NCBI GenBank assembly: GCA_035381305.1
Contig: DAOSYK010000005.1
Location: 9,534-73,533 of the forward strand
DNA length: 64,000 nucleotides
Source of the DNA: Clostridia bacterium
GTDB lineage: Bacteria; Bacillota; Clostridia; Christensenellales; DTU072
Direction: 5' to 3'
The translations under genes were made by a program, and so were the position numbers. Shown piece after piece: positions 1 through 64,000 of the stretch (within the stretch, counting starts at the first letter, position 1; each line of letters starts with the position of its first letter). The notes under the pieces are model-generated. The model made no database searches, was not told the origin of the DNA, and saw only the letters and a list, made by a program, of their open reading frames with translations.

Positions 1-1575
1 AAAGAGATAATAACCCGCTTTCCGCCCGAGCCAAACGGCTATCTGCACATCGGGCACGCCAAGAGTTTGTGCATAAATTTCGGGATAAAGCAAAAATATC
101 ATGGCAAATGCAACCTTCGCTTTGACGACACAAACCCCACCAAAGAAGACATAGAGTATGTCGAAAGCATAAAAGAGGACATCAAGTGGCTGGGCTTTGA
201 CTGGGACAGGGAAGGCTACGCCAGCGACTACTTCGAGCAGACCTATCAGTGCGCAATTCAGCTCATAAAAAAAGGTCTCGCCTATGTGTGCGACCTCTCG
301 GCGGAGGAAATTAACCGCACCCGCGGCACGCTGTACGAAGCGGGAAAGGAAAGCCCGTACCGCAACCGCAGCATTGAAGAAAACTTAAAGCTATTCACCG
401 AGATGAGAGAGGGCAAATATGCCGACGGAGAGAAGGTTTTGCGCGCCAAAATCGACATGGCGAGCAGCAATATGAATATGCGCGACCCCGTCATCTACAG
501 GATACTCAAAGTGCCTCATCACCAGACGGGAGACGCCTGGCCTATATACCCCATGTACGACTTCGCGCACCCGATCGGCGACGCGCTGGAAAACATCACG
601 CACTCCATCTGCACGCTGGAATTCGAGGACCACAGACCGCTCTACGACTGGGTTGTAAAGATGTGCGGCTTTGAGAATCCCCCCCACCAGTACGAATTTG
701 CCCGCTTAAATATTAAGAACACCATTATGAGTAAGCGGTACCTCAAAAAACTCGTCGACACCAAAGTCGTCAGCGGCTGGGACGACCCGAGAATGCCCAC
801 ACTTAGCGGCATGAGAAACCGCGGCATACCCCCCGAAGCGGTAAAGATATTCTGCCAGAAGGTAGGCGTCGCCAAAGCCAACAGCGAAGTTGACAGCGCG
901 CTCCTCGACCACTGCGTCAGAGACTACCTTAACCAGACCGCCGACAGGGCGATGGTCGTGGAAAAGCCCCTTAAAGTAGTTATCGACAACTGGGAAGATG
1001 GCATAAGCGAAGACATCGTCTTGGAGAACAACCCCGCCGAGGAAAACGGCGCAACGCACACAATTACCTTTGGAAAAGAGCTGTACATCGAGGAGACCGA
1101 CTTTGCGGCGGTTCCCCCGCCCAAGTACAAGAGACTGACGGTGGGCGGCATGGTGCGTCTTAAGGGCGCATACATCATCCGCTATGCAAGCCATAAAGAG
1201 GAAAACGGCAAGGTCACCGAGGTGCATTGCGAATATATCGAGAATTCCAAGAGCGGCGAGGAAAACGCCCGGATAAAGGTCAAAGGCGTAATCCATTGGG
1301 TAAACGCCGCCGACTGTATACCCGCGGTGCTCTGCAAGTATTCCAGCCTACTTCTCGACGAAACCGACGGCGTAAAAGACTTCGACAAGAGGATAAACCC
1401 CAACTCTCTGGAGACAGTAAACGGCGCAATGGCCGAGCCAAACCTCGCAACTTATGATATTGGAACAAGATTCCAGTTTATGCGGAGCGCATACTACAAA
1501 CTCAACAAAAAAGCCGAAAATTGCCTGGAATTTTACCGTATTGTAGACCTCAAAGACAGCTACAATAAGGACTGA
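1..1575 (+). CDS. glnS: glutaminyl-tRNA synthetase, 5' end outside window
   Basis: Frame 1 is open from base 1: KEIITRFPPEPNGYLHIGHAKS (class I HIGH motif), then LRFDDTNPTKE, later IMSKRYL (KMSKS-type loop). The ORF track reports it only from an internal Met at 67. Stop TGA 1573-1575. Confidence 0.93.
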   Translation, partial: KEIITRFPPEPNGYLHIGHAKSLCINFGIKQKYHGKCNLRFDDTNPTKEDIEYVESIKEDIKWLGFDWDREGYASDYFEQTYQCAIQLIKKGLAYVCDLSAEEINRTRGTLYEAGKESPYRNRSIEENLKLFTEMREGKYADGEKVLRAKIDMASSNMNMRDPVIYRILKVPHHQTGDAWPIYPMYDFAHPIGDALENITHSICTLEFEDHRPLYDWVVKMCGFENPPHQYEFARLNIKNTIMSKRYLKKLVDTKVVSGWDDPRMPTLSGMRNRGIPPEAVKIFCQKVGVAKANSEVDSALLDHCVRDYLNQTADRAMVVEKPLKVVIDNWEDGISEDIVLENNPAEENGATHTITFGKELYIEETDFAAVPPPKYKRLTVGGMVRLKGAYIIRYASHKEENGKVTEVHCEYIENSKSGEENARIKVKGVIHWVNAADCIPAVLCKYSSLLLDETDGVKDFDKRINPNSLETVNGAMAEPNLATYDIGTRFQFMRSAYYKLNKKAENCLEFYRIVDLKDSYNKD

Positions 1576-1650
1576 ATTGGCATATTTTGTCAGAAGTTTG
1601 GGCATAATGGACAAATTTCAAGACAATTTTAAGAAATTGGTAAAAACCTA

Positions 1651-1679
1651 TTGAAAAAAAACCTTTTTACTTATATAAT
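1651..1679 (+). promoter_or_regulatory. sigma-A type promoter upstream of array gene A
   Basis: TTGAAA (1651-1656), 17-nt spacer, TATAAT (1674-1679), 55 nt upstream of ATG 1734. Confidence 0.55.
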
Positions 1680-1733
1680 ATTAAACGTATCGGGTGCGTT
1701 AAAGCTCCCCCCTTTTTGCAAGGAGAACTGATA

Positions 1734-3356
1734 ATGGCCGAAAACAATAAAAAAATGGTTGCTAACGCGGATTTTGAGAAGGAAAAGAACGTCATTTTGG
1801 ATATTGACAACCTTTCCTATATCTGCGATTACTGTGGTAAGGTAAATCAGATGGGAGCGCCCCGTTGTGTCCGTTGCGGCAAAAGACGTCCCCGCAGCGA
1901 GTACATAGACGCGATGAACAAAATCAAGAGCGCCAAATCCATCAAGACCGAGTATCTCGAAGAGCAGTACCAGTTCGAGGAAGAGAAAAAGGAAGCCGCC
2001 CAACAGCAACTTGTCAGGATCGTCGAAAGCAGAGTCGAAGAAGAAAAGAGGAGCATTTACGCCCAGGAAGAGCTGCGCAGAGAGCAGGAGAGAGAGGCTA
2101 TCAAGAAGTCCACGGCAAGAGACGCCGTGCTCCGCATAATCGCCGCCGAAAAAGCCGCCGAAGACAGAGTGAGAGAGGCCGAACAGAGGGCCGAAGACGC
2201 TGTCAAGGGCCGCAACAAAGAGATAGAAGGCATTGTCGAAGAAGAGCGCAAGAAGGTGCTCGAAGCCGCCGCCCAGAAGGTGGTCGCCGCCAGAGCCGGC
2301 ATTGAGGAAGCCGCCAGAGAACAGATAGAGGCCAACAAGAAGATAGCCGATAAGTTCGTAAGAGAGACCCTCGAGACCGAGCGCGACAAGGCCGAGCGCA
2401 GCGCCGCAAGAAGAGCGGTACTTCGCATAATCGCCGCCGAAAAAGCCGCCGATGAGAAGATTAAGACGGCAAAAGACGCGCTCCAGCAGGCAGCTGTCGA
2501 GAGAATAATCGAAGAAAGAACCCTCGCCGACAAGGAAGCCGCCGCAAGGTATCTTGCCGAAAAGCAGGCTATCGAGAGAGCCGCCGACGAGAGAATAAGA
2601 GCCGAAAAGGAAGTGATAAGAAAGCTCCTCGAAGGCAGACAGACCGCTTTTGCGGACGCGGGCGCGGTTCCGACTTATCAGCAGTCCGTAGCGACCGGTA
2701 TGCCGCAACAGAGCTTTGTTCAGCCGCTTACCATCGTGCCTTACGTAAACACCAATCAGCCTTTATATCAGTACAGACCCCATCAGGTCTATAAATTCGT
2801 ACCCAAGCAGACCCAACCTCAGCAGGAAGTGGGCAAAAAGGCAAAGGGCGGAAAAAACGCTCCCGCGCCCGTTCCCGCAGTCAGCGCGGCTCCCGCTGCG
2901 GCTCAGATATCGGCTCCTGCCGTTGAAAAGCCCAAGAGCGGAAGAGCGAGAGGAATGGGAATAATAACCCTTATCCTTGCCGCCGCGGCGCTTGTACTTG
3001 CACTGCTTCCTCAAATTGTTTCGGGATTCCTGCCCGACGCGGGCTTTCCCGAAATTACCGCCATCGTGGGTATAATGGACCTTGAAGGCAACGAAATGCT
3101 CAAGGTTATCGGCTTTACCGTATTTGTCGCGTTCGCGTTCATAACGGTAATTCAGAGCGTAATAAGGGTAATCAGAGGCAAAGCCGCCGCTGCAGGTTTC
3201 ATTATTCCGCTTATCGCCTGCGCAGGTCTCGGACTTAGCATGTATACGCTGGGAGAAGGAGCCCTTGCGATAATGCCCATGGTCATTGCGGGTGTCAGCG
3301 TACTTTTGCTGATATTCAGCATAATTGGCGGCGTGAAGTCAAAAAAAGCCAAATAA
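1734..3356 (+). CDS. array member A: zinc-ribbon / coiled-coil / 4-TM membrane protein, function unknown
   Basis: AGGAG 8 nt before ATG 1734 (the track ORF starts at upstream TTG 1716). CxxC-x10-CxxC zinc ribbon (CDYCGK..CVRCGK, nt 1824-1880). About 230 aa of E/A/K/R-rich coiled coil with an internal duplication. Motif VQPLTIVPYVNTNQPLYQY (2718-2774). P/A-rich linker, then four TM helices ending KSKKAK. Confidence 0.85.
   Translation: MAENNKKMVANADFEKEKNVILDIDNLSYICDYCGKVNQMGAPRCVRCGKRRPRSEYIDAMNKIKSAKSIKTEYLEEQYQFEEEKKEAAQQQLVRIVESRVEEEKRSIYAQEELRREQEREAIKKSTARDAVLRIIAAEKAAEDRVREAEQRAEDAVKGRNKEIEGIVEEERKKVLEAAAQKVVAARAGIEEAAREQIEANKKIADKFVRETLETERDKAERSAARRAVLRIIAAEKAADEKIKTAKDALQQAAVERIIEERTLADKEAAARYLAEKQAIERAADERIRAEKEVIRKLLEGRQTAFADAGAVPTYQQSVATGMPQQSFVQPLTIVPYVNTNQPLYQYRPHQVYKFVPKQTQPQQEVGKKAKGGKNAPAPVPAVSAAPAAAQISAPAVEKPKSGRARGMGIITLILAAAALVLALLPQIVSGFLPDAGFPEITAIVGIMDLEGNEMLKVIGFTVFVAFAFITVIQSVIRVIRGKAAAAGFIIPLIACAGLGLSMYTLGEGALAIMPMVIAGVSVLLLIFSIIGGVKSKKAK
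2133..2452 (+). repeat. direct repeat inside gene A (about 97-aa coiled-coil unit duplicated)
   Basis: The identical 29-mer cgcataatcgccgccgaaaaagccgccga occurs at 2133-2161 and 2424-2452, 291 bp (97 codons) apart. The peptides are AR(D/R)AVLRIIAAEKAA(E/D) in both copies. Confidence 0.9.
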
Positions 3357-3372
3357 CAACCGATTACAAATT

Positions 3373-3399
3373 GTAGCCTTATATTAAGGCTGCTTTTTT
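3373..3399 (+). terminator. rho-independent terminator after gene A
   Basis: gtagcctta / taaggctgc stem (one G-U pair), 3-5 nt loop, followed by TTTTTT (3394-3399). Confidence 0.6.
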
Positions 3400-3425
3400 A
3401 TAAGTTACCGTTTAAGGAGAAATGT

Positions 3426-4289
3426 ATGGCAAAAAAGAACGAAACACCCAATATGCCCGCCAAGAGCATTGACGAGATGACCGACATCGAGTTCATCACC
3501 TCGGCGGACTACCTTGCCAGCCCCTATTACAGGGCATACATAAGCGCAAAATCCAGACTTTCGGATGAAGCGTACCAACCCCTTTCCAAAACTTATGACA
3601 AGCCTGCAACTTCCGCAAAGAGCGCCGCTGCCCGCGACGTTCAGCCCAAAGCAGCTGCAAGGTCGGGCAAAAAGATAAAAGGCGCCGTCTACTCCAAAAA
3701 GCGCGGCGTTGCGCACTTCTTTATCACGTTATTTATGCTGGTAATTATCGCGGTAGCGGTACTCGGCTTTATAGATCTCTCTTACGGGGCGGTTTACGTA
3801 AGACCGGGCGTAACAGAGGATACCGACATCAACTTCTACCTTCTTGACCCCGTTTTCGGCGTAATTAAGAAGTTTGCCGATGTGGACCTCGATAGCTACT
3901 ACTTTGACAGCTTTGTGTCCAACTTGTCGGAAAACACCGAAATTATGGTCAAGGTCGCGCTCTACGCGGTTCCCTCGGCGGCTCTTCTTATCCTTATCTG
4001 CGCCCTTATCGGGTTCTTCAAGGGTATTGTCGCTATGTGCTCAAAGAGGCAGGCTAACGGCATGTACAAAAAGTTCAAGTTAGGATTCCTTAGCTTGGTT
4101 ATGCTTCTCAGCGCGCTTATAATGCTCGTCGGCGGAATCTTCGCCAGCGGCCAGGAAATCACCGTTATTCTTGACTTTATACTCGGCAAGACCAACGCGC
4201 TTTGCGCAGGCTACGGACTTTATGCCCTTGTCGTTCTGCCCATAATCACGTTTATCTTAAGCTGCATAGGCTATAAGAAAGCGAAATAA
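3426..4289 (+). CDS. array member B: 4-TM membrane protein, function unknown
   Basis: AAGGAGA RBS before the ATG. About 95-aa basic/Ala-Ser-rich N-terminus. TM1 HFFITLFMLVIIAVAVLGF. Loop with LDPVFGVIKKF (3840-3860). Three more TM helices, the last beginning GYGLYALVV and ending YKKAK. Confidence 0.85.
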   Translation: MAKKNETPNMPAKSIDEMTDIEFITSADYLASPYYRAYISAKSRLSDEAYQPLSKTYDKPATSAKSAAARDVQPKAAARSGKKIKGAVYSKKRGVAHFFITLFMLVIIAVAVLGFIDLSYGAVYVRPGVTEDTDINFYLLDPVFGVIKKFADVDLDSYYFDSFVSNLSENTEIMVKVALYAVPSAALLILICALIGFFKGIVAMCSKRQANGMYKKFKLGFLSLVMLLSALIMLVGGIFASGQEITVILDFILGKTNALCAGYGLYALVVLPIITFILSCIGYKKAK

Positions 4290-4315
4290 GAAAAAGCATT
4301 TACAAAAACTAAAAA

Positions 4316-4342
4316 AGAGCGGCAAATTACGGCCGCTCTTTT
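4316..4342 (+). terminator. rho-independent terminator after gene B
   Basis: agagcggc (4316-4323) pairs with gccgctct (4332-4339), 8-nt loop, then TTT. Confidence 0.6.
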
Positions 4343-4604
4343 ACGTTTGGTAAAACTTTACTTGGTCGAAAATCGCCCGTTATGGCGGGTTTTATAGTAT
4401 AATTAACATCGTAAAAACAGTTTATTGCAAGGGTAATCGGCGTCAAATTTCGCGAAAAACTTTTTGCTTTATACTATTGTAATTTTTTATATAGTATGAT
4501 AAACTATTTTATATAATAATGGGATTATGGGTTATTCTGCACTTTTGACGGAAAAACGAACGTTTTGAGCGCATATTGTCCCAAAACCCTCACAAGGTGG
4601 TAAA

Positions 4605-5669
4605 ATGGCAAACAACACGTTGGGCGGTTACAATAATTACAATGCCAGGGGATCATACCCCAATTACGGCATGCCCAATCAGCAGCCCGTAAAATCCGCC
4701 GCTCCCGTAAAGAAAAGCAAAAAGGAGCAGAAGCAGGAAGCCAAGAAGCTGCAGTCGAAGGAATACAACAAGGTCATGAGAGCTCGTCAGGAGCGCGCCC
4801 TTGAGAATATCGAGTATCGCAGAAAAGTGGAAGCGATAAACCAAAACTACGGCGGCATGGACAGGGCGATATACAAACTCGCGGCAGATGTCAAACCGAG
4901 AAAAGAAAAAGATTATTTCTTTGTCATGAGGAAAGGCGCCTGCTTTTTTACGTTTTTATTCACCCTTGTGACCATAGCCGTATTTGTCTTAAGCTACCTT
5001 AAACTCGACCTTATCCCCGCAGAATACATATCGATATACATTGAGACCGAGGCTGCCCCCGTTGAAGAGGGGGAAGGCCCCGTTGCAGAAGCGGCAGGAG
5101 AGAACGAAGCTGATGAAGAAGCGGACGAAGAAGAGGAAGAGGCAGGCTCCGATGTCCTTGCGTCCTACTCTGTTCTCGATCCCGTTTTCGGATTTATAAA
5201 GCACCTTACGGGCAAGTTCCTCAACAAGGAAGTCGTTTTGGGCGAAAGCCCCCTCTATGACGCCATGGTGGCAAAGAGCGAAGTTGGCATGGCCGACATG
5301 GTCGCCGGCATTGCGCTGGAGTACTTCCCTGCATTTATCATAATCTACATTATCACGGCGATTATCATGTTCTTCAAAGCGTTTTTCGCCATGTTCGGCA
5401 GAAGGATTTTCAAGTGCTTCGGTCTTGGAAGCTTTATTATGATACTTTGCGGCGGAGTTATGGCGCTTGCGGGTCTTGCGTTTACCACCGAGCCCGGCGC
5501 GGCAATGGCTTACGGCGACATTATCAATATACTTATCGGCGGCATTATGGGTACGGGCGGCTTTACCGCGGGATACGGCCTTCTCGGGCTTATCGTGATA
5601 CCCGTCTTGACGCTTATATTCAGCATGTTTGCCCGCAAAAAAGTGCCTTACAGCATATTTGACAATTAA
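4605..5669 (+). CDS. array member C: 4-TM membrane protein, function unknown
   Basis: AAGGTGG RBS. N-terminus is G/Y/N/P/Q-rich (GGYNNYNARGSYPNYGMPNQQP), then K/E-rich. TM1 is followed by an acidic insert (ENEADEEADEEEEEA) and LDPVFGFIKHL (5175-5195). Three further TMs, the last beginning GYGLLGLIV, tail ARKK. Confidence 0.85.
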   Translation: MANNTLGGYNNYNARGSYPNYGMPNQQPVKSAAPVKKSKKEQKQEAKKLQSKEYNKVMRARQERALENIEYRRKVEAINQNYGGMDRAIYKLAADVKPRKEKDYFFVMRKGACFFTFLFTLVTIAVFVLSYLKLDLIPAEYISIYIETEAAPVEEGEGPVAEAAGENEADEEADEEEEEAGSDVLASYSVLDPVFGFIKHLTGKFLNKEVVLGESPLYDAMVAKSEVGMADMVAGIALEYFPAFIIIYIITAIIMFFKAFFAMFGRRIFKCFGLGSFIMILCGGVMALAGLAFTTEPGAAMAYGDIINILIGGIMGTGGFTAGYGLLGLIVIPVLTLIFSMFARKKVPYSIFDN

Positions 5670-5682
5670 TAAGGAGTGAAAT

Positions 5683-5901
5683 ATGGCAAGAAAGAGCAAA
5701 AAGGATGATTTTTACGAACAGGATATGATGGAGTATTATCCCCAGGGGCCGCAACCGTTCTTCGGGCCTGTTCCGGGCATAATTCCCGTTGCTCCGCCTT
5801 CACATACCATTCAGCTTACTCCCATCATTCAGCCCATTGCGATAGTGCCTTACTCCAATCAGCAGCAGTCTGTCGCTTCGAATGATGACGACGACGAATA
5901 A
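5683..5901 (+). CDS. array member D: 72-aa soluble motif-only protein
   Basis: AAGGAG RBS, 13 nt after the stop of C. No TM segment. Carries IQLTPIIQPIAIVPYSNQQQ (motif core 5827-5868) and an acidic end, NDDDDE. Confidence 0.65.
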   Translation: MARKSKKDDFYEQDMMEYYPQGPQPFFGPVPGIIPVAPPSHTIQLTPIIQPIAIVPYSNQQQSVASNDDDDE

Positions 5902-5917
5902 GAGGAGCAAACGTCTT

Positions 5918-6607
5918 ATGGCAAAACAGCAAATGGTTGACAATGTTAAAACGACGGAAGACGTCCTTGTGCCGGTAAAACCGGCTCAGGACAATTACCG
6001 TATCCCTTTTGTCACCGAGCCGAGCGCATTTATGATGTATGGAGAAAGCGCCCTTCAGGAGTTTAACGCCGAAGTCAAACGCGTCGAGGCGGAACTTCGC
6101 CGAGAGCTTTACAGCCCTGTGGAAGAGGAAGAGGAAAGACCCGCGAGAAAGACAAGCGCATGCGCAGTAATCGCACTTATCACACATCTTCTGGTTATCG
6201 CGCTTCTCATCATCGGACGCTTTGTGACCATCGAAGCTATCCCCGGTTTATTCGGGATAGTCGCCGAAAAGTCGGGACTTGATTATGTCCTTGGCTTTAT
6301 CGACGGACTCGGAAACGGAATAGAAGTAAATCCGCTCATTACCGTAATAGGCGTTGCTATAACCGCGCTGTTCTCGGTAATCGCGTTTTTAACCTCGATA
6401 TTTACAATTAAGAAGCCCACAGGCGTATTTATGAAAGTCTGTCTGTTCCTCAGCTTTGTCGGAGCCGTGCTCACCGCCGTTATGGTGATTGTGCAGGGTC
6501 AGGAAAACGGGATAGGGCTCTATATAGTCATCGGTCTTACGTTTATCGCCGCTCTCGCGGGATTCTGCTCGAGGAGCGCAAAGCGTAAACCCACGGAGGA
6601 TAAGTAA
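5918..6607 (+). CDS. array member E: 4-TM membrane protein, function unknown
   Basis: AGAGGAG RBS, then ATG 5918 (the track ORF starts at 5882 inside the end of D). About 95-aa N-terminal region, then the same 4-TM module (..GIGLYIVIGLTFIAALAGFCSRSAKRK). Confidence 0.8.
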   Translation: MAKQQMVDNVKTTEDVLVPVKPAQDNYRIPFVTEPSAFMMYGESALQEFNAEVKRVEAELRRELYSPVEEEEERPARKTSACAVIALITHLLVIALLIIGRFVTIEAIPGLFGIVAEKSGLDYVLGFIDGLGNGIEVNPLITVIGVAITALFSVIAFLTSIFTIKKPTGVFMKVCLFLSFVGAVLTAVMVIVQGQENGIGLYIVIGLTFIAALAGFCSRSAKRKPTEDK

Positions 6608-7347
6608 TGGCAAGGCTGCACACGCAAAATTCCAACTGGAAAACCGAAGCTCCGATGCCCGGGGCGCCCGTTGTCAACGAGGTTCGCCCCCAGAATGCCG
6701 TCGGAGAAATAAACGTTGTCACCAAGGTAGTCGCCGATTATGACCCCAACAACGTAACCTACGCGAGGACAATCGTTCAGCCGATTGCCATTGTGCCCTA
6801 CAACACGACCGAACAGCCCTTGTGGCAATACCCGTCACAACCTCGATTTGAAAATCCGTCCTATGACGGTTTTGAGGAAGGCGAGGAAGCCCCGCAAATG
6901 GCGAAGAAAGCGGGAAAAGGCGTAAACGGCATAAAGATATTTATGCTTATTCTGAGCCTTCTCTACATCGCGCTTGTCGTGGTCGGAAAGTTTGTCGACC
7001 TTGAGTATCTCAGATTCGACTCCACAAGGTCGGGACTTGACATAATAATGCTTATACTGCCTGCGTTTGAGGCGGAAGAACTGGTCATTATGGACATTCT
7101 GTTCCCCGCGCTGCTCGCGGCAAGCTGTCTGTTTACGGTAATCATTCTTCTCGCTTCCCTTTTCAGCATGAAAAAGGGCGTAGGTATATTCACAAAGATA
7201 ATGGCCATACTCGCATTCCTCACTCTCGGCGGATTCGGATATTTTCTGTTTGACGGAGAGCTTGGATTCGGTTACGGCTTATATGCCGCCGCAGGGCTTG
7301 CCTTGCTCAACCTCGTGCTTGCGCTTGTGGCAAAGAGAAGAAGATAA
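6607..7347 (+). CDS. array member F: motif-bearing 4-TM membrane protein
   Basis: The ATG overlaps the stop of E (TAATG). VQPIAIVPYNTTEQPLWQY (6775-6831), acidic linker, then the 4-TM module ending GYGLYAAAGLALLNLVLALVAKRRR. Confidence 0.85.
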   Translation: MARLHTQNSNWKTEAPMPGAPVVNEVRPQNAVGEINVVTKVVADYDPNNVTYARTIVQPIAIVPYNTTEQPLWQYPSQPRFENPSYDGFEEGEEAPQMAKKAGKGVNGIKIFMLILSLLYIALVVVGKFVDLEYLRFDSTRSGLDIIMLILPAFEAEELVIMDILFPALLAASCLFTVIILLASLFSMKKGVGIFTKIMAILAFLTLGGFGYFLFDGELGFGYGLYAAAGLALLNLVLALVAKRRR

Positions 7348-7359
7348 CAAGGAGTTGTT

Positions 7360-7671
7360 ATGAAGAAGAAAAGAAACGCACCCAACATGAATTTTGCCGA
7401 CGAAAACGTGGGATTTTCCAATCCCATCCCCACGCCCGACGCGCCCGGCATCGTGCTGCCCATCCCCAACGCGACCAGGGTAGTCGATAACGGCTTCGGC
7501 AAAACGGAACTTCCGGCATATATGTGCAGAGACCAGTACGGAAGAGTGTATCAGGTTCCCGTCCATTACGGCGCGCTGCCGGTGAGCGGTCCTGTGCCCA
7601 TTCCCGTGCCTTCTCAGGCTTCTCAGGTTCAGCCTATAGTCATACCCGTTGACGATAACAAAAGAATGTAA
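7360..7671 (+). CDS. array member G: 103-aa soluble Pro-rich protein with degenerate motif
   Basis: AAGGAG RBS. No TM segment. Pro-rich. The C-terminal SQVQPIVIPVDDNKRM (7627-7650) resembles the VQPIAIVPY motif. Confidence 0.6.
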   Translation: MKKKRNAPNMNFADENVGFSNPIPTPDAPGIVLPIPNATRVVDNGFGKTELPAYMCRDQYGRVYQVPVHYGALPVSGPVPIPVPSQASQVQPIVIPVDDNKRM

Positions 7672-7699
7672 AATACAAAATTAATCAGGGAGATCAGTG

Positions 7700-8614
7700 A
7701 TGGACAACAACAATGTACAGAATATCAATAACGGCATGCCCGCGTTAGGACCTAACGGACAGGAAGGAACATGGGTGCCGGTGGACCCCGGTACACTTCC
7801 CTTCACCGTGGGCGGCTCGCCCAATCAGCCCGTTCAGGGACCCGACGGCGCCTACTACTGCGTAGCGCAGGCCTCGCCTGATTTTGCCCCCATCGCGGCC
7901 AATCAGTACAACGCCATACCCACGCCCTCGCAGATAGTGCAGCTTCCGGCGATAGTGCAGCCCATTGCTTTGGTGCCCTACACTTCCCAGAATCAGCCTA
8001 TGCTGCAATACGACCCCGGCTATAAGCCCGAGGTACCCATGGGCAACACTGCCGACCCCGTCTACCGGGCAAAACCCTATTCGGCAATAAGCGTTCTGCT
8101 CGCCCTTTTCGCAGTGGTGTCCATAGTCGCTATGTGCGTGCTCACCTGCCTTAAAGGCGCTGCGGGAATGACGGGAATAGATACTATATTCGCCTTGCCC
8201 GCAAAGTTCGGCGTGGAAATGCTCGAAAGCGTATATTACACCGAAATGTTTGCGCTCCTTGGCGAAGGTACGGAAATCCTGCTTACCATTATCGTGTGGG
8301 CTATCCCCGTAATCTTCGCGCTTCTTATCGTGTTTGCGGCAATACTTACCGTTAAGTACCTCATTAGACTTGGCGGAAGAAAGTCTCCCAGATGCTTCAG
8401 CATCCTTGCTCTTATCGGGCTTATCCTTTCGGCGGCTGTGCTTGCTGTGACAGTCTTAAGCAACCCCCTGATAGGATACACACTTGAAGCGGGCATCGGA
8501 CTCTATATAGTTGTTGCTGCGTACCTGTTACTGTTCATCTTCCCCTTCTTTGCCAAGAAAGGTGCGGTGGCAGTTGACCTCGAAGCAAGCAAGAGAGTAT
8601 ACACATACCGCTGA
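7700..8614 (+). CDS. array member H: motif-bearing 4-TM membrane protein
   Basis: GGGAG RBS 7 nt before ATG 7700 (the track uses GTG 7697). IVQLPAIVQPIALVPYTSQNQPMLQY (motif 7955-8011), then the 4-TM module with GIGLYIVVAAYLLLFIFPFFAKKG. Confidence 0.85.
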   Translation: MDNNNVQNINNGMPALGPNGQEGTWVPVDPGTLPFTVGGSPNQPVQGPDGAYYCVAQASPDFAPIAANQYNAIPTPSQIVQLPAIVQPIALVPYTSQNQPMLQYDPGYKPEVPMGNTADPVYRAKPYSAISVLLALFAVVSIVAMCVLTCLKGAAGMTGIDTIFALPAKFGVEMLESVYYTEMFALLGEGTEILLTIIVWAIPVIFALLIVFAAILTVKYLIRLGGRKSPRCFSILALIGLILSAAVLAVTVLSNPLIGYTLEAGIGLYIVVAAYLLLFIFPFFAKKGAVAVDLEASKRVYTYR

Positions 8615-8646
8615 TTTTCCCGCTTACATAATCAAAAATTTATATT

Positions 8647-8674
8647 AAAAGCGAGGACTTTACCTCGCTTTTAT
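8647..8674 (+). terminator. rho-independent terminator after gene H
   Basis: aaaagcgagg / cctcgctttt stem with loop acttta, T-rich 3' side. Confidence 0.6.
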
Positions 8675-8736
8675 ATAAATAAGGTATATTATCATATATA
8701 AAATATAAATAATTTAACAGTATAAAGGAGAATATT

Positions 8737-8961
8737 ATGGTATTCGAAAAAGTAAAGATCCTGCTTTCCGAGCAGTTTTCGGTTAACCCCGAATCAATAA
8801 CATTGGACAGTGACCTCGTTAAGGACCTCGGAGCCGACAGCCTCGACCTTGTTCAGCTCCTCATCACTATGGAGAAAGAGTTCGGCGTGGTGTTCGACGA
8901 CGAGCAGATTCAGAGCGTCAAAACCGTCGAAGATGTGGTAAACTTTATCGAATCACATTAA
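8737..8961 (+). CDS. acpP: acyl carrier protein
   Basis: 74 aa. LGADSLDLVQLLITMEKEFG contains the phosphopantetheine-attachment DSLD motif. AAAGGAG RBS. Confidence 0.9.
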   Translation: MVFEKVKILLSEQFSVNPESITLDSDLVKDLGADSLDLVQLLITMEKEFGVVFDDEQIQSVKTVEDVVNFIESH

Positions 8962-8983
8962 TTTTTATTGTTATAAATATTGG

Positions 8984-9013
8984 TTGACAATAAAAAAGCT
9001 TTTATGGTATATT
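8984..9013 (+). promoter_or_regulatory. sigma-A promoter for rpmG-secE-nusG
   Basis: TTGACA (8984-8989), 18-nt spacer, TATATT (9008-9013), with an extended -10 TGg just upstream. Confidence 0.55.
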
Positions 9014-9057
9014 AAGTAAGCACCTTATCAGGTGTAATTTTTTTGGAGGTGTCTGTT

Positions 9058-9207
9058 ATGCGCGTCAAAATAACGCTTGCTTGCTCCGAATGCAAACAAC
9101 GCAATTACGACAATTATAAAAACAAAAAGAACTCCCCCGACAGACTGGAGTTGAAAAAATACTGCAGATTCTGCAAGAAGCATACCGTTCACAAGGAAAC
9201 GAAGTAA
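9058..9207 (+). CDS. rpmG: 50S ribosomal protein L33
   Basis: Not in the ORF track (49 aa). [49 protein letters not shown] with two CxxC pairs. GGAGG RBS. In the canonical position before secE. Confidence 0.92.
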
Positions 9208-9220
9208 TCCGGAGGATTAA

Positions 9221-9535
9221 ATGGCGAAAAACGATATAAAACTGGACTTGCCCGAAGTAGTTGACGCTCCTGCGGCGTCGAATGATACTTCCAAAAAGAA
9301 AAGCGCATCCAAGAAGAGTTCGACTAAGCGCAGAAGCATTGCCAAATATTTCCGCGACATCATCAGCGAGCTCAAAAAAGTGGAGTGGGCAAAGTTCAAG
9401 AGAAACAAATCCAACAGCGGCGTAATCGCTCAGACGGGCACCGTGCTTATCGTGGTGCTGTTTTTCACCATAATAATTACGGCCATCGACCTCGGTCTTA
9501 CCGAGCTTTTGACACTGCTTCTCAAGGCCGCGTGA
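9221..9535 (+). CDS. secE: preprotein translocase subunit SecE (extended N-terminus)
   Basis: YFRDIISELKKVEWAKFKRNK followed by a single TM (TGTVLIVVLFFTIIITAIDLGL). Lies between rpmG and nusG. Confidence 0.88.
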   Translation: MAKNDIKLDLPEVVDAPAASNDTSKKKSASKKSSTKRRSIAKYFRDIISELKKVEWAKFKRNKSNSGVIAQTGTVLIVVLFFTIIITAIDLGLTELLTLLLKAA

Positions 9536-9546
9536 CAGGAGTTACA

Positions 9547-10080
9547 ATGAACGAAGTCAACAACAACGTAAAATGGTATATCATACACGTATATTCGGGT
9601 TATGAAGCGAAGGTTAAGGACAACCTTCTGAAGATGATCGAAAACAACAATCTTCAGGACTACATCTTTGAGGTTTCCTTCCCCGTAGAAGAAGACATAG
9701 TGGAGAAAAACGGCAAGAGAAAGGTCGTTGAGAGAAAGAAATTTCCCGGATATGTCTTTGTCAAGATGATATATACCGACCATATCTGGTATATGGTTAC
9801 CAATACCCGCGGCGTAACGGGATTTGTCGGCCCCCAAGGCAAAGCGCAGTCTCTCACTCAGGAAGAGATCAAGAGAATGGGACTCGAGAAGATCAGCACC
9901 GAGGACTTCGACATCATGCCCGGCGACAACGTCAGAGTTGTCAGCGGCGCGCTCGAGACCTTCCTCGGCATAGTGGAAAGCGTCTCTATGGAGAAACAGA
10001 AAGTCAAGGTTATCGTCCAGATGTTCGGCAGACAGACACCGGTCGAACTCGACTTTAACCAGATTGAAAAGATAAACTGA
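9547..10080 (+). CDS. nusG: transcription termination/antitermination factor NusG
   Basis: MNEVNNNVKWYIIHVYSGYEAKV (NGN domain) and the KOW motif GDNVRVVSGALETFLGIV. The track ORF (9385) extends through the secE 3' end in another frame. Confidence 0.93.
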   Translation: MNEVNNNVKWYIIHVYSGYEAKVKDNLLKMIENNNLQDYIFEVSFPVEEDIVEKNGKRKVVERKKFPGYVFVKMIYTDHIWYMVTNTRGVTGFVGPQGKAQSLTQEEIKRMGLEKISTEDFDIMPGDNVRVVSGALETFLGIVESVSMEKQKVKVIVQMFGRQTPVELDFNQIEKIN

Positions 10081-10180
10081 ATATAAGCCCTTACGGGTTT
10101 GTAGATAAAATGGGAGAAAGGCAAAAATCCTAAAAGTGTGCCTTTCGTTTGTACCAAGTAGTCGAAGGAGGAAACAGACT

Positions 10181-10606
10181 ATGGCAAAGAAAATCACCGC
10201 AGTAGTCAAACTGCAACTGCCTGCCGGAAAAGCGACTCCCGGACCGCCTGTAGGCAGCACCCTCGGACCGCACGGCATAGCGATTCCTATGTTCACGAAG
10301 GACTTCAATGAGAAGACTGCAAGTCAGGTCGGACTCATCATCCCCGTGATCATAACCATTTATGCAGACCGTTCGTTCACGTACGAGCTCAAGACCCCGC
10401 CGGCAGCCGTCCTTATCAAGAAGGCAGTAGGCATCGAGAGCGGAAGCGCAAAACCCAACCGTGACAAAGTCGCCAAGATAACCAAGGCGCAGATTGCGGA
10501 AATCGCCAAGACCAAGATGCCCGATCTCAACGCGGCAAGTCTTGACGCCGCCATGAGCATGGTAGCGGGTACTGCGCGCAGCATGGGCGTAGTAGTCGTA
10601 GACTAA
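10181..10606 (+). CDS. rplK: 50S ribosomal protein L11
   Basis: [44 protein letters not shown] before ATG 10181. Confidence 0.95.
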
Positions 10607-10619
10607 GAGGAGGCAGCAT

Positions 10620-11303
10620 ATGAAATACGGAAAGAAATATACAGACTCTTTGAAGTTGTACGATAGAAGCAAAGTATATGACCCCCAGGAAGCGCTGAAA
10701 ATCGTCGTTGATACGGCTAAGGCCAAGTTTGACGAAACCATAGAGCTTCATTGCAAACTGGGCGTAGACCCCAGACACGCAGACCAGCAGGTAAGAGGCG
10801 TCGTAGTTCTCCCCAACGGAACGGGCAAGACAGTAAGAGTACTTGTCATCACCAAGGGTGTGAAGGCCGACGAAGCAGCCGCCGCAGGCGCCGACTTTGT
10901 GGGCGCTGAAGAAGTCGTCCAGAAGATTCAGGCCGGCTGGGTGGATTTTGACGCGTGCGTCACCACTCCCGACATGATGGGTCTTGTGGGAAGACTCGGT
11001 AAGATCCTCGGTCCCAAGGGACTTATGCCTACTCCCAAAGCCGGAACGGTTACGATGGACGTTGCGAAAGCCGTCAAGGACATCAAAGCCGGTAAGGTGG
11101 AATACAGGGTTGACAAGAGCGCCATTATTCACTGCCCGATCGGAAAGGCCAGCTTCGGTCCCGAAAAGCTCGGTGAAAACTTCAACACCCTTATGGACGC
11201 CATCGTCAAGGCAAAGCCCGCCGCAGCTAAGGGCATATACCTTAGAAGCATCAATATCGCCAGCACCATGGGCCCCGGCATCAAGGTAAGCTACAAGATA
11301 TAA
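10620..11303 (+). CDS. rplA: 50S ribosomal protein L1
   Basis: 227 aa. [35 protein letters not shown] is typical L1. Follows rplK. Confidence 0.95.
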
Positions 11304-11309
11304 TTTTGC

Positions 11310-11339
11310 TTGACACAAAAGCCGTTATCATTGTATAAT
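11310..11339 (+). promoter_or_regulatory. sigma-A promoter for rplJL
   Basis: TTGACA (11310-11315), 18-nt spacer, TATAAT (11334-11339). Confidence 0.55.
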
Positions 11340-11513
11340 GGCGACAACTTAATAAAATAATCTCAATTCAGAGACTGCAGGCACTTCGGTTTAATCGCAT
11401 TACGCGGCCCGCACAGAAATGAGAGAAGATGATAAGATATTGTCATACTCCGCATTTCTAAGTCAAAGAATTGCGGAGTTTTGTTTTAGAAAATATAGAA
11501 GGAGGTAACGAAA
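11340..11513 (+). promoter_or_regulatory. rplJ 5' leader with attenuator hairpin (L10-leader type)
   Basis: A 175-nt untranslated leader between the promoter and rplJ. actccgca (11447-11454) pairs with tgcggagt (11472-11479) and is followed by TTTTGTTTT. This fits the attenuation-type L10 leader known in Firmicutes. Upstream structure not folded. Confidence 0.5.
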
Positions 11514-12002
11514 TTGTCGACATTCAGAGACTTAAAGGTTGAAAAAGTTGCCGAAATAAAGGAAAAGCTTGAAAAAGCAGGTTCTTTTGTTCTCGTTAAC
11601 TATCAGGGTCTTACCGTCGCCGAAGACACCGCGCTGCGCAACGAGTTCCGCAAGAGCGGCGTAGCCTATCACGTGTACAAGAACCGTCTGTTAAAGATCG
11701 CTCTTAACGAGTTGGGTTACAACCAGTTCGACGAAGCTCTCAACGGACCCACCGCGATCGCCATGGGAAGCGACGACATCGCCGCGCCCGCCAGAATTGC
11801 GCTGACAAAGTCCAAAGAGCTCAAGAAGCTCGCTATCAAATGCGGCTTAGTTGACGGCGGTTTTCTCGATGAAGAAGGCTGCAAGACGCTGGCCACGCTC
11901 CCAAGCAAAGAGGGACTCATCGCTCAGATACTTGGATTACTGCAGGCACCTATTGCAGGATTTGCAAGAGTGCTTAACCAAATTGCCGAAAAGCAAGCTT
12001 AA
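11514..12002 (+). CDS. rplJ: 50S ribosomal protein L10
   Basis: TTG start 8 nt after GAAGGAGG. KVAEIKEKLEKAGSFVLVNYQGLTVAEDTALR is typical L10. Confidence 0.93.
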   Translation: MSTFRDLKVEKVAEIKEKLEKAGSFVLVNYQGLTVAEDTALRNEFRKSGVAYHVYKNRLLKIALNELGYNQFDEALNGPTAIAMGSDDIAAPARIALTKSKELKKLAIKCGLVDGGFLDEEGCKTLATLPSKEGLIAQILGLLQAPIAGFARVLNQIAEKQA

Positions 12003-12029
12003 TAAAACATTACACGGAGGAATTTTAAG

Positions 12030-12404
12030 ATGGCAGATATCGCTAAAATAATCGAAGAAGTAAAATCAATGACAGTACTCGAGCTTAACAGTCTCGTTAA
12101 GGCTCTTGAAGAGGAATTCGGCGTAAGCGCCGCCGCTCCTATGGCTGTTGCCGCCGGCCCCGCCGCAGCTGCTCCCGCTCAGGAAGAAGAGAAGACCGAA
12201 TTTGACGTTATCCTTAAGGCTCCCGGCGCCAACAAGATCGCCGTTATCAAGATTGTCAGAGAAGCTACCGGCCTCGGCCTCGTCGAAGCCAAAGCCCTCG
12301 TCGACAATGCTCCGAAGCCCGTTAAGGAAGGCGCCAGCAAGGAAACCGCCAACGAGATCGCCGATAAGCTTAAGGCTGCCGGCGCAGAAGTCGAGATTAA
12401 GTAA
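12030..12404 (+). CDS. rplL: 50S ribosomal protein L7/L12
   Basis: [24 protein letters not shown], Ala/Pro hinge, then [24 protein letters not shown]. Confidence 0.95.
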
Positions 12405-12487
12405 TAACGCTTATCATTCGAAACAAAAAGGAGATTGGCTGCAAAACGCCACATCTCTTTTTTGGCGTCTATACTTAAATGCAAAAA

Positions 12488-12516
12488 AGACCGCACTTTT
12501 TGTCGGTCTTTTTTTG
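12488..12516 (+). terminator. terminator of rplJL
   Basis: agaccg (12488-12493) / cggtct (12504-12509), 10-nt loop, seven T (12510-12516). Confidence 0.7.
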
Positions 12517-12530
12517 TTTATCAGCAATGA

Positions 12531-12557
12531 AAAAACCGCCGGGGAAAGGCGGTTTTT
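12531..12557 (-). terminator. terminator of rplI (bidirectional hairpin)
   Basis: Perfect 10-bp stem aaaaaccgcc / ggcggttttt with loop ggggaaa. A/T runs on both flanks let it terminate the convergent rplL and rplI transcripts. Confidence 0.7.
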
Positions 12558-12586
12558 GCTTGCAAACCGATAATAATTTAGCTTAT

Positions 12587-13027
12587 TTACGCCTTAACTA
12601 CGTTGATGTTGATTTTGGCGTTGTAATTGGGATAGCACCAGATTTCGATGGGAAATACCCCTAAGGATCGGATGTTTTCCTTGAGTTTGATGTTCTTTTT
12701 GTCCACCTTGTAGCCCGCATTTTCCAGCGCTTTTGCGATATCGATTGCGGTCACGCTCCCGTACATCTTGCCGTCCCCGCACTTTACGGGCACGTCGATG
12801 GTTTTGTCAAGCAGAGAGTTGTACAGCGCGAGCGCTCTTTCCTTTTCCTCTGCCTTCTGTTTTGCCTCGTTGGCGAGGCGCTGATTGCGGTTGTTGATAG
12901 CGGCGGGCGTCGCTTCCATACCTAGTTTTTTGGGGATGAGAAAATTGCGCGCGTATCCGTCGTTGACCTCGACGAGGTCTCCCTTTTTCCCCTGACCTTT
13001 TACATCTTCAAGAAGAATGACTTTCAT
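12587..13027 (-). CDS. rplI: 50S ribosomal protein L9
   Basis: [36 protein letters not shown] is the canonical L9 N-terminus. Confidence 0.93.
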
Positions 13028-13143
13028 ACCAAAACTCCTTTTTTGCTTACGTTAAGTATAGTAGAAAAAACCGCCCTTGTCAACTTGATGAATATTTTGT
13101 CCCGTTCGTTTGATACTAACTTTGCTTCAGGAGGATATTTATC

Positions 13144-13452
13144 ATGATGCAGCTAAAATGCACTACGAGCAATTGTCAGCACAATCTGAAATGCCACTGC
13201 AACGCCGGCGTTATTTCGGTGACCGACAGAGCGGCGTGCGACAGCAAGATAAAGAGGGCGGGGGGTGCGCTCGAACAGACCTTCAAAGAGCTTGAAGCGA
13301 GCGACGAGTTTCTCAGCGACGCGCCCGCTGTGGTGCAGTGCACCGCCGAATGCGTCTATAACGAGAAAAACAAATGTAAAGCGACCTCTATCCTTGTCGC
13401 CGACACTGTCTTCAACACCAAGTGCATGACGAGGATAAAACCCAAAAACTAA
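13144..13452 (+). CDS. DUF1540 domain protein (Cys-rich)
   Basis: Two Cys-rich half repeats (CTTSNCQHNLKCHCNAGVISV and VQCTAECVYNEKNKCKATSILV). AGGAGG RBS. Confidence 0.7.
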   Translation: MMQLKCTTSNCQHNLKCHCNAGVISVTDRAACDSKIKRAGGALEQTFKELEASDEFLSDAPAVVQCTAECVYNEKNKCKATSILVADTVFNTKCMTRIKPKN

Positions 13453-14522
13453 ATCACGTTTACGACCGCAATAGCCGCTATCGCCCTGCCTTCGCCGATA
13501 ATGCCGAGGTTTTCGGTAGTAGTGGCTGCGACGCTGACGCGTTCAACAGGTATTTTCAATAATTCTGCCAGCCTCTCGCACATTGAGGGGATAAAAGGGG
13601 CAAGTTTTGGTTTCTGCGCCAGAATCGTAACCGCTACATTTACGATCCCGGCGTTTTTATTTTCAAGGATTTTTACGACTTTCTGCAGTAAAACCGCACT
13701 GTCGATGTTTTTATACTCTTCGTCGCTGTCGGGAAAGTGCACGCCTATATCGCGCTCGCCTGCGGCGGATAGCAAAGCGTCCATGATTGCGTGAATTACC
13801 GCGTCGCCGTCGCTGTGGGCTTTCAGCCCCTTCGGATACGGTATGCTCACGCCGCCCAGAACAAGTGGTTTCCCATCCTCGAAAAAGTGGGTGTCATACC
13901 CTATTCCGACGCGGGAATTTATATTTATCAAGTCCTCAAAATAGGTAATTTTCCGATTGGAGATTTCTCCTTCCACGGCAAATGGCGGCTCGATGTACTT
14001 TGCGAAAAGCTCGCTCTCGTCGGTGTTTAAAAGGCTTTTGTCAAGTTCATACGCTTTTTTAATCAGTTCGGTCTTAAACCCTTGGGGTGTCTGCACAAGA
14101 GCAAGGCTATCTCTGTCAAACGCGCCCACAAATCTGTCCTCGCGCACAAGTCTTACGCTGTCGGAAGGTTTGAGACAGGGGATTGCCGAGTTGTGGTGAA
14201 AAGCCTCGTGCATGACCCGTAAAATAAGCTCCTTTGACACAAACGCCCTCGCTCCGTCGTGGATGAGAACGTAAGGCGCGGTGACAAGTTCCAGCCCGCG
14301 CGCGACCGACTCGGCGCGCGTAGCTCCTCCCTTGGTCACGATGATGTCGGGGATGTCGATATCCCTGTCGGTGACGACAATGATTTTGTCGATTGCGTCG
14401 ATGCCCTGAAAGGCATTTATCGTCTTATTCAGCACGCTTATGCCGTCAAGGTCAAAGCTGAGCTTGTCAATACCCGCTCTTTCGCTCTTTCCGCTTGCGG
14501 CAATTATTACGTCAAACATCAC
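13449..14522 (-). CDS. ispDF: bifunctional IspD/IspF (MEP cytidylyltransferase / MEcPP synthase)
   Basis: N-terminal DVIIAASGKSERAG..LIHDGARAF (IspD) fused to C-terminal RVGIGYDTHFFEDGKPLVLGGVSIPYPKGLKAHSDGDAVIHA (IspF). Confidence 0.88.
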   Translation of the reverse strand: MMFDVIIAASGKSERAGIDKLSFDLDGISVLNKTINAFQGIDAIDKIIVVTDRDIDIPDIIVTKGGATRAESVARGLELVTAPYVLIHDGARAFVSKELILRVMHEAFHHNSAIPCLKPSDSVRLVREDRFVGAFDRDSLALVQTPQGFKTELIKKAYELDKSLLNTDESELFAKYIEPPFAVEGEISNRKITYFEDLININSRVGIGYDTHFFEDGKPLVLGGVSIPYPKGLKAHSDGDAVIHAIMDALLSAAGERDIGVHFPDSDEEYKNIDSAVLLQKVVKILENKNAGIVNVAVTILAQKPKLAPFIPSMCERLAELLKIPVERVSVAATTTENLGIIGEGRAIAAIAVVNVI

Positions 14523-14770
14523 TTGCTCTCTATAATTTCGAAAAGGGAGGCGGACGCGTTTTTTGCGACATTCCCTTCGGGAACTTCCAGCACCCTGAAG
14601 GTGAGTTTCTTATCGCCGAAACCAACGGTTATGACGTCGCCTGGTTTTACGTCCTTGGATGGCTTTGCTTCCTTGCCGTTTACCGTCACTCTGTCGCCCG
14701 AGCATGCCTCGTTTGCCACCGTGCGGCGCTTTATTATTCTTGCCACTTTCAGATATTTGTCAAGTCGCAT
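14519..14770 (-). CDS. S4-domain RNA-binding protein (YabO/Hsp15-like)
   Basis: MRLDKYLKVARIIKRRTVANEACSGDRVTVNGKEAKPSKDVKPGDVI. 4-nt overlap with the ispDF start. Confidence 0.8.
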   Translation of the reverse strand: MRLDKYLKVARIIKRRTVANEACSGDRVTVNGKEAKPSKDVKPGDVITVGFGDKKLTFRVLEVPEGNVAKNASASLFEIIESK

Positions 14771-14877
14771 AGATTCTCCTTATTTTGACTTAAATGATAC
14801 CAACCGGCGCGCCGTTTGTCAATCCTGCGCAATTATAATTTATAAATTTAATTTATATATAAACTGCGAAAAATCAT

Positions 14878-14906
14878 TTGACTTGCTTGACACATCGCTG
14901 TATAAT
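14878..14906 (+). promoter_or_regulatory. sigma-A promoter for rpoBC
   Basis: TTGACT (14878-14883), 17-nt spacer, TATAAT (14901-14906). Leaves a 140-nt leader. Confidence 0.55.
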
Positions 14907-15045
14907 GTTACAATGTCCAAATATAATCAAAAGTGTCGACTTCAGACGGTTTTACCCCCTGAAGACCTGCTGGAAATTTGAGGAAATGTCTAAAATTGCT
15001 TAGAAATGGGCATAATTTTAATAATTTTTTACAAGGAGCAATGCG

Positions 15046-18000
15046 ATGTCTGAAAGTATGCGCAAAATAATGTGCGGAAAGACCGAGAGAGTGACCTTTA
15101 GCAGAATTAAGCACACTTGCGAAATGCCGAATCTGATTGAAGTTCAAAAGAATTCCTACAAAGAGTTTGTTGAAAATGGTATCGAAAAGGTCTTTAACGA
15201 TTTTTCTCCCATTACCGATTACAGCAACAGAATGGAATTGGAGTTTCTGGAGCCCAACCTTGACGGCGTGTGCAAATACACCATCAAGGAGTGCAAGGAG
15301 CGCGACGCGACCTACACCTCTCCTCTTAAGGTCAAGGTTAGATTGACCGTAAAGGACACGGGCAAGATGATAGAGCAGACGGTTTTCATGGGCGATATTC
15401 CCAAGATGACCGAGGAAGGAACGTTTATCATAAACGGAGCGGAAAGGGTAGTCGTTTCCCAACTCGTAAGGAGCCCCGGCGTCTACACCAAGAGCACCGT
15501 TGACAAAAACGAAATAGAGCGTTTCCATACCACCGTTATCCCCAACAGGGGCGCGTGGCTGGAATTTGAACAGGATCCCACGGGCACTCTTAGCGTAAGA
15601 GTTGACAAAACCCGCAAGATGAGCGCGACCGTGCTTTTGAGAGCGCTCGGCTTTGGCACCGATAAGGAACTTTTTGACCTTTTCGACAGCGATCCCATGA
15701 TCGTAGCCACCGCCGCCAAGGACGCAGACATCGACAACGTCAACGCCGCCAAAATCGAACTTTACCGCAAACTGAAACCCGGCGAAGTTCCCACCCAGAG
15801 CGGTGTGGACGCTTTGCTTCACAACATATTCTTCGAGCCCAGAAGGTACGACATAAGCCATGTTGGCAGATACAAATTCAACAAGAAGTTAAGTCTTGCC
15901 AACCGCATCGCAAATCTTATTCTCTCCCGTCCCGCTATCGACGAGATGGGCGAAATAATTGCCGACGTTGACGACCAGCCCATTTCTGCCGAAACGGCAA
16001 AGAAGATTCAGAACGCCGGAATAAACGTCGTTTACTTAAAGTGCAGCGAAGAGTACGCTAAGAAGTTCGGCGAGACCGAAATCAAAATCATCGGCAACAA
16101 CACCGTCGACCTTGCGCAGTACATCGACTGCCCGCCCAAAGACCTCGGCATTACCGAACTTGTCTACTATCCCACCCTCAAGAGCCTTCTTGAGGATTTC
16201 GGAAGCGACATGGAAGCTCTCAAGCAGGCCATCGCCGCCAACAAGGACAAACTGATCTACAAGCACATCACGACCGACGACATCGTCGCCAGCGTAAACT
16301 ACAACATCAACATGAAGTACGGCTTTTGGGAAGTCGACAACATCGACCACCTCGGAAACAGAAGAGTGCGCTCGGTGGGAGAACTTTTGCAGAACTATTT
16401 CCGCATCGGTATGGCGAGACTGGAAAAGAACATCCGCGAAAAGATGGCTACCGTCCAGGACCCCAACGAAATCACGCCCCAGAGTCTCATCAACATCAGA
16501 CCCATAAGCAGTGCGATAAGAGAGTTCTTCGGAAGCAGCCAGCTCTCCCAGTTCATGGACCAGCCCAACCCGATAGCCGAGCTCACGCATAAGCGTAAGC
16601 TCTCCGCCCTCGGACCCGGCGGTCTTAACAGAGAGCGCGCAGGCTTTGAAGTCCGTGACGTTCACTACACACACTACGGCAGAATGTGCCCCATCGAGAC
16701 GCCCGAAGGTCAGAACATCGGTCTTATCACGTCCCTGAGCACATACGCCAAGATAAACGACTACGGCTTTATCGAAACTCCTTACTTCAAGGTCATAAAG
16801 GGTACAGGCATTGTCACCAGCGAGGCGCACTACTTTGACGCCGAAGAAGAGGACAAATACATCATCGCCCAGGCCAACGAGCCCGTTGACGAAAACAACA
16901 AGCTTGTAAACAAGAGAGTTACCTGCCGTTACCGCGACATGATCAGGGAATATCCCGTCGAGGAAATCGAGTACATGGACGTTGACCCCAAACAGCTTGT
17001 TTCGGTTGCGACCAGCCTTATACCCTTCCTTGAAAACGACGACGCAAACCGTGCCCTGATGGGTAGTAACATGCAGCGCCAGGCTGTTCCGCTTTTGAGA
17101 CCCCAGGCGCCTGTGGTTGGTACCGGAATGGAGCACAAAGTCGCCTATGACAGCGGCGTGTGCGTACTCGCCAAGAAAGACGGCGTTGTCAAATACGTCT
17201 GCGCCGACTACATCATAATCACCAACGACGAGGACGGAGAGGACGATATCTACGAACTCCAGAAGTTCAGAAGAAGCAATCAGTGCACTTGCATAAATCA
17301 GAAACCCATCGTCAACACGGGCGACAGGATCAAGGCGGGCGACATCATCGCCGACGGTCCCGCTGTGGACAAAGGCGAACTCGCACTCGGCAGAAACGTG
17401 CTTGTCGGCTTCATGACCTGGGAAGGCTACAACTACGAGGACGCTATCCTTATCAGCGAGGACCTCGTAAAAGACGACACCTTCACCACCATTCACATCG
17501 AGAAATACGAGCTTGAAGCCAGGGACACCAAGCTCGGCAAGGAAATAATCACCAGAGATATTCCCAACGTCAGCGAGGATCTGCTTAAGAACCTTGACGA
17601 AAACGGCATAATCAGGATCGGCGCCGAAGTCAAGAGCGGCGACTACCTCGTAGGCAAAGTTACTCCCAAGGGCGAGACCGAACTTACTCCCGAAGAGAGA
17701 CTCTTAAGAGCGATATTCGGCGAGAAAGCGCGTGACGTCAGAGACGTCAGCTTGAAAGTGCCCCATGGCGAGAGCGGCGTTGTCGTAGACGTAAACGTGT
17801 TCACGAGAGAGGACAAGGACGAACTCGACCCCGGCGTAAACATGCTGGTCAGAGTTTACATCGCTCAGAAGAGAAAGATATCTGTCGGCGACAAGATGGC
17901 GGGACGTCACGGTAACAAGGGCGTTATTAGCAGAGTTCTCCCCAGGGAAGACATGCCCTTCATGGAAGACGGCACTCCGTTGCAGATCGTTCTTAACCCC

Positions 18001-18954
18001 CTCGGCGTTCCTTCCCGTATGAATATCGGACAGGTGCTTGAAGTCCACCTCGGCATGGTTGCCAAGATGCTCGACTGGAAAGTAGCCACCCCCGTATTTG
18101 ACGGCGCAAAGGAAGAGGATATAGTAAAACTTTATAAGGAAAACGGAATAGCTCCGGACGGAAAGTGGCAGCTTTACGACGGACGTACGGGCGAGCCGTT
18201 TGAGCACAAGGTAACAGTAGGTTATATGTACATGCTCAAACTTATCCACCTTGTCGACGACAAGATTCACGCACGTTCGGTAGGTCCCTACAGCCTTGTC
18301 ACACAGCAGCCTCTCGGCGGTAAAGCCCAGTTCGGCGGACAGAGATTCGGCGAAATGGAAGTGTGGGCGCTTGAAGCGTACGGCGCAAGCCATATTCTTC
18401 AGGAAATCCTTACCGTCAAGTCGGACGACGTTGTGGGCAGGAACAAGATATTCCATTCCATAATAAACGCGAGCGTAGCTACCGACCCCGGTATCCCCGA
18501 AGCCTTCCGCGTGTTGCGCAGGGAAATCCAGGCCCTCGGTCTTGACATCAGGCTCAGCGAAAACGGCGAAGAAGTCATCCTTCCCGACAGCTATGAGGAC
18601 GAGAGAGACTACGAGCCCATGCTCAGGAAGGAAGAGCCCTTCAAGGAAATCACGCTTGACACCGACCTCGGCGGTCTTGCCGGATTTGGTTCGATATTCG
18701 ACACCGATGCCGACAAGGTTACCGATGACGACGACGTAGCCGACGACATTATCACCAAAGACGACCATGACCTGTTGAAAGGATTGTTCAACCTTGAAGA
18801 CAGCCTTGACGCCTTTGAGGGAGCAGGGTTGCCGGAAGACGACGCTGACGATGAGCTCAGCCCCGAGCACTTCTCGAGAGAGATGGGGCTTGACAAACTG
18901 GAGGATGACGATATCCTCTCCAAGGCGTTCAGCGATGACGACGACCTAATTTAA
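15046..18954 (+). CDS. rpoB: DNA-directed RNA polymerase beta subunit with long acidic C-terminal tail
   Basis: 1302 aa. [45 protein letters not shown] 132-aa D/E-rich tail follows the conserved end (18556-18951). Confidence 0.97.
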
Positions 18955-18973
18955 GTAATGAGGTGAAACTGAC

Positions 18974-22576
<3,603 letters not shown>

Positions 22577-22596
22577 AAACTTATAATTTCGAGAAC

Positions 22597-22633
22597 GGGG
22601 TTATAGGTTGCAAACGGCCTATAGCCCTGTTTT
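22597..22633 (+). terminator. terminator after rpoC
   Basis: ggggttatagg / cctatagccc imperfect stem, 10-nt loop, followed by TGTTTT. Confidence 0.55.
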
Positions 22634-22650
22634 AGTTAAGAGGAAAAAAC

Positions 22651-23823
22651 ATGAAGAGACTATTCACATCAGAAAGCGTAACCGAAGGACATCCCGATAA
22701 AATCTGCGACCGCATAAGCGATTCCATTTTGGACGCCATTCTCGCGCAGGACAAAAACGCACGCGTAGCGTGCGAGTGCTGCTGCACGACAAACTTTTTG
22801 CTTATCATGGGCGAAGTTACCACGACGGCAAAAATCGACGTCGAGAAGATCGCGCGCGATACAATTAAGGATATCGGATACGACAAGGACGAATACGGTT
22901 TCAACTATAAAAATGTGGAAATCAAGGTGACGCTCAACAAGCAGTCTCCCGACATCGCCATGGGCGTGGACGCAAGTCTTGAAGGCAGAAGCACTCAGGA
23001 ATTGCTCGACAAAACCGGCGCGGGCGACCAGGGCATGATGTTCGGCTATGCGACAAACGAGACCGAGCAGTTTATGCCTCTTGCAATTGTCCTTAGCCAC
23101 AAAATCTGCGAGCGTCTCGCCGAAGTCAGAAAGAACGGCACGTTAAGCTACTTAAGGCCCGACGGAAAGGCGCAGGTCACCGTGGAATACGACGATGACG
23201 AAGTCGCGAGAGTGGACACAATCGTCGTCAGCGCACAGCACGACCCCGACGTCGACATCGAAAAAATGCGCCTTGACATAATAGAAAAGGTGGTAAAACC
23301 CGTAGTGGACGAAAACCTCATCGACGAGCACACCAAGTTTTATATCAACCCGACAGGACGCTTTGTCGTGGGCGGACCCATGGGCGACAGCGGGCTTACA
23401 GGCAGAAAAATCATCGTCGACACATACGGCGGATATGCGCCCCACGGCGGAGGTTGCTTCAGCGGCAAAGACCCGACCAAGGTCGACAGGAGCGCGGCGT
23501 ACTATGCAAGATACGCGGCGAAAAACCTTGTCGCAAGCGGAATCTGCTCCAGGTGCCAGATATGCGTAGCTTACGCAATCGGCAAGGCCAATCCCGTCAG
23601 CATCGACGTAAACACATTCGGCACAGGCGTTGTCGACGACGACAGAATTATCGAAATAGTAAAAGACGTCTTCGACTTCCGTCCCCAGGCCATTATCAAC
23701 AACCTTAAACTTACCGAGCCGCAGTACGCGCTCTCGTCCAGTTACGGACATTTCGGAAGGGATACATTCAATTGGGAAAGAATAGATAAGGCGGAGGAGA
23801 TAAGGAGCTGTTTCACGAGATAA
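22651..23823 (+). CDS. metK: S-adenosylmethionine synthase
   Basis: [18 protein letters not shown] and [12 protein letters not shown]. 390 aa. Confidence 0.96.
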
Positions 23824-23889
23824 TGTGGAGATAAGCGGGTTCCAACCGCGTTTTTTCACACTTTATCCGAAAAATAGCCGATAGAAGTA

Positions 23890-26085
23890 ATGACTATTAA
23901 AGGAACAGTCATCGGAATTATTTACGTAAATGAAGAAAACGGTTATTCCGTTATCGAATTCGAAGCCGACAACAGGTACTTTACCGCTGTCGGCATTTTT
24001 CCCATTATAGAAGAAGGAGAAATGCTCGCATTATCGGGGGAATTTAAGGAAAACCCCAAGTTCGGCGAGCAGTTTGTCGTCGAATCGGTGGAATTTATAA
24101 AGCCCGACGACGTCGAGAGCATTAAAAAATATCTCTCGAGCGGCCTTTTTAAGGGTATCGGCGAAAAAATGGCCAACCAAATAGTCAATTATTTCGGGGC
24201 GTACACCTTAGAGGTTATTGAAAACCACCCGCAGGAACTCAAGAAGATAAGCGGAATAGGCGACGTCAAACTTGCCGACATCGTGGAGAGCTACAACCGC
24301 AACCGCGAGATGAAAGAAGTAATCTTCTTCCTTCAGAAGCAGGAAATCTCCATGAATCTTGCTCTGAAAATCTACCGCGTATACGGCGACGTCACCATAA
24401 GCGCGGTAAAGTGCAACCCCTATATCCTCGTGAAGGACATCGAAGGCGTGGGATTCCTGACCGCCGACAAAATCGCCATGAAACTGGGGATTGAGGAAGA
24501 CAGTCCCTTCCGCATACAGGCGGCGATATACCACAGCCTCAGCGAAGCGGCGAGCCGCAGCGGGCATACATGCCTTCCCGTAACAGAACTTATTAAAGAA
24601 ACGGCGTCGCTCCTTAGGACGGTGAACTCCGAAAAAATCTCCGAGTGTCTGCGCGTTACCGAGGGAATAAAGTTCGTCACCGTGGACGATGTGGAAATGG
24701 CGGCTACGCAAATCAATTTCAACACCGAAAAAGCGATAGCGACAAAACTCCTTACTCTCGAATATACTGCGAGAAATTGGGACTTTGACATAGAAAAAGA
24801 GTTGGAGATATACCAGAAGACAAGCGGAATTATGCTTCACGAAAACCAGAAAAACGCCATTCACAGCGTATTTGAAAACGGCGTAAGCATAATTACCGGC
24901 GGCCCCGGCACCGGCAAGACGACGATAATAAAGGGAATAACAAACATACTTAACACCCGAAATCTCAAAGTCGCGCTATGCGCCCCCACAGGGAGAGCGA
25001 GCAAAAGGATGAGCGAAGCCACCCTGATGGAAGCCAAAACAATTCATAGACTGCTGGGGATAGAATACGGCGAGGACGGGATGTTCTGCTACAATTACCA
25101 CAACCCCCTCGAAGCCGACGCGGTTATAGTGGACGAAATCAGCATGGCGGATATATATATCTTCAACGCCCTGCTTAAGGCCATTCCGCAAGGGGCAAGG
25201 TTAATACTTGTGGGCGACAAGGATCAGCTGCCGAGCGTGTCGTGCGGCAATATCTTGAGCGACATAATAAACAGCGGACTTGTAAACGTCGTGTACCTTA
25301 CCGAAATCTACAGGCAGTCCAAAGAGAGCATGATCGTCGTAAACGCTCACAGGATAAACCGCGGCGAAATGCCCATAGTGCAGGGTGCCAAGGATTTCTT
25401 CATCGACAACAAAAACAACAGTTTGGATATCCTAAACTCCATAATCAGTATGACAAAGTCGCGCATCCCGCAATTTCTCAATATAGATCCCAGGGAAATT
25501 CAGGTGCTCGCGCCCGTGAAGAAAGGGCTTATCGGGGTTGAAAATCTCAACGCGGAACTCCAGAAGGCGTTAAATCCCAACGGCAAGGAATACCACTACA
25601 AGGATATAGTTTTCCGCGAGGGCGACAAGGTCATGCAGACCGTCAACAACTACACGACCGAGTGGGTCAGGAACGGTTATATCCATGACAGCGGCAAGGG
25701 CGTTTTCAACGGCGATATAGGTTATGTCACCGAGGTGTATGACGACAAGATAAGAGTGGAGTTTGACGACGGCAAGACCGTCACCTACAAGGACGGCGAT
25801 ATGGACGAACTGGCTTTAGCATACTGCGTCAGCGTCCACAAGTCGCAGGGGAGCGAATTTGACGTCGTCATAATGGTGGTAAGCGGCGGCAACTACATGA
25901 TACTGACAAAGAACTTGCTTTATACCGCCGTAACACGCGCCAAGAAAATGGTGGTCATAGTCGGGAACGAAGAGAACGTAAGGAAAATGATCTCCAACAA
26001 CTACACGGCAAAGAGGTATTCGCTTTTAAAACACTTTATGGTGACAGGAAAAGAAAAGGTGGAAATGTTATGGGGAATAAACTGA
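23890..26085 (+). CDS. recD2: RecD2-type ATP-dependent DNA helicase
   Basis: 731 aa. N-terminal OB-like region, HhH (GIGEKMANQIV), Walker A GGPGTGKTT, VDEISM, and C-terminal SVHKSQGSEF. Confidence 0.88.
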   Translation: MTIKGTVIGIIYVNEENGYSVIEFEADNRYFTAVGIFPIIEEGEMLALSGEFKENPKFGEQFVVESVEFIKPDDVESIKKYLSSGLFKGIGEKMANQIVNYFGAYTLEVIENHPQELKKISGIGDVKLADIVESYNRNREMKEVIFFLQKQEISMNLALKIYRVYGDVTISAVKCNPYILVKDIEGVGFLTADKIAMKLGIEEDSPFRIQAAIYHSLSEAASRSGHTCLPVTELIKETASLLRTVNSEKISECLRVTEGIKFVTVDDVEMAATQINFNTEKAIATKLLTLEYTARNWDFDIEKELEIYQKTSGIMLHENQKNAIHSVFENGVSIITGGPGTGKTTIIKGITNILNTRNLKVALCAPTGRASKRMSEATLMEAKTIHRLLGIEYGEDGMFCYNYHNPLEADAVIVDEISMADIYIFNALLKAIPQGARLILVGDKDQLPSVSCGNILSDIINSGLVNVVYLTEIYRQSKESMIVVNAHRINRGEMPIVQGAKDFFIDNKNNSLDILNSIISMTKSRIPQFLNIDPREIQVLAPVKKGLIGVENLNAELQKALNPNGKEYHYKDIVFREGDKVMQTVNNYTTEWVRNGYIHDSGKGVFNGDIGYVTEVYDDKIRVEFDDGKTVTYKDGDMDELALAYCVSVHKSQGSEFDVVIMVVSGGNYMILTKNLLYTAVTRAKKMVVIVGNEENVRKMISNNYTAKRYSLLKHFMVTGKEKVEMLWGIN

Positions 26086-26732
26086 ACAAATTTTTTGAGA
26101 AAATACTCGACCTCGTTTACCCGAAAGGGCTTACCTGCATAGTGTGCGACAGAGAGCTTGAGGACAGCGAGAGGGGATACGCAACTTGCAAAAAGTGTTT
26201 TGTCACAATGAAAAGGTTTGACGCCGAAAAAAAGTTAAAAAGCGGCGTGACCGTTTACAGCTGTTTTCACTATGAGGACGCGGCAAGGCAGCTGGTGCTC
26301 AGCTACAAGGACAGCGACAAGCCCTTTATCACCGAGTACATGGCAAAGTTTATCAAGGATAAGTACATTGAGAAAAACCTCGTCTGCGACGGGATAGTAT
26401 ACGTGCCGTCCTCGCATGGCAAGATAAACCGCCGCGGGTACGACGCGTTGAAGTTCCTCGCCGACCACCTGTCGAAAGAGCTTAATATACCTGTTATCAC
26501 AGGACTGTTAAAAAGCGAGGACGACGTGGAGCTTACAAAAGTGCCCACGGAGAAGCGCGAAGATTTCGTAAAAGGCAGATTTTACGTAGAGAATAACGAG
26601 CAAATCGAGGGGAAAAGGATACTTCTCATCGACGACGTAATAACGACGGGCGCGACGCTGAACGAGTGCGCGAAAGTGCTACTTGACGCAAAAGCCGCAC
26701 AGATTTCGGCAATTGCGTTTACCGCCGCGTAA
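26070..26732 (+). CDS. comFC: ComF family phosphoribosyltransferase-like protein
   Basis: N-terminal CxxC..CxxC and the PRTase motif ILLIDDVITTGATL. 16-nt overlap with recD2, the usual neighbourhood. Confidence 0.85.
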   Translation: MGNKLNKFFEKILDLVYPKGLTCIVCDRELEDSERGYATCKKCFVTMKRFDAEKKLKSGVTVYSCFHYEDAARQLVLSYKDSDKPFITEYMAKFIKDKYIEKNLVCDGIVYVPSSHGKINRRGYDALKFLADHLSKELNIPVITGLLKSEDDVELTKVPTEKREDFVKGRFYVENNEQIEGKRILLIDDVITTGATLNECAKVLLDAKAAQISAIAFTAA

Positions 26733-26789
26733 GCTGATTTTTTACGTATATTTTTAAGCCAAAAATAAAAAAAATCGTGATTTTCGGTA

Positions 26790-26818
26790 TTGACAAGATT
26801 TTTCATTAATAATATAAT
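26790..26818 (+). promoter_or_regulatory. sigma-A promoter
   Basis: TTGACA (26790-26795), 17-nt spacer, TATAAT (26813-26818). Confidence 0.55.
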
Positions 26819-26853
26819 ATATATTAAATATTTCGGGTGGAAAGGTGATAAAT

Positions 26854-27897
26854 ATGGTACAGAATGAAATTAAGAAAAGACAACCCTTATTGAATAAAGA
26901 AGGCAATATTGCCAACCCCGGTTATGCCAAGACATTACTCTGGGACTATAACCGCGAAAACATCAGTGCGTCCAGAATGCGCATAAAAGAGTGGGACTAC
27001 TATTATATCGGCAACGACGAAGGCGCTATCTGCCTTACCATTTCCGATATGGGGTATGTCGGCGCGCTCAGCGCAACCGTTATGGACTTTCTCGCTCCTT
27101 CCCAGATCACTCAGACCAGCGTTTGCCTGTTCCCCATGGGAAAGATGAAAATGCCGGCGACTTCGGTCGTGGGCGACGCCATCTGGAAAAACAAAGACGG
27201 CGCGGAGATGAATTTCATAAATGACGGCAAGACCCGCCACCTCTACGGCAAATACCCCAAATTCGGGACAAACGGCGAAGGACTAAGCTTCGACATCGTA
27301 CTCAGCAACCCGCCCGCCGAGAGTATGGTAATAGCTACACCTTTCAAGAAGAAAGGGCATTTCTACTACAATCAGAAGATAAACTGCATGAAGGCGAACG
27401 GCATTTATAAGCTCGGCAATAAGGTTTATAAACTCAACGACGCCAACAAGAGCCTCGCGACTCTCGACTGGGGCAGAGGCGTTTGGACGTATGACAACAC
27501 CTGGTACTGGGGCAGCCTGCAGGCGATACTCGACGACGGCTCGACGTTCGGCTGGAACATCGGCTACGGCTTCGGCGACAATGATCAGGCGACCGAGAAC
27601 ATGCTCTTCTACAAGGGCAAGTCCCACAAACTCGACGAAGTGACCTTCAATATCCCCGAAAAGGACGGCCAGTACGACTACATGGCCAAGTGGCTTTTCA
27701 CATCCAACGACGACCGCTTCTATATGGAGTTTACTCCCATTATCGACAGATACGCGCCGTTTGACCTCAAGGTTATATCGATGATTCCTCACCAGGTATT
27801 CGGCCGCTTCACCGGCTACGCGGTGCTCGATGACGGTACAAAGATTGAAGTCAAAGACCTGCTCGGCTTTGCCGAACACGTGCACAACAGATGGTAA
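26854..27897 (+). CDS. conserved hypothetical protein, probably DUF2804 family
   Basis: Long ORF with typical coding composition. The RIKEWDYYYIGNDEGAICLTISDMGYVG pattern recalls DUF2804, from memory only. ATG 26854 is preferred over GTG 26845 on RBS spacing. Confidence 0.5.
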   Translation: MVQNEIKKRQPLLNKEGNIANPGYAKTLLWDYNRENISASRMRIKEWDYYYIGNDEGAICLTISDMGYVGALSATVMDFLAPSQITQTSVCLFPMGKMKMPATSVVGDAIWKNKDGAEMNFINDGKTRHLYGKYPKFGTNGEGLSFDIVLSNPPAESMVIATPFKKKGHFYYNQKINCMKANGIYKLGNKVYKLNDANKSLATLDWGRGVWTYDNTWYWGSLQAILDDGSTFGWNIGYGFGDNDQATENMLFYKGKSHKLDEVTFNIPEKDGQYDYMAKWLFTSNDDRFYMEFTPIIDRYAPFDLKVISMIPHQVFGRFTGYAVLDDGTKIEVKDLLGFAEHVHNRW

Positions 27898-27898
27898 T

Positions 27899-28561
27899 AT
27901 GGTAAACAGCATAATTATCGTTTTGGGACAATATTTAAAGGACGACGGAACTCTCTCTCTGCAATGCAGGGAGAGATGTTTTTATGCTTACACCCTTTAC
28001 GCAAAAGGAAGAGGAAACACATTTCTCCTTTCGGGCGGAACGGTTAACACCAAGGCGGGGATAAGCGAAGCGCAGGCAATGAAAAATTACCTTGTTTCGC
28101 TGGGAGTGGACGAAAGCGCGATAATCACCGAAGACAATTCGCAAAACACCTACGAAAACGCCAAGTTCTGCGCGCAAATTCTCAAGGGTATGGAGTACGA
28201 AAAGCTGATACTTGTATCAAGCAGCTATCATATCTACAGGTGGTACTTTAACCCCGTGCGCTTTTTCAACTGGCTTTTCCACCTGAAAGTCATCCCCAAC
28301 TGCTGCATGGACAGTCTTATTACCCTTGCGGGCGACTTTGACCCCAACCGTCCTTCGGTTTTCGCCCTCGTGGAAAACGATAAAAACCTTCAGGCGTTTA
28401 TGAGCGAAAACCCCGATAAAAACGTCTTTCTTAAAACCGTCAACAGCCCGGTAAAGAAGGGCAGGCGGATGAAGAAGATTAAGGCGGAAGACCTTCCCAT
28501 GCTGGAAGCGCATATAAAAAACCTTTACCGGCTTGACGAGCTGGAAACGATAAAGCTGTGA
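27899..28561 (+). CDS. DUF218 / YdcF-like protein
   Basis: IIIVLGQYLKDDGTLS..LLSGGTVN..SEAQAMKNYLVSLGV..IITEDNSQNTYENA..LVSSSYHIYR. Start is 1 nt after the preceding stop (the track ORF starts earlier, at 27830, inside the previous gene). Confidence 0.75.
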   Translation: MVNSIIIVLGQYLKDDGTLSLQCRERCFYAYTLYAKGRGNTFLLSGGTVNTKAGISEAQAMKNYLVSLGVDESAIITEDNSQNTYENAKFCAQILKGMEYEKLILVSSSYHIYRWYFNPVRFFNWLFHLKVIPNCCMDSLITLAGDFDPNRPSVFALVENDKNLQAFMSENPDKNVFLKTVNSPVKKGRRMKKIKAEDLPMLEAHIKNLYRLDELETIKL

Positions 28562-28569
28562 GAGTGTAA

Positions 28570-29607
28570 ATGCAAAAGATAAAAAAAATTGCTCCAAAAA
28601 AGGTAGAAAACAACGGCTTACCCGCTTATGACGGGAAGTACTGGGCATTCGATAAGGAAAAAGGCAAGGACTTCAAGATCCTTCAGCTTACCGACCTTCA
28701 CTTTGGCTGCGGCATTTTGTGCAGGAAAGCCGATAAGCTCGCCCATAACGCCGTCGTTACACTTGTCGAGCGCACAAAGCCCGACCTCATAGTGCTGACG
28801 GGCGACAATATCTATCCCATTCCTATTTTCAGCGGCTCAAGAAACAACTTAAAACAGAGCAAGTACGTCGCCGACCTTTTCGAGAGCTTTGAAATCCCGT
28901 GGACGACGGTCTTCGGCAATCACGATACCGAGCCGTTTGCCACGCACACCCGCGAGGAACTTTGCGAGTTTTACGCAAGTCAGAAGCACTGTCTGATGAC
29001 GCGCGGCGACGAGAACATTTCGGGCGTGGGAAACCACATTATTAACATAAACGGCGAAGACAAAACGATCATGTCACTTGTAATGCTGGACAGCAATATG
29101 TACCTCGGAAAGTCCTTTTTCAGCACCTTTGACAACATTCACGACGATCAGATAGAGTGGTACAAAAAGAGCATTAAGGAGATAAGCGGCGAGGGGGAGC
29201 TTGTGCCCAGCCTTGCGTTTTTCCATATGCCGCTTGAAGAGTATCGCGACGCGTGGGCAAAGTTAAAGATGGGAAAACTCGACGAAGTGACCTACCACCT
29301 CGGCACCATAAACGAGATTAATGACCATGTGGGCTTCAGCAGGCGAAAAAAAGGCAATTTCTTTGAGGAAATGGTAAAATTCGGCTCGCTTAAGGGCTGT
29401 TTTTGCGGCCACGACCACTTAAACAATATCTCCATGACTTATAAGGGAATACGCCTGACTTACGGCATGGCGGTGGACTTCCTTGCCTACCGCGACATAA
29501 GGAAAAAATACACAAACCGCGGCGGAACGGTAATTCTTGTCAAAGACGACGGAAGCTTTGAGGTAAAACTCGAGCCACTTACCACCCACGTGGAGATTTA
29601 CGAATAA
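28570..29607 (+). CDS. calcineurin-like metallophosphoesterase
   Basis: LQLTDLHFG, LTGDNIY, FGNHD and CGHDH motifs in the canonical order. Confidence 0.85.
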   Translation: MQKIKKIAPKKVENNGLPAYDGKYWAFDKEKGKDFKILQLTDLHFGCGILCRKADKLAHNAVVTLVERTKPDLIVLTGDNIYPIPIFSGSRNNLKQSKYVADLFESFEIPWTTVFGNHDTEPFATHTREELCEFYASQKHCLMTRGDENISGVGNHIININGEDKTIMSLVMLDSNMYLGKSFFSTFDNIHDDQIEWYKKSIKEISGEGELVPSLAFFHMPLEEYRDAWAKLKMGKLDEVTYHLGTINEINDHVGFSRRKKGNFFEEMVKFGSLKGCFCGHDHLNNISMTYKGIRLTYGMAVDFLAYRDIRKKYTNRGGTVILVKDDGSFEVKLEPLTTHVEIYE

Positions 29608-29620
29608 GTTTTTTGGGAAA

Positions 29621-30301
29621 TTAAATAAAAAACATAACCGCCGCGCCTAAAATAGCAGGAATAAGGTCGGCGGTTTTTATTTCCTTGATTTCGAGGAGAT
29701 TTATTCCTATACAGATGACAAGCGCGCCGCCTATGCTCGAAAGCTGGTTCAAAAATGCGGGCGTTGCATACGGCTGAATAAGCCCCGCGAGAAGGGCGAT
29801 TGCGCCTTGAATGACAAATACGGGTATTGCGCTCAGGATTACGCCCCAGCCCATGGTTGCGGCGATGATAAGTGACACCGTACCGTCAAGGGCGGCTTTG
29901 ATGTAGAGGGTCTGATTGTTGCCAAGACCTGCCCGGATGCTGCCGTAGATGACCATTGCGCCCACGCAGAAGATAATAGAGGACGACACAAACGCCTTGC
30001 CTACCTGTCCCGCGTTTTCCGACTTGTCTTTTGTAAGTTTCTTTTCGAGAAACGCGCCGAAACGCTCGATGCTTTCCTGAATGTGCAAAAGCGCGCCGAT
30101 AAGACCGCCGACAACGAGGCTTAAGACAAGCGCGAGGGCGTTTTCGGTCTTGATTGCGTCGAGGATGCCGACGACTATTACGGCAACGCCGAGCGCCTGC
30201 ATGATTACGCGTGAAACATTGGGCTTAAGGACTTTTTTAAGAAGAAGCCCAAGACCCGTTCCAACTATTATCGCCGCTGTGTTTAAAACTACTCCGAGCA
30301 T
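29621..30301 (-). CDS. DUF554 family membrane protein
   Basis: MLGVVLNTAAIIVGTGLGLLLKK plus about 6 TM helices, 226 aa. Confidence 0.75.
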   Translation of the reverse strand: MLGVVLNTAAIIVGTGLGLLLKKVLKPNVSRVIMQALGVAVIVVGILDAIKTENALALVLSLVVGGLIGALLHIQESIERFGAFLEKKLTKDKSENAGQVGKAFVSSSIIFCVGAMVIYGSIRAGLGNNQTLYIKAALDGTVSLIIAATMGWGVILSAIPVFVIQGAIALLAGLIQPYATPAFLNQLSSIGGALVICIGINLLEIKEIKTADLIPAILGAAVMFFI

Positions 30302-30388
30302 TTTTCCCTCGACAAAACATTGTCTTGATTATGGCACACGGAATGTTAAGATGTCAAGCGAACATACTTTACAGAGGGGCAATTTTGC

Positions 30389-30417
30389 TTGCAAAACAGT
30401 TATTATTTTGTTATACT
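30389..30417 (+). promoter_or_regulatory. sigma-A promoter for ABC exporter operon
   Basis: TTGCAA (30389-30394), 17-nt spacer with TGt, TATACT (30412-30417). Confidence 0.5.
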
Positions 30418-30452
30418 CTTGTAATACTTAGATATACTTTTCAAGGGGCAAA

Positions 30453-32195
30453 ATGATAAAAAAACTTGTTAGTTTTACAAAAGGTTACACATTTTATGCG
30501 GTGATTACGCCCATTCTTGTAATGCTGGAAGTCAGCATGGAAGTCACCCTGCCTTTTGTCATATCCAAAATAATTGACGTAGGTATTAACGGCGACGGCG
30601 GCACGCCCTATGTGCTCAAAATGGGACTTATCATGGTCGCCATGGCGGTCTTCAGTCTTATTATGGGCGGTCTTGCGGGACGCACCTGCTCGGTGGCGGC
30701 GGTGGGCTTCAGCACCAATTTGCGCGGCGGACTCTTTGCCAAAGTGCAGGACTTCAGCTTTGCAAACACCGATAAGTTTACAACTTCCAGCCTTGTGACG
30801 CGCCTAACGACCGACGTGAACAACGTCCAGATGTCGTATATGATGCTGTTGAGAATGCTCGTAAGAAGCCCGATGATGCTTATAACCGCAACTATTATGG
30901 CGATGAACATCAATCTGAAACTTTCGGTGGTGTTTCTGGTGGCGATACCGTTCCTTGGCGGAGCGATCGCGCTGTGCGGCGGCTTTGCTTATCCGAGATT
31001 TATCAAGATGCTGAAGAGGTACGACCTCATAAACGAAAACGTGCAGGAAGACCTTGCCGCGATAAGGGTGGTTAAGACCTTTGTCAGGGAAAATCATGAG
31101 ACCGAGAAGTTCAGAAAGTCGAGCGAAGACCTTCGCAAAATGCATATTTCAGCCGAAAAGTGCCTTATCTTCATCATGCCGGTAATGATGCTGACGGCAT
31201 ACGCCTGCGTACTTTCCATACTGTACCTTGGCGGCGGCTACATTATGAAAGGCGCGATGACGACGGGAGAGCTTACGAGCTTTTTAAGCTACATTATGCA
31301 GATACTTATGTCCTTGCTTATGCTCGGGTTTATATTCGTTATGGTGGTAATGAGCAGAGCGAGCGCAACCCGTATAGTGGAGGTTTTGAACGAGAAAATC
31401 GATATCACCGACCATGACGCCGACGAAAGTCTGACGGTTGAGGACGGCAGCATAGAGTTTGACAACGTAAACTTCGCCTACGCCAAGGGTGCCGAGAATT
31501 TCGTGCTCAAAAACGTCAATCTTAAGATAAAAAGCGGCGAGACTGTGGGTATTGTGGGCGGAACGGGCGCGTCCAAAACGACCTTTGTTCAGCTTATCCC
31601 CAGGCTCTACGACGTCACCGAAGGACAGGTCAGGGTGGGCGGACACGATGTAAAGAATTACAAGCTTGACGTTTTGCGCGGTTCGGTTGCCATGGTGCTG
31701 CAAAAAAACGTACTTTTTAGCGGCACGATTAGAGAAAACCTCAGGTGGGGCGACAATGACGCCACAGATGAAGAGATTGAAAACGCCTGTAAAACCGCCT
31801 GCGCGTATGACTTTATCGAGAGTTTTCCCGACAAGTTTGAGACCGTATTAGGTCAAGGCGGAGTAAACGTCAGCGGCGGACAGAAGCAGAGGCTGTGCAT
31901 AGCGAGAGCACTCCTTAAAAAGCCCAGGATTATGATTCTTGACGACAGCACGAGCGCCGTTGACACAGCGACCGATAAAAAAATCAGGAACGAACTTAAG
32001 AAAAACCTCGCAGGTATGACGACGATAATCATTGCCCAGAGAGTGGCAAGTATAATGGACGCCGATAAGATAATTGTAATGGACAACGGCGAAATCAAAG
32101 ACGTGGGAACCCATGCCGAGCTTCTCGAAAGGTCGGAAATCTACAGGGACGTCTACTACTCCCAGACCTACGTCGAGGAGGCAAAGAATGCCTAA
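30453..32195 (+). CDS. ABC exporter half-transporter, degenerate NBD
   Basis: 6-TM domain plus NBD. Walker A GGTGASKTT (Ser where Gly is usual), signature SGGQKQRLCIARAL, Walker B ILDDSTSAVD (Asp replaces the catalytic Glu), H-loop IIAQR (Gln replaces His). Confidence 0.9.
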   Translation: MIKKLVSFTKGYTFYAVITPILVMLEVSMEVTLPFVISKIIDVGINGDGGTPYVLKMGLIMVAMAVFSLIMGGLAGRTCSVAAVGFSTNLRGGLFAKVQDFSFANTDKFTTSSLVTRLTTDVNNVQMSYMMLLRMLVRSPMMLITATIMAMNINLKLSVVFLVAIPFLGGAIALCGGFAYPRFIKMLKRYDLINENVQEDLAAIRVVKTFVRENHETEKFRKSSEDLRKMHISAEKCLIFIMPVMMLTAYACVLSILYLGGGYIMKGAMTTGELTSFLSYIMQILMSLLMLGFIFVMVVMSRASATRIVEVLNEKIDITDHDADESLTVEDGSIEFDNVNFAYAKGAENFVLKNVNLKIKSGETVGIVGGTGASKTTFVQLIPRLYDVTEGQVRVGGHDVKNYKLDVLRGSVAMVLQKNVLFSGTIRENLRWGDNDATDEEIENACKTACAYDFIESFPDKFETVLGQGGVNVSGGQKQRLCIARALLKKPRIMILDDSTSAVDTATDKKIRNELKKNLAGMTTIIIAQRVASIMDADKIIVMDNGEIKDVGTHAELLERSEIYRDVYYSQTYVEEAKNA

Positions 32196-34080
32196 ACCCA
32201 AGATGAAGATGAAAGGCGGCGCAGGTCCCGCTAATTTCCGCAAGACGATAAAGAGGATATTCGGGCTATTAAGACCCTTCCGAGGTTTGTTCGCGCTCGT
32301 TGTCGTGTTCATAATACTCGGAAGCATAATTAACGTTGCAGGCACCTTCTTTATCCGCACGGTCATTGACGACTATATTGAGATAGACAATCCCGACCTC
32401 AAGAGATTTGCCCTCGCTTTGCTTGTAATGGGCAGCATTTACCTCATGGGCGTAATCACAACTTTTGTCTATCAGAGAATAATGCTGACCATATCGGCGG
32501 GGATATTGCACAAAGTAAGATACGATATGTTTGCCCACTTGCAGAAACTGCCGATAAAGTACTACGACACCCACACCCACGGCGAGATAATGTCGAGGTT
32601 TACAAACGACACCGACACAATGCGCGAAATGATGAGCAATGCCATTCCCCAGCTCATAAACTCCTCGATAACCCTTGTCGCCGTCATTACCGGTATGATT
32701 ATTTTCAGCCCCGCGCTGACGGGAATAGTATTCCTCGTCATAATAATCATGGTGGCTTTCGTAAGCCGTATAGGAAAGATAAGCGGAAAGTACTTTGTCA
32801 AGCAGCAAAAGTCCTTGGGCGAAGTCGACGGCTATATAGAAGAACTTATCACGGGACAAAAGGTGGTAAAGGTCTTCTGCTATGAGGATACGGTCAAGCA
32901 GAGATTCGGCAAGATAAATCAAGAACTGCGTCACAATGCAACCACCGCCTCGACTGCCGCCAACATTTTGATGCCGATAATGGGCAACTTGAGCCATATA
33001 CTTTATGCGCTGATTGCCATAGTCGGAAGCTTGTTTGCGCTCAATCCTCAACTTGGCGTTACCATAACCACGGGAACGCTCATTACCTTTCTGCTACTTA
33101 CAAGAACGGTCAGCAACCCGATAACCCAGATAGGGCAACAACTAAACAACGTGCTCGTTGCTTTAGCAGGCGCCGAGAGGATATTCGAGATAATGGACGA
33201 GAAGGAAGAAGTCGACGACGGATACGTCACGCTGGTAAACGCCCGCATTGACGAAAGCGGCAACATCCTCGAGAGCGTGGAGAGGACGGGCGTCTGGGCG
33301 TGGAAACACCCCCACAAGGCCGACGGCACCGTCACGTATAAACTGCTCGAAGGCAAAGTGACATTTGACAACGTACTCTTCGGCTATGAGGAAAACAGGG
33401 TCGTCCTGAACAACATAAGCCTGTATGCAAAACCGGGTCAGAAAGTGGCGCTTGTAGGCTCCACCGGGGCGGGCAAAACGACTATCAACAACCTCATCAA
33501 CCGTTTCTACGATGTGCCCGACGGTAAGATAAGGTACGACGATATCAATATTAATAAGATAAAGAAAGCCGACCTGAGACGCTCCCTCGGAATAGTCCTG
33601 CAGGACACCAATCTGTTTACGGGCACCGTCATGGACAACATAAGGTACGGCAGACTCGACGCGACCGACGAGGAGTGCATCGAGGCGGCAAAACTTGCCA
33701 ACGCCGACTCCTTCATAACGAGGCTCCCCGAAGGGTATAGCACCCGGCTTACGGCAAACGGCGCAAACCTCAGCCAAGGACAGAGACAGCTTCTCAGCAT
33801 AGCGAGAGCGGCGATAGCCGACCCGCCCGTGCTCATCCTCGACGAGGCGACTTCCAGTATCGATACGCGCACCGAGAAGCTCATCGAAAAGGGCATGGAC
33901 AAGCTCATGGAGGGCAGAACGACCTTTGTAATCGCCCACAGACTGAGCACAATCCGCAACGCCGACGCCATTATGGTTATGGAAAACGGCGAGATAATCG
34001 AGCGCGGAAACCACGACAGCCTTCTTGCGCAAAAAGGCAAGTACTACGAACTGTATATGGGTTTGCTGGAACTCAGCTGA
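32188..34080 (+). CDS. ABC exporter half-transporter, canonical NBD
   Basis: ATG 32188 overlaps the upstream gene by 8 nt. Walker A GSTGAGKTT, signature LSQGQRQLLSIARA, Walker B LILDEATSSID, H-loop VIAHRLS. Confidence 0.9.
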   Translation: MPKPKMKMKGGAGPANFRKTIKRIFGLLRPFRGLFALVVVFIILGSIINVAGTFFIRTVIDDYIEIDNPDLKRFALALLVMGSIYLMGVITTFVYQRIMLTISAGILHKVRYDMFAHLQKLPIKYYDTHTHGEIMSRFTNDTDTMREMMSNAIPQLINSSITLVAVITGMIIFSPALTGIVFLVIIIMVAFVSRIGKISGKYFVKQQKSLGEVDGYIEELITGQKVVKVFCYEDTVKQRFGKINQELRHNATTASTAANILMPIMGNLSHILYALIAIVGSLFALNPQLGVTITTGTLITFLLLTRTVSNPITQIGQQLNNVLVALAGAERIFEIMDEKEEVDDGYVTLVNARIDESGNILESVERTGVWAWKHPHKADGTVTYKLLEGKVTFDNVLFGYEENRVVLNNISLYAKPGQKVALVGSTGAGKTTINNLINRFYDVPDGKIRYDDININKIKKADLRRSLGIVLQDTNLFTGTVMDNIRYGRLDATDEECIEAAKLANADSFITRLPEGYSTRLTANGANLSQGQRQLLSIARAAIADPPVLILDEATSSIDTRTEKLIEKGMDKLMEGRTTFVIAHRLSTIRNADAIMVMENGEIIERGNHDSLLAQKGKYYELYMGLLELS

Positions 34081-34113
34081 TACCTTATATAATATCCGCA
34101 ATTATAACAAAAA

Positions 34114-34141
34114 GCCGCTTAAGTGTTAAGCGGCTTTTTTT
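34114..34141 (+). terminator. terminator of ABC operon
   Basis: gccgcttaa / ttaagcggc 9-bp stem, 3-nt loop, seven T. Confidence 0.75.
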
Positions 34142-34301
34142 AGTCCGCTATCGGCACAAGGGTCAACAGCGGATTTTTATTTTTTAAATCTGTATGGCGC
34201 TTAAGTCCGATTAAAAAGCCTGCGTGCAATCAATTTTTTAATTTTCTCCAAATTATTTACTTCACCGCTTATGATGCTTGCATCAAAAGCGAATAGAATA
34301 A

Positions 34302-34327
34302 ACGGGGCTGCCAATCGGCAGCCCCGT
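34302..34327 (-). terminator. terminator of nifJ
   Basis: acggggctgcc / ggcagccccgt 11-bp stem with loop aatc, 24 nt downstream of the nifJ stop. The T-run is weaker on the minus strand (TTTATT). Confidence 0.55.
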
Positions 34328-34350
34328 CGTTTTTGGATATTTACGTTTAA

Positions 34351-37300
34351 TTACGCGTCTTTGTTTTCGCTGAGCTTTTTGTAGGTGGCAAGACGTGCCT
34401 TGGCATCCTGCTCGTTGATTTCGAACAGTTTGTCGGCGATGTCGGGGAACACCTTCTTCAAGCTTGCGTATCTCGTTTCGCCTGCGAGGAAGGACTTGTA
34501 GTCTTCGACGGGGTCCTTGCTGTCGAGAACGAACGGGTTCTGACCCTTGTCGGCGAGTTCGGGATTGTAGCGATAGAGCTGCCAGTATCCGCTCTCAACC
34601 GCTCTCTTTTCCTCGGCGAGGGAGTTGCTCATATTGATACCGTGGTTGATACAGGGCGCGTATGCTATGATGAGCGACGGACCCTTGTAGCTTTCGGCCT
34701 CTCTGAGAGCCTTTACAAGCTGAGCGGGGCTTGCGCCCATGCTGACCTGCGCGACGTATACGTAGCCGTAGCTCATAGCCATCATGCCGAGGTCTTTCTT
34801 TTTGGTGCGCTTGCCGCTTGCGGCGAATTTCGCAATGCTGCCTGTGGGAGTAGCTTTGCTTGCCTGGCCGCCTGTGTTGCTGTAAACTTCGGTGTCGAGT
34901 ACGAGGATGTTGACGTCCTCGTTCTGCGCGATTACGTGGTCAAGTCCGCCGAAGCCGATGTCGTATGCCCAGCCGTCGCCGCCGAATACCCAGATCGACT
35001 TCTTGACGAGCATATCCTTATTGTCGAGGATGTGCTTCATAACTTCGGGATGAGCCTTTTCGTTTGCTACAGCAGCGAGAACCTTCTCGGAAGCCTTGAC
35101 GCTGGCGTCGGCCTCTTCCATGGAGTTGATCCACTCCTCAAACGCGGCGCGGGTCTCTTCGCTTACTTCAGCCAAAACAGCTTCCATATGCTCTTTTATC
35201 TTGTTTCTTCTCTGGGTGATGGCGAGGTTGAAGCCGAAGCCGAACTCGGCGTTGTCTTCAAACAAGCTGTTTGCCCACGCGGGACCGTGACCCTTGTCGT
35301 TGGTCGTGTAGGGGCAGGTGGGTGCGCTTCCGCCGTAAATCGAGGAGCAGCCCGTAGCGTTGGCGATGAGCATTCTGTCGCCGAAGAGCTGTGTTACCAG
35401 CTTGACGTAAGGAGTCTCGCCGCATCCTGCGCATGCGCCGCTGAACTCGAACAAGGGTTTCTTAAACTGGCTGCCCTTGACGGTGTCGGTCTTGTAGACG
35501 GGGTCGATTTCGGGAAGTTTTTCGTAGTATTCCCAGTTGTTTGCTTCACGCTCGATGGACTCGGCGATGGGTATCATCTTGAGAGCCTTGCCCTTGGGAG
35601 CGGGGCAGACATTGGCGCAGACGCCGCAGCCTGTGCAGTCGTAGGGACTGACCTGAATTCTGAACTTATAGCCCTTGAAGCCCACGGCGTCCTTGGTTTC
35701 GAATGTTTCGGGAGCGCCTTCAAGCTGTTCGGGTGTCTTGAGAACAGGTCTGATAACGGCGTGCGGGCAGGACATGGAGCACTGGTTGCACTGTATGCAG
35801 TTTTCAAGTATCCACATGGGCACCGAAAGAGCAATACCTCTCTTCTCGTACTTGGTGGTGCCTACCGGCACTGTACCGTCGGCGTTGAACGCGCTTACGG
35901 GAAGCGAGTCGCCCTGCAGCCTCAATATGGGGTTGATGACGTTCTTATAGTAGTCGTCGCCTCTTACAACGTTCATAGCGTGACCTTCGGTGGTGGTCGC
36001 CCACTTGGCGGCGTCGTATTTGACTTCGACAAGGTTTGTGACAGCTTCGTCAACGCAAGCATAGTTCATGTTTACGACGGCGTCGCCCTTCTTGCCGTAG
36101 GTCTTGAGGATGGCCTGTTTCATATACTTCTCGGCGTCAGCGTAGGGGATAATGTTGGCGAGTTTGAAGAAAGCAGCCTGCATTACCATATTAAGACCCT
36201 TGGACGCGCCGATCTTCTTGATAACTTTGTTTCCGTCGAGGGTGTAGAACTTGATCTTCTTTTTCGCGATGGTGTTTTTGACCTTAGCGGGAAGCATTTC
36301 GTCCATCTCCTCGGGAGTCCAGATACTGTTGAGAAGGAATACTCCGCCTTCCTTGAGGTCGCTGAGCATATCGTAGAGGTAGATATAGCCTTGGTTATGG
36401 CAAGCGACAAAGTCGGCGCTGTCGATAAGGTAGGAGCTTCTGATCGGTACGTCGCCGAAGCGCAGGTGCGAAATGGTCACGCCGCCGCTCTTTTTGCTGT
36501 CGTACTGGAAATAGCCCTGAACGTACTTGTCGGTGTGGTCTCCGATTATCTTAATGGAGTTCTTGTTTGCGCCAACGGTGCCGTCGGAGCCGAGTCCGTA
36601 GAACTTGAGGTTCATGCTGCCCTTGGGGGATGCGTCGATGAATTCGCCTGTCGGAATGGACGCAAACGAAACGTCGTCAACGATACCGACCGAGAAGTGA
36701 TTCTTGTTTTCGCCGCCCATGTTGGCGTAAACGGCGGCTATCATTGTGGGATTGAATTCCTTGCTGCCCATACCGTAGCGGCCGCCGACTATTGTGTAAT
36801 TCTTTCCGGCGAGCGCGGTGCAGACATCGAGGTAGAGGGGCTCACCGATAGAGCCGGGCTCTTTGGTTCTGTCAAGTACGGTTATATACTTAGCCGTCTT
36901 AGGAATGACTTCCATAAACTTCTTGGTGTCAAAGGGACGATAGAGTCTTACTTTGACAAGACCGGTCTTGTGGCCGCGTGCGTTGAGATAATCGATGGTC
37001 TCTTCGGCGGCTTCGCAACCGCTGCCCATCATGACGATAATCTTATCGGCATCGGCCGCGCCGTAGTAGTCAAAGAGGTTGTATTTTCTGCCGGTGAGCT
37101 TGGCAACCTGTTTCATGCAGTCTTCCACGATAGCGGGCACTTTGTCATAGTAGACGTTGCACGCCTCTCTGTTCTGGAAGTAGATGTCGCCGTTCTGCGC
37201 GGTGCCCTTCTGCACGGGGTGCTCGGGGTTGAGCGCTCTGGCTCTGAAGTCGGCGATGTCGTTCATGTCGACGAGGGTTTTCATCTCCTCATAGTCGATG

Positions 37301-37851
37301 ACGTCGATTTTGCTCAGCTCGTGGCTGGTGCGGAATCCGTCAAAGTAGTGGAGGAAGGGAACCTTGCTCTTAAGAGTGGCAAGGTGGGAGACCAGCGCGA
37401 GGTCCATAACTTCCTGGACGGAGTTGGAGCACATCATGGCGAAACCGGTCTGGCGGCAAGCCATAACGTCGGCGTGGTCACCGAATATATTGAGCGCGTG
37501 GGCAGCCAACGCGCGAGCGGACACGTGGAAAACGGTGGGAAGCAATTCTCCCGCTATTTTGTACATGTTCGGTATCATGAGCAATAAGCCCTGGCTTGCG
37601 GTGAACGTCGTGGTCAGAGCGCCTGCACAGAGAGAGCCGTGAACGGCACCCGCCGCGCCCGCCTCCGACTGCATTTCGGCAATGCGTACGGTCTGGCCGA
37701 ACATATTCTTTCTTCCCTGAGACGCCCATTCGTCTGCCATCTCAGCCATGTTTGACGATGGAGTAATCGGGTAGATAGCCGCGACTTCGCTGAACGCATA
37801 CGCAACGTGGGCGGCAGCCGTGTTTCCATCGATGGTCATTTTTTTACTCAT
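34351..37851 (-). CDS. nifJ: pyruvate:ferredoxin (flavodoxin) oxidoreductase
   Basis: 1166 aa. Two 4Fe-4S motifs (CIQCNQCSMSCP, CTGCGVCANVCP) and the TPP site GGDGWAYDIGFGGLDH. Confidence 0.96.
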   Translation of the reverse strand: MSKKMTIDGNTAAAHVAYAFSEVAAIYPITPSSNMAEMADEWASQGRKNMFGQTVRIAEMQSEAGAAGAVHGSLCAGALTTTFTASQGLLLMIPNMYKIAGELLPTVFHVSARALAAHALNIFGDHADVMACRQTGFAMMCSNSVQEVMDLALVSHLATLKSKVPFLHYFDGFRTSHELSKIDVIDYEEMKTLVDMNDIADFRARALNPEHPVQKGTAQNGDIYFQNREACNVYYDKVPAIVEDCMKQVAKLTGRKYNLFDYYGAADADKIIVMMGSGCEAAEETIDYLNARGHKTGLVKVRLYRPFDTKKFMEVIPKTAKYITVLDRTKEPGSIGEPLYLDVCTALAGKNYTIVGGRYGMGSKEFNPTMIAAVYANMGGENKNHFSVGIVDDVSFASIPTGEFIDASPKGSMNLKFYGLGSDGTVGANKNSIKIIGDHTDKYVQGYFQYDSKKSGGVTISHLRFGDVPIRSSYLIDSADFVACHNQGYIYLYDMLSDLKEGGVFLLNSIWTPEEMDEMLPAKVKNTIAKKKIKFYTLDGNKVIKKIGASKGLNMVMQAAFFKLANIIPYADAEKYMKQAILKTYGKKGDAVVNMNYACVDEAVTNLVEVKYDAAKWATTTEGHAMNVVRGDDYYKNVINPILRLQGDSLPVSAFNADGTVPVGTTKYEKRGIALSVPMWILENCIQCNQCSMSCPHAVIRPVLKTPEQLEGAPETFETKDAVGFKGYKFRIQVSPYDCTGCGVCANVCPAPKGKALKMIPIAESIEREANNWEYYEKLPEIDPVYKTDTVKGSQFKKPLFEFSGACAGCGETPYVKLVTQLFGDRMLIANATGCSSIYGGSAPTCPYTTNDKGHGPAWANSLFEDNAEFGFGFNLAITQRRNKIKEHMEAVLAEVSEETRAAFEEWINSMEEADASVKASEKVLAAVANEKAHPEVMKHILDNKDMLVKKSIWVFGGDGWAYDIGFGGLDHVIAQNEDVNILVLDTEVYSNTGGQASKATPTGSIAKFAASGKRTKKKDLGMMAMSYGYVYVAQVSMGASPAQLVKALREAESYKGPSLIIAYAPCINHGINMSNSLAEEKRAVESGYWQLYRYNPELADKGQNPFVLDSKDPVEDYKSFLAGETRYASLKKVFPDIADKLFEINEQDAKARLATYKKLSENKDA

Positions 37852-37920
37852 CAGAACCTCCGTAAGTATATTGTATTTGGTGTGTATATTTATGAAATTT
37901 TGCTTTTAACAACCTTTACT

Positions 37921-37949
37921 ATTATATATAATAGTATGGTCAAAGTCAA
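37921..37949 (-). promoter_or_regulatory. sigma-A promoter for nifJ
   Basis: On the minus strand: TTGACT (37949-37944), 17-nt spacer, TATAAT (37926-37921). Confidence 0.5.
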
Positions 37950-38064
37950 TGGATTTTCCCCCATAAGTGCGAATAAAACATAATACGAAAAGCGACTTTC
38001 GCTATTGCAAAAAAGGCCGTAAAACTGTAAAATAGAATACAAACTAAGCCTTGAGGATGAAATC

Positions 38065-40098
38065 ATGAAAGTAAAACAGGTCGTTACCATATTAAAAAAC
38101 CTATCCGGACAGCAGATTAACGAAATTTGCTACAACTTGTTCTGCCGCCCCAAAACTTTTCCCAAGTGGAAAAACAAAACTCTTCAGCAAAAATCGCTGA
38201 GCGATAAAGCGGTAATTTATGAAGCAAAAGGGGAATTCTGCGACCATATGGAGATGAGCGGAACGTACGCGAGCGCGATTATTTCTTACGGCGCGGACGA
38301 AAAAAACCGCATGAGAATTTTCCGCCACGTGACCTTCCCGTTTATCAGGCTTATGCCCGACATGACGACTTCTTCGGTATGTCATAACTACCTTTCCGCG
38401 CCCGAAATCCTCGTGGACGGAGTGGAAGTAAAGGACGAAGTTTTTGAAAAAGTCAGCCTGAAAGGCAACCTCGAGCTTACGTCCAATTTCAAGGACGGTT
38501 TGCAGATAACAAGGACGGAAATAATCTGCAAGGATTTTCCCGCATTAATAGAAAAAACGACAATAACAAATATCACCAAAACAAAGATAAATCTTACAAT
38601 TTTCGACAATGTGAAAACGCGTACAATAAGCGCGAAAAAATGCAAAAACGGTAAGGTAACCTTTGCGGCGGGAATATGCGGCGAACACGGCAGTTTCTCA
38701 TACGGCAAGGAGAAAAAGCTGGAAAAGAACCTTGTTCCCAATGCAAGTTTCACTTATTATGTCGTGTATTGCGCCTTGCTCGGAGATAACGGACTGGAAA
38801 TTAAGATAAACGAACAGGTCAAAAAACGCGACAATTTTGTCAATAACGCAATGACCGTAATGACGCTGAAAACGCCCGATGAGCATATAAACGCACTATA
38901 TTCTCACAGCCTGATAAGAGGTGCGGAAAGCGTGTTTTTGACGCAAAAAGGACTGCTTCATTCGCCGGGAGGCGGTAAGTATTATGCCGCGATATGGGCA
39001 AACGACCAGATGGAATACGCCGCGCCCGTTGTACCCTTTATCGGAAATAAGGAGCTTTCGGAAGCTACCAAAAACGCCATAAATTTATACGTAAACTATA
39101 TGGATACAAGCGGGATACCGTTTGACAAAAAACGCGCCCTTCCCTCCAGTATAATAAACGGAACATACCCGTTCGGCATCGCCGGAGACAGGGGCGACAC
39201 CGCTATGGTCGGACTGGGAATAGCTCAGTTTGCCCTCAATCTTAACGACATTGAGTACGCAAAAGAGTATCTCTGGGCTGTGGAGTGGTGCATCGAGTTC
39301 TGCGAAAGCAGAAAGAGCGAGAAAGGCGTGATTTTCAGCGACAGCGACGAGCTTGAGGGACGTTTCCCGTCGGGCGACTATAACCTAAGCACAAATATAA
39401 ACTATTATCTCCTCTTAAAGTACGCCGCCATACTCGAAAGAGAACTCGGAAGCGCCGACAAAGCCGAAAGGTATGAGGCGATAAGAGAAGAATTGCGAAA
39501 ATCGATAAAAGAGTATTTCGAGGCAGAGGTCGAAGGATACGACACTTACAGGTATTATGAAAACAACAAGGTGCTTCGTTCGTGGATATGTCTGCCGTTA
39601 ATCGCAGGGATAAACGACAGAAAAGAGGGCACGATAAAAGCGCTTACCGAGAGGCTGTACAAGGACGGCAGGATGTTTACCGCGTCCAACAAAAACATAG
39701 TGTGGGACAGATCGCTGCTGTTTGCGCTCCGCGGAATGTTTATTTCGGGCGAGGGAATAACGAGCTTAAAGTACCTTTCCGACTACTCGGCGGCAAGACT
39801 GACAGGACCCCATTCTCCCTATCCGTATGAAGCGTATCCCGAAGGAAACGGCGCGCAGCTTTCCGCCGAAAGCCTGCTTTATACACGCATAATTATCGAA
39901 GGAATGTTCGGAATAAGCGTGGAAGGCTTCAATAAGTTTGCCGTTGAGCCGCGTCTTCCGCTTGAAGGAAATTACAAGCTCAATAAGATTATTTTGGGCG
40001 GCGTAAGCTGCGACATCGAATACGAGAAAGGGCTTATTACCGTCAATGCGGCCGGCAAAACATATTCGGGCACGTCGAGGCTGGAGTTTTCCCTTTAG
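38065..40098 (+). CDS. putative (alpha/alpha)6-barrel glycoside hydrolase-like protein
   Basis: 677 aa, no signal peptide. Beta-rich N-terminal half, then a helical repeat region (AIWANDQMEYAAPVVPFIG, GDRGDTAMVGLGIAQFAL, SDSDELEGRF) that resembles debranching/rhamnosidase-type six-hairpin enzymes. Family not resolved by eye. Confidence 0.4.
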   Translation: MKVKQVVTILKNLSGQQINEICYNLFCRPKTFPKWKNKTLQQKSLSDKAVIYEAKGEFCDHMEMSGTYASAIISYGADEKNRMRIFRHVTFPFIRLMPDMTTSSVCHNYLSAPEILVDGVEVKDEVFEKVSLKGNLELTSNFKDGLQITRTEIICKDFPALIEKTTITNITKTKINLTIFDNVKTRTISAKKCKNGKVTFAAGICGEHGSFSYGKEKKLEKNLVPNASFTYYVVYCALLGDNGLEIKINEQVKKRDNFVNNAMTVMTLKTPDEHINALYSHSLIRGAESVFLTQKGLLHSPGGGKYYAAIWANDQMEYAAPVVPFIGNKELSEATKNAINLYVNYMDTSGIPFDKKRALPSSIINGTYPFGIAGDRGDTAMVGLGIAQFALNLNDIEYAKEYLWAVEWCIEFCESRKSEKGVIFSDSDELEGRFPSGDYNLSTNINYYLLLKYAAILERELGSADKAERYEAIREELRKSIKEYFEAEVEGYDTYRYYENNKVLRSWICLPLIAGINDRKEGTIKALTERLYKDGRMFTASNKNIVWDRSLLFALRGMFISGEGITSLKYLSDYSAARLTGPHSPYPYEAYPEGNGAQLSAESLLYTRIIIEGMFGISVEGFNKFAVEPRLPLEGNYKLNKIILGGVSCDIEYEKGLITVNAAGKTYSGTSRLEFSL

Positions 40099-40159
40099 TA
40101 CAGGCAAAATCAGGAAAATTAAAGTTTGTTGTTAAACGCCGAAATCACAGGTTTCGGTA

Positions 40160-40188
40160 TTGACTTTATTATATATATATTATATAAT
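40160..40188 (+). promoter_or_regulatory. sigma-A promoter for the membrane-protein pair
   Basis: TTGACT (40160-40165), 17-nt spacer, TATAAT (40183-40188). Confidence 0.55.
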
Positions 40189-40223
40189 CGAACTATCGAA
40201 TTTTTTCAGGAGAGTATTGCGTA

Positions 40224-41876
40224 ATGAACAAAGCGAGAAGAAAATACAATCGTTATCGCGCCTTGAAAACAATCTGTTATCTCTTGGGATTCCCACTTTT
40301 CTTCTTACTGGTATATTTCGGCAGTACAAGCATGATTTACAATGAGGCTTTTACCGACACTTGGTATTACGGTCTTGTTGCGGTGGTCGGTTTGTGGCTG
40401 GTGGTATCCATTCTGCAGGTTCTGTTTGCTCTTATTTGCAGGAGCAAGAACGGCAGAGCCATGTTCGGCATGATTATTACCCTTGTGGTTATGATCGGCG
40501 GAGCCGTGGCGTTCGATATCTTTGCCGAAAAACAGTTTGAAAAAATCGCCGAAGAGAACGAAGTTTACGGCATAACGATGAAGGACTACAAGTATCAGAT
40601 AAACTATTATCAGACGCTTACCACCGACAAGAAGAGCCTTACCGACTCATATGTCGAAGATGTGGAGAGATTCTGCAGAGTTTATAACATTAACGTCAAG
40701 GGCAAGTGCTTCAGCGACGATTACAACATGGACGGTTCTTTGCCCGAATATGACAAGGACAGAGACGCGTACTTCAGCCCCAACGGCATGTACGCTGACG
40801 GCTATATATTCAGCATGAATGAGGCAATCAACATACTGATTACCTACTACGAAACGCAGGAATATTACGCCGACCTCGGAAAGAACGCCGACGAAGAGCT
40901 TGACAACGCCATCGCCGCCGCGAGAACTTCTTCCGCTTATCTGCAGTACAAGCAGACCGACGAATACAAGAAGGCGTACAACACCACCGACGGCACGGCA
41001 TACGACCATATGCTTACGCTTGACCAGGTGGACGCCATACTTTCGGAGCTTGGCGATGCAGTGTCAAAGGGACTTATCAAGTTTTCGGCTTTCCTCGTCT
41101 TCCTTCCCTCGGAGATAACCGACCTTCTCGGCATCGTTAACGGACAACTCTCCATCGATGTGCTCGTTGACACCATCAACGGCTTAAAACTCGGCGACGT
41201 TATACCTTTGCTCGGATTTGAGGAAGAGATAATGGACGTGCTTTATGAGGCGCTCCTCCCCATATTGAGATATGCCTCCCTTCCGTCCACCACCCTTCAG
41301 TTCGACTCTGTCGCCAACTTCGAGACCAGTCTTCTCAATATCACTGTTAAGGATCTCCTTACAAGCCTTGACTTCGATAAGGTAAACGAGACGGTATCGC
41401 AGTTCGGCCTCGACCTTTCCGACTTTGAAGGACTCTTTGACAACGGTCTTACCCGCGGATTCATCGAGCAGATAATAAACGAAATTTCTTTGACCAGCAA
41501 TCTCTTCTTCTATCAGTCGCCCACCGTCAAACCGGTGTTCGAATTTGTGGAAAACGAGATGCTGAGAGAGTATGCCTACGCCAAGTACTATGCGACCGTT
41601 CACGGCGCAAACGTGGGCAGCGTGCTTATCGGCAACAACATCGGAGCCGTCACCTTCTCGACCAGCGGCTATCCCGCAAGCCACGGCTTCACCCTTCAGG
41701 AGTTATACCAGTTAAGAGCTGATAATTCCTACATTCCCAAGGCATATCCGTTGTTCGCGGTGAGAAGATATATGTATGCCATGGGCGGAATAATGATTTT
41801 CCTCGTTGCGCTTTACTATCACAACGCCCGCAAACAGGACGAAGCATTTATGGAACTGACGGGAGGAAGACGCTGA
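40224..41876 (+). CDS. large membrane protein, paralog 1 (3 N-terminal TM, about 400-aa outside domain, C-terminal TM), function unknown
   Basis: 550 aa. N-terminal LKTICYLLGFPLFFLLVYF plus two more TMs, a D/E/Y/N-rich soluble domain, and the C-terminal TM YAMGGIMIFLVALYY. Confidence 0.8.
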   Translation: MNKARRKYNRYRALKTICYLLGFPLFFLLVYFGSTSMIYNEAFTDTWYYGLVAVVGLWLVVSILQVLFALICRSKNGRAMFGMIITLVVMIGGAVAFDIFAEKQFEKIAEENEVYGITMKDYKYQINYYQTLTTDKKSLTDSYVEDVERFCRVYNINVKGKCFSDDYNMDGSLPEYDKDRDAYFSPNGMYADGYIFSMNEAINILITYYETQEYYADLGKNADEELDNAIAAARTSSAYLQYKQTDEYKKAYNTTDGTAYDHMLTLDQVDAILSELGDAVSKGLIKFSAFLVFLPSEITDLLGIVNGQLSIDVLVDTINGLKLGDVIPLLGFEEEIMDVLYEALLPILRYASLPSTTLQFDSVANFETSLLNITVKDLLTSLDFDKVNETVSQFGLDLSDFEGLFDNGLTRGFIEQIINEISLTSNLFFYQSPTVKPVFEFVENEMLREYAYAKYYATVHGANVGSVLIGNNIGAVTFSTSGYPASHGFTLQELYQLRADNSYIPKAYPLFAVRRYMYAMGGIMIFLVALYYHNARKQDEAFMELTGGRR

Positions 41877-41877
41877 T

Positions 41878-43182
41878 ATGAAAAAGTTATTGATAGTGAT
41901 TTTACATCTTCTGGGATTTCCCGCGCTGTTGGGTCTCGTCATCTACAACAGCATTGAAATGATACAGGGCGGACTCAGCTACGGCGTGTTCGTATTTGTG
42001 GGAATCATTCTCACGGCGGTTTTCGCGCTCATCTATTTCCTTGTAATAGGACTTATGGCAAAGAGCGCAAAGAAGAAAAACAAGAAAAACCTCTACCGCC
42101 AGACCTTTGTCGCTATGATACTCAGCCTTTGCATGCTGGGCGGACTCTGGGTGGGACTTGACGTGTTCATTCCCGACTTTCTGAAGGACGCTACGAGCAG
42201 CACGATATTCTATGAGGACCTTGCCGACAATTATTACGCAAGAAGCGTAGTCAATAAAGAACTCCTCGACGAGTATATCAGAAGAAACGTCGAAAACGGC
42301 AACCTCACGACCTTAAGCGTTGAAGAGTACCAGGCCGAGGGCGTAAAGAACGAAGAAGTCGCAAACCTTATAAGTGTGCACTTTGCGAGCATCGACAAGG
42401 ACGGCTATGCCACCTTCAAGGGTCCCAACATCGACCTCGCGCTCGGTGACAGAATGACCATCGCCGTGCTTGTGCATCTCCTTCTCGATACCCGCAAGAT
42501 ACCCGATCAGGAGTACTATCTCTACAACAGTAAGACCGACAAGGTGGAGACCGACCCCGTACAGTGGAACGTTCTCGACATGCTCGGAACGCCCATGGAC
42601 CTTGCCGACGTCGACATCTTCGGTGACGAAGGCTATGAAGATTTCATAGCCGGCCTTGGCAGCACCGGCGCCGCGATTAAGATGCTTGTTCCAAACGGCG
42701 CCGCGTTCAGGAAACTGATTTCGGACGTTGCAAACAACATCGTGCCCGTTGCGACGGAGGGCATCACCGGCTCGCCCATTTTCCTGGGGATTGACGGAGT
42801 GACCTTACAGCTTGTGCCTTCCAACGAGTCGCGCGGCGTGCTCGACTACCAAAGCATGGGCTGGCTCAACTCCAACGGTCTTATCTATGCGATAGTTATG
42901 CTGTTCTCGACGAGGAAGTTCTTCCTTATCTGGGCGGGAGTCATGGTCATGACCAACTTCATGATCGGTCTCTTACGCGGGATGGGCAAAGAGCTAAAGG
43001 AAAAGGAAATGAGGGCAAAGAGACCCCAAGGTCCTGTGCCCGCTTCTCCCCAGATGGGCGGATATCCCGCATATCCTTCCTACCCCGGAAATTACGGCAA
43101 CTACGTCTATGGCAGCGTTGCGCCCCGACCGGGCAACTATGATGCGGCGGTGAGAAGATACGATATGAGTTCTTTCCGCTAA
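41878..43182 (+). CDS. large membrane protein, paralog 2, with P/Y/G-rich C-terminal tail
   Basis: Starts 1 nt after the upstream stop. Same layout (LLIVILHLLGFPALLGLVIY plus 2 TMs, soluble domain, C-terminal TMs). Tail PQMGGYPAYPSYPGNYGNYVYGSVAPRPGNYD. Confidence 0.8.
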   Translation: MKKLLIVILHLLGFPALLGLVIYNSIEMIQGGLSYGVFVFVGIILTAVFALIYFLVIGLMAKSAKKKNKKNLYRQTFVAMILSLCMLGGLWVGLDVFIPDFLKDATSSTIFYEDLADNYYARSVVNKELLDEYIRRNVENGNLTTLSVEEYQAEGVKNEEVANLISVHFASIDKDGYATFKGPNIDLALGDRMTIAVLVHLLLDTRKIPDQEYYLYNSKTDKVETDPVQWNVLDMLGTPMDLADVDIFGDEGYEDFIAGLGSTGAAIKMLVPNGAAFRKLISDVANNIVPVATEGITGSPIFLGIDGVTLQLVPSNESRGVLDYQSMGWLNSNGLIYAIVMLFSTRKFFLIWAGVMVMTNFMIGLLRGMGKELKEKEMRAKRPQGPVPASPQMGGYPAYPSYPGNYGNYVYGSVAPRPGNYDAAVRRYDMSSFR

Positions 43183-43207
43183 GCCTTACGGCAACTTAAA
43201 ATCAAAG

Positions 43208-43237
43208 GGTGTTTTGCATAAAAACACCCTTTTTTTG
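43208..43237 (+). terminator. rho-independent terminator
   Basis: gggtgtttt / aaaacaccc 9-bp stem, 5-nt loop, seven T (43231-43237). Confidence 0.8.
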
Positions 43238-43261
43238 TATTTTGCGCCGATATACCGTTCA

Positions 43262-43290
43262 TTGACATTGAACGGTATATATATTATAAT
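43262..43290 (+). promoter_or_regulatory. sigma-A promoter for the protease-lipoprotein-GH20 unit
   Basis: TTGACA (43262-43267), 17-nt spacer, TATAAT (43285-43290). Confidence 0.55.
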
Positions 43291-43314
43291 TAAAACACGT
43301 AAAAGAAGAGGAAA

Positions 43315-46275
43315 ATGCTTAAAACAACACAAAAAAAACGCATTTTAATATTCCTTGTCTTTATCCTGGCGGCGGTTTGTCTGGCAGGCGTTTTGTCACG
43401 TCCCTCTTCCGGAAAAACCGTAGGTCCCTCGGCAGTCGACTATCAGAGGCTCGACCTTGAAAGCCCCAAAGAGGACATTTCTTTTGTTTCTTCCGTAAAT
43501 TCGGCGGCCCGGAACGCGGCCGTTCAGGACGAATTGCACCTTGCAAACGTCGTAATTTTCATTTATTTCAAGAACGAGTCGGCTCCCACTATAAATCAGT
43601 CGGTAATATCCAAGTTTACAGGAGAGGAGAATTCCCTTTACGACTATTATTATGACATCAGCTACGGCAAGATACTTATTACCACCTATTATGCTTCGGG
43701 CGGAGAGGGGATAAACACCGTATACTATGCTTATCAGGCTCCGCAGAACAGGAGCTATTATGAAAACATAAAATCGGGAAATTCTTCCCGTAGCCGCGTC
43801 GAGAGAGAACTGTTGGTGGGCGCGATAAACCATTTTGACGAGCGAATGAACTATGAGGGCGTAAACCTCGACCAGAACTCCGACGGATACGTCGATAATA
43901 TAAGTTTTATCGTCAGCGGCAATTATGTCAACAGCTCGGCAAACTGGGGCGGGCTGATGTGGCCGCACTCCCTGACCATGACTGCGCTCAACAACTCGAC
44001 CAAGAACCCCAATGTCACCATTCAGGGCAAAATCGTCGACTACTATACCTTCAATTTCCTCGGAAGGCTCACTACGGGCTTATTATGCCACGAGTTTTCT
44101 CACATATTGGGTACGCCCGACCTCTACCACTACGATTATGACAGAGATTACCTGCCGGTAGGGTACTGGGACCTCATGCATTTCGAGTGCGACACACCCC
44201 AGTATATGACTACCTGGATGAGATACAAATACCTCGGCTCCAACAGCTTGGCGTTGAGCAGCCTTATTGCGGGCAAGATTTCGCAAATAACGTCTTCGGG
44301 AGAGTTTGCGCTTAAGCCTACGACCACGATAGGCGTTGAGAGCGGGGATATTCTCGCATACAAAATCGAAGTCAACGAAGACGAGAGTATATGGATAGAG
44401 TACCGGAATAAAAACTCGGGTGATTATGATAGCGAGCTTCCCGGCTCGGGACTGGTCGTATACCGCGTAAACACAAAAGCGACCAACGGCAACCAGAACG
44501 CCAAGAACAGAAATGCCGCATACCCCGAGGAGCTTTACGTATTCCGTCCCAATTTCAGCACAATTTCCGATCGCAATTCCCGCGAGCAGGAAAACCTCAG
44601 ATACGCACATCTTAGCGCGTCAAACGCGAAGTTCTCAACGCTCGGAAAGAGCAACACAACGTCATATTATGACAGTCAGTGCGTTTATCTCTCCGACGGG
44701 ACAAACACAGGCATTATCATAACGCCCAAAACTCAGAGCGACGGAGAAATTACTTTTGACGTGACCATTCCGCCGTCCCTTGCCAGCGCAAACCAGGTGG
44801 ATAAGGTGGAAGTGCTGGACAAAGTCAAGTACGACACTCATGGTATAAAGGACTCCAATATAACAATAGGATACAGCAATAACCTCTTGACAACTCTCGC
44901 CAATTCCGTAAAGGTGATAATAACCTATAAGGACGGAAGCTCCACAATAGCGACGATGAGCAACGTCAGCTTTGTCTTTGACACGGGCAAGATAGGCTTT
45001 TCTCAGCAGGCGACGGCGAGATATTCCGACGCGTACAATACCAACATCGTCGGCTACTTCAATCTTACTATCCGTGACGGGGCGTTTACCGCGTCCGTTC
45101 TCAATTATCCCACCAGGCAGACATACAACCTGGGCAGCGAACTTGACCTTACGGGGCTGACGCTTCTTATCACGTACTCCAGCGGAACAGCTTCGCAGGT
45201 GAGATACGTCGACGCGCCGCAGAGGTTTACCTGGGTGGGCTTTGACGGTACCACGGGCGGACAGTACAGGGTGGAAGTGACTTATACCGATGAGCTCGGA
45301 AACAGAGACACGGTCATTTTATCGCTCACGGTTGTCGCCAACATAGTCAGCATAGAGATAAACACGCGAAACAGCGAACAGCTGATTTCCTTCCCGCAAG
45401 GTACCGGCTATGAGACGATTAAGTCGGCGCTTGTTGAGCATATCGAGGTGGTAGGGACACAGGAAGACGGGCTCACAACGGTCCTGCCTTCGGCGGCGTA
45501 TGAGATCAAGGACTTTACTTATGACGGGCTAGGCTCGTCCTACAACATTGTCGTCCTTCTTTTGCCCGATAAGACCATTGAGAGCGAACCGTTCAGAATA
45601 AACCTTGTGGACGCAACGCACGTGAGGGGCGTAACGCTCAGCATTCTGCCCAAACTCGACTACAGATACGGCGAGAGTCTTAACCTTTCGGCGGGAATGC
45701 TTACGATAGTCACCGACAACGGGTCTTTTAATATCTTGTTGGAAGGGTATTATAACAAGTATGACGAACTGTACGATTGCACAAGGTCTGGCAGGCAGTC
45801 GCTGACCGTGAGAATTTACGGCTACGACATCACAATAACGGTAATCGTGGGCAACGAAACCGAACAGCTTATGACCGTAAATGCAGATAATATATATATG
45901 AAGACAGGCGCGAAGAATAGTTTGCGGGTTGACGGCAGCATGACGATAGGCGCACTTGTCGCAAAGCTTGCCAGCGTGTTTACAGTTAAGCTGTTCTACA
46001 ACAATATGTATATAAACCTCAACGCATATAAGGATATGCTCGTCTCCGACAAGGTAAGCGTCCACTTGTTTAACGACAACAATAAGCCGGTGGCGGCGTT
46101 TGGTGTAAGCGTGCTCGGCGACACCAATTCCGACGGGGTGCTGGACGAAAACGACATCGACGCGCTTGCTTCGGCGCTTGTAAAGTCAAAATACAAAAAC
46201 GACAGCTTCGACGTCAACCTGGACGGAGTTTACGACATAGTCGACCTTGTGCTGCTGTTAGAGAGGATAAGATGA
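43315..46275 (+). CDS. secreted M6-type (InhA-like) metalloprotease with Ig-like repeats and C-terminal dockerin
   Basis: Signal/anchor ILIFLVFILAAVCLAGV. Zinc motif HEFSHILGTPDLYHYD (HEFSH at 44089-44103). About four 85-90-aa Ig-like repeats (e.g. LTGLTLLITYSSGTASQV..YRVEVTYTD). Dockerin with two Ca loops, DTNSDGVLDEND and DVNLDGVYDIVD (46117-46272). Confidence 0.8.
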   Translation: MLKTTQKKRILIFLVFILAAVCLAGVLSRPSSGKTVGPSAVDYQRLDLESPKEDISFVSSVNSAARNAAVQDELHLANVVIFIYFKNESAPTINQSVISKFTGEENSLYDYYYDISYGKILITTYYASGGEGINTVYYAYQAPQNRSYYENIKSGNSSRSRVERELLVGAINHFDERMNYEGVNLDQNSDGYVDNISFIVSGNYVNSSANWGGLMWPHSLTMTALNNSTKNPNVTIQGKIVDYYTFNFLGRLTTGLLCHEFSHILGTPDLYHYDYDRDYLPVGYWDLMHFECDTPQYMTTWMRYKYLGSNSLALSSLIAGKISQITSSGEFALKPTTTIGVESGDILAYKIEVNEDESIWIEYRNKNSGDYDSELPGSGLVVYRVNTKATNGNQNAKNRNAAYPEELYVFRPNFSTISDRNSREQENLRYAHLSASNAKFSTLGKSNTTSYYDSQCVYLSDGTNTGIIITPKTQSDGEITFDVTIPPSLASANQVDKVEVLDKVKYDTHGIKDSNITIGYSNNLLTTLANSVKVIITYKDGSSTIATMSNVSFVFDTGKIGFSQQATARYSDAYNTNIVGYFNLTIRDGAFTASVLNYPTRQTYNLGSELDLTGLTLLITYSSGTASQVRYVDAPQRFTWVGFDGTTGGQYRVEVTYTDELGNRDTVILSLTVVANIVSIEINTRNSEQLISFPQGTGYETIKSALVEHIEVVGTQEDGLTTVLPSAAYEIKDFTYDGLGSSYNIVVLLLPDKTIESEPFRINLVDATHVRGVTLSILPKLDYRYGESLNLSAGMLTIVTDNGSFNILLEGYYNKYDELYDCTRSGRQSLTVRIYGYDITITVIVGNETEQLMTVNADNIYMKTGAKNSLRVDGSMTIGALVAKLASVFTVKLFYNNMYINLNAYKDMLVSDKVSVHLFNDNNKPVAAFGVSVLGDTNSDGVLDENDIDALASALVKSKYKNDSFDVNLDGVYDIVDLVLLLERIR

Positions 46276-47003
46276 GAAAAAAGACCATTGTTTTTGTATT
46301 GCTCATCTGCCTTGTGACGCTGACGATTGCGGGCTGTAGCGAGAGGAAAAACACAATCGAGAGTATCTCGATTAAGCCCAATGCCTTCAAAGCGGTATAT
46401 GAGGTTGACGAAAAACTCAATTTTGACAACATCTATATTACCGTCACCTATAAAAGCGGCGATACCGAAAGCGTTAAGTGCGAATACGGCATGGTGATGG
46501 GGTTTGACACTCTTACAACCGGCACCAAAGAACTCTATGTAGAATATAAAGGTGTACAGAGCGAGAAAGTCAGCTATGACGTGGTTTACTCGGTCGACAA
46601 CACCAAGGAGATCAAGACCACGGCGAGGCTGGAGTATGCGCGCAGTGAGAACAACGATATCGTGCACTATTCCATAAACTATTATTGCGGCGATCTCATA
46701 AACGTCAACGCCATACTATTCACGCTGTACGGCGAACAGTCCCTAAACATCGAGAGCGACCTAAGCAACGTCAGCTTTGACCTTATCACGGGCTGGGGTT
46801 ATTATGCCGAATCTTTTTCGGAGCAGGCGTTGCGCGTGGTGTTGTATAATAAGGATAACGCCAAAGGCATTGACACCAACACGAACTTTGTCATTAACAT
46901 CAATCAGGGCGGGGCGACGGGCGTTGCCAGCCTCAAGGATATCGAAGTCTCAACGGGAGGGACTTCGGCGACGAAATATTACATTCCCGATTATGTGAGG
47001 TGA
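46272..47003 (+). CDS. lipoprotein with Ig-like domain and cohesin-like C-terminal domain (tentative)
   Basis: ATGA overlap with the protease stop. Lipobox LTIAGC (Cys22, 46335-46337). Ig-like segment ISIKPNAFKAVYEVDEKLNFDNIYITVTYKSGDTESV. About 145-aa beta-rich C-terminal domain (46569-47000). Confidence 0.7.
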   Translation: MRKKTIVFVLLICLVTLTIAGCSERKNTIESISIKPNAFKAVYEVDEKLNFDNIYITVTYKSGDTESVKCEYGMVMGFDTLTTGTKELYVEYKGVQSEKVSYDVVYSVDNTKEIKTTARLEYARSENNDIVHYSINYYCGDLINVNAILFTLYGEQSLNIESDLSNVSFDLITGWGYYAESFSEQALRVVLYNKDNAKGIDTNTNFVININQGGATGVASLKDIEVSTGGTSATKYYIPDYVR

Positions 47004-47007
47004 AATC

Positions 47008-48453
47008 ATGTTGAAACTCATTCCTCAGCCTGAATTTATCGAGTATAAAGAAGGTCTGTCGAGCAATTCGGTAAGCTATAAGGAAGACAAGACTCTTCCC
47101 GCCGAAGGCTATACGATAAATGCAAACGCCGACGGCATAGCGATAGGATACGGCGGAGAAGCAGGTAAATTTTACGCACAGAAGACGCTGGAGCAAATTT
47201 TACGTCAATCGCAGTTTGGGATACCTCAAATGACCATTAAGGATACCCCAAAGTACAATTACCGCGGTTTTATGCTGGACTGTGCAAGACACTTTTTCGA
47301 TCTAGACGAAATAAAGAGACTGCTCGATATTATCGCGGGGCTGAAACTCAACAAGTTCCACTGGCACCTTACCGACGACCAGGGCTGGCGCGTGGAGATA
47401 AAGAAATACCCACGCCTTACCGAGGTCGGAAGCAGAAGGAGCGCAACCCGCGGCGACGGCAGGGAAGTAAAAGGGTTTTACTCTCAGGAGCAGATAAAAG
47501 AGATCGTAAGGTACGCCGCCGACAGGTTTATCGAGGTCATTCCCGAAGTCGATATGCCCGGGCATTTCACGGCGGCAATTGCGAGCTATTCGTATCTTGG
47601 GTGCGAGAATAAGGAAATAAGAGTTAGCGAAAGTTTCGGCATTCACGCCGATATAGCGTGTGCGGGGAAGGAAGCGACTTACGAATTCTGCAAAGACGTG
47701 CTTAAGGAAGTATTCGATCTGTTCCCGAGTAAGTTTATTCACCTCGGCGGCGACGAGGCGTTAAAGATGAAGTGGATAAACTGTCCCGACTGCCAGCAGA
47801 AGATGAAAGAGAACAACCTCAAAAACGAAGAAGAACTCCAGGGATACTTTATGAACAGGATGACCGAGTTTGCCAAGGAAAACGGCAAGACCGTCATTAA
47901 CTGGAACGACGGGCTTATCGGCGGGAATATGGATGAGAGTGTGATACTTCAATATTGGAAGGAGAGTAAACTCGGCAAGGAGATACTCTTCCGCGAGGCG
48001 TCAAACGGCAGAAAGATAATTATGAGTCCGTTTTATGCCTATTATATGGACTATCCTTACGGCATGACCGGCCTGAAAAAGACTTATAACTATGAAGTGG
48101 CAAAGGAGTTTGAAAAGGGCGTAATAGGACTTGAAGCGCCCCTTTGGGCGGAGTATGTCGCCGACAATGAAAAACTTCACTATATGATTTTTCCGCGCCT
48201 TATCGCAGTCGCCGAAAGGGCGTGGAGCAAAGAAAACCGCTATTCCGACTTTATCGGGAGGCTGGAGGAATACTACAACTACCTCGACACAATCAACATA
48301 AACTACGCAAAAGACTATAATCCCAACATATTTAAGGGGCTTTGGGCGGTAATTAAGTTTTTCGCCAACGTCAACGATAAGGAAAACCGCAAAAACTTCA
48401 AGCTCCTTATCCTCAACAAAAAAGCCGTCAGAAAAAAATACGGCAGAAAATAA
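47008..48453 (+). CDS. GH20 beta-N-acetylhexosaminidase
   Basis: RGFMLDCARHF, NKFHWHLTDDQGWRVEIKKYPRLTEVG, and the catalytic region IHLGGDEA. Confidence 0.9.
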   Translation: MLKLIPQPEFIEYKEGLSSNSVSYKEDKTLPAEGYTINANADGIAIGYGGEAGKFYAQKTLEQILRQSQFGIPQMTIKDTPKYNYRGFMLDCARHFFDLDEIKRLLDIIAGLKLNKFHWHLTDDQGWRVEIKKYPRLTEVGSRRSATRGDGREVKGFYSQEQIKEIVRYAADRFIEVIPEVDMPGHFTAAIASYSYLGCENKEIRVSESFGIHADIACAGKEATYEFCKDVLKEVFDLFPSKFIHLGGDEALKMKWINCPDCQQKMKENNLKNEEELQGYFMNRMTEFAKENGKTVINWNDGLIGGNMDESVILQYWKESKLGKEILFREASNGRKIIMSPFYAYYMDYPYGMTGLKKTYNYEVAKEFEKGVIGLEAPLWAEYVADNEKLHYMIFPRLIAVAERAWSKENRYSDFIGRLEEYYNYLDTININYAKDYNPNIFKGLWAVIKFFANVNDKENRKNFKLLILNKKAVRKKYGRK

Positions 48454-48455
48454 AG

Positions 48456-48484
48456 TTGAATAACGTAAAAGTCTTTGCTATAAT
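48456..48484 (+). promoter_or_regulatory. candidate internal sigma-A promoter
   Basis: TTGAAT (48456-48461), 17-nt spacer, TATAAT (48479-48484), directly after the GH20 stop. Confidence 0.45.
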
Positions 48485-48514
48485 GAATACTAATTTCACC
48501 TTTCGGACTGAGAT

Positions 48515-50149
48515 ATGCAATTATTGACTGCGCCCCAGGTATGGGCGGAATACAACGCCGAACAATATGACCTCAGTGTCAAGCTTCTTTCCGAGTCGGA
48601 AAGACGCAAGACTTTTTCCTATGTCGCAGATAAAGCGTCGGACGGCGATATTGTCGTTCAGATCGACGTTTACAATCCATCGTATAATTCCAACAAGGTG
48701 CTCCTCTTAATAGGCGAATACGAAAAAGCCGTGCAGAAAGAGGTCATAGCCGACCTCGTAAAGCGCGGATACGTCGTGTGCGTGCCCGATTACAGCGGAA
48801 TTGCTGACGGCACAGCCACCTCTTTCCCGCCCAGCCGCGAGTACGGCTACTATGCTAAAGCCGGCGACCATATTAAAAAGGTGTGCCCCACCGCCCTTGA
48901 CACAAGCCAATACCTTTACGCGGTCAACATCAGGCGGGCGATATCTTTTATAATAAGTCACCTCGACAAAAAAGAAATAATAACGGTGGGCTTCGGACTT
49001 GGCGTGGAAGTAGCCATACAGGCCGCCGCCGAGGACAAGCGCCCGATAGCGCTTGCGTGCATAAACGGCGCGAGCTATCTTGAATACGTCAGACACAACA
49101 AGTACGGCACCGACAAGGAAATGGCGATTGACGACGAGCTTATGAGCTGGCTTACGGGCGTGAGCAGCATAGCGTACGCAAAGCACCTCAATATGCCTGT
49201 ATTGTTTGCCGTGGGCAGCAACGGGACCAAGAGCGACATCGACAGGCTGTCCAATATCTACAACCTTTTGCCCCACGACGACGTCAGAATCGTCATAAGC
49301 CCGGGATATATCGATAATATCGACAACAGGGCGTATAACACCGTAGTCGCCTGGCTGGAGAGCCATTTTGTTTACAGCACGTTGCCCAATCTTCCCACGC
49401 TGACGGTAAACGTCAATAAAGAGGGCGCGATTTACGCCGATATAAAGCTTGACAGCATAATCAAGGTAGAGGAAGTCAAGGTCTACTTTTCTTACGGCGA
49501 TTATAACCACGCTACGAGGTACTGGGAAGAAGTCCCAGGCGAATCGGTGGGCATCGACAGCTATATCGCAAAACTGGAAGTGAGCGAAGCCGATGTGCCG
49601 CTGTTTGCCTTTGCCGAAATAAGGTACAAAAACAACCTCACTTTGACCAGCATTCCGTTTTATCAGAACCTCAGCAATCACAAAGTGAAGAGCTCGAGAT
49701 ACAAACTTACACCTATAGTATTTCAGCACTCCACAGAGGAAGGGGAGTTTACCGAGATAAGCGAAAACGCCGTACTCTTGACAAGCAGTCTTGTCGAGAG
49801 CGCAATCCCGATAGGCTTAAAAGGTCTTAAGTGCGAAAACGGCGGCATGGTATGCTTTGCTATCGGCACAAAGAAGAATATCTCCAAGGACAAAATTCTG
49901 CAGGTGGACACCTATAGCGACGAGGACGAATACGAACTGAGCGTAACTCTCATCACGGGCGGGGAAACCAGTCACGAATACACCGCTGTAAGAGAGATTG
50001 AGGTGGACGCCGAGACATTTGTCAGCGAAAGATTTGTCGCAAATGATTTTAAGGACGAGAAGTTCAGACCGCTTGACGACTGGTCTCTTGTCAAAGGCAT
50101 AAGAATCAATAATCCCGGGATAATCGTCGGGAAAATCATGTATATTTAG
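48515..50149 (+). CDS. hypothetical protein, possible alpha/beta-hydrolase-like N-terminal domain
   Basis: 544 aa, no signal peptide. The N-terminal half resembles esterase/dienelactone-hydrolase folds, but the nucleophile-elbow position reads GFGLG (no Ser). Weak RBS. Confidence 0.5.
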   Translation: MQLLTAPQVWAEYNAEQYDLSVKLLSESERRKTFSYVADKASDGDIVVQIDVYNPSYNSNKVLLLIGEYEKAVQKEVIADLVKRGYVVCVPDYSGIADGTATSFPPSREYGYYAKAGDHIKKVCPTALDTSQYLYAVNIRRAISFIISHLDKKEIITVGFGLGVEVAIQAAAEDKRPIALACINGASYLEYVRHNKYGTDKEMAIDDELMSWLTGVSSIAYAKHLNMPVLFAVGSNGTKSDIDRLSNIYNLLPHDDVRIVISPGYIDNIDNRAYNTVVAWLESHFVYSTLPNLPTLTVNVNKEGAIYADIKLDSIIKVEEVKVYFSYGDYNHATRYWEEVPGESVGIDSYIAKLEVSEADVPLFAFAEIRYKNNLTLTSIPFYQNLSNHKVKSSRYKLTPIVFQHSTEEGEFTEISENAVLLTSSLVESAIPIGLKGLKCENGGMVCFAIGTKKNISKDKILQVDTYSDEDEYELSVTLITGGETSHEYTAVREIEVDAETFVSERFVANDFKDEKFRPLDDWSLVKGIRINNPGIIVGKIMYI

Positions 50150-50156
50150 GAGCGCG

Positions 50157-50681
50157 ATGAACAACAAAACCCTTCGCGGCACAATAATACTTGTTTTGGT
50201 CTGCATTATCGTAATGGGTGCCAGTTTCTACATCAGCCGCAATCTGCTGGTGGTCTTCCCCGTGGACGGCGAAAGCATGGAGCCGACGCTTCACTCTGGC
50301 GAAAACGTGCTGCTTTTCCGCACAAAACGTTTGAAATACGATGACATAATAGTCTTTTATGTGCCCAACGAGAACAGGTATCTCGTCAAGAGGGTCATCG
50401 GCCTTGCGGGCGACGAGATTTCGGTACGGTATGACTATCAGAACGAGTGTTACCACGTCTACCGAAACGGCGAAATGGTAAGCGAGGACTACCTGAGCGA
50501 GCCAATGAACGGGTCGTACGAAACCATGACTCTGACCGTTCCCCACGACAAGATTTTCTTCTTGGGGGACAACCGCAACAACTCCTACGACAGCCACGTA
50601 AACGGCATGCTTGCCGAAGTGTCCGAAGTGCAGGGAGTGGCTTTTATTGTCTATAAGGGATACAGGTTCCGATTTCTTTGA
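50157..50681 (+). CDS. lepB: signal peptidase I
   Basis: N-terminal TM, VDGESMEPTL (catalytic Ser), VKRVIGLAGDEI (Lys box), GDNRNNSYDS. Confidence 0.92.
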   Translation: MNNKTLRGTIILVLVCIIVMGASFYISRNLLVVFPVDGESMEPTLHSGENVLLFRTKRLKYDDIIVFYVPNENRYLVKRVIGLAGDEISVRYDYQNECYHVYRNGEMVSEDYLSEPMNGSYETMTLTVPHDKIFFLGDNRNNSYDSHVNGMLAEVSEVQGVAFIVYKGYRFRFL

Positions 50682-50690
50682 TAAAGGCGG

Positions 50691-50718
50691 GAGCTGTCCT
50701 GAACGGACAGCTCTTTTT
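50691..50718 (+). terminator. terminator after lepB
   Basis: gagctgtcc / ggacagctc 9-bp stem, loop tgaac, then TTTTT. Confidence 0.8.
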
Positions 50719-50816
50719 AATGTTAAATTAGACAAGAACATCAATTTTGTGATAAAATTAAAAAAACATTATTTTTTCTGAAAACACTATTGTCTTATGA
50801 TGCGAGGTAGGGGGAT

Positions 50817-52199
50817 ATGCATTTTGAAAGAACATGGCCGTTTCTCATACTGGGGTTACTGTTTCAGTTATTCATGCAGATATCGTGTATTTCCAAGGCT
50901 ATAAGAGAAGAAAAGCGAAAATCCTTTCGCGCCCTGTATATCTCGTCTGTCGCCGTTTTCGGTCTGGCAGCAGTTGCACTGCACCTTTTCCGAGCCAGGA
51001 AAATTCAGTCACGGAATAGCGATTCGGAAAACGACAGGGCAGACAATTCTACAAATAAGGGCATTTTTTTCCTGCTTGTGATCGCTTATCAGGTCATGGG
51101 GCTTCATTTATTGGCGGAGAATGCCGAAACTGATATGTTTGTTCCATTGATATTGCTCGTATCAGCGTCTTTTTTGATAATGCTTCTGTATAATGTGCTA
51201 CCCGAAAAAAAAGCCGCAACAGTCGGAATGCTGTTGCCGATACTGCAGATGATTCTGTGCATTCCGATCCAATATCTGGATGTTTCGGGAGATAATTTGT
51301 TTCTTTCAATCATCGCCGGATTCGGCGCAATAAACCGTGCGACGTTATCCAAAGCAAAGGCATACTGGATATGCGGAATGGGCGCTTATCTTCTGGGCAG
51401 TACGGCAAGAACAATAAATTCAGCCCGTAACGCTGAAATACCCGACCTGGTCAGGTACTTTTTCGTTAATACGATTGTGGTTATGCTTGCCTTGCTTGCT
51501 TTTTACACCTTGAAAAAGCAGATGATTATAGGCGAAAAGTTAAAAGAAGCTCTCCGAACGGTAAACGAACAATCGGAGAAATTGAAGAATCTGGCAGTAG
51601 TGGAGGAAAGGAATCGTATTGCCGCCGAGATGCACGATACTGTCGGCCATACCCTGACGGCGGCTGTTCTTACATTGGAAGCCGCCGAAGGACTCGTTTC
51701 GGAGGAGCGGGCGGCGCAAATTGTCCGTCAAGGCAAAGAACAAGTTAAACGAGGCCTTTCGGAGCTCCGTGATTCCGTAAAAATGGTTCGGGCGGGCAAT
51801 GCGCCCGACTTTGCCGCTGTTCTTGAATGCCTTTTGCGGGAAATCCGCTCCGACATCGGTCTTGATATTAATCTTTGTATGGAATCACCAATCATTTTGC
51901 CCCCGCTTCAGGCAGGAATACTGCTTTCGGCGGTAAAAGAATGCACAACAAATGCCATAAGGCATGGACAGGCGACGCATGCGGACATCCTGATCGGCGA
52001 GCATAACGGACAGATAAGACTGACTTTCACCGACAACGGGAGAGGGGCAGAGGTTATTAAGCCGGGCTCGGGACTGTCAATTATGAGAGAGCGGTTGCAG
52101 AGCGTAGGCGGGACTCTGGAAACAGAAAGCGCGCCGCAAGAAGGGGTTACCGTAATCCTTAGTATACCTGCGGTGCAAAATAAGGAGGATGAGCAATGA
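50817..52199 (+). CDS. sensor histidine kinase (HisKA_3 / NarL-partner type), polytopic
   Basis: About 6-8 N-terminal TMs. H-box EERNRIAAEMHDTVGHTL. ATPase motifs NAIRHG and FTDNGRGA. Confidence 0.88.
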   Translation: MHFERTWPFLILGLLFQLFMQISCISKAIREEKRKSFRALYISSVAVFGLAAVALHLFRARKIQSRNSDSENDRADNSTNKGIFFLLVIAYQVMGLHLLAENAETDMFVPLILLVSASFLIMLLYNVLPEKKAATVGMLLPILQMILCIPIQYLDVSGDNLFLSIIAGFGAINRATLSKAKAYWICGMGAYLLGSTARTINSARNAEIPDLVRYFFVNTIVVMLALLAFYTLKKQMIIGEKLKEALRTVNEQSEKLKNLAVVEERNRIAAEMHDTVGHTLTAAVLTLEAAEGLVSEERAAQIVRQGKEQVKRGLSELRDSVKMVRAGNAPDFAAVLECLLREIRSDIGLDINLCMESPIILPPLQAGILLSAVKECTTNAIRHGQATHADILIGEHNGQIRLTFTDNGRGAEVIKPGSGLSIMRERLQSVGGTLETESAPQEGVTVILSIPAVQNKEDEQ

Positions 52200-52831
52200 A
52201 TCAAATTACCGTTTTGTTGGCGGACGATCATAAAATTATACGCGACGGGTTACGCGTATTGCTGGAAGCCAATCCCGATATACGTGTGGTTGCGGAAGCA
52301 AAAAACGGCATGGAAGCCTATGAACAAACGAAGATCCATCATCCGCAGGTTGTGCTTATGGATATCAGGATGCCGCAAATGGGGGGAGTGGAAGCTACTC
52401 GGCTAATCAAAAGGGATTTTCCCGATACGACGGTCCTGATATTGACCACGTTTGACGATGACGAATCCATTCTCGGCGCAATCACAAACGGCGCTTCGGG
52501 ATATCTTCTTAAAGATATCAGCGGGATTAAGCTGGGCGAAGCCATCCGGGAAACCGCGCAGGGAAACGTCATATTGCCCGTAAACATCGCCGCAAAAATC
52601 ACAAAACATATCAACAGGCAAGGCAGAGCGGGATTATCGCTTGAAGATTTTACACAGCGCGAACAGGAGATAATTCGTTTGATGATGCATGGTAAAAGCA
52701 ATAAGGAAATTGCCGAAACGCTTTTTCTGACTGTGGGCACTGTCAAGAACTATGTCAGTCAAATCTACAGCAAAGCAGGGATACAAGACAGAGCGAATGC
52801 CTTATTGTATTTCAGACAATTAGGGTTTTGA
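52196..52831 (+). CDS. NarL/LuxR-family response regulator
   Basis: 4-nt overlap with the kinase gene. LLADDH..DIRMP receiver domain. HTH REQEIIRLMMHGKSNKEIAETLFLTVGTVKNYVSQIYSK. Confidence 0.92.
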   Translation: MNQITVLLADDHKIIRDGLRVLLEANPDIRVVAEAKNGMEAYEQTKIHHPQVVLMDIRMPQMGGVEATRLIKRDFPDTTVLILTTFDDDESILGAITNGASGYLLKDISGIKLGEAIRETAQGNVILPVNIAAKITKHINRQGRAGLSLEDFTQREQEIIRLMMHGKSNKEIAETLFLTVGTVKNYVSQIYSKAGIQDRANALLYFRQLGF

Positions 52832-52844
52832 GTTGATGTCGGCA

Positions 52845-52868
52845 GGAGCTAAAGGCTCCCGTTTTTTT
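52845..52868 (+). terminator. weak terminator after response regulator
   Basis: ggagc / gctcc 5-bp stem followed by CGTTTTTTT. The stem is short. Confidence 0.4.
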
Positions 52869-52934
52869 AGTACCTAAAATATGACCGGGGTAACTTATCA
52901 TATTACCGATTTGTATAATATCATTATAATGGGT

Positions 52935-52954
52935 CAACGGATCGGCATCCGTTG
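52935..52954. promoter_or_regulatory. 8-bp perfect palindrome (candidate operator) downstream of TATAAT boxes
   Basis: caacggat cggc atccgttg, directly after TATAAT at 52925-52930 (another TATAAT lies at 52914-52919). A second palindrome, atctct-n5-agagat, is at 52962-52978. Confidence 0.3.
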
Positions 52955-53001
52955 CGTTAACATCTCTTGAATAGAGATCTAATGAAGGGAATTGGAATTA
53001 T

Positions 53002-53181
53002 ATGAAAAAAAGGAGAACGGCGGATTTTTTGAATATCGGAACGTCTATAGGTTTAGGCGCTGCCTTAGGTATTGTGCTGGGCGCGTTATTGAATGATATC
53101 GTTTTGTGGCTCTGCACAGGAGCGGGGCTTGGCGCGGTGTTCGGAGCCGTTTTTTCGACCGAAAAACCGCGGGATAATTGA
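53002..53181 (+). CDS. 59-aa glycine-zipper small membrane protein
   Basis: Below the ORF-track cutoff. MKKRRTADFLNIGTSIGLGAALGIVLGALLNDIVLWLCTGAGLGAVFGAVFSTEKPRDN has two GxxxG-rich hydrophobic helices. Ends 15 nt before the hydrolase gene. Confidence 0.5.
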   Translation: MKKRRTADFLNIGTSIGLGAALGIVLGALLNDIVLWLCTGAGLGAVFGAVFSTEKPRDN

Positions 53182-53196
53182 TTTTGAGGTCTGTGT

Positions 53197-54684
53197 ATGA
53201 AGAAATCGGAAATCTTCGGAGGCCGTAAAATGTTGTTATGGTTTGTTCTTATATTCATCATAATCAGTTTGCTTATTGCGTTGCTTTCGGGTAGTCTGCA
53301 ATTCGGGCGTAATATGCGTACCGGCGTGCCGACGGAAGAATTTGCATCGCATATGGACGAGCGAATTCCCGCCCTTATTAAGCACTACAAAATCCCCGGC
53401 TGCAGTATAGCGATTGTGAAAGGCGGCGAAATCGTATGGACTCAAAGCTACGGTTATGCCGACATCGCAAGCGGAAGAAAGTTAACTGTCGATACGCCCA
53501 TGAGCGTTCAATCCATAACCAAATCCGTTACGTCATGGGGAGTTATGCGCCTCGCGGAAAAGGGTCTCATTGACCTGAATGCCCCTGCATCGCAGTATCT
53601 TAACAGCTGGCAATTCCCGAAGGCAGATTATCCGTCGGAAAAAATTACGGTTCGCCAGCTGTTAAGCCACACTGCGGGGATGCCTTTAGGGGACTTCACC
53701 AAAATGTATTCCCCCGCGCAGGAGAAACCCTCAAATAGGAATGCAATGAGCGAAGAAGCGGTGCTTATGCGTGAACCCGGGACAAAATTTTCCTATTCCA
53801 ACATAGGCTATAACATATTGGAGATATTGATTGAGGATGTCACGGGGCAAAGCTTTTCGGAATATATACGAAACGAAGTCTTGCTCCCGCTGGGAATGGA
53901 AAACTCCTTTTTTGATATAGAAAGGGATACAACACCCTATCCGCCTACCGGGTATAATCTCAAAGGGGAGGCGGTTCCCGTTTATGTTTATCCCTCAAAA
54001 GGGTCGGGCGGACTGTTTTCAACGGCCGAGGATATCGCACGTTTTGCTGCGGCGGGAATGAAGGAAAATTCCGTCCTAAGCAGAGAAAGCATTAATCGTA
54101 TGTATCAATCAGAATGTACAAAAATCGGCGTTTACGGATTGATATTTGACGGATATGGATTCGGTCACTATGTAGAAAAACTGCACAACGGCGCACTCTC
54201 GGTTTCTCACGGCGGTCAGGGCAACGGCATTATGACGCATTTGCAGGCTGTGCCGGAGACAGGCGATGCCATCGTGATTCTCACAAACAGTCAACGGAGC
54301 TGGCCATTTATTGCCTATGTTTTAAGCGATTGGGCGAAATGGAGGGACTTTCATTCTGTGGGCATGGGGAAGATTATTTGGGGACGCTATGGGCTGAGCG
54401 CAACGGTCGGAATGGTGATTTCGGCCGCTCTCTTTGCGGTGTTAAGGCTGATTCTGGCATTTTATCGTCAAAAGAGAACGGGATTCCGACTGCTTCGGGT
54501 CCTTGCCGCAATTATTATTCTGGTAATTCTTATCTGGTGCGCTTGTCAGAAATACTTATTCATCACTGCGGTTTTTCCCATTCTGTCTACGTGGCTCTGG
54601 GGCGCGGGGCTTGCGCTTTCTGCGGTGCTGCTGTTGTCTGCGGTAATACCCACCTGGCCGAAAAAGAAAGATAAATTCAAATAA
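53197..54684 (+). CDS. membrane-anchored serine hydrolase (class C beta-lactamase / PBP4*-like fold)
   Basis: N-terminal TM. SxxK motif SVQSITKSV. YSN motif (FSYSNIGYN). HGG (SHGGQGNG) in place of KTG. About 4 C-terminal TM helices. Confidence 0.8.
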   Translation: MKKSEIFGGRKMLLWFVLIFIIISLLIALLSGSLQFGRNMRTGVPTEEFASHMDERIPALIKHYKIPGCSIAIVKGGEIVWTQSYGYADIASGRKLTVDTPMSVQSITKSVTSWGVMRLAEKGLIDLNAPASQYLNSWQFPKADYPSEKITVRQLLSHTAGMPLGDFTKMYSPAQEKPSNRNAMSEEAVLMREPGTKFSYSNIGYNILEILIEDVTGQSFSEYIRNEVLLPLGMENSFFDIERDTTPYPPTGYNLKGEAVPVYVYPSKGSGGLFSTAEDIARFAAAGMKENSVLSRESINRMYQSECTKIGVYGLIFDGYGFGHYVEKLHNGALSVSHGGQGNGIMTHLQAVPETGDAIVILTNSQRSWPFIAYVLSDWAKWRDFHSVGMGKIIWGRYGLSATVGMVISAALFAVLRLILAFYRQKRTGFRLLRVLAAIIILVILIWCACQKYLFITAVFPILSTWLWGAGLALSAVLLLSAVIPTWPKKKDKFK

Positions 54685-54714
54685 TGTTAAAAGAACTATC
54701 AGGAGATTTCATTT

Positions 54715-55140
54715 ATGAATCATGTTGTTTATCTTGAAGGCAAAGAAAAGGAACTCGACAAACTGAGAAGCGGGCAAAAAAGTATGATTATACGGGGCGC
54801 GGCGGGAAGGAAACTTCCGCATGGGCGGGTTTTCCCCGGGGAGGTTTTGTGGTTTGTCGAAAACGGCGGAAAGGGGATGGTGCAAGGTTGCGCAACGGTA
54901 AAAAAAGTGTACAATTCGGAAAAATTGACCGAAGATGAAAGCCGTAAGATTATAGCCGATAATCAGGCAAAGCTCTGCCTTACCGATAATCAGATTAAGA
55001 GATGGGGGAGCAAACGCTATCTGGTGCTTATTGAGGTTGAAAATTATAAGGATATTACGCCTTTTGCAATTGATCGAAGCGATTACGGCAACATGGACGA
55101 CTGGCTTCCCGCTGAGGATATGGAGAGCATAAAAAAATGA
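54715..55140 (+). CDS. ASCH-domain-like protein
   Basis: 141 aa. LRSGQKSMIIRGAAGRK..GEVLWFVENGG pattern resembles ASCH/PUA-like beta barrels, from memory only. Confidence 0.5.
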   Translation: MNHVVYLEGKEKELDKLRSGQKSMIIRGAAGRKLPHGRVFPGEVLWFVENGGKGMVQGCATVKKVYNSEKLTEDESRKIIADNQAKLCLTDNQIKRWGSKRYLVLIEVENYKDITPFAIDRSDYGNMDDWLPAEDMESIKK

Positions 55141-55170
55141 TATAAAAAAGCGGTGAACGGTTCTAAAAAA

Positions 55171-55206
55171 AGACTGCCCCAAATTGTTGAGGCAGTCTTT
55201 TTTTTG
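55171..55206. terminator. bidirectional terminator between convergent genes
   Basis: agactgcc / ggcagtct stem, 12-nt loop, flanked by AAAAAA upstream and TTTTTTTT downstream. Confidence 0.7.
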
Positions 55207-55255
55207 GCCCTTTATACTCGATAAAGCTCGCCCATATCCTTCTATATAAAAGGTA

Positions 55256-55825
55256 TTATAAAAATAATTTGAGGTCCTCAAGGTTTTGAGTCAGAAGCAC
55301 CATTATTCTGTCGGCAAAGTGATTGTGCGCGTTCATGTCCGAAAGGCTGTTTTGCACCCTCGTTATGCTTATAATGCCCATGTTGATGCCTTGGATCATT
55401 ATCTCGCTGAGTTTGGAGTTTGATTTGTCGGTGAGGGTGTTCATGGCGGTGGAGATAAACATCATCGCCTTGCTGAAAACGCTGTTGGGCTTGATTTCTA
55501 TATTGTGAGTGGCGCAATAAATCTCAATTTCTTTTGCCAGCGCGTTGTATTCGGAATACTGGCGCATGAGAAGATTGCGGAAGCCTCTGTCCTCGCTGAA
55601 GGGGCGAAGGATTTCGATTGAGGACATTCCCACCTTTGCTATTCTGTATATTTCCTGCATGCAGGTCTGTTCGTCCTGCATGGGAGCGCTTAGTTCTTCG
55701 TTGCATTCGTCCAGCACTTTCTGAAGTTTTTCGCTTCTGGAGTTGCACTGACGCTGATTTTGATTTTGCTGCTGATTTTGCTGCTGCTCTTTTTGCCTTC
55801 TCTGCTCTTGTACTTGCTCGGTCAT
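55256..55825 (-). CDS. hypothetical helical protein with Q/N-rich N-terminus
   Basis: GGAGGAAG RBS, then ATG 55825 (MTEQVQEQRRQKEQQQNQQQNQNQRQ..). The remaining ~150 aa look like a helical bundle. Overlaps the 3' part of the yabQ ORF in another frame. Confidence 0.65.
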   Translation of the reverse strand: MTEQVQEQRRQKEQQQNQQQNQNQRQCNSRSEKLQKVLDECNEELSAPMQDEQTCMQEIYRIAKVGMSSIEILRPFSEDRGFRNLLMRQYSEYNALAKEIEIYCATHNIEIKPNSVFSKAMMFISTAMNTLTDKSNSKLSEIMIQGINMGIISITRVQNSLSDMNAHNHFADRIMVLLTQNLEDLKLFL

Positions 55826-56216
55826 ACTTCCTCCTTTTGATTTTATTTTGGATTTTTTCCTTGTAATTATTCCATTTCTGCCGCAAGGCATTTATTTTTT
55901 TGCGGAAAAATAAGGCAAGGGAATCGGCGAATGACCTGAGCGTTTTTTTGGCGAGAAGCCGCAATGCGACAGCCCCGGCGACAAAACAAAACACAGTGAA
56001 AAATTTAATCTGCCCATAGTAGGACGTTTCGGTGATAGCGTAAAAGACAAACCCCGCAAAGCAGACAGAAATAAGGTCGCAAAGATACGCCGCGAGCTTT
56101 GAGGGTATGAGCGTCCTTATGGAGTAAAGAAGTTCATAAAAAAGGTATGCGAGCATACCGCCCGACAAAAACAGCAGACTGATATATGGCTGAAGGTGGG
56201 TGTCGGTTAGGGTCAC
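55524..56216 (-). CDS. yabQ: spore cortex biosynthesis protein YabQ-like (3' extent uncertain)
   Basis: GTG start overlapping the yabP stop (GTGA). Three to four TMs in the first ~95 aa, typical for YabQ. The remaining K/R/A/S-rich tail overlaps the next gene. Confidence 0.6.
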   Translation of the reverse strand: MTLTDTHLQPYISLLFLSGGMLAYLFYELLYSIRTLIPSKLAAYLCDLISVCFAGFVFYAITETSYYGQIKFFTVFCFVAGAVALRLLAKKTLRSFADSLALFFRKKINALRQKWNNYKEKIQNKIKRRKYDRASTRAEKAKRAAAKSAAKSKSASVQLQKRKTSESAGRMQRRTKRSHAGRTDLHAGNIQNSKGGNVLNRNPSPLQRGQRLPQSSHAPVFRIQRAGKRN

Positions 56217-56479
56217 TTGAACAGTCTCTTAACGAGTGACAGCTTTTCCAGCTTGCGGTGATAGACAAGGGAATGAATTTCGCCTGTTATTACCATGAGC
56301 CCCGTCTTTACATTGAGGTCTTCGACGTTTAGTTTTTCGCCTTTTAAGACCATGCTTTTATCTGTCAGGCGGGCGACGATTTCGTTATTTTCAAAGCTGT
56401 CGAGATTGACTACTCCGCTTACGCTTATACGTCCGTTTTCGTATTTAAGTGAGTGGGGAGACTTTACGATATTTTCCAT
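56213..56479 (-). CDS. yabP: sporulation protein YabP
   Basis: 88 aa. ISVSGVVNLDSFENNEIVARLTDKSMVLKGEKLNVEDLNVKTGLMVITGEIHSLVY matches the YabP pattern. GGAGG RBS. Confidence 0.85.
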   Translation of the reverse strand: MENIVKSPHSLKYENGRISVSGVVNLDSFENNEIVARLTDKSMVLKGEKLNVEDLNVKTGLMVITGEIHSLVYHRKLEKLSLVKRLFK

Positions 56480-56597
56480 AGATTTACCTCCTTAAGATTT
56501 TATGCGCACGGAGTTTCGTTTTTGATATATTTTGTATTATAATAAATATGCATTTTGCAAAAACTAAAAATTACCTTTCGTAAAAGGAGGCGTTTTT

Positions 56598-57620
56598 ATG
56601 GGAAACGGCAGAAAAACACTCAGTCCGAGTATGGTGCTGACGATAATCTTTATGGCAATTATGGTTGTCGCCAATGTCACCGCCTGGACGATAATTATGA
56701 ACAAGGTCGATGAAAAACTGGAAAACGCGGCGGCGGGAAACGTGCTGACGCTGGACGCCGACACCCGAAGCGAGATAGTAACCAATGCCGCAGATCAGCT
56801 GACCGACAAGGTAAAAGAGAGCGTCGAGGACAGTCTTCAGCAGAGAATTGCGAGGGAATACTATCTCCCCGAAGACTATACCAATCCCGGACTGTATGTC
56901 GGCAGTCAGAACCTCTACAACGTGATTGAACTCACCTGCAGCGGCAGGCAGAAGACGGGTCCCAATGACAGCGGCACCGACTACAATGTCTTCAGCCGCG
57001 CAACGGGCACCATAATAAGCAGCGACGGATATGTGATAACAAACGCCCACGTCGTCACCTTTGAGAACTACAATTATACGGCGAGCAACATAGGACCTTT
57101 TATCCAGTATTACAGGACGTCCTATTCCGATATTTTCCCGAGCATCGTCGGCAAGTTTGCCAGGCACAGCGCGCAGTATACCTTTGAGGTAGTCGCCTGC
57201 GACACGACTAAGGACCTTGCCCTCATAAAGATAAAAGAGGCCGTCCCCGCGGACTTGTGGAAGACGGCGACGCTGACAAATTCTACTCTTGTGCAGATGG
57301 GCGAGGAAGTGATAGCACTTGGAAACGCGCAGGGCTACGGCATTAACATGACTTACGGAATAGTAAGCAAGTACGCTTTTTACGACGAGGACTATACCGA
57401 GTACCTCATCCAGACCGACGCGGCGATAAACCCCGGCAACTCGGGCGGCGCGCTCTACAACGTGCGCGGCGAGATAGTGGGAATAAATTCGGCAAAAATC
57501 GTTGGTAACGAAATTGAGGGCATGGGGTTTGCCATCGCGAGCAACTCGGTAAAGACCTTTATCGACGCGGTTGCCGCCGAAAAGGGCATAACCGTGCACT
57601 ACGACTATAGGGCGGAGTGA
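56598..57620 (+). CDS. membrane-anchored trypsin-like serine protease (S1C/HtrA-like, no PDZ)
   Basis: N-terminal TM. Catalytic triad contexts GYVITNAHVV, KDLALIKI and TDAAINPGNSGGAL. Confidence 0.88.
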   Translation: MGNGRKTLSPSMVLTIIFMAIMVVANVTAWTIIMNKVDEKLENAAAGNVLTLDADTRSEIVTNAADQLTDKVKESVEDSLQQRIAREYYLPEDYTNPGLYVGSQNLYNVIELTCSGRQKTGPNDSGTDYNVFSRATGTIISSDGYVITNAHVVTFENYNYTASNIGPFIQYYRTSYSDIFPSIVGKFARHSAQYTFEVVACDTTKDLALIKIKEAVPADLWKTATLTNSTLVQMGEEVIALGNAQGYGINMTYGIVSKYAFYDEDYTEYLIQTDAAINPGNSGGALYNVRGEIVGINSAKIVGNEIEGMGFAIASNSVKTFIDAVAAEKGITVHYDYRAE

Positions 57621-60545
57621 TTATTTGAGTAAAATCGTTTTTATCTCATAGGGTGAAAACCTGACGTTATTAAGGTTTGTCTGCTCAATGGGATTTTCGA
57701 GCATATCGCATTCGTAAGCATAGATGAAGGGGAAATCGACGCTGATTCCGGCGGAGGTTTCCCTTCCTTCGTTTTCAAAGGCGCGTAAAATATATCCGCC
57801 GTTTTCAGCGGGCTTTATCGTTTCGATTATTATATTAACTTCTTCGCACTTGGCAAGGCTCTTGAAAACGAGGTCGCCTTTAACAAACTTAAGAGGGTTG
57901 TCGAAAGCGTAAGCGACCTGGGCGACATTGCCCGAAAACGCGTCGCCGTTGTGGGGGTAAAAGGCATAAGAAAACTTATGCACGCCCCTGTCGGCGGTCG
58001 GGTCAGGGAAGACGGGGGAACGAAGCAGATTTAGGCTTATATTGCCGTCCTTTGCTCTGTAGCCGTACTTGACGGGCGCAAGAAGTGCCGTCCCGTAAGA
58101 GCCGTTTGACACGTCAAGGTACTTGTGTGCGCACACCTCGAGTTGTCCTTTTTCAATTTCGGTCTCGCATTTTGTGCTCCTCTCGATATTGCCCATCTGT
58201 ATGCCGCAGATTGCTTTGTTTCCGTACTCGGCGGGGAAGAAATCCGCGCGGAGCATTTTGTGCTTTTCGTGCCAGCGCACAATGGTTTCGAACACGACAA
58301 TGGGCGAGTTTATGGTCAGAATGATTTTTTGCACTATGGAGCTTTTGCCTATTTTGTATACGTTTTTCCTTACCACAGACGCTCCGTCGACGTAATAGGA
58401 AAAGGACACAAGTCCGGGCAGGGTGATTTTTTTCTTGTAATACCCGTAGTCTATGTCGCAGGCGTTCCAGAATCTTCTCTTATCCTTATATAGAGTGAGG
58501 CGGTTTAGGGCGTTTGCGCAAAACTCCTTGTTGGTGAACTTATTGACAAGGGAAACTATTGTGCCTTTTTTGTCAAAGGTCACTGCGAGCAGGTCGTTTG
58601 AGATAAAGCATTCGCCGCAGGAGAGAAGAGCGGGCGGAATTTCCTTAACGCTGACCTTTTTTGCCGAATACGGCTCGAGGTCGGCATAGACCCAGCCGTT
58701 TATTGTGCGAAAATATCCTTTTTGCCTTACGGGGGAGAGGTTGACTGCCGATAACGCGCGGGTATCCTTAATAAGATGCTTCGCGTTTTCCCCAATAAAG
58801 CTCTTTATCCCGGCGAGAAGCTTTTTGTACCTTTCGGCGCTCTCTTTATGGACATCCTGACACGACGAGCCGGGGAGAATGTCGTGAAATTGCTCTTTTA
58901 GCGCGTCTTTCCAGAGTTTTTCGGCGCGGGCAAAGTCGTAGGGCATGCCTTTCTTCAAGCAAAGCGCCCCGATAAGCTCCATTTCGTGAAGAAGGTTTTC
59001 GCAAACGCGGTTGAGCTTTTTCTGCGCCGCTTGAACGGTGTAAGTGCCCTGATGAGCCTCGAGATACAATTCGCCTTTGTATACGGGCAGGTTTTCCTTA
59101 TCCCGGCTTAGTTCGGCAAAGAATTCTCCCGCCGTGCGCTGTATTACCGAGGGATAACCTTTAAGCGACTTTGCTCTCTCGGCCATTTCGAGGTGGATTT
59201 CGTGCGCGCCGCCTCCGCCGTCGCCGCTCCCGAACGGCATAAGAATGCTTTTCGCGTTACTATCGGCAAGACGAAGCGCTTTTTTAATCGAGAAGGGTGC
59301 GATGTCGCTTGCGTAATTCCCTTCGGGCGGGATATGCGCCACGACCTCGGACGAGTCTATACCCTGCCACACAAAGGATGTGTGGGGAAATCTGTTGAGT
59401 TGGTTCCAGGTTAGTTTCACCGTCATGAAGAAGTCGAGTCCGCACTTTTTGAGTATCTGGGGGAGGGATGCCGAAAAGCCGAACGAGTCGGGCAGCCAGC
59501 ACACTTTGGGCTCAAACCCGAATTCCTCTTTGAAAAACTTCTTGCCGTAATATATCTGTCTTATCAGGCTCTCGCCGCTCGTAAGATTAACGTCGGGCTC
59601 CGTCCACATGCCGCCGAGAGGCTCGAGCCGACCTTGGGCGGCCTTCTCTTTTATCTTCTCATACAACGCGGGGTAACTCTGTTTTACAAAGAGATATTCA
59701 ACCGGCTGGCTTGCGCCGAAAATGTAGGACGGGTACTTTTCGAGGTTGTAAATCTGCCGCGAAAAAGTCCGACCTGCCTTTCTGACTGTTTCGTCGATGT
59801 TCCACAGCCACGCAAGGTCGAGGTGGGCGTGCCCGAGGGCGGTGACCGTCACAGAACTATCATTTGCATCTGCAAATGCTTCTTTGAGAACTGCGCGCGC
59901 GGCGGCGGCGTCTTTGCGGTATAATCGGTATAACTTGTCGAGCATACGGGTCAATCGGTTTTTATCCTGCCTGCTCTCGGCAGCCTGCAGGGCAAAATAC
60001 ACCGTGAGATAGTCGAAATAGAAGTCTTTTATATCGGGGTTTACCGAAAACAAGAAAGCCTTGCCGAGTTTTGCCTTGCCAAAGCTTCTGCCCAACAGCC
60101 CGTTGTTGGAAACTTCCGCCCATAGGTCGAGAACGTTGTTTTCAAAACAGGACTTGGGCAGGGCAAATGCCTTGCGGCCAATCGGAGAGGGAAATGCGTC
60201 GATAAATGAGCTTATGGTATTAACCGCGCCGACGGGAGTGCCCGAGGCGTCAAAGATTGTGCCCTCGCCGCGGATGCCGAGATGTACGTAGGTGTTTTCG
60301 GGGTCGCTTTCGGCGGGGATTACGCCCGTAAGGTGCAACCACGCGTGGCCGCCTTTTGCGCAAAGTGCCTGACCGCGTTTTGCGGGTTCATATTCAAGCT
60401 CGGGTCTTTCGTGAAAGGAGCGGGGACGAGCGGACAAGGCAACCTCGATGTCGAAATGACCGACAATTTTTACCGCCTTGTTTTTAATACTTATCAGCCG
60501 TAAAAGGTGGTTTACACCGCTTGCCGCTTTTACATATTCGTCCAT
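57621..60545 (-). CDS. GH38 alpha-mannosidase
   Basis: GHAHLDLAWLW, DSFGFSASLPQIL and QFHDILPGSS. ATG 60545 is preferred (GAGGGG RBS) over the track start at 60593. Confidence 0.9.
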   Translation of the reverse strand: MDEYVKAASGVNHLLRLISIKNKAVKIVGHFDIEVALSARPRSFHERPELEYEPAKRGQALCAKGGHAWLHLTGVIPAESDPENTYVHLGIRGEGTIFDASGTPVGAVNTISSFIDAFPSPIGRKAFALPKSCFENNVLDLWAEVSNNGLLGRSFGKAKLGKAFLFSVNPDIKDFYFDYLTVYFALQAAESRQDKNRLTRMLDKLYRLYRKDAAAARAVLKEAFADANDSSVTVTALGHAHLDLAWLWNIDETVRKAGRTFSRQIYNLEKYPSYIFGASQPVEYLFVKQSYPALYEKIKEKAAQGRLEPLGGMWTEPDVNLTSGESLIRQIYYGKKFFKEEFGFEPKVCWLPDSFGFSASLPQILKKCGLDFFMTVKLTWNQLNRFPHTSFVWQGIDSSEVVAHIPPEGNYASDIAPFSIKKALRLADSNAKSILMPFGSGDGGGGAHEIHLEMAERAKSLKGYPSVIQRTAGEFFAELSRDKENLPVYKGELYLEAHQGTYTVQAAQKKLNRVCENLLHEMELIGALCLKKGMPYDFARAEKLWKDALKEQFHDILPGSSCQDVHKESAERYKKLLAGIKSFIGENAKHLIKDTRALSAVNLSPVRQKGYFRTINGWVYADLEPYSAKKVSVKEIPPALLSCGECFISNDLLAVTFDKKGTIVSLVNKFTNKEFCANALNRLTLYKDKRRFWNACDIDYGYYKKKITLPGLVSFSYYVDGASVVRKNVYKIGKSSIVQKIILTINSPIVVFETIVRWHEKHKMLRADFFPAEYGNKAICGIQMGNIERSTKCETEIEKGQLEVCAHKYLDVSNGSYGTALLAPVKYGYRAKDGNISLNLLRSPVFPDPTADRGVHKFSYAFYPHNGDAFSGNVAQVAYAFDNPLKFVKGDLVFKSLAKCEEVNIIIETIKPAENGGYILRAFENEGRETSAGISVDFPFIYAYECDMLENPIEQTNLNNVRFSPYEIKTILLK

Positions 60546-60627
60546 AATCTGCCCCTCAGAAATTGTATGTCTTTTATACTCAAAGTATATCATTTTGGGG
60601 TGTAAAAAGCAACGGACGAGGAAAGGA

Positions 60628-60658
60628 CACGTTTTTCGTAAATACCTTGAAAAACGTG
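60628..60658. promoter_or_regulatory. 10-bp perfect inverted repeat in divergent GH38 / Lrp intergenic region
   Basis: cacgtttttc (60628-60637), 11 nt, gaaaaacgtg (60649-60658). Confidence 0.3.
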
Positions 60659-60830
60659 CGAAAAAAAATTTACCGAAAAAAGGAAAGGTTTTTCGCGCTC
60701 CACTGCAAATTTTTTGCTTTTTTATTATCCAGCCGTAAAATTTAAGATTTTTTGCGGGAATATATTTACTTTCTTTCCTCGTTCCGCTAAAATGAAACTG
60801 TATATCGGTTATTCGGGGAGGAACGGTTTT

Positions 60831-61292
60831 TTGGATTCAACTGACATAAAAATACTCAATTGTCTGAGCAACAACGCAAGGATGAATTCCTCGGAAATTG
60901 CCGAAAGGGTCAATCTGTCGGTTTCCGCCGTCATTGAGCGCATAAAGAAGCTGGAATCAGGCGGTGTAATCAAGAAATATACCGTGATTCTTGACAATGC
61001 GGCGCTCGGAAAGGATGTCTCTGCGATGATGTTTGTCAGCATGGAAAATCCCAAGTTTAACACAGGCTTCGAGAACATGGTAAAAGCTCATACACAGATT
61101 ACCGAATGCCATTATCTCGCGGGGGACTTCGACTATCTTCTCAAGATAGTCACGACCAACACCAGCGCGCTCGAAAGGGTCTTGAACGACATCAAGGGTG
61201 TGGCGGGAGTGTCCAAAACAAGGACGATGATAATACTATCCGACATCAAGCAGGAGTACACAACTCAGCTCGGAACGACAATTAAAAAATAA
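60831..61292 (+). CDS. Lrp/AsnC family transcriptional regulator
   Basis: LDSTDIKILNCLSNNARMNSSEIAERVNLSVSAVIERIKKLESGGVIKKY. TTG 60831 follows GGGGAGGAA. In-frame ATGs lie upstream at 60792 and 60714 (track). Confidence 0.85.
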   Translation: MDSTDIKILNCLSNNARMNSSEIAERVNLSVSAVIERIKKLESGGVIKKYTVILDNAALGKDVSAMMFVSMENPKFNTGFENMVKAHTQITECHYLAGDFDYLLKIVTTNTSALERVLNDIKGVAGVSKTRTMIILSDIKQEYTTQLGTTIKK

Positions 61293-61329
61293 TTTCCATT
61301 AATTAATATAAAAAAATCAGGAGGCATTT

Positions 61330-62490
61330 ATGATAATAGGTATTCCCAAGGAAATTATGCATGATGAAAGGCGCGTCGCCGCCATACCCGAAACGGTGGC
61401 AAGCATGGTAAAAGACGGTCATACCGTACTTTTTGAAAAGGGCGCGGGACTCGGCTCTTTCTACGCCGACGAACTTTACGCTCAGGCGGGCGCAAAACTC
61501 GTTGAAAACGTAGCCGAGATATTCGACACCGCCGAGGTTATCCTCAAGGTTAAGGAGCCGCTCTTTAACGAGAAACTCGGCAAACACGAAGTTGACCTTA
61601 TGCATACAGGTCAGTACATCATCACGTTTATTCACCCCGCCAGCCCCGTTAACCACGAAATGGTCAAGAAGATGGCGGCAAACGGCATAATCGGCCTTAC
61701 CCTCGACGGAATACCGCGTATATCAAGAGCCCAGAGCATGGACGCTCTCTCCTCTATGAGCACCTGCGCAGGATATAAAGGAATGATTATGGCGGCTGAC
61801 ACCATCAGCAAGTTTATGCCCATGATAGGCAGCGCGGTCGGCATGATTAAACCCAGCACCGTGTTTGTTGTAGGTACGGGCGTAGCGGGACTCCGCGCGG
61901 TAGCTACCGCAAAGGCCCTCGGGGCAGTAGTTTATTCGGCAGACATCCGTCCCGACGCCAACGAGCAGGCAATGAGCCTCGGCGCAAAGATAATCGAGAC
62001 CGGCGTTCCGAAAGAAATCGCCGTCAGCCCCGACGGAAAGCACGCCAACAAGCTTCCCGAGGAGTGGCTCAAAGTAGAGAGAGAGCACTTGGCCGACATA
62101 GTTTCCAAGGCCGACATTATCTTCTGCTCGGCACTCCTGCTCGGCAAGAAGGCACCCATACTTCTCACCGAAGATATGGTTAAGACTATGAAGCCCGGCT
62201 CCACGATAATCGATATATCGATAGACCAAGGCGGAAACTGCGAAATCACTCCCGCAGGAAAAATCGAAGCTAAGCACGGCGTGGTAATTCAGGGTATAAA
62301 GAACATACCCGGCATGCTGCCCACCAGCTCCACCTGGATGTTCGCAAACAATATCTACAACCTTCTCAAGTACCTTGTCAAGGACAACAAGATAGCACTC
62401 GACAGAAACGACGAAATCGTCAGCGGAATACTCACCACCTTCGACGGCGAAGTTGTTCATGCCGGAGCAAGAGAAGCAATGGGCATTTAA
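61330..62490 (+). CDS. pntA: NAD(P) transhydrogenase subunit alpha part 1
   Basis: MIIGIPKEIMHDERRVAAIPETV, with Rossmann motif VFVVGTGVAGLRAVATAKALGA. Confidence 0.92.
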   Translation: MIIGIPKEIMHDERRVAAIPETVASMVKDGHTVLFEKGAGLGSFYADELYAQAGAKLVENVAEIFDTAEVILKVKEPLFNEKLGKHEVDLMHTGQYIITFIHPASPVNHEMVKKMAANGIIGLTLDGIPRISRAQSMDALSSMSTCAGYKGMIMAADTISKFMPMIGSAVGMIKPSTVFVVGTGVAGLRAVATAKALGAVVYSADIRPDANEQAMSLGAKIIETGVPKEIAVSPDGKHANKLPEEWLKVEREHLADIVSKADIIFCSALLLGKKAPILLTEDMVKTMKPGSTIIDISIDQGGNCEITPAGKIEAKHGVVIQGIKNIPGMLPTSSTWMFANNIYNLLKYLVKDNKIALDRNDEIVSGILTTFDGEVVHAGAREAMGI

Positions 62491-62537
62491 TTATCCCGAT
62501 TGATATCCAAACCAAAATAATGCCATAAAGACTGAAG

Positions 62538-62570
62538 ATTATTGCCGTCACACAGGTTGACGGCAATAAT
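62538..62570 (+). repeat. 13-bp perfect inverted repeat between pntAA and pntAB
   Basis: attattgccgtca (62538-62550), loop cacaggt, tgacggcaataat (62558-62570). No T-run follows. Confidence 0.85.
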
Positions 62571-62588
62571 TAAAACGGAGGTAAATTT

Positions 62589-62909
62589 ATGACACTGATG
62601 CAGGGAATTTTACTGATTGTTTTTGCGGCGGCCACAGTTATAGGCTACCTGCTTATCAACAATGTTCCCAGTCTTCTGCACACGCCCCTTATGTCGGGCA
62701 TGAACGCGCTAAGCGGAGTTACGGTACTGGGCGCAATTATCGCGACAGACCTCGCGGTAAGGCTGACTGTCTCGGGCTCCAAGATAGTGGGCGCGATATT
62801 CGGCGGCCTTGCCATCGCCCTTGCCATGATTAACGTGGCGGGCGGTTTTACCGTGACTGACAGAATGCTGAAGATGATAGTCAAAAAGAAGAAAGGAGGG
62901 CATATCTGA
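62589..62909 (+). CDS. NAD(P) transhydrogenase subunit alpha part 2
   Basis: 106 aa, three TMs. HTPLMSGMNALSGVTVLGA is the conserved PntAB motif. Confidence 0.9.
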   Translation: MTLMQGILLIVFAAATVIGYLLINNVPSLLHTPLMSGMNALSGVTVLGAIIATDLAVRLTVSGSKIVGAIFGGLAIALAMINVAGGFTVTDRMLKMIVKKKKGGHI

Positions 62910-64000
62910 TGAGCGACATAGTATATTATTTAATTTGCGCCGCTCTTGCCCTTCTCGTCCTGTTGGGCATATACCTCATGAGCAAGGTCAAGTTCTCGAG
63001 GATCGGAAACGGAGTATCGGCTATTGCCATGCTCGCGGGAATAATCGTCGTACTTATTAAGTATAAGGTTTTCAATCCCATTGACCCGTTAAGTATAACC
63101 ATACTGTTTGTAGGGCTTGCAATAGGCTCGGTCGTCGGTTTGATCTTTAGCGTAAAAGTCAAGATGATTCAGATGCCCCAGATGGTCGCGCTCCTTAACG
63201 GACTCGGCGGAGCCGCCAGCGCCATCGTGGGCGCGCTGTCTCTTGCTTACAGCGGAAACGGCCCCCGGTTTGTGGCGGGAGACGACCCGTTCTCCCTCGC
63301 AACAAGTGCCCTTGCCATTTCGGTAGGTATGATTACCCTTATCGGCAGTCTTATCGCCGCGGGCAAACTGCATAGAATTCTGCCCCAGAAACCGATAGTA
63401 GTAAAAGGACATCAGCTTCTGACTACGTTATCGCTTGTATTAACGCTCATAGTGTGCGTGCTTTCTGCCGTACTCTATCCCTTAAACGTAATGCCTATGA
63501 AGTTTATGTGGATACTGATCCTTGTAAACTTTGTTGTTTCGGGTGCGTTCGGCGCGTTGTTCAGCATGAGAGTGGGCGGTGCAGATATGCCCATTACCAT
63601 TTCTTTGCTTAACAGCCTCAGCGGCGTCGCGGGAGCCATCGCGGGTCTTGCGATAAACGACTTGCTCCTTGTCGCTGTAGGCGGAATAGTCGGCGCAAGC
63701 GGATTATTGCTTACAAGAATAATGTGCAAGGCGATAAACCGCAGTCTCTCCGACATACTGCTCGGCAAGACCTCGGCAAAGCCTTCTCATGCTCCCAAAG
63801 CCGAGGATAAGAATGTCGAACAGGCGGCTGAAGTAAAAGAGGAGATAAAGGAAGCGGTCAATCCCGCGCTTATCCTTGCCAAAGCTAAAGACGTAATCAT
63901 CGTCCCCGGCTACGGCATGGCCATAGCTCAGGCGCAGCACCTTGTAAAGAGACTTGCCGACAAGCTCGAAAAGGGCGGAGCCAAAGTGAGATACGCCATT
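62909..64000 (+). CDS. pntB: NAD(P) transhydrogenase subunit beta, 3' end outside window
   Basis: Not in the ORF track (no stop inside the window). The ATG overlaps the pntAB stop (TGATG). Polytopic N-terminal domain, then VIIVPGYGMAIAQAQH. The frame is open to base 64000. Confidence 0.92.
   Translation, partial: MSDIVYYLICAALALLVLLGIYLMSKVKFSRIGNGVSAIAMLAGIIVVLIKYKVFNPIDPLSITILFVGLAIGSVVGLIFSVKVKMIQMPQMVALLNGLGGAASAIVGALSLAYSGNGPRFVAGDDPFSLATSALAISVGMITLIGSLIAAGKLHRILPQKPIVVKGHQLLTTLSLVLTLIVCVLSAVLYPLNVMPMKFMWILILVNFVVSGAFGALFSMRVGGADMPITISLLNSLSGVAGAIAGLAINDLLLVAVGGIVGASGLLLTRIMCKAINRSLSDILLGKTSAKPSHAPKAEDKNVEQAAEVKEEIKEAVNPALILAKAKDVIIVPGYGMAIAQAQHLVKRLADKLEKGGAKVRYAI

Follow-up and report, generated by a model that had tools for sequence, protein, structure and literature searches.

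An eight-gene array between glnS and acpP

We analyzed a 64,000-nucleotide window from a Clostridia bacterium (GCA_035381305.1, DAOSYK010000005.1:9534-73533), in which positions are counted from the first letter. Between glnS and acpP we found the eight plus-strand ORFs, A to H, of the original prediction. The ATG of gene A lies at 1734, with a GGAG ~8 nt upstream. The genes, the elements within them and the candidate transcription signals are given below.

1651..1679, + strand: promoter-like site upstream of A, TTGAAA-17-TATAAT, 11/12 consensus matches, by consensus match only
1734..3356, + strand: gene A, 540 aa; putative Zn ribbon, coiled-coil, VPY box and divergent 4-TM module
within 1734..3356, + strand: long charged coiled-coil of A with internal repeat AVLRIIAAEKAA
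1824..1877, + strand: putative Zn ribbon of A, Cys31/Cys34/Cys45/Cys48 (CDYC...CVRC), by direct sequence reading
2718..2774, + strand: VPY box of A (VQPLTIVPYVNTNQPLYQY), by motif comparison
2946..3353, + strand: 4-TM module of A, the most divergent copy, lacking GYGLY, by hydropathy and hhalign
3373..3393, + strand: terminator-like hairpin after A, 9-bp stem, then a T run
3426..4289, + strand: gene B, 287 aa; conserved, predicted cytoplasmic N-terminal part IDEMTDIEFITSADYLASPYYRAY and 4-TM module (nt 3687-4286)
4313-4342 and 4375-4390, + strand: two terminator-like hairpins after B, the first palindromic
4477..4505, + strand: candidate C-H promoter; -35 TTGTAA (4477-4482), 17-nt spacer, extended -10 TGaTAAACT (4497-4505)
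4605..5669, + strand: gene C, 354 aa; basic helical, predicted cytoplasmic N-terminal part and 4-TM module (nt 4902-5666)
5683..5901, + strand: gene D, 72 aa, soluble; basic N-terminus, VPY box (nt 5827-5868), acidic tail
5918..6607, + strand: gene E, 229 aa; conserved N-terminal part (LxPVKPAxDNYRIPFV...AEVKRVEAE) and 4-TM module (nt 6125-6604)
6607..7347, + strand: gene F, 246 aa; VPY box (nt 6775-6834) and 4-TM module (nt 6898-7344)
7360..7671, + strand: gene G, 103 aa, soluble; YMCRDxYGRVYQ core and C-terminal degenerate VPY box (VQPIVIPV, nt 7627-7650)
7700..8614, + strand: gene H, 304 aa; N-terminal beta domain (aa 20-55), VPY box (nt 7955-8014) and 4-TM module (nt 8051-8611)
8648..8675, + strand: terminator-like hairpin after H, GCGAGG...CCTCGC then TTTTAT, by sequence reading and unlisted by the consensus scan

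The array is tightly packed, and the start of F overlaps the stop codon of E. Its GC content is 0.49-0.54 and its GC3 0.53-0.64, against 0.63-0.69 in the flanking core genes, in keeping with the similar base composition originally proposed. Terminator-like hairpins were located after A, B and H, where terminators had been predicted, and together with the strong promoter-like site before A and the promoter block before C they fit the suggested division into three transcription units, A, B and C-H. A sigma-A-type promoter block in the B-C spacer was kept in 11 relatives in which the proteins are only 35-60% identical; the hexamers of the C-H promoter were assigned by eye on the alignment of this spacer.

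Six proteins end in a common 4-TM module

Hydropathy analysis placed four hydrophobic helices at the C-terminal end of A, B, C, E, F and H. Pairwise BLASTP linked B with C (1e-10), E with F (3e-11) and B with H (2e-7), and a comparison by hhalign of profiles from ortholog groups built from other genomes gave probabilities of 93.8-99.9% for all 15 module pairs (for example B-C, 1.3e-36; A-F, 1e-24; A-H, 3e-22; A-B, 3e-15). E was the closest paralog of F, with an alignment of nearly full length (6e-28). The claim that six genes end in one module was therefore borne out in every pair of the all-against-all comparison, whereas the length given for it, ~135 aa, was too short, since the modules measure about 145-255 aa and vary with outside loop 1. 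This loop is long and acidic in C. Once aligned, the six regions have KR ahead of TM1; an acidic loop on the outside leads to TM2, which bears a conserved Pro, and a short basic loop leads on to TM3, after which come a GxGLY that opens TM4 and a K/R tail. The G(Y/I)GLY noted earlier at this position holds as GxGLY in the aligned module but not in A, where GYGLY is absent.

The inside segments of the module contain 9-14 K/R residues; the outside loops contain 0-5 and are acidic on balance. This charge distribution fits a topology with both termini inside and is consistent with the proposal that the N-terminal halves are cytoplasmic. Positions conserved across the family are the TM2 Pro, the TM4 GxG, an outside Asp-Pro and flanking K/R; the Asp-Pro of outside loop 1 is nearly invariant (126/150 members), and the conserved positions of that loop are Tyr33, Asp54-Pro55 and Gly58 in B-module numbering. 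Family-wide, no conserved charged residue was found inside the helices, a point against function as a channel, carrier or enzyme.

A hetero-oligomeric ring, channel or pore built of the 4-TM paralogs and gated by their cytoplasmic tails nevertheless deserves consideration, even if we regard it as improbable. Connexin, innexin, Orai and claudin are 4-TM proteins that form pores; several paralogous 4-TM subunits are encoded per operon here, and the outside loops are acidic and bear the Asp-Pro. A large-pore oligomeric channel would also be compatible with the absence of conserved polar membrane residues. That same absence of conserved charged or polar residues within the helices nonetheless weighs against a pore in general, as do the number of module proteins per genome, which varies from 2 to 7, and the locus, where neither an ATPase nor a solute-binding protein or any other component of a transport system was found.

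A second shared element, the VPY box

A sequence of ~30 aa, IVQPIALVPYxxxNQPLLQY, was common to A, D, F and H and occurred in degenerate form in G. This VPY box was overlooked in the first reading. Comparisons by hhalign connected D with F (6e-16), H (2e-15), A (4e-7) and G (4.5e-7), and the sharing of the box by the small genes explains the presence of D and G in the array. Hydropathy found no TM segment in D, and G was detected as a carrier of the box in 17 of the 38 complete loci. The similarity between E and F and between B and C also reached into their N-terminal parts. The N-terminal halves, which had been described as mutually unrelated and low-complexity, are therefore related in part through the box and these extended similarities, and their conservation between orthologs makes them more than mere low complexity.

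B, C and E carry only the module; F, H and, in this window, A carry both box and module; D has only the box, as do G and A in many relatives. A occurs with and without the membrane module, which is absent in many relatives, among them L004, whose A ortholog is 51% identical over aa 1-357 and has no TM module. We took as a Zn ribbon two CxxC knuckles 8-20 residues apart together with a profile match. A has the knuckles (CDYC-x10-CVRC), while its matches to Zn_Ribbon_1, DZR and eL40 were weak and all under cut-off (Pfam scores of 11-14 bits against 25-27). The element is kept in A orthologs and resembles (6.5e-8) the A-like Zn ribbon carried by the G ortholog of L004; the G ortholog of L002 is 54% identical to G. 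Modules detected per locus numbered 2-7 and boxes 3-7, a variation that suggests no fixed stoichiometry.

We regard the VPY box as a hydrophobic peptide of strand-like character, embedded in a P/Q/Y-rich stretch that is disordered. It is the most conserved stretch in H orthologs, with I85 and Q87-P93 invariant, and in the AF2 model of H it has a pLDDT of ~50 and is not docked on the module of H. A fusion of the box to a known domain was not found, all 29 of the 29 matches being orphans of 36-72 aa.

The array is conserved as an ordered set in uncultured Clostridia

We recovered 74 loci from species-level MAGs labelled Christensenellales or Clostridia, the carriers being uncultured gut and digester Clostridia of about 70 species. 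One-to-one orthologs follow one another in unchanged order in ~65 of the 74, in most cases with glnS on one side and acpP-secE-nusG on the other; the arrays recovered complete from glnS to acpP number 38 and measure 6.0-9.3 kb. The flanking glnS, acpP, rpmG, secE and nusG are strongly syntenic themselves. Every gene has its own ortholog, and the eight genes are orthologous in relatives whose proteins are 30-66% identical (36-99% for B orthologs). All homologs are annotated "hypothetical protein" and come from metagenomes, including the 130 homolog clusters of H, all unnamed. E is missing from many relatives. D orthologs sit after C and, in many genomes, also after B, such that module-only B and C are each followed by a small box-only D, while F and H unite both elements in a single chain. 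As originally proposed, the array is an old resident expansion, and neither recent duplication nor mobile insertion accounts for it: the locus is ancient, resident and vertically inherited in a clade of uncultured Clostridia (Christensenellales-type MAGs).

An array of hypothetical proteins without annotation might have been taken for a mobile, phage-derived or anti-phage defence island. This is effectively refuted, and we give it a negligible chance, since PADLOC and PHROG returned no match or no meaningful one, no relatives lie on viral contigs, the borders show no integrase, tRNA or repeats, the chromosomal position is fixed in dozens of species and the composition is near that of the neighbouring core genes.

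In a termite-gut clade the same kit occupies a different genomic site. There it comprises five proteins with the module, one that resembles D, and a box-only protein of 69 aa present as 2-3 tandem copies, of which two are identical in L080. That the kit is kept together in another neighbourhood indicates that the genes travel as a unit, and its preserved composition there suggests a self-contained locus. These data bear on whether the genes are simply independent paralogs of a lineage-specific expansion, adjacent only by inherited synteny near essential genes. Tandem paralog arrays frequently persist without physical association, and the genes on either side are syntenic too, yet we find this explanation quite unlikely: despite deep divergence each paralog has kept its place and a conserved N-terminal part of its own, the non-paralogous D and G are retained alongside and share the VPY box, the genes are closely packed or overlapping, and the kit remained together after relocation.

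Claudins and TARPs as the closest analogues of the predicted fold

Sequence searches of Pfam, NCBIfam, PADLOC, PHROG and PDB gave nothing above threshold, so that at sequence level the module stands outside named families, as predicted, with no confident match to a characterised one. The best sub-threshold matches were to two uncharacterised bacterial membrane families, neither with known function: DUF6264 (PF19779), with 24.3 bits for A and 12.3 bits for E against a cut-off of 31 and no match for the other paralogs, and DUF4064, with 22.6 bits for one C-type homolog against a gathering cut-off of 32.1. Tetraspanins have a large outside loop with a CCG motif between TM3 and TM4. We rejected this family (PF00335), since Pfam gave no match and the large loop here is TM1-TM2, that between TM3 and TM4 being 6-30 aa.

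AF2 modelled the B module with pLDDT 96.5 and pTM 0.91, and H with pLDDT >90 in the module and 80-86 in the beta domain. In the models a small cytoplasmic sheet joins the pre-TM1 segment and the C-terminal tail, and outside loop 1 is largely helical. Almost all of the top ~40 Foldseek matches were claudin-3/-4, TARP gamma, GSG1L, GARLH/LHFPL, Cav gamma and MP20. The alignments covered the whole length at TM 0.52-0.56 and probability up to 1.00, with modest E (0.02-0.4; 0.024 at best) and RMSD (7-8 A), and a four-helix bundle is a simple fold; with the model of the complete H protein, E was no lower than 0.4. At the level of structure the module does have a closest analogue, which from these models appears to be the claudin/TARP tetraspan fold. 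The top matches, mostly channel auxiliary subunits with no connexin-, innexin- or Orai-type protein among the matches listed, are a further point against a pore.

With the claudin/PMP22/TARP/LHFPL/Cav-gamma proteins the module shares four TM helices, cytoplasmic termini, a short basic loop on the inside and, on the outside, a large loop 1 with short strands and a small loop 2. Claudin-superfamily proteins comprise many paralogs that associate laterally, and their cytoplasmic tails carry short docking motifs; their signature is W-(G/N)LW-C-C with a disulfide in outside loop 1. In contrast, loop 1 here has no conserved Trp or Cys, no W-GLW-C-C and no disulfide, and is mostly helical in prediction. 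The putative docking motif lies on the N-terminal tail instead of the C-terminal one, and the host is bacterial. To our knowledge the superfamily has been described in eukaryotes only, and our literature search found no bacterial member. None of the eight window proteins reached the Pfam gathering score for PMP22_Claudin, Claudin_2 or SUR7.

Fungal Sur7/PalI proteins, tetraspans of the claudin-like type, demarcate stable domains of the plasma membrane together with a cytoplasmic scaffold. Among 149 homologs searched against Pfam, 6 gave weak SUR7 matches, far under threshold and covering only part of the module (for example 16.8 bits against a cut-off of 29.6), and one a sub-threshold MARVEL match. 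Unlike eisosomes (MCC), the locus has no BAR-domain partner; the proposed partners on the cytoplasmic side are the VPY-box peptides and the coiled-coil protein with the Zn ribbon. Bacterial flotillins (FloT/FloA) with NfeD are operon-encoded, membrane-anchored, coiled-coil proteins proposed to organise membrane domains. The analogy is functional only: the architecture differs, homology was looked for and not seen, and the locus proteins showed neither an SPFH nor an NfeD domain.

Several of these analogues, TARPs and Cav-gamma, are auxiliary subunits of other membrane machines. The VPY box could accordingly be a short linear motif that recruits one common cytoplasmic partner encoded elsewhere, such as a cell-division, cell-wall-synthesis or chaperone/protease component, with the tetraspans as membrane anchors or auxiliary subunits that hold it in position and D and G as soluble competitors or regulators. 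We judge this fairly unlikely. The box's invariant core in H orthologs, its low pLDDT in disordered sequence, typical of a docking peptide, and the tandem box-only proteins of one clade would suit it; its consistent lack of fusion to any known domain and the locus's retention of its own composition after relocation would not.

A putative tetraspan scaffold

Our leading reading, held tentatively and at a little under an even chance, is that the eight genes form one system of two elements that builds a hetero-oligomeric tetraspan scaffold. The paralogous tetraspans would assemble laterally in the cytoplasmic membrane as a hetero-oligomeric platform, and the VPY boxes, binding one another by strand addition or binding a common site on the modules, would couple its inner face to D, G and the Zn-ribbon coiled-coil protein A. 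Such an assembly, constitutively expressed, would serve as a scaffold of the membrane or an organiser of the envelope, as neither transporter nor enzyme, comparable to claudin strands, fungal Sur7/eisosome domains and tetraspanin webs. What the data show is the genes, both elements with their conservation and synteny, and the predicted topology and class of fold; from these we infer that the proteins assemble physically, what the box does and that the whole acts as a scaffold. On this reading the array would represent a new kind of bacterial membrane scaffold.

A bolder version, which we think unlikely, is that this is the first prokaryotic claudin-fold tetraspan system, in which lateral polymers are coupled by the VPY box to a coiled-coil skeleton. 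If true, tight-junction strands, eisosomes or tetraspanin webs would have a bacterial equivalent in these Clostridia, and the family would either share common ancestry with the eukaryotic claudin superfamily or present a striking convergence with it.

Organization and transcription signals of the array

We found the eight consecutive plus-strand ORFs of the original prediction, A to H, between glnS and acpP, and the terminator-like hairpins that it had placed 3' of A, B and H were also present. The features of this region are as follows.

67-1575: glnS (glutaminyl-tRNA synthetase), upstream flank of the array
1651-1679: strong promoter-like site 5' of A, TTGAAA-17-TATAAT
1734-8614, + strand: genes A to H
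4477-4482 and 4497-4505: promoter block in the 315-nt spacer 5' of C, as we read it in the window; -35 TTGTAA, 17-nt spacer, extended -10 TGaTAAACT
8737-8961: acpP (acyl carrier protein, 74 aa), downstream flank of the array

The genes C to H were tightly spaced (gaps of 0-28 nt, with E and F overlapping), and three putative transcription units, A, B and C-H, are a reasonable reading of the sequence. We read the promoter 5' of C as one of the vegetative sigma-A type. When the B-C spacers of relatives' loci (L002, L004, L010, L014, L021, L024, L040, L045, L056, L058 and L065, all from species-level metagenome-assembled genomes) were compared with that of the window, the promoter block was kept in these 11 relatives. 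The block (~45 nt; window 4477-4540, tACTATTGaaATTTTTtt...TATGaTAaACTaT) was kept although the proteins are only 35-60% identical between species. In many relatives an AT-rich, partly palindromic element, ATATAGTATTATCTAATATTATGTA, lay 3' of the block; it is a candidate operator or 5' UTR element.

The gene order 3' of acpP was rpmG, secE, nusG, rplK, rplA, rplJ, rplL, rpoB and rpoC. The acpP gene of the window stands alone and encodes the DSLD motif; in all complete loci it follows H, and it lies directly 5' of rpmG-secE-nusG. Its vicinity lacks fab genes, and in L004 it starts just 24 nt past H.

The GC content (0.49-0.54) and GC3 (0.53-0.64) of the array were near the values of the neighbouring core genes. 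Scans for Rfam families (gathering thresholds), tRNAs and tandem repeats gave no match within or beside the array, PADLOC and PHROGs returned nothing useful for the array proteins, and relatives of these proteins were not found in the viral contigs scanned. The view that the array is not a mobile insert was thus borne out by the PADLOC, PHROG, tRNA, repeat and viral-contig scans; signs of mobility, phage and defence were looked for and none was found, and a mobile or defence island is essentially excluded.

Six proteins share one four-TM module of no named family

Kyte-Doolittle analysis gave four strong C-terminal hydrophobic segments in A, B, C, E, F and H, as predicted, and no segments of this kind in D and G. 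By MAFFT alignment the six C-terminal regions formed one module, and no further copy was present in the window. Within the set, BLASTP linked B-C (1e-10), E-F (3e-11), B-H (2e-7), F-H (2e-6), A-H (8e-6) and E-H (3e-5). With one profile per gene, built from orthologs of other genomes, all 15 hhalign pairs among the six reached 93.8-99.9% probability (E 1.7e-7 to 1.3e-36); such values are subject to hydrophobic bias, yet the alignments span the whole module and have specific positions in common. The module runs from K/R residues before TM1 through an acidic loop (25-105 aa), TM2, in which a Pro is conserved, a basic loop (6-15 aa), TM3 and a short loop to TM4, which starts with G(Y/I)GLY and is followed by a K/R tail. 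GYGLY is missing from A, the most divergent copy. Per module, K/R residues number 9-14 over the segment before TM1, loop 2 and the C-tail taken together, against 0-5 in loops 1 and 3, where acidic residues number 5-26. Basic residues inside and acidic residues outside indicate an N-in/C-in topology, with which the proposed cytoplasmic location of the N-terminal halves agrees.

None of the eight proteins matched a Pfam or NCBIfam model at cut-off, so the module still belongs to no named family; the best score, DUF6264 on A, was below cut-off (24.3 against 31 bits). The DUF6264, HC2, Zn ribbon and 7TMR-DISM matches were regarded as sub-threshold noise. A Pfam scan of 149 homologs also gave no match at cut-off, with weak matches to SUR7 (6 members), MARVEL (1), DUF4064 (1) and DUF2207_C; DUF3671 matches fell on the long acidic loop 1 of C-type proteins and were taken as compositional. 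The module profile found no relative in the PDB by sequence, and PDB matches of the N-terminal part of A, of G and of the N-terminal part of H (eL40, uL6, DprE1) were at chance level only.

Across the family, the helices contain no conserved charged or polar residue. The positions that were conserved (TM2 Pro, TM4 GxG, TM4 Ser and the flanking K/R) are helix-packing or boundary residues. The lack of conserved charged or polar residues argues against a carrier, a proton path or a catalytic site, and the sequences fit a structural membrane protein. That the paralogs instead form a hetero-oligomeric pore must be weighed against this helix pattern, and we consider it quite unlikely.

A short motif is common to membrane-anchored and soluble products

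The N-terminal halves had been described as mutually unrelated and low-complexity. This description was wrong, since A, D, F and H are linked by BLAST through a common motif, (I/V)QP(I/L)(A/T)(I/L)VPY-x4-5-QP(L/M)xQY (the VPY box), and each N-terminal part is conserved within its own ortholog group. G carries a degenerate copy (VQPIVIPV) at its C-terminus. No other stretch of the H orthologs is as well conserved as the box, in which I85 and Q87-P93 do not vary. Profile comparison linked D to F (6e-16), H (2e-15), A (4e-7) and G (4.5e-7), and the E-F and B-C likeness reached upstream of the module; judged from their sequences, D and G are members of the set. The VPY box was fused to no known domain, all 29 matches being orphan proteins of 36-72 aa, so guilt-by-fusion gives no lead.

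Other N-terminal parts had features of their own. The coiled-coil part of A (aa ~130-260; gene 1734-3356) has an internal duplication, ARDAVLRIIAAEKAAEDRV... and ARRAVLRIIAAEKAADEKI..., and the weak HC2 match there reflects composition. The N-terminal part of H includes a small beta domain, modelled with confidence (aa 20-55, window 7757-7864; GTWVPVD...GPDGAYYC), and G contains a conserved core (aa ~50-75; YMCRDxYGRVYQ); neither matched a family or a solved structure by sequence.

The locus is old and its genes travel together

With the module alignment as query, a word-indexed search recovered no more than 23 clusters. HMMER, run exhaustively against 1.84 billion representatives, yielded 195 proteins (E <=1e-3), and in all of them the module is C-terminal. 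The H alignment recovered 130 clusters; the named ones were all "hypothetical protein" of metagenome-assembled genomes labelled Clostridia, Clostridiales, Christensenellaceae, Christensenellales or Bacillota. None of the 130 had a Pfam domain or came from a cultured isolate. A scan that took one genome for each GTDB species recovered 74 loci, Candidatus Stercoripulliclostridium included, from metagenomes of gut, rumen, digesters and termites; every carrier of the locus is uncultured. About 65 of the 74 kept both gene content and gene order, with all genes on one strand, and in 38 the glnS-to-acpP interval was complete (6.0-9.3 kb). With v for the VPY box and M for the module, the core order was A(v, with or without M) - B(M) - [D(v)] - C(M) - D(v) - [E(M)] - F(vM) - G(with or without v) - H(vM). 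One-to-one orthologs were 50-62% (L002) and 32-51% (L004) identical to the window proteins, indicating that the paralogs are older than the divergence of these species. This upheld the prediction of an old resident locus over a recent duplication.

The A protein of L004, like that of many other genomes, has a Zn ribbon, a coiled coil and a VPY box and lacks the membrane module; the G ortholog of L004 has an N-terminal Zn ribbon like that of A (6.5e-8), and G carried a recognisable box in 17 of the 38 complete loci. In many genomes a small box-only D stands behind each module-only protein (B, C), and in F and H box and module form a single chain. Such a split/fused relationship is usually a mark of physical partners, and box and module show it. 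The box might alternatively recruit a partner from outside the array, with the tetraspans as anchors or auxiliary subunits; we regard that reading as unlikely.

Two genomes departed from the core order. In L001 (GCA_900198705.1, FZPS01000068.1, 1.56 Mb; 8623-10687) only C-D-E is present. Its proteins match those of L002, whose array has all eight genes, exactly or almost so, with one or more residue differences in C. The flanks are unrelated (ispH-rpsA upstream, a DAC-domain gene downstream), and the locus was either rearranged or assembled as a chimera. On CAZTFQ010000001.1 (L063 and L077) the locus is split, with glnS-A-B ~50 kb from C-D-(H-like)-H-acpP, which indicates that the A and B units are separable from the C-H unit.

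In a termite-gut clade (L073-L081, metagenome-assembled genomes of Clostridiales) the kit lies at another site, not between glnS and acpP, and comprises five module proteins, of which two have a Cys-rich or Zn-ribbon N-terminus, and a D-like protein. The box-only protein of this clade (69 aa, MAKKNKK...PIVQPIALVPYGTQNQPVLQVEE) occurs in two or three tandem copies, two of them identical in L080 (e.g. 10001-10514), whose proteins were classed by eye from their sequences; it may be needed in quantity. Relocation of the kit indicates that the genes move as a unit. Paralogs that work independently of one another are a further reading, which we hold to be quite unlikely.

The termite-gut locus adjoins an Fe-dependent repressor gene and cotJA-cotJB-cotJC. 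A sporulation link was set aside, since this adjacency occurs in the termite clade only and the promoter 5' of C appears to be of the vegetative sigma-A type.

The predicted module resembles claudin-type tetraspans

An AlphaFold2 model of H from 149 homologs had a pTM of 0.71, with pLDDT >90 in the module, 80-86 in the beta domain (aa 20-55) and about 50 in the VPY box, meaning that the box is unstructured when alone. The B module alone was modelled as a four-helix bundle (pLDDT 96.5, pTM 0.91), with two short strands and two helices in loop 1 and one helix in loop 2 on the outside, and a small cytoplasmic sheet of the pre-TM1 segment and C-terminal tail on the inside. Foldseek gave no PDB match at E <1e-3, and the full-length H model was uninformative (E >=0.4) because its N-terminal third is disordered. 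With the module-only model, almost all of the first ~40 matches belonged to one superfamily: TARP gamma-2/-3/-8, GSG1L, GARLH4 (LHFPL4), claudin-3/-4, the Cav1.1 gamma subunit, MP20 and a de novo "claudin fold" aligned over the full length at TM 0.52-0.56, with probability up to 1.00. Claudins have the hallmark W-GLW-C-C in loop 1, whereas the module lacks these residues and instead has conserved Tyr, Asp-Pro and Gly, the Asp-Pro lying outside. We therefore call the modelled module claudin-like in topology and fold class and do not file it in the claudin superfamily. Eukaryotic claudin-type tetraspans are the closest analogues of the system. To our knowledge, this fold has so far been discussed only for eukaryotes, and a literature search for a Christensenellales cluster of this kind or for bacterial claudin-like proteins found nothing relevant.

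A proposed role and its meaning

We infer the assembly, the role of the VPY box and the cellular function of the array as follows. The paralogous tetraspans would assemble in the cytoplasmic membrane as a hetero-oligomeric platform; A, D and G would attach to its inner face by way of VPY-box contacts, and the whole would act as a membrane scaffold or envelope organiser. We put this preferred reading forward tentatively, as possible rather than probable. A structural role is suggested by several paralogs kept adjacent, each with its own conserved cytoplasmic head, by a strand-like motif common to membrane-anchored and soluble products, by a long coiled-coil protein in the locus together with a conserved vegetative-type promoter, and by the core-like, vertically inherited nature of the locus.

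The original observation is real, and the locus goes beyond what was first thought in being deeply conserved, in having two common elements and in forming a self-contained kit. Neither the module nor the VPY box belongs to a described family, we know of no system of such architecture, and we rate the array as a new kind of system. If the proposal is true, an order-level clade of abundant uncultured gut, rumen and digester Clostridia would have a core, constitutively expressed membrane system with no component in a described protein family. This system, with a membrane subunit shaped like claudin-type tetraspans, would be a new type of bacterial membrane organiser and the VPY box a new short interaction motif, and the system could be used to ask whether membrane scaffolding by tetraspans is older than eukaryotes or has two separate origins. 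With no function assigned, the module and the VPY box still serve to define two new protein families, which would annotate several hundred hypothetical proteins.

Follow-up and report, generated by a model that had tools for sequence, protein, structure and literature searches.

The peptide described here can be compared with short linear motifs (MoRFs) of disordered bacterial tails, for example the C-terminal peptide of FtsZ or the C-terminal tail of SSB. A sequence that is strongly conserved yet predicted to be disordered is typical of motifs that fold on binding. Like those tails, the peptide is short, lies in a cytoplasmic segment predicted to be disordered, is conserved far above its flanks, is joined to the folded part by a variable spacer and is presumed to have a folded partner. 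However, there one carrier meets many partners, whereas here the peptide is shared by up to six products of a single cluster, in a module that is longer (30-36 residues) and unrelated in sequence. The RHIM, fungal PP and bacterial BASS motifs are also comparable, being motifs of ~20-30 residues that are common to the products of neighbouring genes and are the sole obvious similarity of the tails. In contrast to these, the motif here is proline-rich, with no predicted strand or arch, and its carriers are paralogous membrane proteins without NLR, Bell or other effector architecture.

The membrane proteins themselves bear some likeness to described families. Protein H is modelled by AlphaFold2 as a 4-TM bundle with cytoplasmic N- and C-termini and a first outer loop that contains short strands, as in claudin/PMP22/TARP proteins. 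Its best Foldseek matches in the PDB are claudin-3, claudin-4, TARP gamma-2 and TARP gamma-8, none of them significant (all E ≥0.12, TM-scores ≤0.53). H shares no sequence similarity with these proteins, and its loop 1 lacks the W...C...C signature; kinship to them is a lead, not a membership. Protein A has an N-terminal Cys4 ribbon, a linker and a multi-pass membrane domain, as do Zn_Ribbon_1/DZR membrane proteins (Pfam PF13240 and PF12773), and relatives with two to four ribbons exceed the Pfam thresholds; the shared motif, however, is not among the described features of that group. No Pfam family fits the membrane domain (Yip1, DUF996 and DUF6264 appear only sporadically, below threshold), and the motif has no match in Pfam, NCBIfam, the PDB or the literature.

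The window, that is, the whole 64-kb stretch of DNA analysed, holds a plus-strand cluster between glnS and acpP-secE-nusG that encodes six paralogous 4-TM membrane proteins (A, B, C, E, F and H) and two small soluble proteins (D and G):

1734-3356, plus strand: gene A, 540 aa; Cys4 zinc ribbon, long helix, disordered linker with the motif, 4-TM domain (ORF, AlphaFold2, 65 homolog clusters)
1824-1895, plus strand: N-terminal Cys4 zinc ribbon of A
2715-2804, plus strand: motif copy of A, extended A-type form FVQPLTIVPYVNTNQPLYQYRPHQVYKFVP (pLDDT 39-50); core at 2718-2774, peptide VQPLTIVPYVNTNQPLYQY
3426-4289, plus strand: gene B, 287 aa; 4-TM paralog without the motif (HHalign, ortholog alignment)
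3468-3548, plus strand: B's own conserved N-terminal element, IDEMTDIEFITSADYLASPYYRAYISA
4605-5669, plus strand: gene C, 354 aa; 4-TM paralog without the motif (HHalign, alignment)
5637-5666, plus strand: conserved C-terminus of C, KKVPYSIFDN
5683-5901, plus strand: gene D, 72 aa; small soluble protein with basic N-terminus, motif and acidic tail (ORF, orthologs)
5809-5868, plus strand: motif copy of D, IQLTPIIQPIAIVPYSNQQQ, pre-motif and core without the QPLxQY tail (translation, regex); core at 5827-5868, peptide IQPIAIVPYSNQQQ
5918-6607, plus strand: gene E, 229 aa when counted from 5918, its likely start by start codon and ribosome-binding site; 4-TM paralog (HHalign)
5996-6064, plus strand: conserved N-terminal element of E, YRIPFVTEPSAFMMYGESALQEF
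6607-7347, plus strand: gene F, 246 aa; motif and 4-TM domain (7 homolog clusters, HHalign)
6709-6831, plus strand: motif copy of F within a conserved 41-residue block, INVVTKVVADYDPNNVTYARTIVQPIAIVPYNTTEQPLWQY, mostly invariant in the alignment of 7 clusters down to 35% identity; core at 6775-6831, peptide VQPIAIVPYNTTEQPLWQY
7360-7671, plus strand: gene G, 103 aa; small soluble protein (alignment)
7510-7614, plus strand: conserved block of G, LPAYMCRDQYGRVYQ...PVPIPVPS (alignment)
7624-7668, plus strand: motif remnant at the C-terminus of G, QVQPIVIPVDDNKRM, aligned to the full C-terminal motif of G orthologs; it includes the segment VQPIVIPV at 7627-7650 (translation)
7697-8614, plus strand: gene H, 305 aa; N-terminal small domain, motif, juxtamembrane segment, 4-TM domain (at least 138 homolog clusters, AlphaFold2)
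7766-7864, plus strand: N-terminal small domain of H, GTWVPVD...GPDGAYYCV
7928-8017, plus strand: motif copy of H, full form SQIVQLPAIVQPIALVPYTSQNQPMLQYDP; core at 7955-8011, peptide VQPIALVPYTSQNQPMLQY
8057-8080, plus strand: juxtamembrane segment of H, PVYRAKPY

Gene A is framed by a promoter-like site (1651-1679) and a terminator-like site (3373-3393), and further terminator-like sites follow B (4313-4342 and 4375-4390). The ribbon cysteines of A (C31, C34, C45 and C48) are nearly invariant among its homologs, and its single helix of ~240 residues contains an internal repeat (2115-2168 and 2406-2459). From C to H the genes lie tightly packed or overlap, an arrangement compatible with subunit co-translation. 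Metatranscriptome contigs, in which contaminating DNA is possible, cover A to H.

Translation confirmed the peptide at the positions given for it in the sequence-only reading. The core [VI]QP[IL][AT][IL]VPY is common to A, D, F and H, and in a six-frame translation of all 64 kb the broader pattern [VI]QP[ILVM][ATVSC][ILVM][IV]P[YFV] matches these four only. The tail, searched in the same way as QP[LMIV]xQY, matches A, F and H only; thus, the full motif claimed for four proteins is held by three, D being without QP[LM]xQY. Chance is excluded by the expected number of core matches, 2.3e-4 from residue frequencies as compared with four observed, and by 200 residue shuffles, which produced none. 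The DNA copies have diverged as claimed, with 4-8 of 27 bases differing between genes (2-4 synonymous and 1-3 nonsynonymous codons). What had been read as a degenerate copy in G is present, but as a truncated first part of the module: the remnant matches PxPS-x-IVQ-xx-PIV-xP, with LVPY...QPLxQY lost. In G orthologs from L011, P0292 and P0280 the C-terminal motif is full and the remnant aligns with its first part; G orthologs of other lineages keep the entire module. HHalign also relates G to H (96.7%, E 3.8e-10). The conserved unit is longer than originally described, reaching ~30-36 residues in H, D and G (NAIPTPSxIVQLPPIVQPIALVPYTSQNQPLLQYDP), and its consensus can be written as (PxPS-x)-[IV]Q[LM]xP[IV][VI]QP[ILF][AV][ILFM]VPY-x[ST]Qx-QP[LM]xQY.

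The peptide had been placed in otherwise dissimilar regions. The array proteins are nevertheless related, because their 4-TM domains are paralogous by HHalign (H and B, 98.9%, and H and E, 95.5%, over the TM domain only; B and C, 99.9%). Between H and F the alignment spans both motif and TM domain (98.9%), and A, F and H are related over the whole motif-4TM unit (98.9-99.5%), a similarity that arises from common descent of that unit and not from independent acquisition. The conserved N-terminal element of E shows no demonstrable kinship to the motif (motif profile against E, probability 0.3%).

Motif presence was scored in homolog clusters of the A, H and F families, with whole-protein identity down to 34-35%. 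The motif is retained in 65/65 A-family clusters, where the extended A-type form is kept, in 7/7 F-family clusters and, near-invariant in its full form, in 120/120 H-family clusters among the matches listed. No window of H is more conserved than the 28 residues of the motif (0.32 bits of entropy vs 2.01 bits elsewhere), in which two tyrosines and five to six prolines are invariant. Synonymous divergence is saturated inside and outside the motif (pS ~0.8), while pN is 0.13 in the motif vs 0.41 outside in H, and 0.17 vs 0.36 in A. The motif is under purifying selection at the peptide level, as had been proposed. Paralog-specific residues are also conserved over long times (TSQN in H, VNxN in A and NTxE in F).

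The cluster is syntenic across Christensenellales-type MAGs, and the peptide is almost unchanged across uncultured Clostridia of this type. When 1.84 billion representative proteins were searched exhaustively with an HMM, only 140 matches were returned, 138 of them with the motif and all but 2 in cluster families (motif with 4TM, zinc ribbon with motif, or small soluble). In 2.9 million viral contigs the 8-residue core was matched 3 times, never with the flanking elements. The module is carried by 4TM proteins and by soluble proteins of 64-115 aa; it also follows 1 to 4 zinc ribbons or, in proteins without a TM domain, the H N-domain. D-type proteins are numerous among the matches of the exhaustive search, and orthologs of D (64-96 aa) occupy the same position in L002, L005, L007, L008, L009 and L011; G orthologs in L008 and L009 begin with a zinc ribbon. 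In every context examined glnS directly precedes the cluster.

AlphaFold2 models from deep alignments leave the motif at low confidence beside confident domains (H: mean pLDDT 82.9, TM domain >90, motif 51-55; A: motif 37-50), and the segment is predicted to be disordered. Positive-inside K/R residues, the Cys4 ribbon in the same tail and the lack of signal peptides support the cytoplasmic placement made earlier. The motif ends ~23 residues ahead of TM1 in H, 33 in F and 56 in A, nearly matching the 25-60 first given; overall the spacer ranges from 23 to >60. Of the two roles initially offered, a short linear motif is favored by low pLDDT, variable spacer and TM-less carriers, whereas beta-strand docking is not specifically supported, because no strand is predicted in the motif and five to six prolines are invariant.

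The explanation that we prefer, and to which we give about an even chance, is that the peptide is the core of an autonomous, intrinsically disordered cytoplasmic module that folds on binding and tethers the cluster products into one membrane complex through a putative partner. The ancestral unit would have been module, spacer and 4-TM domain, duplicated into a paralog array; A, F and H would have retained the module, B, C and E would have lost or replaced it, and small soluble proteins (D and G) and zinc-ribbon proteins would have acquired it as well. Since the motif is restricted to one cluster and clade, a clade-limited partner is most simply a product of the cluster itself, where the binding surface could be offered by the Cys4 zinc ribbons, by a neighbouring 4-TM paralog on its cytoplasmic face or by the H N-domain. 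The reduced three-gene cluster L013 encodes a multi-zinc-ribbon protein and two 4TM paralogs, all three with the motif, and therefore the choice of a cluster-encoded receptor would be limited to zinc ribbons, 4TM domains and the motif.

Several observations sit less easily with a tether. B, C and E lack the motif even though they are paralogs in the same cluster, and copy number varies from 2 to 6 per cluster. In the AlphaFold2 monomer models of H and A the motif is not docked in cis against the zinc ribbon, N-domain or 4TM domain of its own protein.

An enzyme recognition site, serving as a common processing mark, fits conservation and disorder equally well. The enzyme could be a protease that cleaves the cytoplasmic tails, a tyrosine kinase or phosphatase that targets the two invariant tyrosines, or a further modifier. 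The invariant tyrosines and prolines, the accessible segment, the identical site on many substrates of one cluster, and the two Rce1-like CPBP proteases and Lactamase_B-fold gene that follow the reduced cluster in L010 all agree with it. We nevertheless regard it as unlikely, since at least 30 near-invariant residues are long for cleavage or phosphorylation, in other loci no gene for a protease or kinase consistently accompanies the cluster, and conserved paralog-specific positions are unexpected in a common substrate site. Hub ligands, such as those of the beta clamp, place one peptide on many proteins, and the motif could likewise target its carriers to a machine encoded elsewhere (divisome or cytoskeletal filament, ribosome, Sec/YidC); secE-nusG and ribosomal protein genes adjoin the cluster in all long loci. 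However, a universal partner should select the motif in other lineages or proteins, and among the 1.84 billion representatives it is confined to the cluster families; QP[LM]xQY is unlike the clamp-binding QL[SD]LF, LVPY is unlike PPxY or LPxY, and the secE adjacency is gone in L009, L010 and L013. External targeting is thus similarly improbable.

The hydrophobic core PIVQPIALVPY and the alignment of motif and 4TM as a single unit among H, F and A would suit the slowest-evolving remnant of a folded juxtamembrane element, packed on the TM domain or membrane and without separate function, but its presence on TM-less proteins (D, G, zinc-ribbon and H N-domain proteins), the variable distance to TM1 and its unpacked state in the models make this quite improbable. 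Cross-beta (amyloid-like) co-assembly, as by RHIM or BASS motifs, would account for a Q-rich hydrophobic motif of 20-30 residues common to adjacent genes and for the low-complexity Q/Y/P/G-rich tails that flank it in several relatives. Proline is poorly compatible with stacked beta-arches, and with the invariant prolines within 28 residues, no predicted strand and no NLR, Bell or other effector domain found, such assembly is very improbable. Compositional coincidence, suggested by the P/Q-rich tails, is refuted by the expected counts, by register and residues that stay constant in orthologs down to 34% identity, and by the protein and viral searches.

If the shared module does act as a tether, binding would gather the 4-TM paralogs and the small soluble proteins, together with A and its coiled coil and zinc ribbon, into one membrane-associated hetero-oligomer, in which the paralog-specific residues would set the position of each subunit. 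The peptide looks like a new docking tag, one that links an uncharacterised family of 4-helix membrane proteins with zinc-ribbon proteins.

The array consists of eight forward-strand genes, A to H, lying between glnS and an acpP-secE-nusG block. A, B, C, E, F and H encode paralogous membrane proteins with four transmembrane (4TM) helices, and D and G encode small soluble proteins.

67–1575, + strand: glnS, upstream of A
1734–3356, + strand: A
3426–4289, + strand: B
4605–5669, + strand: C
5683–5901, + strand: D
5918–6607, + strand: E
6607–7347, + strand: F
7360–7671, + strand: G
7697–8614, + strand: H
8737–8961, + strand: acpP-like gene directly after H, with a 74-aa PP-binding (acyl carrier protein-like) product
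downstream of the acpP-like gene, + strand: secE, nusG, rplK, rplA and rplJ, in this order

Translation of the window recovers a Pro/Gln/Tyr-rich motif in A (2718–2774), D (5827–5868), F (6775–6831), H (7955–8011) and G (7627–7650), exactly where the sequence-only reading had placed it. That reading had described a motif of core and tail in five proteins, with the copy in G degenerate. Translating all 64 kb in six frames bears this out in part: the core, [VI]QP[ILVM][ATVSC][ILVM][IV]P[YFV], matches in A, D, F and H only, and the tail, QP[LMIV]xQY, in A, F and H only. The number of core matches expected from residue frequencies is 2.3e-4, and 200 residue shuffles produced none. Compositional coincidence as the origin of the motif is thus refuted, since orthologous arrays also keep the motif and P/Q-rich proteins do not generally share it, the two points on which the earlier proposal could have failed. 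The DNA copies are divergent, as had been claimed; the 27-nt cores of the four genes are 4–8 bases apart, mostly at synonymous positions, so the similarity does not stem from a recent DNA copy.

The cluster was found between glnS and acpP-(rpmG)-secE-nusG in eight loci of relatives, four close (L001, L002, L005, L006) and four distant (L007, L008, L009, L011). Reduced three-gene clusters directly follow glnS in L010 (8001–10872) and L013 (1282–4051), each encoding two 4TM paralogs and a soluble protein with several zinc ribbons and the motif at its C-terminus. Directly downstream of the reduced cluster in L010 come a gene of the Lactamase_B fold and two genes for Rce1-like CPBP proteases. A PP-binding (acpP-like) gene also follows H in L002, L003, L007, L008, L009 and L011.

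The motif is strongly conserved across homologs. In the F family (n = 7 clusters), INVVTKVVxDYDPNNVTxARTIVQPIAIVPYNTxEQPLxQY hardly varies even at 35% identity, and all 65 clusters of the A family carry [VITA]QP[LFIM]x[IV]VPY[VL]NxxQPxxQ[YTK]...[YF][KR]F[VI]P. The H family comprises at least 138 clusters; all 120 of those listed contain S-x-IVQ[LM]PPIVQPIALVPY[TA]SQNQP[LM][LV]QYDP, and most of its positions are invariant at whole-protein identities as low as 34%. No other 28-residue window of H is as conserved: entropy is 0.32 bits in the motif versus 2.01 bits elsewhere. The comparison of motif and flanking rates that had been called for is expressed as pN ratios, because synonymous sites are saturated everywhere (pS ~0.8) and dN/dS proper is not estimable: for H, pN is 0.13 in the motif versus 0.41 outside, and overall the motif evolves more slowly, at a pN ~2- to 3-fold lower than that of the rest of the protein. 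Named sources of homologs are Christensenellales, Christensenellaceae, Clostridia or a Bacillota MAG, and the label is always "hypothetical protein". Clade breadth was inferred from protein clusters, those recovered in the searches with A and H; a contig scan with very narrow F-type patterns returned two genomes, a figure that understates the clade.

A promoter-like site lies upstream of A, and terminator-like hairpins lie 3' of A and of B. The hairpins after A and B, together with an AT-rich promoter-like spacer before C (3373–3393, 4313–4342, 4375–4390 and 4468–4495), make three transcription units probable, namely A, B and C–H, and from C to H the genes are packed or overlapping. A lost D-type gene was sought in the B–C spacer (4290–4604) and rejected, as terminator-like and promoter-like sites are found there instead. 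E most likely starts at ATG 5918, not at 5882; an AGAGGAG ribosome-binding site lies 10 nt upstream of this ATG, and its Met is invariant in orthologs. With this start, D and E do not overlap. E and F have one base in common (TAATG, 6605–6609), which suggests translational coupling. The window sequence occurs in runs from sludge and anaerobic digesters, and contigs spanning A to H were present in three metatranscriptomes, in which RNA contigs may include DNA. In one metatranscriptome contig (run X18), ACA is inserted after 7703; this is a population variant that lengthens the Asn-rich N-terminal part of H by one codon.

To assess specificity, a 33-position motif profile was run against 1.84e9 representative proteins at a cut-off of E 1e-3 or better. 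It matched 140 proteins; the motif, or an obvious variant of it, is present in all except P0244 and P0281. These fall into several architectures: A-type (ribbon, coiled coil, motif, 4TM), double-ribbon A-type without coiled coil, F-type, H-type, G-type, D-type (soluble, 49–115 aa, the tail acidic and often aromatic), soluble proteins in which a C-terminal motif follows up to four zinc ribbons, and soluble proteins with the H N-domain and motif but no TM domain. Zinc ribbons are the sole Pfam domains that co-occur with the motif. The H N-domain, GxWVPVD...GPDGxYYC (window 7766–7864), also precedes the motif in the soluble, TM-free proteins P0208, P0228, P0252, P0275 and P0283, indicating that domain and motif travel together. 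A phage origin was rejected: the 8-residue core gave three chance matches in IMG/VR (2.9 million viral contigs), none with the flanking elements.

Profile–profile comparison was used to relate the membrane proteins to one another. H aligns with F (98.9%) and with A (99.5%) over the motif and all four TM helices, and with B (98.9%) and E (95.5%) over the TM domain only; this pattern implies an ancestral unit of motif, spacer and 4TM domain. B and C align over the TM domain (99.9%). The N-terminal elements of B, C and E are conserved but differ from the motif, and the idea that the conserved PFVTEPSAFMMYGESALQEF in E is a divergent copy of it was dropped (HHalign probability 0.3%). B orthologs have their own conserved cytoplasmic element, IDEMxDIEFIxSADYLxSPYYRAY (window 3468–3548), and an extra 4TM paralog in L009 (15371–16024) has a similar one, ISYEDYLALPQFRSYV; judged by sequence, this element looks like a second shared tail motif of the cluster. 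C orthologs have a nearly invariant C-terminal KKVPYSIFD(N/V) (5637–5666) and DYFFVMRK (4911–4934) just before TM1. At its C-terminus, G is homologous to the part of H that carries the motif (96.7%). G in the window holds only the first part of the module, whereas the full module is found in the G orthologs of L011, P0292 and P0280. Unlike its orthologs in L008 (15937–16362) and L009 (16940–17422), it has no N-terminal zinc ribbon, and unlike that in L011 (7245–7586), it has no complete C-terminal motif.

A short linear motif is expected to be a short segment in a disordered region, to be more conserved than its flanks among orthologs and to recur autonomously in different architectures. Single-chain AlphaFold2 models were built for H from a 120-sequence alignment and for A from 65 sequences. 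The H model has a mean pLDDT of 82.9, with the 4TM domain above 90 and the N-domain (residues 21–60) at 77–86; residues 61–110, which include the motif, have a pLDDT of 51–55 and no secondary structure. The A model comprises a zinc ribbon, a single helix (54–292) and, after a disordered segment with the motif in it (291–399, pLDDT 37–50), four TM helices. The motif is a segment of 28–36 residues with low pLDDT beside confident domains; it is better conserved than its flanks, and it recurs in 4TM proteins and small soluble proteins as well as in proteins with 1–4 ribbons and proteins with the H N-domain. Neither monomer model shows cis docking of the motif on the A zinc ribbon or the H N-domain, a result that is silent on trans binding. 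Lys and Arg cluster before TM1, in the TM2–TM3 loop and in the C-tail, and the TM1–TM2 loop is acidic, so that the N-terminus, and hence the motif, is predicted to be cytoplasmic, as first proposed; the Cys4 ribbon in the same tail agrees. For A (1824–2459), a Cys4 ribbon and then a single helix of ~240 residues are predicted, and the helix contains an internal repeat (ARDAVLRIIAAEKAAEDR at 2115–2168 and ARRAVLRIIAAEKAADEK at 2406–2459). In the A ortholog of the L001/L006 lineage, the 4TM domain is lost and the motif kept.

We compared the proteins with known families. Pfam, NCBIfam, PADLOC and PHROGs searches with all eight proteins yielded no family above threshold, PDB sequence searches with the motif and H profiles gave no match, and literature searches with motif strings and keywords returned nothing relevant on the motif or the proteins. 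Yip1 (PF04893), DUF996 and DUF6264 all stayed below their gathering thresholds (DUF6264 on A, 24.3 bits versus 31; Yip1 on P0198, 17.4 bits versus 28.6), and among 120 H members scanned against Pfam the matches were sporadic and weak (DUF996 in 13/120, Yip1 in 4/120, Claudin_3 in 2/120 at E 0.033). The four Cys of CDYC...CVRC in window A are nearly invariant, and the Zn_Ribbon_1/DZR score is 13.9 bits versus a cut-off of 25; the motif-bearing P0198, P0220, P0286 and P0301 score 39–78 bits. Foldseek matched the H model to PDB structures weakly, to claudins and TARPs (best E 0.12, TM-score ≤0.53). Claudin, PMP22 and TARP proteins share a loop-1 signature of a conserved Trp and a Cys pair, which is absent in H, whose loop 1 (residues 149–193) has one Cys and no Trp. 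The claudin-like resemblance of the modeled 4TM domain is non-significant.

Known peptide ligands were considered as well. The beta-clamp-binding pattern is QL[SD]LF or QLxLxL, and the hydrophobic positions of the tail QP[LM]xQY are out of register with it. WW domains bind PPxY or LPxY, and the core [IL]VPY places Pro at −1 rather than −2 or −3; SH3-ligand patterns do not fit either. All three were rejected. By analogy, the motif may function like the C-terminal peptides of FtsZ and SSB. It also follows the genomic logic of RHIM/BASS systems, in which a motif is common to adjacent gene products, here A, D, F, H (and G) and those of orthologous clusters. In contrast to those systems, Pfam, NCBIfam and PADLOC scans found no NLR-type (NB-ARC/NACHT) receptor or effector (Bell or other) here. 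The motif would represent a shared docking motif in an undescribed protein system, outside Pfam, solved structures and the literature.

Taken together, extreme conservation, predicted disorder, a variable spacer, unrelated scaffolds and confinement to one cluster and clade point to an autonomous module that folds on binding. This confinement of the motif makes a clade-restricted partner probable, and the simplest place for that partner to be encoded is the cluster. L013, the minimal cluster, has the motif on each of its three products, which leaves a zinc ribbon, the 4TM domain and the motif as the candidate receptors. The model that we favor, at about even odds, is one in which the module docks in trans and would bring the paralogs together with A and the small soluble proteins as one membrane complex, with paralog-specific conserved positions setting subunit order; here we infer binding, partner identity and a single complex alike. 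A more elaborate version, which we consider unlikely, is a new multi-paralog membrane machine of Christensenellales, encoded by the cluster next to glnS, in which claudin-like 4TM subunits extend disordered cytoplasmic arms bearing a proline-rich "zip code". These arms would plug into the zinc-ribbon/coiled-coil scaffold of A or into a neighboring subunit to form an ordered hetero-oligomeric lattice or ring, with D and G as caps or competitors.

Other explanations involve a different use of the same peptide. That it serves as the recognition site of an enzyme, or docks onto a machine encoded outside the cluster, seems improbable in either case, and there is only a slim chance that it forms part of a folded juxtamembrane element. 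Amyloid-like co-assembly is very improbable: stacked beta-arches have few or no prolines within strands, whereas in the H-type motif, in a further difference from RHIM/BASS, six of 28 positions are Pro with little or no variation.

Clostridia of the Christensenellales type abound in guts and anaerobic digesters and are almost uncultured. The cluster, 3 to 10 genes of fixed synteny beside glnS and the secE-nusG ribosomal block, is without any annotation, and its 30-mer, near-invariant across the clade, offers an experimental handle. If the elaborated membrane machine exists, it would be a new membrane-organizing system with a new class of peptide-recognition pair. If the trans-docking model is correct, it would provide a new peptide-recognition pair and an assembly route for paralogous four-helix membrane proteins, and it could assign a role to the zinc-ribbon modules of bacteria, common yet unexplained as they are. 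Even an enzyme site or an outside partner, if that is what emerges, would offer the first hint at what these families do.
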